A stretch of DNA of 64,000 nt from Trichoplax adhaerens. Its lineage: Eukaryota > Animalia > Placozoa. Below, piece after piece: positions 1 through 64,000 of this stretch (position 1 is the first letter of the stretch; every line of letters starts with the position of its first letter). The translations under genes were made by a program, and so were the position numbers. Location of the stretch: the NCBI RefSeq assembly GCF_000150275.1, contig NW_002060943.1:7246299-7310298 (forward strand). The letters are read 5' to 3'. A model generated the notes under the pieces. The model did not search any database. It was not told the origin of the DNA and was given only the letters and a program-made list of their open reading frames with translations.

Positions 1-3000
1 TAGGGAGATGCAATTAGATGATGGACGCTTCTTAATGGCTGCAGATCGTTATGATAGCTTATTGAAGGTATCACATGTAAAACAACAAGGCTCTATCGGC
101 GTTTTCGATGATAATTTTTAACACCTAATAAATACACTCTTTTAACCTTACATTGGAATATCTGACGAATATATCTGATTACAGACTCATTCGAAAGAGG
201 AACTTGATGCACGTAATCTGGTAAGAGTTAGTAAAGAGTTCCGTGTAATTGCTCTTGGTTTACCTGTCCCAAAGTATATGGGAAATCCGCTAGATCCTCC
301 TCTACGATCCCGATTTCAAGCTAGAGATGTAGAATATCTACCATATCAGGTTTACCTGTGTTACTGATTCCCTTCGTAATTCATCATTCTCGTATTGTAC
401 TATAGCTTAAGAGTTGATATGCTAGCTAAGGTATTCATAATTATAGACAAAAAGAAAACATTAAATTTTACCCGATAGTGTACACTAACGGTATATGAAA
501 TTAATCAGTCAATTATAGTCTGCATTTTTTATCTTATATCTAGGAATATTTGCAATCCTTTCAGAAGGAGTTTCGAAATATCCCTAAAGAAAGGTACTTA
601 TAATTCGAAACAGTAATTGTAGACCTTATCATCCTTCTATCTTGAAATTGTATCGTATGTTTATTTTACATCTTTATCACTCCGATTTCCCTGTGCCGTA
701 TTTAAAATGGTTAAAACGCAGAATAAATTGAAATTTTGAAACTAAAATTTGATATTTTACACTACGCAGACTGGTAAAAATTCTTTCCTATGGCAGTACA
801 CTCTTATTATCGGAAGATAAATTACTTGGTTTACCTGACTTTCCCTTATCTAACCTATACTCAGTTGCTAAGATTTTGGTAATCGACACATAATAAATAA
901 ATCATTTATACTATAAAATATTGAATGCTGGCACATTCCTTAAATCGTACGCTCTCATTTATTTATTAAAGGATTCTGCTCCTGAGGCTTCAACCTATCA
1001 AACTTTATACAAACTTTATCCCTATGAACTTATTCTAGGGTACGACGGGAAAATGGCAGCCAAGCATGCTCTCCAGGTACTCAACATCAGTCATAGTATT
1101 GTCCATAGAAAGAAACTTAGATTTTATACCATATTATCTGCAAATGCTGTAAACTGACCTATTGTTATTATTGGTAATAATATCAGATGTTTGACGTGGT
1201 CGATAAGGTGGATGCCAGATTACCTTATCGAATTACGGATATTAAACCGTCTGGTGTAAGCTATATTAATATTAACATGTATGGAAATTACCGACGTAAT
1301 ATTACGTTTTGTTTTATTAACCGAATAATTTTCGTTATCAAATACGATTACAGAATGGTTCAGTTGCTTCAGTAACGTTACAAAGTCACACCAAGAATTT
1401 ATGCCATATTGAAGTTCCAATGGGGAAAAATAATCCTCTAAGGAATGTTGAAGATATAAAGGTAATCAAAAATTTATCCATGTAAGTATTCGGATTAGAG
1501 GGTGTTGTTTACTCCAATTTCGTAATATCATATAGTATTTCGTACCAACATCTTATCATTCTGGAACACTGGCCGACATGATATTATCACATATGATGCG
1601 CGATTTCTGCCTAATAGGTCCTAAGGTTAGTGACCATGGTTTGGCCATAATTCTGGATTGACTTATGAGAATGCAGAAATGATATTTACTGTTTTGTTGT
1701 CTTATAGGGATGTGGCAAGACACTATTAGTTCAAAGCTTTGCTGACATTTTAGGATATCATACCGAAAATGTTGTATTATACCAGGTTAGTTTGACTGAG
1801 AATTCCGAACATTTTGAAGCCCTAGTCTATCTTAAATAATCTCTTTCATTAAATTATGTTACTCTATTAGGACATGACTGCGCGTGACCTTTTGCAACAA
1901 CGAGTTACGTTAGAAAATGGCGATACAACTTGGAGAAATGCTCCTCTTATTACAGCCGCCCTTGAAGGATATATAGCCATTTTAGATGGACTTCATCGTC
2001 TTAACCCATCAACGCTAATGATTTTACAAAGGTATTTAATTAAATATAATGAGCAGAATATGCTTCATTTGTTACACTTCCTTTCTTATTTATTAAGGTT
2101 AATCGACGATCGAGAATTAACTTTGCATGATGGTACACGATTGATGTCAGTGGATAAATATAAATTGCTACAGGAAAGTTCAGGTCTATCAGAAACAGAA
2201 TTGCAAGAAAGGTAGGTATAGTAGCTATGATTAATTAGTGATGTGGAGATTTTTAACCAAACCTGTAAAGTTTATATGAACTATAAACTTATTGAATTTT
2301 TAATTTGTAGGTCTATATTACCAATACACCCCACTTTCCGTATAATAGGTTTGGCGGAACCGAAAGGATCATCTGGAAAAACTAGTGGGCAGCAGTGGTT
2401 GAATTCTGAATTGTTAACATTATTTTTGCATCACGAAATTCGACCTCTAACGAAGTCCGAAGAAATCGACGTTATTAAAACTCTGGTAAAAATACTTGTT
2501 ATGCGAGATGACTGATTTATTTTCTGTTATAATTATTTACGCTATCTATTTTTGCCTATTGAATCCGTCAGGTTCCCAGAGTTCCAGAACAAGACATGGG
2601 TCTGTTAATGAAATTTACACATAGTTTACGAAATAACAATGATCCTACGGTATTGTTATGAAACTTATTGAAGTGGCTTTACCACTAATACAATTTCTTA
2701 TTTGTACCTTTCATGGAGTCTAGCATTCTCTATATTTTAATGACACTAAGTACATAATAAACTAGAAATTGAAAAGATTTCATATTTCATTCAAGGTCCA
2801 ATCTATTTCTTCATCTCTCTCAACACGTCAACTTTTACGAATTTCACGACGATTAGCAAGTTACCCTAATGAAAATCTTAGACATTCTATTTATAAAGCC
2901 TGTTTATCGAAGTAATTTAGCATTAACGAAAATAAATTTGTTTATTCCTTTATCAGATAAATGCAACTATTAATATGTCGTCAAAATTAAATATTGTTTT

Positions 3001-6000
3001 TACGAATAATTTAGATTTCTACCACCTTTAGCATCTGATGTACTGGAGAATGGCCTTAAAGAAGCTGAATTTGTTGCTGAAAAATTAACTGATGATGCGG
3101 ATGCAACATGTATGTCATCCAACAATGACATTGGATTGATATTATTTGCTTTAAATGCATTAATTAGTTATGATATATACGTAAAATCCCGGTAAAAAAG
3201 ATTGATGTCATTACGAAATGATTATATTTAGATAAAGTAGAGAATGATAGTTTAAGAATTGGTAAGATAACAACTACGAGATATAAACCTGATAGCGAGG
3301 TTATGGTTCCTGATGTTTTATTTTACGATAATCTTCAGGTAAGTGTTAAATACTCGTACATGTATATATCGGTTTTACTACCATCCAGGTATGCGCATAT
3401 AATGTCGTTGCTAAGGGATTTTTCTTTCACATCAATCTGTTAGCATATTAAAATTATGGAAGATATGTTGAAAGACTTCTTACTAGGAGAACACTTACTA
3501 CTTATAGGGAATCAGGTTATTTTATCTACCTATAAAATGTTCAAGTATAGCATTCAAAAGCTTCTAGAAATACATTTATGTTTACAGACTATACAGTAAC
3601 ATTTTCTACAACGTGCAAAATTTAGGGCGTTGGTAAAAATAAAATTGTAGATCGTTTTCTTCATCTCCTTAATCGTCCAAGGCAATACATTCAATTACAT
3701 AGGTTAGTAATTAAGCAATAATATGGTGAGCTTTAGAGCCCGGTATATTAGTTCTACATACGATTATTATTGTTTATACTGTTTCACAGAGATACCACTG
3801 TACAAGGACTGACATTACAACCAAGTGTTAGAGATGGACAGATCATTTTTGAAGATTCGCCTCTGGTAAGATAATATGGTCTTACGATAGGCTCATACTG
3901 CATGCGCTATACGCGCCTAATCGTATAGTTATTTTAATGTGAGGTGATACAAATCACGCACACTTCGGCATATCCAGCTCTGACATAGTTATTGTATACC
4001 CTAATTTAAGGTCAATGCCGTTCGGAACGGACATGTCCTAGTAGTTGATGAAGCGGATAAAGCTCCTACTCATGTAACATGCATCCTAAAAGCATTAGTC
4101 GAAAGTGGAGAAATGCTTTTGGCTGATGGAAGAAAAATTGTAACCGGTAAATAATTTCATGTCAGTATAATTTGATATAAATTATATCTGAATTATCAAG
4201 TTCTTTTTTGTTAGGCGTTCGACAAGCGGAAGCCCCGGAAAATGCCATACTTGCTCACAAAGATTTCAGATTGGTTGTATTAGCTAATAGACCAGGTTTT
4301 CCTTTTCTTGGCAATGACTTCTTTGGATCATTAGGTATGTAATACGTTATCCACGTGAATTTAAATATTGGTATATGAAGTATCCTTAACTTTTTTATTA
4401 ACAGGGGATATTTTTAGCTGCCATGCCATAGATAATCCGCCAGTCGATTCTGAAGTGGTACGTTTACTACGTGATCATCATATCAATGTTGATCTAATGC
4501 ATACAAGATATTAATATTAATTTTTACTCTTATGAACTTATTAATTACCGTAATATAATGAAAATTAGGCAATGCTTAAGAAGTACGGCCCCGATGTTCC
4601 TGAAGAAGTTATTAGAAAGCTTGTTGCTGCTTTTGGAGAGCTCAGGCACCTAGCTGACGATGGACAAATATCTTACCCATATTCAACCCGTGAAGTTGTT
4701 AACGTTGTTAGACACTTACAGGTAATTGATTATAATAAGTATAGATATTGTGTTTGTGTAATTTCAAATATTGTTGTCATGTGTTAGCTTTGCTAGTACT
4801 TTATAAGAATAAATTATTTTCTTTCTATAGAAATATCCTAATGATGGAATAGCAAATGTTGTCAAGAACGTTTTCGATTTCGACAACCATCAAAACGAAT
4901 TAATGGAAGTCGTCATTTCCACTCTACGTAAACATGATATTCCGATTGGAGCATCAATCCGCGATATCCGCCTAGCTAAGTCGTAAGGAGATTATGCAGT
5001 GCATGACAATAAAAAATTTTTCATCTATAGATCTGTTCTATCTGCATATATCTGTGTCAAAGACTATTTTAAGTACTATTTCTCGTAAATGTAGAATGAA
5101 TCTATTATCCAGGCGTTGTATTAATTTAATTTAATTTTTAAGACCTTACTACGAAAGACATTAATGTTAGCCAAAACTTATTTGTTTGCTTGCATGTAAT
5201 TTTTGTAAGAAATAATCTCTCATTTTGGAGACTAGTTAGATTTTACGTTTAAGCATCTGTTTTCTTCTTGTCTTAGTTTACAATAAAACCGTACCGTACA
5301 TCTGTTCTTGTTTATTTACTGCTGCTGATTCTTGTTTACGATAGCCCATGAAAATTCATAGTATGAATGTGCCAATTAATTATCATGGATGATGTTACAC
5401 CAATTTAGTTACAGTCCAAAATTTTACTGCAAATAAATTAGTACGCATGATATGTACGATATGTAATAACTTCCGGATATACATTGTTTTCATCTCACCT
5501 TATGATAGATTTCCTTTACCTCCGCCAACACTAATGTCGAATTGGACGTTATCTAAGCAGCAACGGTCATTTAAGCCATGTAGTATTGAAACCTCATATC
5601 TGATAGCTCAGGTTAACTCTTCATTTGGATAAAATTGCAGTAGAGATAAGCCGATTATTGCAAAAATTTATCTAACATACAGTTTTATTCTCTGTGTTAA
5701 AGGATCGTTTAGAAATTGGTGTTGATCATTTTGAAACACAGCAGATTAAGCAGCGATCCATAGCATTCAATGAATTACTTAGTACATGGCAGTTATTCAT
5801 GCATTCATCCAATAGAATTGCTGCTGTTGCGACAACTAAGGGTAAATTAGATATTTCTACTTTATGTTGATACAGAACGTAGCGACTTTCGAATTCGTGT
5901 ATCTTTCGAGCTTGTAAAGAATTTGTAGTTTATCTACGCAGTAATACGTAAATTGATCTGTCTGATAGATGGGAAAAAGAATAATATCTATGCTGCAACT

Positions 6001-9000
6001 TGTAATCCAGTCAGCGTATATGCAATGGAAGAAGACGCTGACTCATACACCTTTCTTGATTTGTACGGAATGTTCCCTAGTACTCGTTACAGATGGAAGC
6101 CTTCGTTAACAATTTCAGCGTTAGGCAATTCGATGAATGATTGTATTCTACTGCACGAAGAAACTGTAATTACCAATTTTTAAGCAAATTTTTAATTTTG
6201 ATTCTGTAACAACAAAAAATGCAGTGACCCACTGATTTGTGCTATATACACGTATATTGCGCTTATGCCAATTATTATAATTATCGCTATTTGTAGAGTA
6301 ACACCTTAATGCTAGTGTGGCCTCGTAAAGGTGAAATTCAAAAGATTCATACCAAATCAAGATTTGCTAGGGTTCGTGATTCATTTACTCGAAGAATGGA
6401 AGAATCCGAGGTTAGCGAGAGAATTTTTATATTTAACTCAGATGCTAGTAGGAATTATAGTATCGATTATAAGCCAATTTTACTATCTACATCCTGATTC
6501 GTAAAGCTTCCTTCGGTAATAAATTTTTTAATTCTCTCACAAGGAATTACACAAGATTTGTAACGAATTTTCGCATGAAAATTGGGTCGTGACATATAGA
6601 GAACATGGGTAGGTACTTACATTTCTCATAGAAGCGCTTATTGCTAACATATTTCTTGATATCCTAAATTAAGAAGAAATCTAATTTGATGTACAGAAAC
6701 CATTTAAATGCCATTGATGTAGAAAGCGGTACCTGTTACACTATAAATCTGCCCATTTCGGCTTCTTTGGTGCGTCTTATTCATAAAGACGTTTGGCTCA
6801 TAGTGGAATCCAATTCTTCGAAGTAGAAACTAGCATAAAATCTGACTAGATGTTATTCACGTGCTTAATTTGCTATAAACTTACAGGTCTTCAAAAATTC
6901 ACAATATAAATAGGAAATATCTCCTTAAGAAAGAACATGAAACCGATTTATGGCCTACTATCCTTATACAGACAGAACAAGAAATGTTATCATCTGGTAT
7001 CTATCATATTAAATCGTTATTAAGTAATTCTGACGTATGTAACCTCCAAAATTTATAATTGCAAATTTCAGAACTCCAGCAAGAACAGGACCTTCAATTA
7101 TCATCGAAGGCCACCTCAGAAGCGATCGTACATAAATTTCTTGATATATCAAATATTGATAACATGACAAACAGGATAGTGTCCGATGATATGAGTTATG
7201 CCGGTATAGCAGTTGGCCTTCCTGATAATTTCTTAAATGATACTGATGTAAGATAAAAAGTTGTTGCCTAATTTCTACTCTATCTGTATAAGATATTAGT
7301 CAACACCGGTTCTATATTAATTAGTTTTTATCTAAATTAAAATAATACTGTAATTACAGACTGCAGTTGGCTTATTTAAAGTACCACGTACTTTACAACC
7401 AGAAAAAAATAGCGAAATAGGAAGAACTGTTAGCGATGCCGTTTTTCTAAGTTCTGTTGGTCAAGTAGCTCGAATCGTGAAAGATGTTCACGTTCCAGAA
7501 GAAATTTCGAAAGAAGAATGTAAATTCAATACTTCATTCAAACCAGTTTTTGCATAGTTAGATTCAAGAGTTGTGCATTTAATAGAGAAAGGAATACTTA
7601 GTCTACAAAATTTCATCTCTTTGTCCGTTTATAGCATCTGATCATTTTATCGAAGTTGTTGACTTACAAAGACATGTAGTGAGATTCTTACCACTCCCAA
7701 GGTAGATAATAAGCTATAATGAAATCATAAACTATTTCTGTTATGGTATTTAAACAGTTTTTAAATTCCTTAAATTCGCTCTAGAGTCCCGAGATCAAAT
7801 TATGTGTATACCCCAGGAGAGATAATCCCATATGCAATCAATGCACTACCAGACGATAGGATATTGGTTATTGACTCTACTGGACGTGTTACTTTATGGG
7901 AAACAGGATTTAGCAACTTAGAAAGGTATATTTCAAGAAAATTAATTCTTTTAGATTAACTTATTTACAACTACTTTGGAAGATCTACACCAGATATTAG
8001 TACAAAAAATTATTGATTAAAGATTAGATAGCGAAAATTAGTTAAAAACTTTGGCTTCTGTAGTTCGCTAGATAAATGGATGCAACTAGTTACTGATGAA
8101 GGTGCAGCAGAGGATACACAAGTAAGCCAAATGGATTATGTGGATATGTAATATTATGATCAGTATCTCCTATCCTTATTGTCGGCCAGTAACATAATTA
8201 TTGATCAATTACTAATAGATAACAATCGAGCGACCAAACGATCTGGAGGTTACAGATCCAAAACACGGAAAGGTTTGACACTTTTAATTTGAAGATATAG
8301 CTAGTACGTGTTTGCTTCCTAATATTTTTCCTTCGTATTAGATTTTAACGTTTCTTGATCTTCACGACTATAGGAAGATCCATCAAACGCGCCCCATGTT
8401 GGCGGCAATACCTGGGCTGGTGGTACTGGTGGAAGAAGCACTGCTGGCTTAGGAGGTAGAGGAGGACCATACCGGTTAGATGCTGGGCATGATGTCTATC
8501 AAGTTTCCGATACTGACAAAGAAGTCGTACCACCAGAAGTGCGTTTAATTAAGCCAAGCTTTATGTACTATAGGATTATTACGCCAATATTTCTCCAATT
8601 TACTATTCTAATATCAGTACGATACTATAATTTTAAATCTAATACTTGAATATTTCGCAGATCTCTGAGGCTGCTAGAAAGATGAACAGAAAAGCATTTC
8701 AGGACAGGTATTATATTTAGACGTTTAAATTAAAAAATTGAGCGTATTACTGATCTTTCATCCGTAGAATTCAAAAGTTTGTAAACAACCAATTTTACTT
8801 AAAGGCTTCGGGAGATTGAAATGAGTGAATATGATGCCGACGCTTACGACAAAGTATCGAATACTGTTCAACGGCAGGTTAAAGCCTTACGTGTTATATT
8901 AGACAGCCTTGAGGTAAGAATTTAATTTCTGATTAGAAAGCTTCAAAGTAGCTGTCAGTAAACACCTAATGGTGTCCATTCCAGGCAAAAGGTTTAGAAA

Positions 9001-10339
9001 GAACTTGGGCAAAAAATCAAACAACTGGAGATCTTGATGATAACAGGGTATGATATTTCATACATAATTCTTTATGAAAGCTAAAACTTCCAGTAGTATC
9101 AACTAATTTATTTATGTAAAATCTTCACGAATGCTATTGTGCAGCTGATTGAAGGCCTAACAGGAGAGCGTACAATATATAAGAGAAGAGCAGACAAGGA
9201 ACCTGAGGTTAACTTTACGAACGACACATTTTATTATTTTACGCATAGATAGCATAGGTATGAAATTGCTTCTACTAATGTTGTCAAAAATTAATTACAA
9301 TTCTTAGTACAACTCCCAAGATCAGGAACACCCAAAACGACTTAGGCTAGCTGTTGATGTGAGCGGTAGTATGTATAGATTTAATGGAGTAGACGGTAGA
9401 CTTCAGAGAACACTAGAAGCGACATGCATGTTAATGGAAGCATTCGAAAACTATGACCAAAAATTTCAGGTAAATTTACAAATACAAGATTCTACAAACT
9501 ATACCTGTGAATATTAATTTCTAGAAATCCTGAAAGTGTAATGAATGAATACTTTAGCTTACCAAATAACCGGAGCGTCACTAGTAACTCTAAGAGTGCT
9601 TAAGTCACAATAAATAACTTGTGAAGATTGCTGTATCATTTCTAAAATCGATGCTTACTACTTAATACTATAGTATGAAATTTTCGGTCATTCCGGAGAA
9701 GATCCCGAAATTCCCTTTATAAGATACGACAAAGCACCTAAAAATAATAAGGAACGACTTAAAGTTTTAAAGGTAAGAACCAACAATTCTACTACGCATA
9801 ACAATTTGAGGGCAGTATGTTATTATAGCCTATTTTTAACTTAATTAAAGAGCTCAAAGATACGTTCATACTCTATAAATATATACTATCCTAATTGAAA
9901 TATATATTGCTTTTATTAGGCTATGCATGCACATTCTCAATTCTGTTTTAGTGGTGATACTACTATGGAAGCTACAAAAAATGCAGTAGAAAAAGTTGTA
10001 GAAGACGAAGCCGATGAACATTTTGTAATTATACTATCTGATGCAAATTTGGAAAGATATGGTTTAAACGCAGCCAAACTAGGAGCAATGATGAGCTCCG
10101 ATCCGAGAGTTAATGTATTCTTCATATTCATTGGTTCTTTGGGAAATCAAGCTGAAAGGTTAGCTTACATTATGAAATTCGAAATGTTGTGTTACAGAAT
10201 TAAAATAAAAGTCTATTTATTTCTTTGTAGACTAAAGAAAAAACTTCCTGCTGGACATGCTTTCGTTTGTATGAATACCAAAGATATTCCACAAATATTA
10301 CAACAAATATTTACTTCTACAATGCTTTTAACAAGATGA
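1..10339 (+). CDS. VWA8: VWA8 (KIAA0564-type AAA+ ATPase with C-terminal VWA domain), multi-exon, 5' end outside window
   Basis: Spliced exons give Walker A motifs IGPK|GCGKT (~1615-1720) and IGNQ|GVGKNK (~3500-3640), Walker B LDGLHRL and VVDEADKA, LANRPGFPFLGNDFF, GGNTWAGGTGGRSTAGLGGRGGPYRLDAGH (~8400-8490), MIDAS DVSGSMYRFNG (~9355) and C-terminus IPQILQQIFTSTMLLTR* at 10339. Confidence 0.95.
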
Positions 10340-10648
10340 ATAACTATTGCTAGTGATAATAGTTAATATGATTAATTAAATCCAGAAGACATCTTTATGT
10401 GTCGAAAATGATTGAGATAAATCATGTTATTCTAAGAAGCCTACGGGTTATCTTTAATTAAAGCATACGCATATATCCGTAATAAAATGAAGCCTTAACA
10501 AGGTCCTAACTCATGCTAACGGTTAGACTATTCCTAAATACTTATTTTACGAATGATTTAAACACAGGTCACATAACGACATCAGAGGATCGATTGTTGT
10601 CGTAATAGTAAGGATTAACGTCAATACATAATGACGTTCAATCAATGT

Positions 10649-15040
<4,392 letters not shown>

Positions 15041-15919
15041 ACTTGCACCACCAGCCGTTGTCTTGATCCAATGGTTATGAGTGAGGGTTACAATCAACCC
15101 CGGGTAATAGAAAGGGGGGTCAACAATGGGGTGTTGCTTGGTAAGTGAAGCTTCTAACCTACTGTTTGATACTAGCTTACTGTCACTATGCTACAGTATA
15201 AGCAAGCGGCTCCTTTCTTGAAGCAGAGCTTATGGTATACAGATAGTACAGCGACCCGGACATGCTGCACCATGGCCTGTACAAACAAGGAAATCTCTAC
15301 TTAGCAGGTTTCCTTCTATTAGAAATAAAAAGAAAATCTCTGGATAAGTGGATCAGATTGTTTAGTAGTTTTACTAGAGGTTATTATTCACTTTTATTTC
15401 TTTCTTTAAAGTCACGGCCTAGTAGAAGAATGGTTCTACCTGGACACCTGGTCTATACCTTTGTTGGGTAATATCGTGAATAAGTGGCACAATAGTACAG
15501 TGACATTAATTTTGCTAGTCATTTTTGAGGGCAGCATATTTAGTTATTACTCACATTCATCAGGTCATGAATAACTACTTTATATAGAATATTGAGTTAG
15601 TAAAGTATGATCGCTATGTCCTACAATACTATAGTAAGTCTTACAGACTTACAGTCTTGTATTAACATGATTACTATACGCACAGGGAAAATGACGAGCA
15701 AAAATAATGTCATGCCTGCAGTACATAGTACATCTGTACCGTCAAATACTGTCGTGTACAGTGTACAGTAGCACATGGTACTGTACTCGATCACGCTAGA
15801 GATTGTAGCAAACTGATAGTACAGTGTGCAATGGACGTTCTACAATTCTATACTGTATACTATACACTGATCGCACATAACTGCATACGCAGTAAAAATA
15901 CGAAGTCGAAGCAAGTCCG

Positions 15920-16060
15920 TAGTCACGTGGTCAATCGCTGACGTCAGAAGTCAGCCTGTTTTTGTTTTGTAGACTTCGCCGCCGAGCTACACGTGTTGAG
16001 TCGATTCAGTATCGTGGTTGAAAACATACTGGATAGCAATAGCTTTTAGTATAAAAAGGG
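15920..16060. promoter_or_regulatory. Divergent GSR/DKC1 promoter region with two E-boxes, a CRE and a TATA-like box
   Basis: CACGTG at 15924-15929 and 15990-15995, TGACGTCA at 15939-15946 and TATAAAA at ~16050, in a locally CpG-richer patch 200-330 bp upstream of the DKC1 ATG. Confidence 0.55.
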
Positions 16061-16247
16061 TGTCGATCGTATTGGATCGACACCAGTTTGCAAAGCAAGC
16101 ACCACCTCAACCGCGGTTGGGTCAACTAGATGTAATTGACTCGCTCGTATCGCGTCATCCAGTAGCAACGACACTTGCACGATCGGGTCATCTCACTCGA
16201 GCGCTTCAACTCTTTTTCCTATCCGAGACCTGGACAATTCCTCCAAT

Positions 16248-21336
<5,089 letters not shown>

Positions 21337-22679
21337 ACAGCAATTTTGTATACTCCTATTAAATTTACTTTATTATGATATTGTAATATTGACTGTACAC
21401 AGTACATGCTGTTCTGTTTGTACAGAACTATGCAATGCAGTGTTATACAGTATTAACAGCAGAAAGAATTTACATCATGTTGCATGGTCTTCTAATCCAA
21501 TCTTAATAGCAGTAGTACATCAGAATGCATTTGTTTTTAGCAAGCGATAATTGCAAAAGTTAATTTTTTACATTACTTTTGCTCTTGCATGGATCACTTT
21601 TAAAAATGTTCTTACCACAGTTAAAAGTTATGGTACCATATTTTACGCTGGTTGCATAATGACACGTCGTTTAACTTGACCATCATTCACGTTTATCTAG
21701 AAATACATTTAATCTTTTATATTTGTAGCAGCTAATGTGCTCCAAAGTCGAAGGTATAAATAGAATATCATAAGAGCTATACAGTATAAAGTATGGAGAA
21801 AGATAGAAAAAGTAATTGTTATCAGGCATTATTTGATAATTATAACCAGTCTATACCTGACTGTGGTCAATTGCTTGCTTAATTTTTTGTTAATTCTTTA
21901 TTCATGATACATTTACACTGCTCAGCTCATGTAATTCCATTAATCAATTGTAACGATGGGTTTGTCAAAGACTTCGGAAAATTTAATCTTGCAGCACTAT
22001 ACAAGAATATATTGGACAAAATTCTGTATTATCTTTTTGGATTACCCCACTGTTGCATTGTTTACTATCGACATTATAAATACAATCTATCCTTACTTAA
22101 TGTAATCAGTTTTTATAAATTGATAGGATCAGTAATAAATATTGTGACATACGATCTTCACTGTTTGGATACTATTCATATATACTTGTATGGTTTGAAC
22201 AGGTAGGTGCGCTGAAATACTGTTATGAAATGAGATAGAATACAAATTGACTTGTTCCTTCTAGCCTAATAACTACTTAGTAATTTATTTAATAGTTAGT
22301 AACGATATCTAGTCTTGATGCAAATTGCAAAGTTAGAGTTGGCGTACTGTAGTACTCGTTTTGCAGCTGAAGACATTCATAAGACTGTAAATAGGAAATC
22401 GACAGTATAGCAATAATCTCCTTGACAGTGCATAGTGTATTATCTAGTTTGGGCCTTTGTTATTTGGTTTTTGCTATTCTAGAAATATACTAGACTACTC
22501 GCATAATTTGAACATTATTCAAGACTGCGGTAGCATGTACGCATACAAGCCATTTAATGAATAGTTAACTGCATTGCTTACTTTGATTTCCTTATACTAC
22601 AATGGTAATATGTACCGGTGATAAACTAGTCTATTATTTTTAATGGCCTAAATTGAAAGGAAGATTGATTGCTGGCATT

Positions 22680-23490
22680 GCTCTAGATTAGATGCCACTA
22701 TAGTCTTGAATCATTAAATACCGTATTCGAAGTCGTTTTCTCCTTCCATTCTACGTCGCTCAGCACTTCTACTTTACTTACTGGCACTAGACTACATTAG
22801 TCTACTTATAACTCAAAATTGAGTTAAGATGAATTGGCAGCATTACAAAAAAATGGCTGAGATTGCTACTATAGTCTTGAATCTATTCGTCATTTAGTTT
22901 ATTCTTTAATGACAATAATTATAATTATGCGTATAAGTAGCTACCATGCTGTTAGTCATTTTTGGTAACAGATCAAGAAATTGATGAGACTGCCACTATA
23001 GCCTTGAATCTATCCGTTATTTAGTTTATTCTTTAATGACAATGATTGTAAGTAGCTAAGATATTCTTAATCATTTTTGGCAACAGATCAAGAAATTGAT
23101 GAGACTGCCACTATAGCCTTGAATCTATCCGTTATTTACTTTATTCTTTAATGGCAATGATTGTAAGTAGCTACGATATTCGTAATCATTTTTGGCAACA
23201 TATTAAGAAATGGATGAGATTGCTACCATAGTCTTGAATCTATCCGTCATTTAGTTTATTCTTTACGAGCAATAATTATGCGTATAAGTAGCTACAATAC
23301 TCTTAGTCATTTTTGGTAACAGATCAGAAATTGATAAGATTGCCACTGCATGTAGTCTTGAATCTATCCGTTGCTTAGCTCAATCTTTAATGGCAATGAT
23401 TGTAAGTAGCTACGACACTCTTAATCATTTTTGGCAGCATATCAAGAAATGGATGAGATTGGAAAGTAACTACGACACCCTTAGCCATCT
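22680..23490. repeat. Intergenic tandem array, ~6 x 115-125 bp
   Basis: gagactgccactatagccttgaatctatccgttatttagtttattctttaatg recurs at ~22860, 22986, 23101, 23216 and 23336, with fragments on each side. Confidence 0.9.
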
Positions 23491-24666
23491 CCTTCTGTAT
23501 TAGCATTCGTCTATAGTTGGTAACATTGATTAAAAAAAGGATTTGATTTACTGCAAGAAATGGATTAGATTGGATATATTAGCACTAGTCTGTTGTTAAT
23601 GCTAGTTAAAAAGTATGGATTCATTGGCAGCACTGCAAGCTATGAAATTCCATTGGAAAGTAACTAAGGTACTCGTAGTCATCTCCTTCGTATATTAGCA
23701 CTAGACTAGGAATGACAAACAGAATTAAAATATTCCTATGCAATCGTTTTGTAACTCTTAATGAATAGGGATATGTAAGATCTTACTCTGTGAACTAGCA
23801 TAGCCTAAATCATAGAACTAAATACAGCTAATCAAGTTGGTGTCGATGATGGTATGTGGTATTTCTTGATGGAAGTATAGAAGCACCAATTGTGTCCTTA
23901 AAAGATTTTAATTACAAGCTACTCTCAAAGTAACTAACGTGTAAAATAATAGCATGTTACATAACAAATTGATCGGCAGCACTGCAAGAATTGGATTCCA
24001 TTGCCATACCAGTGCAGCAAGAAATAGCTTTAAGCGTTAAAGAGAAATCACTGAGGTATCGTCTCTGCGTGTAGACTCCCTTTAAGGAATCTACTCGATC
24101 GTATGTAGAAAATAGACTAAAGATGAAGGGATCTACTGTAGCATAGAAGGTTGCTAACAGAAGAAAGATCGATCTACTCCAATTCCACCATGGTATGCAC
24201 TACTGTACAATAGTCCATTTCGAAACTAAGCCTTAGATCAACACATTTAGGGTAAATAAACTATTTTGCAAACAAACATTTTTTCCCCAGTCCATGAATT
24301 CCATCAACAAGTTAATGTATACAACATGGATAGCCATGCTATGCAGAATATACGATTGGTGTGCTCACTAGCAATACTACACTATTAGGATCCACCGTTC
24401 TGTATAATTCATACATAAATAAATTTGAGTATTGCTTCCTACTGAGAGGCCCAACTTTGAATATACAGTTTACTGGAAATCTCAGTTCTCGTGAATAAGT
24501 AATTATTGTCCTATGCACTCTTTATTGCTCTACTATACTCGTATCATAATATCCAATACCAACTAGATATTATAAAATATCATATTCGTACATCTTGATG
24601 GCATATCTTGAGATATTTCGAACAATCGTGCTCTAATTGAGAAAAAAAGATCAAAAGGAAAATCCA

Positions 24667-27600
24667 ATGGACCAATTTAAATTAATCCTTTTCAATCTTA
24701 TGTTAGGGCTAATTTGCCAACAAGCGATCGCTCATTGCATCCAGCCAACTCTTCCAACACAAGCCCATTCCCGACAGAGTTTTCCATTTCAACACCGGCA
24801 AGAAAGAGCTATAGTACGAGGTAATTATATATTGAATATGCAATCTATAAGTAATAAAAAAACTTCATCAATCCAATCGCATTTTCATGTCCTATTGGGT
24901 CTTTTTGTTAATCGCAATGAACTATCGGATCATATATGCTAGTTTAGTATTAAAAATGATTGGTCCATAAGTAAAAAACTCCATCAATCCAATCGCATTC
25001 TTATGCCTTATTGGGCCTTTTTAAATCCCAATCAGCTATCCAATTGTATGAAGTAGTTTAGTGTTAAAAATATAATAATTGATCGATATATTTGCTCAAG
25101 TTAGGATGGATCCATCTCCCCTTGTTTACTGCTCTTTATGGACAGTATTTATCCTGGCTAGAGTTGGTTTGAACTGAAATAGAATAGCCGTCAATTTTAT
25201 GTTGAGAAATTACAATATCAAGAGTTTTCCTTTCTACCCATTAGCTTATGTAGTAGCAATGATCACGTCTATCTTTATTTATTCAATCTTGACGACCATG
25301 AACAAGATGGATCGTTATTCCTTAGGGCAGTGCTTTGATTATTTTTCGTTCTACATACCAAAGCTATAGACTGCTACATGAATAGGACAGTCGATTGCTA
25401 ACAGATCGACGAAAAGATGGAGCTAATACCATTTTGGGGGCTTAGTATTCATTGACCATGATACAAACTTGGAAACAAATTAATAATATCCTATAGTTCA
25501 TCTTTTCCTATCATAGCCCACACGTTGCGACGACATTGGCTTGGGAATAAAGTTGAAAATGTCCGTTGATTCATCTTTTCCGATGGTGATGCACATATTA
25601 CAACAATATTCACTTGGAAATAACTTGAAATTGCCTTGACTTTCAACTTTTCCTATCATGAATTCAAAGTGTCCTAACGTTAATCTCTTCCTGTCATGAT
25701 TTGCATATTGTCCGGATATTAACTGGGGAATAAATTTATACTAACGTTAATCTTTTCCTGTCGTGATTTGCGTATTTGTCAGAATATAAACTTGGGAAAA
25801 AAATTGACACTAACATTAATCTTTTCCTATCATGATGCATATGTCGTGGCGACATACATTTAGGAATAAGTTCATAATGTCCTTACGTTTATCCTTTCCT
25901 GATCACGATATTGTGGTGATATCGATATTAACTTGGTAATCAAATCGAAAATGTTCTAACGTTAATCTTTTCAATCATCATGAGTGACGATATCGATATT
26001 AACTTGATAATCAATTCGAAAGTATCCTAGCGCTCTTCTTTTCCTGATCTCTATGTTATGACGATATCAAATTAACTTAGTAATCAATTCGAAAATGTCC
26101 TAAAATTCATTTTTTCTTGATCTCTATGTTGTGACCATATCGATAATAACTTGGTAATCAATCAGATAATGTCTTAAAGTTCCTATCATGATCCTAGACG
26201 TTGGACGATATCGGTATTAACTTGGTGATCAACTAGAAAATGTCCTAACGTTTATCTTTCCCTGATCTACGAGTATATATTGTGATGATATCGATCGTAA
26301 CTGGGAATCAATTAGAATTGCCCTAACGTTCATCTTTCCCAGATCTATATATTATGACGATATTAATATTAGCTTGGTAATCAACTACAAAATACCTTAA
26401 CGTCCATCTTTCCCCGATTTCTATATTACAATAATGTCAATTTAGTAATCAATTAGAAAATGTCCTAACGTTCATCTTTCCCTGATCTATATAGTGTGAT
26501 GATATCGATCGTAACTTGGGAATAAATTAGAAAATGTCCTAGCGTTCATCTTTCCCTGATCTATATGGTTTGACGATATCGATAGTAACTTGGTAATCAA
26601 TTATAAAGTGTCTTAACATTCACCTTTTCCTACTATGATCCATAGTTCCATACGTTGTGATGATATTGATAGTAACCTGGGAATAAATTAGAAAATGTAA
26701 TGTTGATCATGATCCCTATACACGTATTTGACGATATAGATAGTAACTTGAGATTGAATTGAAATTATTCTAACGTGAATCATTTCCTATCCTAACTCAT
26801 AAGTTAAAATGATATATTTAAGAACAAATACATGTCCTAACCTTTTCATAATGCTATTGAGGTAGGTGGAAGAGAATCATCGATAGCTTACACTGGTGGC
26901 CAAGCCAAAATCACCTGTAAAATTTTAAAATCCACTGATCGCGATCCTCCATCCAAGCCGGAATGTACTAATTTGTTCTGTCTCAATAAGCGTAAACTTT
27001 ACTTTTATTGCTCTAAAACAGAGCAATACAACTATAAGGATAATTGCTTAGCTTGCTGGAAATTTAATGGTAATCTATTGCCTGTAGAAGGACAAGATCA
27101 GTTTTCCTTCGGTTTGGAACAGAAATCGGATACAAATTCAGCTTATTATTATTTCAATCTGATTATTAAAAATGTCCATAAGGAGAATGAAGGAAATTAT
27201 TCGTGTTCACTAACGATGCTTGAATACGGATATAGTCATACAATGCAGGACCTAAGCACTCTTCAAGTCAAAGGTTACCTATTCAACTTGAATTATTAAC
27301 CAAATTAACGTTTAGATAGAAGTTTTAGTTTGCAATAAACGAAAAGTTCGTTTTTTCTTTCCAATCGTCCACTTTAAAATAGAAGAACAAACTGGCACTA
27401 TAAAACCTGATTTGTTATTTACAATTATATCTTTTAGATTCATGGATTCAATGCAGTAAGGAAAAAATGATGGAAGTACAGTATGATAACGATGGCAATC
27501 AAGCTAAGATTTATTGCAAAGCTTATGGAGCTCCACCTTTGCATTTCCAATTCCAATGGTATCGAATAACTGGAAGGAATAAGACAAAATTAAGTGGAAA

Positions 27601-30600
27601 TTATAATGCAAATCAAGGATCATCTATTATCAATGTACTACCAATCGATCGAAGAAAAGTAGAACAAACTGGAAAGATTATTTGTATTGCTCGAAATACT
27701 TTGATCAAGGATTCTCAATGTCAATATCAAGGCAATGTAAATCCACTAGATGATGCTAGTAAGTCAATTCAATCTTGATTAAGGTATAGATAGGGAAAGG
27801 AATAAAATAGCTAGAATATTCATTTACTGCACAAAATAAGAGTAGAATTCGTATGTCAGTGTGAGCCATATTGACCTACGCACTACCCGATTTTAGTAAA
27901 TTGATTCTATCTTGGTTAAAACATAGATAGGGAAAGGAATAGTTTAGCTGAAGTATTCCTTTGCTGCCTAAAATAAGAGTCAAATTCTCTATGCGAGTAT
28001 CAGTAATACTAATCTACAAAAAATGGCTTAAAAATCCAGTGATGTATCGACAAATAAATGAGTAGACTACATTAATCTGCGTCCTTATACGTATGTTGAT
28101 TACGGAATAGATACGAGATTTATTCTTGATTTATTCTAAAGTTACTGAACACATTCTGTATTTGGATATAGAAAGATTTTTCCCACGCCATTTCTTAGCT
28201 AAAATAAGTACTAGACCTTTCATGCTAAAATTATTGTCATAGATAATCAAAGATAGATCAATTTGGTTCCACGGTAAACTTATTTTTCCCTATATTACTT
28301 GCGATATTTCTACTATCAACTAGCTTGGATGGTCACGCTGATTAGTATTTTAGGATCTGGAACACTAACGTTATGTATTATCGGCGTATTGCTAAAAGTA
28401 ACACGAAATCAGACTATCACTGGGTTGGCCAGAACCTTAGTGACTATACTCAGTAGAGAAGGTAAGTCAAGGTTTATTAGCGCATAGCTTATAAAATTCA
28501 ATATTCTACTTTACTCGAATTATTAAAGATTCAATCTTTTTTCTATAACACTAAACTAAGATTTATTAGTTCATAGCTTATAAAACAATTCTAGATAGGC
28601 TTTATAATAAATTCAATATTCTCCTTTCTCGAACCATTACACCTGCTATTTTTAATCAATAATAACAAAGTCAAGATTAATCAGCTCATAGCTTATGAAA
28701 TAATTCTAGATAAGCTTTATAAAAATTCAATATTCTATCTTACTTATAAAATAATTGTAGATAGACCTTACAATAAATTGAATACTCTACCTAACTCGAA
28801 GTCAAGGTTTATTAGCTCATAGTTTATAAAATAATTCTAGATCGACTCTACTTGTATAAAAATTCGATATTCTTCTACCTTACTCGAACCATAAAAGATG
28901 CTATCTTATGTCATAATGACAAAATCAAGATTTATTAAATCATAGTTTATAAAATAATCCTAGATAGGCGTTGTAATAATTCAATATTCTATCTTACTCA
29001 AACCATAAAAGATGCTATCTTTTGTCATAATAATTAAGTCAAGGTTTATTAGCTCATAGCTTCTAAAATAACTATAGATAAGCTTTATAATAAATTCAAT
29101 ATTCTACCGCTCTCAAACTATAAAAGATTTTAACGTTTATCATAATAACGGTTATGCAACAGCTTGTATCTAGAGTAGTAGCCTCCGGATTTTCAATCAG
29201 TACTTACCCAGTCGTAACTTTCTCGCTATACTCTTCCGTTCATAAGCTTGCTTGGAATTACTATCATTTCTCTTATAAAATAGGATAGAGTAGCTCATAC
29301 GAGTAAGTTATAAAATATCATGTCATTAGTGTTATAATAAAGCCTTGAGCATATTGATAGTCAGTTCGTCGAAGAAAAATTATTTTATATAATAATTTTC
29401 GTCTTGATCTTCGGATATCTTATATATTAATGTATATTATTGCGTCTATCATGATAGTCTTGATAATTCAAACACAACCATTCTTAACTGAAGATATAGA
29501 AGAATTTCGTAAGGAAATTGGAGCAACTTATAAAGCCAGAGTCTTCTATATTGACAATACAACTGCATGGGCAGATATGAGAACAGTTGTGGCAAATTTA
29601 AAAAGATTTAAAGTTGTCATATGTATCATTAGTGAAAAAATACTGCATGAAGGTGTCAGTAACCTACAATTTAAAGATTTTTTATGTAAAATTATTACTA
29701 AATGTATAGAAAAAGAGAATGTGACCGGTATGCCGCCTATACTTATTCTTAAAAAGGAGGAATTTAATCATAGCCACTATCCCGATGACGTCGATCAATT
29801 AGAATGCATTGATATTCACTTAAAGGACGAGCAATTTCAGCAATTGCTAAAATCTCATTTAACGAATGAGCAAATTCAATGGCTAGAAGATCATTTTACT
29901 GATCAGCAATTCAAGCAACTGCTTAAAATATATTATAACGATCAATCATTTCAGCTATTGCGAGAAAATTGTTTAACCCATGAGCAATTTCTAATGTTAC
30001 TTGTAAGTCATTTAGACGATGACCAATATCAGCAATTACTAAAAACTCAATTAACTGGTGAGCAAATTCAATACCTAGAAGATCACTTAAATCAGCGGCA
30101 ATTACGACAATGGATTAAAAATTATTTCACAAATCAACAACTTCAAATATTACAAGAATCTCGTTTATCAACCGATCAAGAATTACAGCAATTGGTAGAA
30201 AACCAGTTAACTGATGATCTACTCCAATCATTCCTGCAAACTCGTTTAACAGATGAGCAAATTCAATGGTTAAAAGATCATTTAACTCCTCAGCAATTAA
30301 AGCAATTGCTTAAAAATTATTCCATCAATAGACAATTTCAGCCTTTGCTAATAGCTCTTTTAACCAATGAGCAATTGGAACTGCTGCTTCAAAGTCATTT
30401 AATCGATGATCAATTCCAACAATTACTCAAAAATAGCCTAACTAGTCAGCAAATTCAATGGCTAGAAAATCATTTAGCTGATCAGCAAAGCAAGCAATTT
30501 CAACAAGTACAAACAAATAGGTTAAGTACTGAACAATTTCGTCAGTTGACAGAGAGTCATTTAACCCATGATCAATATGAACAATTACTCGAAAGCTTTG

Positions 30601-30632
30601 CTCGATTTTACTATTACGATTGGAAGGATTGA
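24667..30632 (+). CDS. Ig-Ig-TM-TIR/SEFIR-like receptor, paralog 1 (with 260-aa helical repeat expansion)
   Basis: Five exons joined by phase-1 introns: 24667-24820 signal peptide MDQFKLILFNLMLGLICQQAIA; 26866-27273 Ig (AKITC...CWKFNG...FNLIIKNVHKENEGNYSC); 27438-27758 Ig (IYCKAYGAP..FQW..IICIARN); 28324-28461 TM (WMVTLISILGSGTLTLCIIGVLL); 29458-30632 alpha/beta TIR-like domain plus repeats. Confidence 0.8.
25430..26800. repeat. Minisatellite, ~18 x 72-80 bp, filling intron 1 of receptor paralog 1
   Basis: Consensus gacgatatcgatagtaacttggtaatcaattagaaaatgtcctaacgttcatctttccctgatctatat; gatatcgat recurs at ~25918, 25989, 26135, 26207, 26287, 26501 and 26575. Confidence 0.92.
28464..29150. repeat. 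Tandem array, ~6 x 90-130 bp, in intron 4 of paralog 1, starting at the splice donor
   Basis: aagtcaaggtttattagctcatagcttataaaataattctagata recurs at ~28464, 28553, 28668, 28799, 28922 and 29036. Confidence 0.88.
29817..30596 (+). repeat. Coding repeat: 20 units of 12-16 aa (xLTxEQFQQLLxx) with a 5-unit higher-order period
   Basis: Seen directly in ORF 29430..30632; the EQIQW/YL-type unit recurs at units 2, 7, 12 and 17. Confidence 0.93.
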
Positions 30633-31179
30633 ACGCCTTTGGCGTAAATCGTCTTAGTCCATCCATAAATAACGAATAGGATTAAAGTTAGAGCTATGGT
30701 TGAGAAGGAAACTACTATAAAAGATTAATAGTAATTTTCCTATCACTGCTCTATCTAACTCAGAATTGAATAACATAGGATTGGCTGGCATGGATCTAAG
30801 TCCGTTCAGATCAAGTGAATAATCCAAATGCTTATCTCACGCTATTTCTCTACATTATTCGATATTATAAATCATTAATCAAATTTAAAGAGAATTTACA
30901 GTGAAAAAATATCCAGGATTAGTAATGTTCTAAAGAATTTAGAATGTATGACTTCTGATGTAATCATCAATCCAATTTTATTCCATGTTATTTCTTTACT
31001 TCATTTTATTAATCACATATCGAGTTTAAAAATCATCCACGAATAGAAGAGATCACCAATTGAAAATAGTGTTAAAAGAATGATTATTGTAATTATTGAT
31101 CGAAATTTTATTTATATCATTTCTCTGCTCTATTCTGTTGTATTTCTGAATCATCCATTACCTATCGAGTTCAAATAAA

Positions 31180-31480
31180 ATCTAATACAGAGTATCTCTA
31201 ATTACGAATATTGTAATAAATGATACCATTAATTAGCAACTAAGTTTAAATAAATTCCTTAACAGAGAGTCTCATCAATTAAAAATATTTTAACAAATGA
31301 TACCATTAATTAATTATTGGCACCTACCCGAGTTTAATTAAATAAAATTACCTAATACAGAGTCTCCCCAATTAGAAATATCTTTAATAAGTGACAACAT
31401 TAATTATCAGCACTTGCCGAGTTTAAATAAAGTCCCCTAATACAGAACCTCACCCAATAAGAAATATTGCAATAAATGAT
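31180..31480. repeat. Small degenerate tandem array, ~4 x 75-95 bp
   Basis: taatacagagtctc..caatta.aaatatt..aataaatgatacca recurs at ~31185, 31262, 31355 and 31440. Confidence 0.75.
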
Positions 31481-32319
31481 TATTGTTGTAATCATGGATC
31501 CAATTCCATCTACATCTGTATGATTAAATTTGATTCTTCATTATTTTCTGACTCATCGAATCTTATACTAAGACTTTAATAACATTTACAGTAATTTAAT
31601 CTGCATGATTAAATTGGATTCTACAATATTTCCTTGCCCATTTAATTTTAAACTGGGGCTTTAATAATATCTACTGTATTTTAATCTATATTATTCTACG
31701 CGATTCAGTAGGACTTATTACATGTGAGGAGATGGGATAAATTAGGGTTAGGGTAGCAAATAGGATTACGATCATTGATGCAATGCCATCGACATCAAGT
31801 CTACGATACTATTCTATGTTAATTCTTTCTCTACTTTACAATATTAACCACATATCCAAATGTAGTAAAAGGACTAAAAGTAGAGTCCTTTGTAGTTTTT
31901 AGTATGTAATTAGTATTATTTTACTATACAAAATACCTAGAAAGTGATAGTGTCTTTAAGTTTTACCCTGCCAAATCATCATGTCGCCATCTTTTCTTCT
32001 TCATTATTTTACAAGGTATTATATAGATTACTATACAAGTAGCCCTATAGAGCAAATGCCTAATCTAAAGAAAGGGCGTTTGATCGTCTATTCAAATTGT
32101 AAAGAAATTTGACTTAGTAGCAAAACCCTATCCTTAGAGAAAGGGGATTTATAACATGACGATAAAGTACTGTAAGGTAGTCTATACTCGTACAGTTACA
32201 GTACAATCTGACGCTAAAACATCAACTGTCAATACTCGCGAATACTAAGCGATACTAATGTCAGAAAAGTAGTCGTAGTAGTCATATAAATTTTTTGATA
32301 AGCGATTACTGTGATCTTT

Positions 32320-33309
32320 ATAAAAAGCGAATTTTTCCGGATTTGTGTCCGATATAGTTTTCGGATTCTGGGACCGGTCGGGTTTGTGTCCGATATAATT
32401 TTCCTGTTTTGGAACCGGTCGGGTTTATTTTTAATTTATGTCTGAATTATAATTTTTCTGTTTTAATTTTTGGATTTTTGTTCATGAAAAATATCGTAAG
32501 AGTTGATTTTTGAGATATGGACTTTTTGTTATGAATTTGAAACTTTGGAATTTTATGGCGTGACTTGAAGTCACATTAGGAGATTTAGTGAGGAAAATAG
32601 AAAATAAGATGGAAATTGGCAGAGGTTGTGTTGATTGTTAGGTAGTTAGAATGTTATTTTTATGACTAAATCTTGATGTTTAAAGGTTGATTTTTAGCTT
32701 TTTATAGTGTATTAATGATAGAAATTATATTAGAAATGAAGTTTGATGTATTTTTATAGTTAGCTTATTGCTTTTATAGTATTTTGTAAGGGAATCGTAG
32801 GGTAAATTGTGTCTGAACTTTGAATGATTTTTGTTTTCTTAAATGGTGCAAAGTAGTTTTGTAAAACGGATCTTAAGAGCGATTGGTTAGCAAATGTTTA
32901 GTTTTAAATACCTCTGACGGCTCTATGAAGCCTATAAATGATAGTGCAATTAGAAAATTTAGAGGGAGAGTAGAAGAAGATTTTATTTGAAGAACTTGTT
33001 GAATTTAAAAGGCCTTCGGGGTCGAATTGTCGTAAGTTAAAACGTTCTTGTTTTTGAAAGGTTGTTTGGTCGTTGACAGTTTTTAAGTCTGTCATTTATT
33101 TTAATAATACTTAAAGCTAAGTATTTGTAAGGTTATTCGGTTTATACTTCTCTCCATTTTTGTTTTGAAATAAATTGCTGTTCGGTTATTTCCCCAAATT
33201 TTATTTGGTGTCAAAGTATTAGCGTTAAGTCGACCGGAGTGCAACGAAAGTAGAATCAAAGTTTGTTAAAGTTTTGTAGCTTGATCTCTACACATTTCAT
33301 TTCATTACA
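32320..33309 (-). mobile_element. Dispersed ~1 kb non-coding repeat, copy A (putative non-autonomous element); left end approximate
   Basis: Reverse complement is near-identical to 54092-54534 and homologous to 57218-57903; strongly T/G-rich on the + strand; internal ~42-bp direct repeat tttgtgtccgatata...accggtcggg at 32342-32423. Confidence 0.8.
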
Positions 33310-34223
33310 CAAATATAAACAGCATCTACTTATGGCGAAAAATCGTGAATTAGTAAATAATGTCATCAATCATTTCAGTGACTGAGCTAAGTCCATCAAC
33401 ATCGGAAGGTACCATCCAATTTTATTCCATGCTGATTTTTCTCTACTTCATATTCGAATTCATCACTTATAAACAAAGATAAATAAAGTTTCTCAGATAA
33501 AACGTATGGCAAATTAGAAATAGTACAATAAAATTACTTTTCATTGATGTGATTCCAATTACATCGACTAAATTATCTTGAATTAATTTAGATTGAATTG
33601 AGAACTTCATAATCATCTGTACTGCCGTATACTCTGATCTACTATTTGATTTTTACACTATACAAAATATATAGCGTCAAAATAAACTTTTCAAGTCTAC
33701 GAAATTTTCAGCTAAACTGGATAGATTCATGACAATTAAATAACATTTTCTCCAGTATTGATCACTTAAACGTACTATAATAAATGAGCAACTGCATATT
33801 ATACATTTACATAATTAGTGAAATGATTAATATGATGATGTCACTAACAAATAGCATTCTACAGTACTGCACCTTCTATTAATCAAAACAAACTTTTAAC
33901 GTCTACAAAACTTTCTAAACTGGCTAGCCCCAAGATAAATAAACAATTTTTTCCCAGTATTGATCACTTAATTCTAATTTTATCATTGATCATTCATGAT
34001 CGATAGTCAAAATATTCTTTACTAAGGATAAGCGACATACGATTTTCTGACATTAGAAATCAATACGAATTCGAACAAGAATAAATTGCATTGCCATTCT
34101 TATTGACTATTTCTTATCAGACTATTTCGATTTAATGAGAATAGTACATGAGGTAGATAAAGTCAAGACTGTACCAACCTTCCTATAACTGATTTTGCTG
34201 TTAAATGTAACCGAGAAGAAAAG

Positions 34224-37200
34224 ATGAATTACTACAGAATTCTAGCTGGATGGTTTATCCTCTTCATGAATAGTTCATTCATTCATACCGGTAAGAATAT
34301 CAATGATTGATCTATTCCTTAGCTTTATAATCTTGTGTTTAGAATTTTCAACTTTGATCTAACAACATGCCACACCCCTTGGAAAAGATTCGAATTGCCG
34401 ATCAACTATACCACCTTATGAACCGCTATCAGGTAACTTCTTGTGCTGAAGTTCGTTGTGATATCGATAATTAGAATGCCATTACAACTAGTGGATATCC
34501 GATATAATCACTTTACATTAGGTAAAACTAGGCTATTACGAATTATCTAATCATATTATCACTTGTTTGCAATCAGCTGGTATCTTTTACTATAGTTCGA
34601 TATATTGCTCGTAAAATAAAATGGCGTCCCGACTATGGTAGATATCTAAAGTAATCCTTCTACAATCGCCAAAAACAGATTATGACTAACATTAGATCAA
34701 TGTATTGACTACTATCAGTTTATACCTTGCACTCAGTATATAATGTTGATAAAATAAAATAGCATCACAGCTGACAGATATTCAAAGTAATCCTTCTACA
34801 GTAGTAAAGCTTGGGCTACTTAGGTTATCACTAGATTATTCCATTCTATGGATTGTTATCAGCTTGTATCTTCTACTATAGCTCAATAAATTGTAGAGTA
34901 AAATAAAAATTACATCACAGCTGGCAAATATGCAAAATAATCCTTCTATAATGACAAAACTAGGATTATTAATACTGTTACTAGATCATTCTATGGATTA
35001 CTAACAGCTTGTATCTTATACTATTGTTCAATAGAATATTGTGATAAAATAAAACAGCATTACAGCTGATAAGTATCCAAAGTATTCTTTCTATAAACGC
35101 AAAACTAGGGTTACTAATACTATCAGTAGATCATTCTATCGATTCCTATCAGCTTGTATCTTGTACTAATAGCTCAATAGATTGTGGAGTAAAATAAAAA
35201 TGGTATCACAACGGTCAAATATCCAAGTAATCATTAAACAATTCCTAATCATAAACTACTGCTGATAATAATTTAATCATTCTATCGACACCTAACAGCT
35301 TGTATCCTACATCCGTTATAGTCCGATATAATTTCCGTAAATTGAATTATATAACAGTTAGTTGATATCCGAAAGTAATCATCCTATAATAGCCAAAACG
35401 ACTAAGACTGTAACTAGACCTTTCATCAACTGCTGTCAGTTTGCATCCTACACTACTGGACTAGTACAGCGCAATAAAACGTCGATGGAGTAAAATGCCA
35501 TTATAGCTGATGGTTAATATGCTAAAGATCATCTTTAAGCAGAAATATGTTATATCGATCGTAATATAGTAGATAGATTGTCATTAGGGTTACCGATTGT
35601 AAAATTAATTCATTTTCCAGTAAAGGAATCATTACTTGAAATTAGTAAGAAATTAACTTCAACTATAAATTACTTAATCAATTGATAGCTATAGCACCAA
35701 TTTGATGACAATATAGACGATTATATTTCAATCTTGATTCTAATAGTGTACCGATATGATTCATGGAAGATGATATTAGATTGAAAAATGATTAAAGTTT
35801 CTATTGCCTCTGCAATTGGGAGAGTATGATAAATATCCTAATAACTTGCTATCGTTTCATGTATTTTCATTTAGATGAGCAAATATCAAAACTTAATAGC
35901 AGCATAAATCTGTTATCAGCACAAGCTTATGTTGGAGCTGATGGCTACATAAGATGTATAATAAAAATCGATCCAGAACCTACCAGCAATTGTAACAAAA
36001 AAAATGTAGCGAAGCAATGTAATATATGCCCAGAGGAACTGTGTCCTGGATGTCGAGATTCTCCAGATAAAACGTGCTGGGATTGCTGGTTTAGAAATGG
36101 TGAAAAATTACCGATGCAAGAGCCCAATAAATATGATTACGACATTTCTCAGAATCATCCCTCTGGTCAACACCTGTCTCAATACTATGAATTTCACCTT
36201 ATCATTAGAAATGTCACTGAAAAGGATGCTGGATATTACAATACTGAACTAAAAAGATTATGCGAATATGAAGGAAGTTTTTCAAATCATAGCACTAAAC
36301 TAACGATAAAAGGTGCCGTAATGACTAATATAATATCTATCTTTGATTTGTAGAATGATATTTGACTAGCTCTACAATTAAATATTCTGCTAATATGGAT
36401 ACAAATACGGATATCTCCAATATATTGGAGATATCGTCAGTATTTTTCAAATTGTTAATGTTAATCTTATAGCAGAACTTTTTCAAAGTGATAGAAATTT
36501 ATTTGAAAATTAATACGTGGAATAACTTATATTTTATCTCTGCGTCGAGAACCACAAATAGGATGATAAAAAATCGATAGCATCTGTTACAGGGGTATCA
36601 ACATCCGTTACTTTACGTTTACTAGTAGTTATAGAAGTCATGACATCCTGATGAGGAAAATTATGAAGTATCAGCAGATTTATTAGAGTGAAAAAAGATC
36701 AGATGATATGGTACTACGTTATCAGGATAGCAATAGGTACAAGCGTTTCTACATGCTGATGCACATAAGAATGTTCTACCCAGTATCTAGCTCTATTTCA
36801 AATAGATTAAAAATTATTTTCTATTTATTATATACTATGATCTAAGATATAGATATATAAATACCCTTTCTATATAGATTTGGTATGAGTATAAAATCAG
36901 GACCATACTAAGGATTACAGTTAAATATATATTCACTGTACATATATACATATATACTGCGAATGCAGAATACAGACAGAAGAGTACATAGTTGTAGCCT
37001 TTACATCTTTAGAAAGCATTGTGAGATCAAGTTAGGTATAAACACTTCTACATGTTTGTGTACATAAGAACATTTTACATAGCATCTAGCTGCATTTCAA
37101 ATAGACTAAAATTATTATCTTTTTATAATGTACAATGATATTAGATATAGAGTTGGTTAGAGCATAAAACTAGGATCATACTAAGAATTACAGTTAAATG

Positions 37201-39970
37201 TTTACTTAACAAAATCATAATTTAGAAATTTTGTATCTCATACTTATTGATAGTATATTATCCATATAGAATTTAACATTAATTAGAGTGATGATTAGCA
37301 AAGTACTAGGAAATTGATTGAGATAGATATAAAGATATTCCGTAGATAGTAAGAATTCAAGTAGAGTGAAGTGATTGATTACATATTTATTGATAGACTA
37401 CTATAGATATGTAGACATCAATGTAACAGGAACTTTGAGTTAGAATAATACAGAGCTAGAGTTAATAGGCTAATCTGGGCATACAATTTCAGATACAACA
37501 GAAATTTAGAGTCCGAATTATGGAAACTTATAGATAAATAATTCAGAATTCATATTTCATCCATACAAAATGTAGGATGGATAGCAATGATCCAAGAATC
37601 ATTCATTAGCATCATCTTTAGTAAAAGGACTCTATGAGAATTAGAAAGAGTAGAAAAGACTCCCTTTCAGATTTTCTGTCGATATCTACTAAATATCAAT
37701 TTGACTTTCCAATAATAAATTACTTCTTATTTCATATATAGAACCGTCATTTAATTGTCTTCAAAAAACAACTATGGAAGTACTAGATACAAAAGACGAA
37801 TATTACGTCGACATATTTTGCAGCGTAGAAGGAGCTCCGCACTCACATGTCCAATTTCTATGGTTTTCTGAACACGGAATTATTGCGACAGACTCAGAGG
37901 GTGAATGTAGTTATTCTAACGGATTGAACATAACTAGGAGATTGCGGATTAGTCGAAAGAGAGCAGAAAGGCTAAAAATGATTTATTGTAATGTTACCAA
38001 TTCTTTAATAAAGAACCGCTCATGCCTCTATGAGGCCTATATTAGTCCAATACCTGATTATAGTAAGCATACTTCATTTTAATAATAGAATAGCGGATAG
38101 AATAGATCTAATATAGGAGCTTACAATATTGCTATTCTTTACATAGTATCTTTTCTTAATTTTTTAGCTTGGAGTTTCATCGTGAGTATCATCTTAGGCT
38201 CCGCAATATTATCTGTCATCAGTGTTAGCATATATCTAAAAGCAACAGAAAATCGAAATCTAATATCTATGCTAGAGACCTATATCTATATAAAAAAAAC
38301 GAACGGTTAGTTAAGATTATAAAGGACATTTTATGAAGATTTATACGGATCTAATGTTATTTAGCACACTACACTTTTTGTCAATAATTTCGATAACCAT
38401 ATCTACTAATTAATAAAATATGCCAATAGAATGAAAGCTAGGATAAAGATATTTAGTAACTTTTATAAATGCTGAAGTTATACTCTTATAGGTTGCTCGT
38501 TATTATGTAAATAGCTTATACCAACAATATAGGATAAATAACAGCTTACGGATATTGATGTTGTAACCGCTATACCCACCTAATTTATTTTGCTTACCTC
38601 GATATTTGCGTTAATAGCGCCTGTACTATATCGTTATAAAGTACGCCATATCAAAACTAACTAATAGTAAAGGAAGCGAACTCTATTCTACGCAGATTAG
38701 AAAAAAATTACAATGGAAACTAGGATATAATTATATGTATTATATCGTTGTAAAATATACAGTAGTAGATCCTTCTAAAATAATCAAAAGGATCATAAAG
38801 GTACACTCTTTATAGATAGAACTGTAATTGAAATGAATTAAAATTATGAATTTAACATCGCATCATTACTTCAACGCTATATCTATATCAAAAATCACAA
38901 GAAATAAAATTGCAATGAATTCAAATTAGGGGTTACAAGAATTGAAAGTATACTTTACTTTAGTAAAATATTATCAATTGAAATTAGGTGTTTATGTCAC
39001 ACTGTTGGGATGTATAAATGCACAGTTTCTATATTATAAAGCTAAAGTAAATGAATTTTCTATTATGTTGTTGATGAAATTACAGAAAAAGGAGATTACA
39101 AATTTAAAATATAGCCATAAATCTAGATATTACACTATATGTGTTATATTTTTTCTAGAAGGAAGGGGAAGTTACATTAAAGTTTATCTTAAATCATTAG
39201 CTATTATTATGAATTAGTTTATGTTAAAGCATATCTTAAGCTATTCTTATAAATTTACGTTATTTCTATACTTCTAGATATTACATATGTTATTTTCTGC
39301 TTGATTTATATTAGAATATATCTTCAGTTATCAACTATTCTTACAAGGTTACATTATATCCATAGTTCTAGATAATATATATGGCTTTTTTTATTGGTCT
39401 GTATTAAATTATCAACTATTCTTATAAATTTACGTTATATTCATAGTTCTAGATACCATATGCACTGTATGTTTTTATTTATATTAGAATAAATCTTTAA
39501 CCATTAACTATTATTTTTTTATTGTCATAACAGTATTGTTGATACAATCACAACCATTCATAACAGAAGATATGGAAAAATTCTGCCAAGCGATTACTAC
39601 AAAACACAATGTCAACGTTCTTAGGGCCATCCCTACTCAGTGGATTGATATGAAAACCATTCGAGAAAGCTTGACAAGATTCAAAGTTATTATATGCGTC
39701 ATAAGTGAAGCAACTAAATCGAATACAGTACAAAAAAGATTTCAATTCAAGGATTGGGTTTGTAATATTATTAAAGGTTGTCTGGAAATAAGTAACGATG
39801 ATATACCGCCCCTATTTATAATCATGAATGATAAATTGAATCAAGATGAATATGAAGATGATATCAATACTTTGGAGTACATTACTTGCAACGATAAATT
39901 AACAGAAGAGCAAAGAGAACGACTAGAAGAAAGCTTTTCTCGATTTTATGACAAAGACTGGACGATTTAG
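34224..39970 (+). CDS. Ig-Ig-TM-TIR/SEFIR-like receptor, paralog 2 (compact cytoplasmic domain)
   Basis: Same five-exon phase-1 structure: 34224-34290 signal peptide MNYYRILAGWFILFMNSSFIHT (least certain); 35875-36312 Ig (YIRC...CWFRNG...FHLIIRNVTEKDAGYY); 37742-38062 Ig (IFCSVEGAP..FLW..IYCNVTN); 38168-38305 TM (WSFIVSIILGSAILSVISVSIYL); 39534-39970 TIR-like domain. Confidence 0.8.
34490..35530. repeat. Degenerate tandem array, ~7 x 135-150 bp, in intron 1 of paralog 2
   Basis: aaagtaatccttcta...atcagcttgtatctt...aaaataaaat recurs at ~34648, 34784, 34934, 35078, 35225 and 35372. Confidence 0.85.
36730..37200. repeat. Two-copy ~300 bp-period duplication in intron 2 of paralog 2
   Basis: taggta.aa.c.ttctacatg...cataagaa...atctagct..atttcaaataga...catactaag.attacagttaaat at ~36734 and ~37033. 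Confidence 0.75.
39215..39510. repeat. Tandem array, 3-4 x ~85-95 bp, just before the TIR exon of paralog 2
   Basis: ctattcttataaatttacgttat...ttctagata recurs at ~39241, 39335 and 39415. Confidence 0.75.
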
Positions 39971-41423
39971 ACATGCGATTAATTGAAGTTAATACGATAA
40001 ATAAATGAAATAGAACTATTCTTAATACAGTCTGTATGATTTACAAGATGATGTTTTTGCTGGTATTTGTAAGGTGTTTAGCTGAATTATTTCCATTCTT
40101 TTAATCAATATATTTATAAATTATACTAATATAAAATGATGAAACTATAGTTGGTGAATACTCTAGAGCTCTATTAATGGTAATCATCAGGTTTCGTTAT
40201 CTAAACGATCATCATCATGCGCAATAAATATGCGATGATTAGATTAACATTATTTAAATGGATGCCTAATTGTTTGATTGCAAGAAATTTTTGATCGATA
40301 AATAAAGCTCATTATAGATTCCAAGGTGAAATTTGAAATAGCATTTATTTTCAGTCCTGCTACATGTAAAACTAATGTAGTAGTCCATGGGGGTATACTG
40401 TATAGTATTGCGATATTTTGTTGAAATTAGCATTCAATTTCAACAAAACATTAAATACAAGGTGAAAATTTAGGGATATAGCTCCTGAATAACATAGTCG
40501 TGATGTTACATAATATTATATACTCGTATATTTCATTAAACGATAACTGCATTAGCATCAGTGTTATGTAGCATTAAACTTATTGATTATTATTAACTTC
40601 GGCTTAAAGACTTTCTTTCATAAACTATTTTTACCGCCTAATAAGAAATATGGTAAAAATGAAATTTCTTATCGAAATGCTGCAGAATGAGTAGTCGCAA
40701 ATCGTCAATTTTCTCCAACCCATTTCTTCCTAATCTTGCCTTCCTTACTTATTAGGCTCATAAGCGGATATCCACTTTCCGGATGTCCGGTGCTATAGTA
40801 AAGTCCGTGACGACTAATTAGAAAACTAGAAATGGCCCTTGTCTTAAACACTTGTTCATTTTACAGTAGTTAACCCCAACAAAGGTAGCCATTTATGACA
40901 TAGTATATGAACAGCAATGCTAATGTAATATAGAATAACTCAAGCGTCACGTAGCCTATCAAGATAACCTCCCATCTACAGCGATCTCGTTTACGACTAG
41001 CTTTATCAAGCATCAAGATTAGTAATCAAGATATCCATTAGCTCGAGACATTATCGAGTACTTGGTAGAGATTATCCAATTGTAGCTTCCAAAAAACAGA
41101 TCCTCAATTGACTTTGGAGACATAATAATCATCCTTGTTTATAGAATAATAATTCAAATTATCTTTCATGAATTAACTTGATCACCAGTTTACGCTGCTA
41201 TCGGATCATATTCTTACTGTATGTAAACTTTGTGTTGATTTATCTGATTGTATTGTGATTAGATATGCATTGTAGCTAGATTAGCTCATTAGATGCCTAT
41301 AGTTTACTCGTATTCAGACAGTTCAACAGATTGGTTACTGAAGTAATTGCTCTCATTATTCATCTTGATAGAAATCCAAGTTACACTTTATCTCAGTATA
41401 GAAGATAATACTATTCATATCCA

Positions 41424-43674
41424 ATGGCTGCAAAAACGGTTCCGACAGTTACTACAAGGTATTCTACTACGTATACGAATCGTAGCCAGTAATAGTAACC
41501 GTGCGAGTTTTCTAATCTTCTATTAACTGATTAAATTATTATAATAAATAATCATAATAGCTGCATGAATATACTGCTTATTATATTCTCTAGAGTCATA
41601 GAAGTAAGGTACAAAACTGCTGACAGAATTGATTTGTTACTACTCTATAAAATATGATTTACAACGTCCATGCCATTTTATTTAGTTGTATTCTATCTAG
41701 AGATAGTAGAGCACCTAACTGTTAGTAGAATAGATTTGTTTCTAATCTATTAAACATGTATTATAACGCCAGTGGTAATTTATTTTACTATAGCGTATAT
41801 TTCTGGAGATAGTAAAGCAATTCACTATTGACAGAATAGATTTGCTTCTAATCTATTAAACATGATTTATAGCGCCGATGGTATTTTGTTTTACTGTATA
41901 TTATCTAAGGATAATAAAGCATCTAACTGTTGATAGAGTTGATTTGTTTCTAATCAATTAAATTAAACATGATTTATAACGGCAGTGGCACTGTACACGG
42001 ATATTATCTAGAGATAGTAAAGCATCTAACTGTTGAGAAAATTGATTTCTAATCTATCAAACATGAGTTATAATGCCGTTGGTACTTTATTTTCCTCTAC
42101 ATTATAATTATCTAAATATAGTAAAGCATCTAACTGTTGACCGAATTGATCTGTTTCTGATCTATACTTTATTTACCGACTGCGTTGATTTAAATTCGGG
42201 TAGATCGATTAAGAATTCATCGACTGGTATCGATATGCATGTCCTAGATGCAGTCACAACACACTCTAATGGGTCGATTCTATATCAAATTGTTGTCGTA
42301 ACCAACCTTGCAGAACATAAAGGTTCCAACTTCATACAGGACGATGTTGTGCATTTTGTGGTATGAATTTCAAAGTTATACATACTGCGATAATGATGGC
42401 ACACGGTGACAACATTATTGTAACTTACTGTTCATTTTAAAACCTTGTTGTCCATATGAGTAATAGTCCTATTGCTAGCAAACGTAAAATCTGACTAGTG
42501 TTGCTGAATCTACGGAATATCGGTCCACAATTTTATTATTTTAAAAACTGCATCTGTATCGTTGATACTGACAAGCTTATTAATTAAGAATAATTCTACG
42601 TACGGTATAATCTTATAGGGTTTTATTTATATCTAGGTAAAGCATGATTACGGTGCTTTCGAAGGATTTTATAGCAAATTATCAGAAAGTTACCCCGCAT
42701 CGATACTACCTCCGTTACCAGGGAAAGCATTCATAGCAACTGAAAGCACTATCAAAAAGCGAAAAAGAATGCTAAACGCGTTGATGGAGTTTATTGCATC
42801 CTCATCCAAATTATCCAACTGTGAAATCGTTCAACAATTTTTAGGTGTCAAAGACAAACGTCAGACAGTGGCTACAAGTCGACCCGTGGATGCAACTGAT
42901 AATCATCCATTAAGTCAAAATTTTGAAGCTGATGATAATAAGTATGGCGTATAAAGCTGTCATAAGAACAAATAGACTGCATTAGTTATCGTGGTGCAAG
43001 CGCAGAAAATCGTCCTTGTCGCTAAAATAATCCCATTAATTGATTGATATTGTATACTTTAAGGACCGAGATCAAAGAAGATTCAGACGAAAACAAGCGC
43101 GACGACGACAACGATGATCTATTCGGCAGTAGTAGCACTAAGATAAGATCTGGTGGTAATTTTTCGGTCGATAAAGGGCAAGATACAAACTTTGGTAATT
43201 ACGATACAAGAAAAGATACAGGAGATCTATTTGCACCAACATCTGAACATTCAGAGCAGGCACAAGACCAATCAGAAGAAACAACAGTTGTTTTAGAGTA
43301 AGTCTTAAAATGGGCTAGAGTGCTATTTACGCCCTATTTTCAAAAAGTTGATACCAATTTATTCTCTTCAATAATATACGTAATAATATATCTTCATAAT
43401 CACTTGCTATATATTTTCTGCTTTATTTATCGGATTTAGTTTAGGTAATGACGATTTGGATGATTTGATGAAACAAATAGATGACGGTAACAGTAATAAA
43501 CCTAAGCCTAAGCCAAAACCTAAGCCTAAACCAAAACCGAGACCCACGGCCGTAAATCAAGCAAATGTCAATCAAATTGATAACATTGGTGATAGTTTGC
43601 ATAATATAGATATTTCTGATGTTAGTAAGTATATTCAAGATAATTCTGCTGATGATGACGTTAGCTTATTTTAA
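41424..43674 (+). CDS. HS1BP3: HCLS1-binding protein 3 homologue (PX domain)
   Basis: Exon 41424-41458 MAAKTVPTVTTR, then SIKNSSTGIDMHV...YQIVVVTNL...DDVVHFV|VKHDY..FEGFYSKLSESYPASILPPLPGK (PX domain), acidic DLF motifs, a (KP)n run and C-terminal YIQD...SLF*, all like HS1BP3. Confidence 0.85.
41590..42165. repeat. Tandem array, 6 x ~103 bp, in HS1BP3 intron 1
   Basis: gagatagtaaagcatctaactgttga.agaattgatttgtttctaatctattaaacatgatttataacg recurs at ~41591, 41698, 41806, 41906, 42009 and 42111. Confidence 0.9.
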
Positions 43675-43735
43675 ACTTCCGAAAAAGTGACGATAGTACA
43701 GATTGGATTCATTCTTTTTATAACAATGAATTGAT

Positions 43736-46560
43736 TTAAGTTCTAAGATTGCCTTTAGGTGAATGACTAGTATTAAATAAGTGTCTGATAAAATAGACCT
43801 GTACAATAGCTACAGAAATCATAACGAAACATTCACATAGAGACCACATTTGTACTCTAAAGTTATTGCCTTCAGCAATATTTCTGTGGCGAGCCTCCTT
43901 GGCGGTAGAAGCACTAAGCATTTTTTGTACCATTTGAAGATGTTCTGATGTCGTTCGTAGAAAATCCTGCAATTTACGATATCAATATCATTTTGTTAAG
44001 TAATTTTATATTATGAAAATTCGAAACGTTTAAAATATTGATTATAGTTTATGATTCTATCTATTCAGTTAATTAATCAGATTATAAGATATGCGAGCCA
44101 TCTGTTTACTATAAAATTAGCATGTCAGTCAAATAGAGATAGAGTATAGCAATTACCTCAATCTTTTCAATGTTTGAATCATCATCTTGTAAACCTGTCG
44201 TTTTCATATTCCAAGATTTATCTTGAGTAGGATTGAGGTAAAAATAAAGCGTCTTTGAAGAGATCTTACTGAAGGCATTACTAAAGCAAAACTCGTAGTC
44301 TCCACTTTCAGTTGCTTTCATTTCGTGATATCCTTCTGATCGCCTGGTTTCGGAAACGATGATTGTCTTTCCGGGAGAAATGATGTAAAAGTCGACATCT
44401 AGCTCTCCACCTCCACCGGTTACCTAATAAGAGAGTAATATCGGCATTAAGTACTTTTGCATGTGCCATAGCCTATGCTTAGTTCTAATAATTAATTAAT
44501 TATCGACCATATCAATCAACTGTAGTTAATGTTGAGAGAAGTTTTAAATCAATACTCTAGTAGTTATAATTCATTGTAATTACATATTACAGCCAAAGGT
44601 TGTCCTATATTTCAACTAGATTAATTACCTATTAACTAGTAACAGTCTAGCTTGCATTGTGTACACTGAACCCTTGCTATTGACAACATCTTGTACGATA
44701 CATTACAATACGGGGCTTGCACAGAAAGGTTCACACTGCACAGTGTGAGAACTGCATAAATTGTAGGTTATTACAATATTTGTCTACTCTACTTTGTAAC
44801 TAACTCTACTATGCAAAGCTACGACTACTGCAGTACATTTCAAGTTAAGCGGATAGATAATATAGCGGTTTGGTGATTTCATCAACTGTTTTTTTGTACT
44901 TATAAATTATATATTATTATAGTGCTTTCAATCCAGTACTATCATGCATATCATCCCTATTTTTACAAGTCATGAAATAGCTCAATATCCAAGATAGATG
45001 ACTTGTCCCCACATAAATGATCTCCTGCATCGGGTCTTGCGCTCAAATAAAATTGACCACTAACTTGATGCAATTGTTTTCAACGATGGACATTAACCTC
45101 AAGGTGGACGATTATTCTCTACATAAACTATCTCCTGTATCGCGCTTAAATGAAATTGACCACCAATTGGATGTAATTGTTTTGGTTAAAAAGCCATTAG
45201 GATAGACGATTGCTCCCTACAACTCGTAAGTGTATGTTAATCACTTATATGGTAGAATTGTGCATGATCCCTTCCATTGCCCTTGTTGAAGTTATAGACG
45301 CAATTTGTAGAACATTTAAAAAAGACAATAGACAATAGGTACAGTACATTATAAGGGTCTCCCCTGTAGTGATTATATAATATTCGTACAGTATACCAAT
45401 TGAGACTGTATCTTAGATTGACTTTAAAATGTATAAATTTATGTAATATGATGTAAAAAGAAGAGACTGATCGCGAATAGGAGCTGATAGTGGATTAGGG
45501 TCCTAATTCCAGTATCAGTAGTAATAAAGTACATAGTAAATTGTAGTAGACTGTCAACCTGGATATTTAACGAATGGTGACTCCATTTTATCCCAACGTG
45601 GAGTTATCAAATCCATACCAACCTCTTATTAACAGATCCTAAATTTGGGCATAGGTATGAACTGGTGGATGCTTCTTTTTCACAAAAAATGACATTAAAT
45701 TGGAGGTCCATTTCATTTGAGTACAATTTATCTAGAGAGCAATCATCTGCCTTGATGCTCCTAGATCGGAAAACAATTGCATCAAGTAAGTTGGTGGTCC
45801 ACTTCATTAGAGCACAATACCCGATGCTGGAGATTCTTTACGTAGGGAGCAATCATCTACCTGAATACCCCCCCGATTTTGCAAAAAAAATTATATCAAG
45901 TTGGGTGGTCCATTTCATTTGAGCACAAATATCCAAGAGATAGTTTGATGCAGGGAGGAATCGTCTACCTTGATGGTGTTTGATCGAAAAACACATCAAG
46001 TTGGTGATCGGAGGACAATACCCGATGTAGGAAATACTTTATACTCATACGCATTACTTTATGTAAGGAGCAATCATCTACTTTAATGGCCCCTTTTGCA
46101 AAACAACTACAACAAGTTGGCGGTCCATTGCATTGGAGAATACCGTCTAGGAGGAGATAGTTTATGATATGTTATAGAGGGAGCAATCATCGTCTACTTT
46201 GATGCTCCTTAATCGGAAAACAATTGCATCAAGTTGGCGATCCATTTCATTCGAGCACAATACCCAATATAGAAAATACGTTATACTAGTACTAATTCAA
46301 TTTGTGTTTGATCACAGTAAGTGGATTAGTTTAACCTGGATGTCGGCCATGGCCGAATAGAATGAATCATCGATTACTGTAGACACTATTGCATTTCTTA
46401 CCTGGTATTCAGCATAAAAGGTCGAGTTACTATGGATATTCTCGAAATAGCAGTCCGTCACTCCGGCATCGAGCTGGACAGTCATATAATTTTCGCCTAC
46501 ACTATTGCAAATACAGTACAGTAAAATCAATACAGTAAGCCTATAAAATGATGCAGCCAT
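43736..46560 (-). CDS. p24/TMED cargo receptor (GOLD domain, gamma-like, TMED1/5-like), 3 exons
   Basis: Signal MAASFYRLTVLILLYCICNSVG; TVQLDAGVTDCYFE...EYQ|VTGGGGELDVDF..ISPG...GDYEFCFSNAFSKISSKTLYF; coiled coil EARHRNIAEGNNFRVQMWS; TM; QVYFIRHLF tail. Exons ~46560-46402, ~44423-44157 and ~43967-43736. Confidence 0.92.
45010..46290. repeat. ~105-120 bp unit present as two copies in one orientation (45010-45222) and ~6 copies in the opposite orientation (45660-46290), in TMED intron 1
   Basis: gagcaatcatctacc...aaaacaattgcatcaagttggtggtccatttcatt.gagcacaatacccgatg on +; its reverse complement catcgggtcttgcgctcaaat..ttgaccac..acttgatgcaattgtttt at ~45030 and ~45140. Confidence 0.85.
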
Positions 46561-48999
46561 TTTCTCTCTCTCTCTTGACGTCGATAATGATGGATTTAAA
46601 CTTGATCGAAGGACATTTCTATCCACTATAAGTAAGTAAAATAAGCAATATCAATCTTCGACGCAGTCGACGTAGGCAACACTGGAATGGCTGCTACAAC
46701 ACGCCAAGTCTGATGGCCTACAATGACCTAGACTGCAGCAGCCGCCGTCGAATGAGTACAATAGGTTGACTATTGTCTTCTTCTGCAGGGTTTGAGCACG
46801 CGTAGTTGGTGTATTGACACGTTTCCATCAGGGAGAAATGGTGAAGGAATGCAATGGAGGAGCTTATCCAACGGGAGTACGCATCTCTGTTAAATGAGCA
46901 CATTATCGTAAACCGTCAGTAAAGCGACGGGAGTTTGCACTAGTATCGTCTAAAAGCTGTTGTAAACACTTCTCTTCATTCTAGCCTTAATATGCAGATG
47001 CTCCATTCCGTAATGGACTTATATTTCTAAACTATTTCATTGAAACTTATTCTACTTTTGTCACTTACATCAAGTCATCAATGCTTTTGAATTCCTAGTA
47101 CCCCTACTAACACTATCACTCTTTTTCAACATTTTGCTTCTTATTTGGTCTGAGATCTCCGTCCATCCGAGACCAGATACTGAGTGAGTAAGTGTACACT
47201 GTACAGTGGATTACTCATACTGTACACTATACAGTACAGTGTACTGTACAGGTCAGTGAGTATTGAGTTAACGTCCCTTTTTCTTTCCTTTTTAGATAGA
47301 AATTCACCAATCCTTCACTGTACTGTACTGTATTTTGTTTTCAGAATCGTGTTCATCAATGAAAAAAATTCAAGTGTATTCACTGTACTCTACTGTATTT
47401 TATTTTCAGAATCGTGCTCATCCATGAAACAGTCTCAAACAGACTTGAAGAAGTCATAGTCCTATCAAAATAGGATATTTATAGCCCCTCTCTTCCTTGT
47501 TAGTGCAGCAGTCCATCATGCATGCCTAATGAAAACACTAGCACACATCCGCAGACGCCATAAAATCCATCACCAAAAAATGAACTAATCTACCATAGAC
47601 TAACGTGAACGTGAATGTACCTTAAGGTTAATAATGGACGCATACAATCGTATTAAATGGTCAATCCATGACACACAGTATTTCGCATGGAAAGTAATAA
47701 GATTGATTTACCCCTGTCAGATTAGTGGACTAGTATTAAATTGAGCTAATAATCATGGAACCAACAATTCTGAACAGTAAGCGACACCATCGAAGGGGGG
47801 AAATGACTTGAATCACAAAATAAATTTTCAATTTATTACCAAAGTAATCGTAAACACAAGATCTTATCATTAGTTATGCATCCTGGAAGCGGCACGGCAC
47901 ATGCTTATGGCGCGCCATCGACTAGTGTTAAGTAAAGTTAGATTCTCCATTTTATGCATCTTGTAGAGCTGGTAATAATTGATATCAGTGTTATTAGAAA
48001 TGGACAATAAATAATGTGCATTTGATTCGATTGTAGCTTATCCCTTGTTGAACTAAGACAGTCTCTACAAGTGACAGCTCTAGCAAAAACTTACACATAG
48101 CACATCCAATCCTGAACGAATCTGAACGGCAATCAAAAATAAACATGAAAGAATCATCAATACAGTTACTGCTTAGGGAGGTGAAGAAGACTCCGCTTAT
48201 GGGTTAAATACCTGTTGTGCTAGTTGAAAATGCTACAACCTCGTGGATTATCACTTCTGCGTGAATGTCTAGAGTCAATTTAGATAAGGTATTATAATTG
48301 ACATGGACTTTGGAACATAAATATTATAGTAGGATAAGGCCCGCTGTGCCAGGATAGATATTTGTGACACAGAGGTAAATAACCTAGCTATAGAAGTAGA
48401 TTCGAGAATGGCTAGATCGATTGAGACAGACCTACAAGCATAAAGGAAAATAAGACAGAATAGAAACCCATTGCAAGTCGGACAAGATAGTAGCAACGAA
48501 ATAATTTTAACCCAATCCATTGAACGTGGAGAAATAAATTCCATTCACTAAATTATCCAAAGATAATCTAGATTATGGCTAAGTTTGAATTTGACCAGTC
48601 AAGTAAGATCATGCTTCGTTTCAGTAGTCCAGTTTTAGTCAGATTCAATCAGAAGGGGAAAAATGGAAGGAGTTTGATATATTGCCCTCTTTTGAGTAAT
48701 CTGTATAAAATGGGCTACTATTTTACAGTATACACTAATAAGGTATGATTTCAGTCAGTATACCTTCCGAAGTCTTTTGAACTATCATTTTCGGCATTAT
48801 TTTAACAGAAGCTTATTAATATCTTATAACGGACTAATTATTAAAAATTTTTAAAGCAAGAAATTCGCTTTTTATTAATAATTTTTTCAAATATTAGAAG
48901 CGTGAATTAGTCCATTCAGTATTATTATTGATCACTTATCATTTCAGTTTGAAAATAAATTCTACCCTGATATTCTAAAACTAGTGACTGTTGAACGTA

Positions 49000-51900
49000 A
49001 TGGAGCTCTTGACAAGATCGTTATATTTCCGTGGCTATGCAGCTGTCAATAGGGTAAATGTGAGCACTTCTGATACATTGATTTTCATTTTTGAATAGGT
49101 AATGATTGAAATAGATATAGCTGCAGCTTACTTAAATTTGTAGAGCTTGTCAACAGTACTACAAAAATCGTTCCAATTGCATGAATGATAAATGTATAAA
49201 AGTTACAATGTTTTGCTTACATTCTGCTTTGATAATGAGTTATTGTACATCCGTGATTTATTGATTAACTATTACTTTCTATAGTTCGAAGTATTATTTA
49301 AGAATACTCCACTAAAGTTTTATTCAACATTTCACTATTCAATGATATATCTGGTATTGCATTACATTACATAAGAACTCCTCCGTTATTATTGAATTAG
49401 AAGTTAACATTTAATCTTCTTATTTAACCTACTTTACGAAATCGTTTCAATAGTATACTATTGGACTAATTATATTTGTTGATAATAAATTGCCAATAAT
49501 AAGTACATCAAACTAGTAGAATCATCATTACAATTTTATCGGACTAACAAACGGCTATAAATATTTCACGATGCAGATTCGGTACGAGTCTGATAAGTAG
49601 CACATCTTTATAATATAAACATTAATTAGACAGTTGCTATCGTAGAAAACTATTAAAGACTGCAGTCAAATTAGTTATCAAAGATACAGATATTAGGTCA
49701 TAAATATTCATAATACCTTTTTACTCAATGTTGTATGATGTCAATTTTTCGAATAAGCATTGATTACTATTATAATTTACAAACGTTAAAGGTTTAATTT
49801 CTTTCCAAGCCTTTGACAGTATGACAGTAAATAATTTGCCATTGATTCAAATCTAGGCGTCTCACACGACGACTATAGTTGTTTATTTCAAGAAAAGATT
49901 TTATTTGATTAAATTTCATAAGTTATAGTAAGAAGAATAAACTGCTAGTTTTTCATTGAACCTTGGCAGCTGATGACGTTATGGACTACTTTAATACAGT
50001 TAAACCTTCGTTAACGCAATTACCATTATTTTTAATCCATAAACTAACAGTCACATACCTCCTCTTACTAGCTGCCGGTTAAATGTATTAAATTTATTAA
50101 TTCGTGATTCTAGCACCTAGCCAGCATAATTTATTTTACATTTAATAAATAAATATATTATTATGGTAATAGTTAACATACAGACCCAACCGGCTCTATC
50201 TCAGCTCGATAATTTATTTATTTGGGAATAATATCAGTCTTTTATACGGGTATACCTTTTTAAGATGGCTTTCCCACCTTCCATTAGTGACAGGATTCCA
50301 TATAGCCCTATTTTTTTTATCAATTAATTTACAATAGTTGATTCAGGACTACTGTATTACCAACGTAAAGGATAACGGTAGTTGGAAGACATCGTTATAT
50401 AATGTGTTTGAGACAGTAAAAAGTTTTTAGATTAGTAGCTATAGTTGCAAGAAGTGAGCTAATTCGTCGTTAATTTTAGCCTTTCACTAGTCATAATATT
50501 ATATTAATGTACTTATTTAATCATTGTAGTAGTTCAACAAAACTGTAGGATGGACTATTAATTTTTTGGACCGATTAAAGAAAATGAAAAAAATTAGAAG
50601 GAGCAGATATAACCTTTACCACTTGGCATCGAAGTGTAATTAATTTGCCAAAGTTTTATTAAAATGCACTAGAAAGAGTAGATAATTAATGCCAATATTA
50701 TGTAGAAAGATCCAGTTTCATATGTATGCGTTTGCTACATTGCGATGCTTGATATTTTTAATTTTATAGTTGTCGATCGCATCTCTAAGTCGGATAGTGG
50801 CTTGATTTAAAATTTGAAATTTGCCTTCAGTCCAAGGGGACTAATTTGCTTTCTTATGAGATGCATCGTTTTTATTACGTTATATTCTATAGTAATTTCA
50901 AATATATAATTGTCAAATTGGTTTTTGACAGTAAACAAACTTTCATCTGCGAAATCAGTAAGTAGCAAGTAGCTGTACAATTTGCAATAGCAAAAAAATC
51001 AGACAATTTAATGGGCGCATTCATAGGCGAATTCAATTTAATTAGGAATGGTCTATTCAACTCTTACATTGTTCATATTATAAACGAATTAAAATCCTAG
51101 CTTAAAAATTTTATTGGTTTGATTTATTTACGAAAAGAATTTAAAATCATTCATTCATTCATTATCGATTTGACAAGTGGTAGCCATCGTTTCTTATTGA
51201 CCATCATACATTAGTTGTTTCACAGTTCTACCGGAAGTTCTAGTATCTTATTATGAGCGTAGAGTGCTAGTTTAATTCAATATTGGATCAGTCATCAGAA
51301 TTAACGTTTGATAGGCTTGTTTCTTCATGATTTAACTTATACTATTTTCTTGGACTTAAAAGATCTTTCCAACTATTTCTTCGTCAAGATTACTGGCAAC
51401 TACTAGTACAATAGTTGTTAATGATAGTCCCCTGCAAGTTTTACCATCTATAGATCTTCCTGAACTAATACAACGCAAAGCTATCGATCATATGGTAGGT
51501 TTCCCTTTATTAAAGACAACATAATTATGATAAAAGCCTTAGTTAGTATGCTACAAAGTATAATAGATTCAATGGCTACAGAAACTTTCATAATTTCTTT
51601 GAAACAGCAAAAGAGTGACGAACCTTTTAATATTGTTAACATCGGTGATATAGTCTACAAGATTAAAACGGTAAGCAGATAATAGTAAAACATAGGATAT
51701 GCCAGGCGAAATAAAGATAGCCAAATCTCACATTTTCGATGCGAGACAAAATTTAACATATCTTTGTTAAAATCATAATGTGTAACTGTAAAGACTCCTT
51801 AAATAATACCTCTTTAAATATGATGCAATATCCTGTACTAAAATTCAAACTAGCAATCACTTTAAAGATTGTTACAATAGTCGCATGTTACCATTTAGAG

Positions 51901-54900
51901 TTAATGCTAAGCACTGTGTTTAAGGTTCCTACTATTCTCAACCGGCATAGAAGCTAATAAATAGTACAAGTTGTCAATATTAATGTATAGCTAGCTATCT
52001 ACTGACCTCCATTTCCTTTATTACTTGAAAAACGGGTCTTTTATACTTAGGCTCTCCACAATTGCAATATATAGTATGTCTAAGAATTATTAGGTTGAAT
52101 AGTATCGGATTAGTGATGAGGTAGAATTAAGAAGTGCAACGAAGCCCCAAAATTACTTAACCCTGATTTTAGTAAAAACGTAGATCTTAATACTGATCTA
52201 TTATTTAAGTCACAAAACTTAATCAATAAATAGTTTAGTTTAAGGTGCATACGTATTCCAACAATTACAGTATATGAGAAGTAAAGGAATGTTCATGAGC
52301 GAGAACTTCCGATGGTAGACAGAAATTCAAGATTTAGTTACGCGATCTAATTGTATTGTCACTAAACAGTATGAACCGCAGAATTTTGATGATAAAGATA
52401 ACATGATAGAAGATAAAAAATTTATTAGTATTTCTTGAAAATAATAATATAAAGTTACTTCTTACGCCGATATAAATATAAATTTATTGTTCTGGGCCAT
52501 AAATTACGCAGTGGTTTTCCCTTCTGCCTCGTGTACATTCTTATTTCGGTATGTTCATAGTTTAAAATTGAATCTATTTTGATAAAATTTGCTTTTAAAA
52601 CTAGTATGCAAATTATACATACCTCTAAAAGAGCATGTCGAATATGCTAATTTTATAACCAGCCCTAAAGTGTAACGTGGATAGAGGACTTTTAGCCACA
52701 TTACTGGCTTTTGGATTTGGGTTTGAAGGTGTTAGTAAGGTAGGCATAAATTAAAATTTTGAATGATTTCAGTGTGGATAGTTGAATAAAATTGTTAATT
52801 GTAATGTGTTATAACAATCATTATAACAATTTCAAGAACGGATTAATTAAATATATCATCTTATTAAGGATGAAATTGATACAGTTTTGAAAATGGGGGC
52901 GGCACCTGAAAAAATTATTTTTGCGAATCCGTGCAAGCCAATTTCTCATATAAAGTATGTTTTAATAAAATATCATCTTGCAAAGACTTGATCAGTAAGC
53001 AGGACAAAGTGGACAGATGTCCAATATGTATGTACGCTGCACTCGGTACCTACCATTTTATTTGCTGGATTACTAATTCTTGTGCTTGTTAATAGCAAAT
53101 CCTGTGACTTTTCATAAATGTGAGTTTATGAAAGGCGAATGCGGCTGGAAACAATTACGAGCTGTTGACTTTACCGACTGGGAACGTGGTAAGTATATCA
53201 GTTTTATTACTCTACAATTTTTAATTTGCAGCTATGTCGTTGCCAAAATTTTAATCGAAAATTTTGTCCAATAAATCAAATTAAATACTCTAATCAGGAT
53301 TGCAAGAATAGCGCAAATTCCAGTTTACTATTGGGAATTTAGCTATAACTTCAATATCATAACCTGATTTCTTGTTCAATGCATATTTTCGTCTACTTTT
53401 AAAAGATGCTAAAATAGGAATGGTTCTCAATTCCAAATATGAGAACATTAATGGCCAATATGCGAATATGATTAGTCCCCCGATGGTGAAATCTCATGAA
53501 GCAAAATCAATTAGGGTATTCAGACATTAATGTAACGGACATTTCCTCTTAGTTGTTACCGAAATTCGAAATTGAATTACATAAAGCTGGGTAGACAATT
53601 ACCAGAAAACTTTAATCCATTCTATTTAGCGATCACCAGCATTAGAGATAGATATTTCGTACGATGTAATCAAATAATGTGATAGTCAATAACAAATCGA
53701 TAGACGAAGTAACATAAGCTTCATGCTTTCCATCATCAGGTGCAAATCTCATTTGGATACAATGGTTCATACACCGGAAATTTATACGTTATGGTCATGT
53801 ATCCGAAGTACAGTGATAAATTAAAAGTAATCGATACAATCAACCCACAGTCGGCTTTACTTGGACCACTTACTATTACACGTTATCAAATATTCTTTTC
53901 TCCTCTATATACTGATTATCAGGTATATCTTAATATTTTATTTTGGATATTTATGATATTGCAATATGATGTCAAAATTGCTTGATAGTAATTATTTACA
54001 TGGTTATACCTTGCGAGTAAGCACCTTAAATTCTAATTGTTTCAATCAAAGTATAATGACTAAAATCACAATCAGTTATGCAATATATTAATGTAATGAA
54101 ATGAAATATGTAGAGATCAAGCTACAAAACTTTAACAAACTTTCATTCTACTTTCGTAGCACTCCGGTCGACTTAACGCTAATACTTTGACACCAAATAA
54201 AATTTGGAGAAATAACCGAACAACAATTTATTTCAAAACAAAAATGGAGAGAAGTATAAACCGAACAACCGCACAAATACTTAGCTTTAAGTATTATTAA
54301 AATAAATGACAGACTTAAAAACTGTCAACGACCAAACAACCTTTCAAAAACAAGAACGTTTTAACTTACGACAATTCGACCCCGAAGGCCTTTTAAATTC
54401 AACAAGTTCTTCAAATAAAATCTTCTCCTACTCTCTCTCTAAATTTTCTAATTGCACTATCATTTATAGGCTCCGTAGAGCCGTCAGAGGTATTAAAACT
54501 AAACATTTGCTAACCAATCGCTCTAAGATCCGTTNNNNNNNNNNNNNNNNNNNNNNNNNNNNNNNNNNNNNNNNNNNNNNNNNNGAAATAATTTCAATGT
54601 TGGATATCGGTGTGGATTTCCCGGCCAAGCAAATTCACTTTTTGAGAAAGTATGAGAATCTAGATTAACGAACATAACTGAATAAAATAAGGAACATTAA
54701 AAATATTCCATTCTTCTAATGCTTATTTTAGGTATGTAGCAATATTAGCGGCGCTTTAGATAAAGACTTTCCAATAAAAGATAATATACACATTTTGGCA
54801 GAGCCTGGTGAGATTTACTTTTATAAAAATTGTTTTAATCTCGACATGATCTCATCTGGCAATCAATTTCCATCATAAATACAGGATCTAAGAATGACAG

Positions 54901-56023
54901 TCAATTAACAATCTTAGATGTTATTAATTTCCTTTAATAGATCGCTACTTTGCCGAAACAGCCTTTACGTTAGTTGTTTGCGTAATTGGCAAACGTAAAA
55001 TTTATGGGATTGATCAGAAGATTTCAGCTCATAGTAAGATTCAAAGGAATTATTTAGCCTCGTGTAATCATGTTTGCTAATGTTCGATAATTTTGGTGTA
55101 CGATAGTTTATGAGTCATTACAATTCAATTGATAGATAATGATAAAAAGTGCTGGGATCTATTATAGAGAAATCTAGAAATGAGGTCTGTAATAAGGTAT
55201 ATCAGTAATTTTTAAGTCTAGAATTAACTCTTAAGTGCTGCAATAAGGCCTTGCTTTCAAATTTTGTAAAGGAAATTTTTAATTACTACGTTAATGACGG
55301 ACGTTATGGATCCTTTTCTGAATTTTTAATGAGCTATGGATGTCGATATCCAAAAGTTAACGGAAAAAAATCTAAAAAATTATATTCAACTTGTCTTTGG
55401 GGACCCACTGTTAGCGGGTCGGATTGCATATTTCATGAATGCTACCTTCCTGAAGTAAGAACATGTTGCAATATTGCAATTGTGACATACTGAGTGAAAG
55501 TTGATAATATTTTAGATTTTACCACTATTGCAAGCTCAAATAATAGCATATAATCAGTCACAAAAACTTTGCGTATCATCTTTAGCTGAATGTTGGTAAC
55601 AATTATGTAATTTTTCTATCGTAATGTACTTTAGCTAGAAGTAGGAGATCTAATTTACTTTGAAGGTAAGAAAATTTATAATCATATCAGGAAAGAGACT
55701 GCGCTATAAAAGATATTTTATGGACGATCTTGATAGAAATGGGAGCCTATACGTCAGTTCTAGCTACCAATTTTAATGGATTTACCAGACCTGTTTCATA
55801 CTACGTCATTGATCAAAGGATGTGGTAAGACTAGTATTTTTCCAAGATTATTAAGGCTTTATAATTACTTGGATTTATAACTTATGTAAACCTAGCTTGT
55901 ACTTGAAACTTTTACAGGAACATGGCAAAGGATAAATTGTTGGCAAAATTCAAGGTTGCTCATGAATACTCACCGAAAATAGACACATTTAATCAAATTG
56001 AATATGAAAGTAAGTTTAACTAA
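49000..56023 (+). CDS. Ornithine decarboxylase-like / antizyme-inhibitor-like protein; central exons missing at the gap
   Basis: Exons 49000-49053 (tentative), 51363-51494, 51608-51670 (EPFNIVNIGDIV), 52512-52548 (WFSLLPRV), 52663-52739 (ALKCN..GFEGVSK), 52869-52954 (IIFANPCK), gap, ~54585 (LDIG[G]GFPG), ILAEP|DRYF, YYVNDGRYGSF, LWGPTVSGSD, MGAYT..NFNGF. Confidence 0.85.
53096..53922 (+). other. Three-exon MAM-domain gene fragment nested inside the ODC-like gene
   Basis: Exons 53096-53188 (CEFMKGECGWKQ...DFTDWER), 53406-53515 (GQYANMISP) and 53740-53922 (ISFGY...GNLYVMV) splice in frame and follow MAM motif order; no 3' MAM strands or stop are visible. Confidence 0.75.
54092..54534 (+). mobile_element. 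Dispersed repeat copy B, truncated by assembly gap
   Basis: Near-identical to the reverse complement of ~32866-33309; begins tgtaatgaaatgaaat. Confidence 0.88.
54535..54584. other. Assembly gap (50 N)
   Basis: Run of N. Confidence 1.
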
Positions 56024-57217
56024 AAAGGAATTACTGCTTAAGTGTATTATTAGTCAATTCATCAATTACAAAGTAAATGCCATAAGCAATGAATGTTTAA
56101 TTCTATGCGTTGCGTTTCATTAAATCTTAAGCATGACTAAGTTATAGTACGATCACAAGGCTAATTTGTAATAGTTGCTCTAATGATACCTGATATTTTT
56201 TACTGTATCGTAAAAAATAAGTAAGTATAATTATAAGGAAAATGAGATGGGTATATAATATTTAATAGTAACCTGTAATCGTTCTGCAGCTCTTGATATG
56301 GATATGTAAGATTTTACTATGTGAAATAACATAGCTAGTGAAGTTCGCGTATCATGATGGCTTGTTGTGTTAATAGTGGAAGCATGTAAGCTTATATCGA
56401 CGAATAAAAAAATAACTTTAGCAAGCTGCTCTAAGCATCCATTCAAATTTATCAACTACGTCATTATAATTTCTTGTTTCTGTCGCATAAAATTTTTGCT
56501 ATTATTTATAGTTACGCTCATTGCATTGAATATTTTAATTGTGATTGGTTTAATTAGCTTAGACTGCACCATTAATAGATGATAGTACGTACGGCTTTGA
56601 AAAGTAGTACTTAATAAATCTGATTTATTTTTACCTTATCACCAATAAGTTAGCAAAGTGTACTTTCTAAAGTGCTTTTTCGTCTTTTATATACTATTTA
56701 ATTTTCTTAATATAGGACGGCTACTATTTATCTTATTGGTAAGTATAAGGATAGAATTAGAGTGTGGATAGTAGCTACCAGCATGAAAATGTAACACAAT
56801 CTTGTCATGGTCTTTTACTAATAACTTATCAACTAAGATTGCGATTATGTATCAGATATGACAAGCTAAAGTAGAATAATGGAAAATGTACAATCATGGA
56901 TGGTGGTATGCAAACTTTCTAGTGAGAAATTATGTCGAGCTTGGCTTTATCACTAATTATACTATTCGTTAGTTCTAAAGAATTGCTAATTTTCTGTTTA
57001 TTGCACCAGTCACAAATGTAAAAATATAGCTAGAGTTACATTATCGAAATAAATACCTTTACATCGTTAAAATAGAAATTTCGATTCTTTGAAGTAGTAG
57101 AATATTCGCTTTAGCTTCATACCTAGGAATGTAGGTATACGAATTTTTAGGATTTGACCACTGGATTCATGAAAAGCCAAATAATACAATCAGCTGATTA
57201 TTTATAAATAGATCTAC

Positions 57218-57903
57218 TGAAATGAAATATGTAGAAATCAAGTTACGAAACTTCTAATATATTTTGATTCTACTTTATTTGTACTCTGGTCGACTTAATG
57301 CAACTTTGACACAAAATGAAAATTGGTGAATAGCCAATCAACCATTTATTTAGAAAAAGTGAGACAGTCAGATTAAATAACCTTCTAAATACTTAATTCT
57401 AAGTGTTATAAGTGAAGAAATAAAAAAAAGCGACAGAACTGAAACTGGTAACGACCAGACGACCTAAAAAAGAAGAGCATTTTCACTTACAACTATTCGA
57501 CCCCGAAGGCCTTTAAAATTCAACAAGGTCTTCAAAAGAATCTTCTTATACTCTCTATTCTAAATTTTCTGATTTAATGGCACTGCATTTGTAACGAATC
57601 AATTTTTAGAACCTCTTTATCATTTATAGGCTTCGCAGAGCCGTCAGTATTTAAAACTGAACATTTATTAACCAATCGCTCTTAAGATTCACTTTAGAAA
57701 ACTACTTTGCACCACTTGAGAAAGCAAAAATTGTTTTAAGTTCAGTTATATTTTACCACATGATTCCCTCACAAACGCTATAAAACCAATAATCTTACTA
57801 CAAAATACATCAAGCTTCACTTCTAATGTAATTCATTAGATTAAAAGCTTATTAAAGTCATTTTAGTCTGTCAAACGAAAAATAGCAACTACTCAACAGC
57901 AAC
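57218..57903 (+). mobile_element. Dispersed repeat copy C, diverged, running into the second gap
   Basis: tgaaatgaaatatgtaga.atcaag, ggtcgactta, attcgaccccgaaggcc, aaccaatcgctcttaagat and aaaactactttgcacca are colinear with copies A and B. Confidence 0.85.
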
Positions 57904-58387
57904 NNNNNNNNNNNNNNNNNNNNNNNNNNNNNNNNNNNNNNNNNNNNNNNNNNNNNNNNNNNNNNNNNNNNNNNNNNNNNNNNNNNNNNNNNNNNNNNNN
58001 NNNNNNNNNNNNNNNNNNNNNNNNNNNNNNNNNNNNNNNNNNNNNNNNNNNNNNNNNNNNNNNNNNNNNNNNNNNNNNNNNNNNNNNNNNNNNNNNNNNN
58101 NNNNNNNNNNNNNNNNNNNNNNNNNNNNNNNNNNNNNNNNNNNNNNNNNNNNNNNNNNNNNNNNNNNNNNNNNNNNNNNNNNNNNNNNNNNNNNNNNNNN
58201 NNNNNNNNNNNNNNNNNNNNNNNNNNNNNNNNNNNNNNNNNNNNNNNNNNNNNNNNNNNNNNNNNNNNNNNNNNNNNNNNNNNNNNNNNNNNNNNNNNNN
58301 NNNNNNNNNNNNNNNNNNNNNNNNNNNNNNNNNNNNNNNNNNNNNNNNNNNNNNNNNNNNNNNNNNNNNNNNNNNNNNNNNNNNNNN
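57904..58387. other. Assembly gap (~484 N)
   Basis: Run of N. Confidence 1.
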
Positions 58388-58929
58388 ACTTATAGACAAT
58401 TGCAAAGGGCGTAATTAGTGAAAGTTAAATGTTGAAAGAACGATTACTTGGCAATCTTATTTATACTGAAGCGATGAAGATGAAACTCTTGACTTGATGA
58501 CGTGGTTGTACAACTGGGAGCAGTTGCATTTATTCAAACCAGTTGAACTAATGAATGTCAACACCAATATCTACCAATTCATTATTATATTGTAGCTATA
58601 TCGTAACGTCAAAGTTACCAAGGTGGTTGATACCTTATAGTATATAGGGAATTCTCTCTTTACTTTCACAGACTTCTTTTCCTTAAACAGTCCCCGATTA
58701 CACAGCTTAATTGACTAGGGCATCAGCTTTGCAAGAATAGTACTGTAGATATGGTGTATGATTTTACTCACACACAAGTTACTGTATCTACTACAAAAGT
58801 AACTTATTACTTTAATCAGATATACTGTACGTGTGTGTAAAACTCAAGTACTACTGTGATGCACTATCTAATTTTATTTTCAAGTATTGCAGTAAAACGG
58901 AAGATTGATCCATGTAGGTACCTGCTACA

Positions 58930-61900
58930 ATCAATGCACAACATACTTTGTGTTGACTTGTCTCTAAAACGAAGCCAATGATGTGTCTTCTGAAGTATCC
59001 AATAAAAAACTGTCGATGGTACAATATCAGAAAAGGAATATTGGTTAATGAGTGGTTCTACTGTCGGAGGAAACGACTCCTCTATTCTAATTTTTATACT
59101 CGTACGTTAAAAAAAACATGTGAGATAAGTTACAGCATTCCATAGTACAATTTACGTCTTGACTGCATCGTTACAACTTGAACGAAATATCATTTTGTAT
59201 TGGACACGTTGGTTTCTGTTCCAATATCATGTAATTTATATAATCAATCTAGCAAGAAAAGCAATTATATGCAATTGCTGACAACTAAGTACAACAAACT
59301 ATGATTATGGAATGTAGCAGTTCTATCATTTTATTTTAATTCAAAACGGTAAATTGCATAAATGCAGTACACTAGTGGTGCTATTACAAATTCATATGCT
59401 GTATCCAGTATAAAATACATACGATTGAAATCAATTAGCCTAACAAAAACTTAGCATGATAACTTAATCGAAGATTGAAGTAAACTATGACAGAGTTTTA
59501 ACCATTGAGGATTAAGGGTCAGTAGAGCTTCTCCTGTACAAGACATCACGTGATGGATCTGGATAAATGAGATCAGTGTTGTATCCTGTCTGTCCTCGTG
59601 CGCATATACAGGGTGTATACTAATATTGAGTGGAAAATAGAGCAGCAGAGTGGATGTTTCTTGTCATCATAGTCAAATTCAAGCAGTCAATATACAGCAG
59701 ATTTTGTATTGATTTGTGTCTAAAACGAAGCAAATGATCTGTCTTTCGAGGTATCCAATGAATTTATGAGCGTAAGCTAGGTCTGTTTCATCCTACAATT
59801 TGAAAAATAAAGATTGTACGAGTAGAGTGTAAAGAGAAACAGGTGAGAAACTAAGTATCCATTAAATTTATGAACGTAAACTAGATCTGTTTAATCCTAC
59901 AATTGATTAAAAGAAACAGATTGATTTATATGTAGAAAGAAACGGGTAAGAACATAAGCATCCAACGAATTGATGATTGTGCAAATACATCACTATCCAA
60001 CACAATCATATCCATGGTACAATATCAGAAAAGGAATATTGGTTAATGAAAAAACAAAACATGTGAATTTACAGCATTCCATAGCACAATTTCCATCTTG
60101 ACTACATCATTACGATCTTGAACAAAATATCATTTTGTACTGGATCTTAATATTGATAAGAATATTGTCGATGGTACAGTATTCAGAGAAGGAACATTGG
60201 CTAGTGAGTGGTTCTATTGTAGGAGAAAACGACTCCTCTATTTTAATTTCTTATCTGCGTACGTTAAACAAATAAATAAAGTAAGACGAGTACGTTAAAA
60301 CAAAACATGTGAAGTAAGTTTCTGCATTCCATAGCACAATTTCCATCTTGATTACTACATCATTACAATCTTGAACAAAATAGCATTTTGTATTGGATAC
60401 GTTGGTTTCAGTTCAAGTATCATGTAATTTATAATTAATCTAGCAAGGAAACCAAGTGTATGCGATTGCTGACAATTAAATACAACAAAGCATGTTCACG
60501 GAATGTAGCAATGCTATCCTTTATTGGATTTGAGAATGGTAAAGTGCAAAAATGCGGTTCACTTTACAAGTCGTCAGGTTATCGATGTGGATAAATGAGA
60601 TCAGCGCTCTATCATGCCTATACGCTGATATGAAATGTATGCGTAAGTTTGAGTCCAAAATAAGGCAATAGTTGACTTTGTTGATAGGTAATAATGCCTG
60701 CGATCAACGCAAGACCATTTGTAAATGGATGACTGAGGAAGAAAATGGCAGAGGATACATCCGTTGCCTCTCCAACCGAATGAACGGATTAAGACTAAGT
60801 AGCAACTACTCTCTCTGCAAACTTTGCAGTCAACATCGTTCAGATACTCGTATCGGAATATTGGATAACAATTATAACAGGCAGGCTATCAACAAAGTAA
60901 CTAGGTCCATTTGTTACCTTCTATACTGTCTGCTGGTATCTATAGTAGGCAAAAACGAGTACTTTACGCCTTTCAATTTTACTTGAAGTAAAACATTGAA
61001 GAAAACCCACCCAGCTACTAAAGCAGTGACCATGGTAACCACTGCCAATGCGCAATATTGCACACCATCGTCTCCAACGCAATGCAATCTTGTCACTGTG
61101 TCACGCTTCCAAAAGTTCCTATGCAATGGAAGAGAACGTGTTGCTAAGTGAAGGGCGTTATGCGAAGAGGCGGTGTGCATGGATCATCTACGGATCGGAA
61201 GAAATATCTCAATTTCATTGGTTACTTCTTTCCTTTCACTTAATTTTATTGGTTACTTCTTTCCATTCACACAATGGAAAGAAGTAACCAATGAAATTGA
61301 GATATTCCTTCCGATCCGTAGAAACGGACCGCCTCTTCGCATTACTAAGTTGCTTTCGAGCAGTATGATATACTGTACGCTTGCATTGATAGAGTCGAAT
61401 CAGCGGAAAAATGGATCGCCTCACCCTTATTTAGTACTGAAAGTGATTTACCGACTCGCTACGCGCCAGTAGTCGCTGGGCGCCAAAACAACCACTGCAA
61501 GCGTTATTAGCGTGGAGTGTAGCATAACGTATTGCACACCACTTTGAATGACCTACTGTAGACTACTGATAGCATCTGTACAGAAGAACATTGGCAACAT
61601 TCTTCTCAGTTGGCGGGCCTTGCTGGAGTTTTCTTCATCCCTTTTCTCAATCTCATCTTTCATCAACGATCTGCTACGATTGGAGGATTGTGTACGCTCC
61701 AAGCACCATTATCGTATTCTCTATTTCAACTAGGAACATCAGCACCGATATCCACTTACCATCAACTCCAATTAACCTGGTAAGTGGAGATGATCGTCAT
61801 AACGGATCATGTACCTACGAAAACCAATTGTTGTATTATTGACTCTTGCAAGGTTGGATTCAAAATAGTGAAAGAGTGCTGTTGCATTGACTAGGTTTCA

Positions 61901-62950
61901 CCCTGCTCCATTAATTACCTCAATGAGTTATACATTGTAAAAATTTTACTGTTTATATCACGTTTGGAGAGTAAGAACAAGGTAATAATGAAGTAATCAG
62001 TGGTTCTATGCTAGAAGGGAACGACTCTTTTTTCCATTTTTGAAGGGTAAAAAAAACGGGTGAAATAAGTTGCTGCATTCCATAGCATAATTTGCATCTT
62101 TCCTGCATCATTGCAATCTTCAACAAAATATCATATATCATAGCGGAGTATTGGATAACAGGCAGGCAGGCTATCAACAAAGTAACTAGGCCCATTTCTT
62201 ACCTTCTACACTGTATGCTGATACTTACAGTAGTTTAAAAGATAGTTGAAGTAAAACGTTGAAGAAAGCTCGCCCTGCTATTACGGCAGTGACTAACTGA
62301 TTATGGTAACCACTGCCAATACGCAACATTGCACACTAGAGACCTTTAGTCTGTAAGGGTTGTTAAGGGTCTCTATTGCACACCGTCATCTCCAAACCAA
62401 TGCAATCCTGTCACTGTGTCACGCTTCCAATGCAATAGAAGAGAACGTTATATTAATTTATTATTATTCCATTTTCCCATTTTCAAATGGAATAATAATT
62501 ACTCGAAGGACACGATTGCAACAAGTAGGAGAACTGGAGAACGGCCTGGTCAATCAATTCTAGTACTGTAGTCATAAAACAAGATGTCCGTCCTTCTTCA
62601 TGACTGTAATCGCATGAGGTAGACTGGCAGAGACGATCATCTCTAATACTAATGATGTGCAGACTGATTCTTGAGTCATTTCAAGTGGATTGCATGTCTG
62701 ACGCGGTACACTAGCTGCAGAAACGTGCTGTATAGTTAGTTTGGAGAACGTAGCCAACATTGCTCTCAGTTGATTGCGCTACCTTGACGGGCCTTGCTGC
62801 AGTTTTCTTCCCTTTCGTTTTCAGCCTTTCTCCTGCTTAGCCAATATCCAGTAGAAGAATCCATCCCATCGTTGATCGACTATCCGCTATTTCAACCAGT
62901 GACATCACCACCGATATCCACTGGCCATCAACTCCAATCAGTCTGATAAG
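58930..62950. repeat. Mosaic of decayed local duplications
   Basis: atggtacaatatcagaaaaggaatattgg at ~59017, 60014 and 60171; cagcattccatagcacaattt at ~59133, 60072, 60323 and 62074; caggctatcaacaaagtaactagg...ctgtgtcacgcttccaa at ~60880-61110 and ~62166-62430; caccgatatccact..ccatcaactccaat at ~61743 and ~62909. Confidence 0.85.
61160..61342. repeat. Long palindrome: 15-bp outer arms plus 47-bp inner arms (1 mismatch)
   Basis: 61160-61174 pairs with 61328-61342; 61187-61233 pairs with 61276-61322. Confidence 0.95.
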
Positions 62951-64000
62951 CCCATCATTGATCAGATCAATACACCATTCACAGATCGCTCAACTCAATG
63001 ATACTCTTACAGGTAGTTAGCCACCATCAAATGAGTCAATGAGTGTACAGAGTAGAGCATTTTCTTGACATACTCCATCAACAGATTGTCCAAATTAGAT
63101 TTACTGTCTAATCCATATTTAGTCATAGCTATGCAGATGATTGTCCCAATTTTCACTCGTACTGAATTGACGCGTGTTGTCTTCAAGCTGCGTGCAAAAT
63201 ATCCATGCTGCGCTACAGGTTATTATTGACTGATAGTCCTTGACTCACTTGTGTTTATAATACAGTAATATGAAATTGCATGATGACATCTAGTAACAAA
63301 CCATACCAGTAGTTTTAGAAATGATGATGCCTATTTCTTCCATTCATCCTACTAGTGAGAATTCCCCGTTCATATGAACGGAGAGAGAAAGAAATATAAT
63401 AAAACTTTGACGATGTCATGTTTGTACGGTATACTTTAAAACTATTTCGAACAATGCCTAATTAGTCCGGTACCCACAATCAGTATTAAGTAACTATTGT
63501 GTAGCTGATTCGATTAACTAATTTTACATGGTCATGGAATATTTTTACTGTAGATGTAAATATCTGCGTGTAGCGATTATCTTTTTACGTCAATAATGAT
63601 TATGTTATGAATATAATACTCATATATAGTTACAGTTAATAACGTCAGTGAGTTACATTACACGGTATCTTCAATAAATACTAGTACAAACTCACATCGC
63701 TTTGCTGACGGTTTACGATAATGTACTTATTTGTTAATAATTAACAGATAGTATTACCATTCGACATTATATATATCCCGGTAATAGCCAGGCATTACTA
63801 TATTCACAGCAATGCTTGTAGAATACTACTTTTCAATAATGCATTCACGGATGAAATGCTATATTAAGATTAGTTAATGGTCCAAAGCACATTATGATAA
63901 CTAATGTACGGTGATGGACTTACCAAGTTAAGATTAGCAGGTACTGCAAGATATCTACAGTGCGGTACAATGTCCTTAGTACTGTGGTCAATTCTATACC

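What the first reader, a model, noticed from the sequence alone, without database searches (positions are those of the whole stretch)
26916..27059. Ultralong Cys-rich 'knob' inserted in the BC (CDR1-equivalent) loop of Ig domain 1, hypervariable between paralogs
Seen: the B-strand Cys to C-strand Trp distance is 46 aa in paralog 1 (KILKSTDRDPPSKPECTNLFCLNKRKLYFYCSKTEQYNYKDNCLAC, 5 Cys) and 43 aa in paralog 2 (35955-36089, IIKIDPEPTSNCNKKNVAKQCNICPEELCPGCRDSPDKTCWDC, 7 Cys). Only an early D.P.P-like stalk, the first Cys and a terminal CxxCW are shared. Known: typical Ig domains have ~11-15 residues here, and a protruding disulfide-patterned mini-domain on an Ig loop is the design of bovine ultralong CDR-H3. 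Inference: a germline-encoded variable disulfide knob acting as the ligand-specificity module at the receptor tip, convergent with knob antibodies.
Basis: partly seen in the sequence, partly recalled or inferred. Interest (0 to 1): 0.88.

Follow-up and report, generated by a model that had tools for sequence, protein, structure and literature searches.

The report
Cysteine-rich loop in placozoan Ig receptors
Two neighbouring Trichoplax genes for small membrane receptors carry a real 43-46-residue cysteine-rich enlargement of one loop at the tip of their outer antibody-like domain. It looks like an inherited four-cysteine module that changes no faster than the rest of the domain, not a hypervariable 'knob' like that of cattle antibodies.

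Summary
In two tandem Trichoplax adhaerens genes (signal peptide, Ig1, Ig2, TM, cytoplasmic alpha/beta domain) the Ig1 exon has 46 residues (5 Cys) or 43 residues (7 Cys) between the B-strand Cys and the C-strand Trp. The same span is 11-13 in their own Ig2 domains, 18-21 in seven cousin loci on another scaffold, and 8-13 in unrelated Ig domains.

The stretch is very probably coding. It is open in frame in both genes, enriched in Cys, single-copy, kept in gene model TRIADDRAFT_52090, and conserved at protein level in two ENA-derived relatives.

Four Cys columns align across the long-loop relatives. Identity inside the insert (25-57%) equals that of the framework (30-55%). Only two such genes exist in the genome. 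AlphaFold gives an Ig core but no confident fold for the insert, and no known domain matches it.

It is best read as an old, disulfide-stapled expansion of an already Cys-bearing BC loop in a small placozoan-specific receptor family that is losing the canonical Ig disulfide. A ligand-contact role at the membrane-distal tip is plausible but untested.

A scan note on another piece of this genome (s1-733982) already described a similar Ig receptor with a TIR-like tail.

The parts
24667..24820 (+). Paralog 1, exon 1: start codon, signal peptide, short N-terminal peptide with one Cys; phase-1 donor (g|gtaatt)
   Evidence: Read by eye; no RNA support was obtainable.
26866..27273 (+). Paralog 1, exon 2: Ig1 domain (408 nt, phase 1-1)
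   Evidence: sub-threshold Ig_3, ig, V-set and I-set hits on the C'-F part; AF2 Ig core; Ig folds, Z about 8.
26919..27056 (+). Paralog 1 BC-loop expansion: 46 residues, 5 Cys (the finding)
   Evidence: single copy in the genome; no Pfam match; AF2 pLDDT below 50.
27438..27758 (+). Paralog 1, exon 3: linker Cys plus Ig2 domain (321 nt, phase 1-1; B-Cys to Trp span 13)
28324..28461 (+). Paralog 1, exon 4: transmembrane segment plus basic stop-transfer (138 nt, phase 1-1)
   Evidence: same length and phases as the paralog 2 exon.
29458..30632 (+). Paralog 1, exon 5: cytoplasmic alpha/beta domain (TIR-like by lead only), about 250 residues of helical repeats, and a conserved C-terminal motif
34224..34290 (+). 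Paralog 2, exon 1: signal peptide (phase-1 donor g|gtaaga)
   Evidence: matches the start of gene model TRIADDRAFT_52090.
35875..36312 (+). Paralog 2, exon 2: Ig1 domain (438 nt, phase 1-1); the F-strand Cys is absent
35958..36086 (+). Paralog 2 BC-loop expansion: 43 residues, 7 Cys including three CxxC
   Evidence: single copy; no Pfam match; retained as coding in TRIADDRAFT_52090.
37742..38062 (+). Paralog 2, exon 3: linker Cys plus Ig2 (321 nt, phase 1-1)
38168..38305 (+). Paralog 2, exon 4: transmembrane segment (138 nt, phase 1-1)
39534..39970 (+). Paralog 2, exon 5: cytoplasmic alpha/beta domain, no repeat expansion, same C-terminal motif

Best explanation
The stretch is a translated expansion of the B-C loop of the membrane-distal Ig-like domain. 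It sits in two tandemly duplicated Trichoplax adhaerens genes that encode type I membrane proteins: signal peptide, Ig1, Ig2, TM, and a cytoplasmic alpha/beta domain that may be a very divergent TIR.

The genes belong to a small family that I found only in placozoan-like sequence, about nine loci in this genome. In this family the BC loop already carries Cys and is already long (18-21 residues in the sister cluster). The canonical B-F disulfide is being lost: it is absent in all cousins, and the F-strand Cys is absent in paralog 2.

In the long-loop branch the loop grew to 43-46 residues around four conserved Cys, probably once, before the P1/P2 duplication. Paralog 1 then added one Cys and the fast-evolving paralog 2 added three.

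Most likely mechanism (inferred): the Cys form two or more disulfides. These staple the loop into a compact excrescence at the N-terminal, membrane-distal end of Ig1. There it would stabilise a domain with a weakened core disulfide and form part of the surface that meets a ligand or partner.

Shown: position, length, coding character, Cys conservation, family context, and a rate of change equal to the framework. Inferred: disulfide bonding, a folded structure, a role in binding, and signalling through the tail.
For: Coding:
- Uninterrupted frame in both paralogs, with Cys enrichment.
- The NCBI/UniRef gene model TRIADDRAFT_52090 keeps the paralog 2 insert.
- ENA-derived relatives P0006, P0011 and P0013 are open through the same region. 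They share the motif before the Trp and three to four Cys columns.
- P0006 and P0013 are as alike in the insert (57%) as in the framework (55%), which intron sequence would not be.
- No GT..AG pair that keeps the frame is shared by the paralogs. The candidates have poor acceptors and would delete the B-strand Cys.

Loop assignment:
- AF2 strands and Ig structural matches.
- B-strand motif conserved with the cousins. hhalign of the window group against the cousins gives probability 91%, E = 9e-7, starting exactly at the Cys-Trp / Cys-Phe of strand C.

Family:
- Two clusters, found with Ig1 and cytoplasmic-domain profiles.
- A framework-only tree separates the long-loop group from the cousins (support 99/98) and joins P1 with P2 (89/81), with P2 on a long branch.

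Topology:
- Signal peptides, TM exons, and identical exon phases and lengths in both paralogs.

Cys parity (my count):
- The ectodomains hold 12 and 14 Cys, so all could be paired. The Ig1 exons hold odd numbers (7 and 9).
Against:
- AF2 gives no confident structure for the insert (pLDDT below 50), so it could be flexible or disordered.
- Nothing here tests disulfide pairing or any binding role.
- Only five sequences bear the long loop. Two are truncated ORF fragments of unknown organism, so the rate comparison has low power. With Cys columns excluded, the insert is somewhat, but not significantly, less conserved than the framework.
- The 'TIR-like' tail rests on a language-model lead and a generic flavodoxin-like model. 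Pfam TIR, TIR_2 and profile-profile tests are negative.
Confidence: 0.6

Rival explanations
1. One reading: a germline-encoded, hypervariable disulfide 'knob' that sets ligand specificity at the receptor tip, convergent with bovine ultralong CDR-H3.
For: - Long Cys-rich excursion on a loop at the CDR end of a membrane-distal Ig domain.
- Cys number and loop length differ between paralogs: 5 vs 7 Cys and 46 vs 43 residues, with two indels.
- Residues between the Cys are slightly less conserved than the framework: about 16% vs 30% for P1-P2 once Cys columns are removed (my count; not significant).
Against: - Identity in the insert equals that of the framework in all three informative pairs.
- Four Cys columns are conserved.
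- Only two long-loop genes exist in the genome, so there is no repertoire.
- Paralog 2 is fast-evolving over the whole domain, not just the loop.
- No stalk or knob is predicted.
- The loop is BC, not FG.
Confidence: 0.15
2. A purely structural role: the extra disulfides only compensate for the decaying canonical B-F disulfide of this family's Ig1, and the loop does not contact any ligand.
For: - All five cousins lack both canonical Cys, yet keep Cys in the BC loop, before strand E and in the FG region.
- Paralog 2 lacks the F-strand Cys and has the most loop Cys.
Against: - Paralog 1 and both ENA relatives (P0006, P0013) keep the F-strand Cys, and paralog 1 also keeps the B-strand Cys (the ENA fragments are truncated before the B strand). 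Yet they have the long loop.
- 25 extra residues are more than cross-linking needs.
Confidence: 0.15
3. Mis-assigned strand: the true B strand is the hydrophobic stretch ending at the third loop Cys, 16 residues before the Trp. The upstream part would then be an N-terminal extension, so there is no BC insertion.
For: The Cys-to-Trp distance from that Cys would be a normal 16 residues. AF2 confidence in this region is low.
Against: - The upstream stretch fits the Ig B-strand pattern (G..a.I.C). It aligns with the cousins' B strand, which lies 18-21 residues before strand C with nothing in between.
- AF2 makes residues 14-21 a strand at pLDDT about 75.
- Ig structures align from model residue 6.
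Confidence: 0.07
4. The stretch is not part of the mature mRNA: it is a retained or cryptic intron, or these are decaying genes.
For: - No RNA evidence could be obtained.
- Paralog 1 is unannotated.
- Both paralogs have a GT at the B-strand Cys codon and in-frame AG sites downstream.
- The cousin cluster contains pseudogenes.
Against: - Open frame, Cys enrichment and protein-level conservation in ENA relatives.
- The candidate introns are 102-135 nt with poor acceptors. They would remove the B-strand Cys and are not at matching positions.
- All exons of both genes are intact, with matching phases.
Confidence: 0.03

Closest known systems
Cousin cluster in the same genome (G000:C1413, about 3.809-3.858 Mb, minus strand): at least 7 loci of Ig1-Ig2-TM-cytoplasmic domain
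   Same: - Same exon order and same cytoplasmic domain (profile hits E = 1e-44 to 1e-62).
- Ig1 is homologous from strand C onward (hhalign 91%).
- The BC loop bears Cys, and a Cys directly precedes the strand-C aromatic.
   Different: - BC span is 18-21 residues, not 43-46.
- Both canonical Ig Cys are replaced (Phe in strands B and F), and Trp is replaced by Phe in strand C.
- Extra Cys lie before strand E and in the FG region.
- Several copies carry stop codons.
Bovine ultralong CDR-H3 'stalk and knob' antibodies (from general knowledge)
   Same: A long, Cys-rich, probably disulfide-bonded excursion from a loop at the CDR end of an Ig V-like domain.
   Different: - It sits in the FG loop (CDR3), not the BC loop.
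- It is made by V-D-J joining of a long D segment and diversified somatically, including its Cys pattern.
- It has a beta-ribbon stalk.
- Here the loop is germline-encoded, has four conserved Cys, evolves at the framework rate, has no predicted stalk, and occurs in two genes only.
IL-1 receptor / SIGIRR family and the invertebrate Ig-TIR receptors of sponges and cnidarians (from general knowledge; Kamm et al. 2019, PMC6321704, reported no transmembrane TIR receptor in Trichoplax sp. H2)
   Same: - Type I membrane protein with N-terminal Ig domains and a cytoplasmic alpha/beta domain of about 130 residues.
- Language-model neighbours of the tail are TIR_2/SEFIR clusters (0.91-0.93).
- An IL-1RAcP cluster is among the neighbours of the paralog 2 Ig1 (0.93).
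   Different: - No Pfam TIR, TIR_2 or SEFIR match for any of six family tails.
- hhalign against two Trichoplax TIR exons gives 0.3%.
- In the fold search a plant TIR reaches Z = 6.0 at rank 13, among generic flavodoxin-like folds.
- I know of no long BC insert in IL-1R domains.
Non-canonical CDR1-CDR3 disulfides of shark IgNAR and camelid VHH (from general knowledge)
   Same: Extra Cys in the CDR1-equivalent (BC) loop of a single Ig V-like domain, used to brace the binding loops.
   Different: Those use one or two Cys in loops of normal or moderately long length, within somatically diversified antigen receptors. Here a 43-46-residue loop holds 5-7 Cys in a germline receptor.

Membership tests
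Immunoglobulin-like domain (I-set / V-set) | Match to a curated Ig profile above its gathering score | tested here: not met
   Best Pfam hits are Ig_3 at 20.6 bits (cut-off 30) for paralog 1 and V-set at 17.8 bits (cut-off 26) for paralog 2. They cover only strands C'-F.
Immunoglobulin-like domain (I-set / V-set) | B-strand Cys, C-strand Trp, and the F-strand D.G.Y.C motif | tested here: met
   Paralog 1 has all three. Paralog 2 has the B Cys and the Trp but lacks the F Cys. The cousins lack both Cys.
Immunoglobulin-like domain (I-set / V-set) | Beta-sandwich fold that superposes on solved Ig domains | tested here: met
   The AF2 core has pLDDT 63-77. All 50 top matches are Ig domains with Z 7.6-8.3, 72-90 residues aligned and rmsd 1.6-3.3. 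Z about 8 is only middling on that tool's scale.
Ultralong CDR-H3 stalk-knob design | Insert lies in the FG (CDR3) loop on a two-stranded stalk | tested here: not met
   The insert lies between strands B and C. No paired strands are predicted in it; there is only a low-confidence helix at residues 37-42.
Ultralong CDR-H3 stalk-knob design | Knob sequence and Cys pattern far more variable than the framework | tested here: not met
   Insert vs framework identity is 25 vs 30%, 31 vs 35% and 57 vs 55%. Four Cys columns are conserved.
Ultralong CDR-H3 stalk-knob design | Folded disulfide-bonded mini-domain that alone contacts the ligand | not testable with these tools
   AF2 pLDDT is below 50 in the insert. 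Testing this needs disulfide mapping, a structure and binding assays.
IL-1R / Ig-TIR receptors | Cytoplasmic TIR domain recognisable by profile | tested here: not met
   No TIR, TIR_2 or SEFIR hit at E <= 10 for six tails. The Pfam TIR and TIR_2 models find other Trichoplax exons but not these. hhalign gives 0.3%.
IL-1R / Ig-TIR receptors | TIR-type (flavodoxin-like) fold of the tail | tested here: inconclusive
   The AF2 model has pLDDT 57 with alternating beta/alpha elements. The best matches are generic flavodoxin-like folds (Z up to 7.3), with a plant TIR at Z 6.0. Atlas neighbours are TIR_2/SEFIR at 0.91-0.93 but share fewer than 170 features.
Known Cys-rich modules (EGF, knottin, zinc ribbon and others) | Profile match of the insert | tested here: not met
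   Searching the two inserts alone against Pfam at E <= 10 gave nothing for paralog 2 and one irrelevant 13-bit hit for paralog 1. There was no PDB sequence match.

The most novel reading that the evidence does not exclude
The long-loop pair and its cousin cluster are a placozoan-specific family of Ig receptors with a cryptic TIR-type tail. The family evolves by birth and death. In it, disulfide-patterned loops of Ig1 (BC in the window pair; BC, pre-E and FG in the cousins) replace the canonical Ig disulfide and act as the recognition surface. This would be an early, independent experiment in building germline recognition modules on Ig loops, in an animal with no described Ig-based immune receptor.
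Probability: 0.15. Interest if true: 0.7.

Novelty: new variant of a known kind. Interest (0 to 1): 0.35.

Why it matters
If the loop is a folded, disulfide-stapled contact surface, it shows that large structured insertions on the CDR1-equivalent loop of an Ig domain arose in one of the earliest-branching animal lineages. It would also give a handle on an unannotated receptor family. Paralog 1 has no gene model, and the paralog 2 model stops after Ig1. A 2019 survey of placozoan immunity (PMC6321704) did not list the family.

As it stands, the loop is a curiosity of domain evolution rather than a diversity-generating device: two genes, a conserved Cys scaffold and no excess variability.

Tried and rejected

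Source DNA of the ENA relatives:
The organism, the upstream half of the insert and the codon-level comparison for P0006 and P0013 are therefore unknown. The listing of cluster members gave only 'ENA', with contigs of 751-1963 bp.

More relatives:
- phmmer over 1.84 billion representatives found only P0006 beyond generic multi-Ig noise, and no self hit.
- Three homologous-protein searches gave only P0012, P0006 and P0013.
- The JGI metagenome scan found nothing.

Known domain for the insert:
- Pfam was negative, as were PDB sequences.

Structure:
- AF2 of the paralog 1 Ig1 gave a usable core but an unmodelled insert.

TIR membership:
- Pfam, PDB profile search, hhalign and fold search were negative or generic.

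Repeat or transposon origin of the insert:
- Rejected; both inserts are single-copy.

Zinc binding by the three CxxC of paralog 2:
- Considered and set aside. The motif set is absent in paralog 1 and the relatives, and the domain is extracellular.

Literature:
- No paper mentions TRIADDRAFT_52090 or such a loop.

Spliced model:
- All searches were exon by exon, by reference.
Full report
WHERE THIS IS

The window is G000:C1414:7246299-7310298 of a 105.6-Mb, 1414-contig, 32% GC genome. A protein encoded in the window is the NCBI/UniRef entry 'uncharacterized protein TRIADDRAFT_52090 [Trichoplax adhaerens]', on a 13.26-Mb contig. The organism is therefore the placozoan Trichoplax adhaerens.

THE OBSERVATION

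- In paralog 1 the residues between the B-strand Cys and the C-strand Trp number 46, with 5 Cys (nt 26919-27056).
- In paralog 2 they number 43, with 7 Cys (nt 35958-36086).

Three controls show how unusual this is:

- The Ig2 domains of the same family have 11-13 residues over the same span.
- The Ig1 domains of five cousin genes have 18-21.
- 40 of 41 Ig domains in the unrelated multi-Ig proteins returned have 8-13 (a crude motif-based count that takes the nearest Cys before the Trp).

Chance does not explain it:

- Only 1.8% of 138-nt windows of nearby non-coding DNA are open in a given frame.
- The Cys counts exceed the composition expectation (p = 0.008 and 0.00015) and the rest of the exon (Fisher p = 0.04 and 0.005).

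THE GENES

I built both gene models by eye from the sequence.

- Each gene has five exons, all joined in phase 1: signal peptide, Ig1, Ig2 with a linker Cys, a transmembrane exon, and a cytoplasmic exon.
- The Ig2 exons are both 321 nt and the TM exons both 138 nt. The Ig1 exons are 408 and 438 nt.
- Symmetric phase-1 exons are the classic layout of Ig-superfamily genes (general knowledge).
- The matching lengths and phases in two paralogs that share only about 30% protein identity argue that the models are right.

They remain unconfirmed by RNA:

- Paralog 1 is absent from the 1.84-billion-protein library (no self hit).
- The public model of paralog 2 holds only the signal-peptide exon plus Ig1, read through its donor to a stop.

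IS THE INSERT CODING, AND IS IT IN THE BC LOOP?

Four things argue for coding.

1. The frame is open, and the public model TRIADDRAFT_52090 translates the insert.
2. Three ORF fragments from ENA assemblies (P0006, P0011, P0013) are relatives of the window pair. They are open through the second half, or more, of the loop. They share the eight-residue motif around the Trp with paralog 1, and their Cys align with those of both window paralogs. P0006 and P0013 are 57% identical in the loop and 55% in the framework. An intron would not keep that.
3. I enumerated every in-frame, stop-free GT..AG pair. None sits at equivalent positions in the two paralogs. The best candidates start inside the B-strand Cys codon, are 102-135 nt long, and end at acceptors unlike the eight real ones of these genes.
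4. The insert DNA is single-copy, so it is not a mobile element.

On placement:

- AlphaFold2, with a four-sequence alignment, gives an Ig core at pLDDT 63-77. It has strands at residues 14-21 (holding the B Cys) and 63-67 (holding the Trp), and leaves residues 24-59 below pLDDT 50.
- A Foldseek-independent search of 48,161 PDB chains returns only I-set and V-set Ig domains (Z 7.6-8.3). They align 72-90 residues across model range 6-136, so they bridge the insert.
- The cousins' B strand aligns motif-for-motif with the strand I call B, and lies 18-21 residues before strand C with nothing else between.
- I therefore accept a BC-loop location. I give about 7% to the rival that the hydrophobic stretch 16 residues before the Trp is the true B strand.

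THE FAMILY

Only two long-loop Ig1 exons exist in the genome. Weak hits led me to a second cluster at C1413:3.809-3.858 Mb, minus strand.

- Profiles of its Ig1 and of the shared cytoplasmic domain find about eight Ig1 pieces and six or seven tails there. Several carry stop codons. Nothing convincing is found elsewhere.
- hhalign links the two Ig1 groups (91%, E = 9e-7). The alignment begins at the Cys-Trp of the window pair opposite the Cys-Phe of the cousins.
- In the cousins both canonical Ig Cys are replaced by Phe. Conserved Cys sit instead in the BC loop (1-4), just before strand E, and in the FG region.
- Paralog 2 of the window has also lost the F-strand Cys.
- A tree built on the framework only (strand C to G) separates the four long-loop sequences from the five cousins (99/98) and joins P1 with P2 (89/81). 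P2 sits on a branch 3.5 times longer than P1's.

The simplest history is this. An ancestral, already Cys-bearing BC loop expanded once, around four Cys. After the T. adhaerens duplication P2 evolved fast over the whole domain, gaining three loop Cys (hence its three CxxC) and losing the F-strand Cys.

IS IT HYPERVARIABLE?

No, as far as five sequences can tell. Identity in aligned loop positions against the framework is:

- 9/36 vs 21/69 (P1-P2)
- 11/36 vs 25/72 (P1-P0013)
- 12/21 vs 48/87 (P0006-P0013)

Fisher p is 0.65, 0.83 and 1.0. Leaving out the Cys columns, the loop is somewhat less conserved in the two distant pairs (about 16% vs 30% and 22% vs 34%, my count), but not significantly so. 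This pattern of a fixed Cys scaffold with looser inter-Cys residues is ordinary for disulfide-rich modules.

IS IT A KNOWN DOMAIN OR A FOLDED KNOB?

- Pfam finds nothing in either insert, and PDB sequences give nothing.
- AF2 offers only a low-confidence helix. Neither a stalk nor a knob is predicted.
- With such a shallow alignment, this is absence of evidence only.
- Cys parity fits full disulfide bonding. The two ectodomains hold 12 and 14 Cys. The Ig1 exons hold odd numbers (7 and 9), so at least one bond should leave the Ig1 exon (my count; inference).

THE TAIL

The cytoplasmic domain is shared by all family members.

- It has no Pfam TIR or SEFIR match.
- There is no significant PDB sequence match.
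- hhalign against two bona fide Trichoplax TIR exons gives 0.3%.
- AF2 gives a low-confidence alternating beta/alpha model. Its matches are generic flavodoxin-like folds, with a plant TIR at Z 6.0 among them.
- The language-model search puts TIR_2 and SEFIR clusters nearest (0.91-0.93), but with fewer shared features than true family members usually show.

I call it 'TIR-like by lead only'.

An earlier scan note on another piece of this genome (s1-733982) reached a similar view of what is probably a cousin gene, and reported that gene as spliced and real. I did not verify that. Kamm et al. 2019 (PMC6321704) reported no TM protein with a TIR domain in Trichoplax sp. H2, so the family seems to have escaped annotation-based surveys.

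VERDICT

The feature is real and unusual in size, but its reading as a hypervariable specificity knob is not supported. It is best filed as a new variant of a known kind: an Ig-like domain with a large, conserved, Cys-stapled BC-loop expansion, in a small lineage-restricted receptor family.

Its position at the membrane-distal tip makes a role in partner contact plausible. I put the combined 'stapled tip module that stabilises and contributes to binding' at 0.6. The strong knob hypothesis gets 0.15, a purely structural role 0.15, strand mis-assignment 0.07 and non-coding 0.03. Interest is 0.35.

LIMITS

- There is no RNA evidence, no DNA for the ENA relatives, and no orthologues from other named placozoans.
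- Only one of the two Ig1 exons was modelled.
- The spliced proteins were never joined or searched whole.

Noticed in passing
G000:C1413:3809000-3858200, minus strand (loci L003-L008): A tandem cluster of at least 7 related loci (Ig1-Ig2-TM-cytoplasmic domain). Their Ig1 lacks both canonical Cys and carries conserved Cys in the BC, pre-E and FG regions. Several copies have in-frame stops, so they are probably pseudogenes. This looks like birth-and-death evolution.
   Followed up: partly
window 24667-30632 and 34224-39970: Paralog 1 has no gene model in the protein libraries (no self hit). The public model of paralog 2 (TRIADDRAFT_52090, 181 aa) stops after Ig1 because it reads through the exon 2 donor at 36312/36313. 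Both genes need re-annotation.
   Followed up: partly
window 29817-30596: The paralog 1 tail holds about 250 residues of Q/L-rich helical repeats. They lie between the alpha/beta domain and a short C-terminal motif (F-x-R-F-Y..D-W) that paralog 2 has directly after its domain. The repeat block is therefore an insertion specific to paralog 1.
   Followed up: no
window 25876-26631, 28489-29149, 34750-35232: Minisatellites lie inside the introns of both genes: 74 bp x 10, 114 bp x 5 and 145 bp x 3.3.
   Followed up: no
window 36230-36260 (paralog 2 F strand): Paralog 2 has lost the F-strand Cys of the canonical Ig disulfide while keeping the B-strand Cys. That Cys must therefore pair elsewhere, possibly inside the loop.
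   Followed up: no
proteins P0006 / P0011: Two ENA fragments of one 90% cluster differ by a single residue (E/K), and it lies inside the loop. This is an anecdote only.
   Followed up: no
window 19490-21212: ORF pieces resembling a dyskerin/Cbf5-type PUA region, followed by a long Lys/Arg-rich tail exon (20928-21212). I recognised this by eye only.
   Followed up: no
window about 54540-54590 and 57910-58390: Runs of N (assembly gaps or withheld stretches) are visible as X runs in the ORF list.
   Followed up: no
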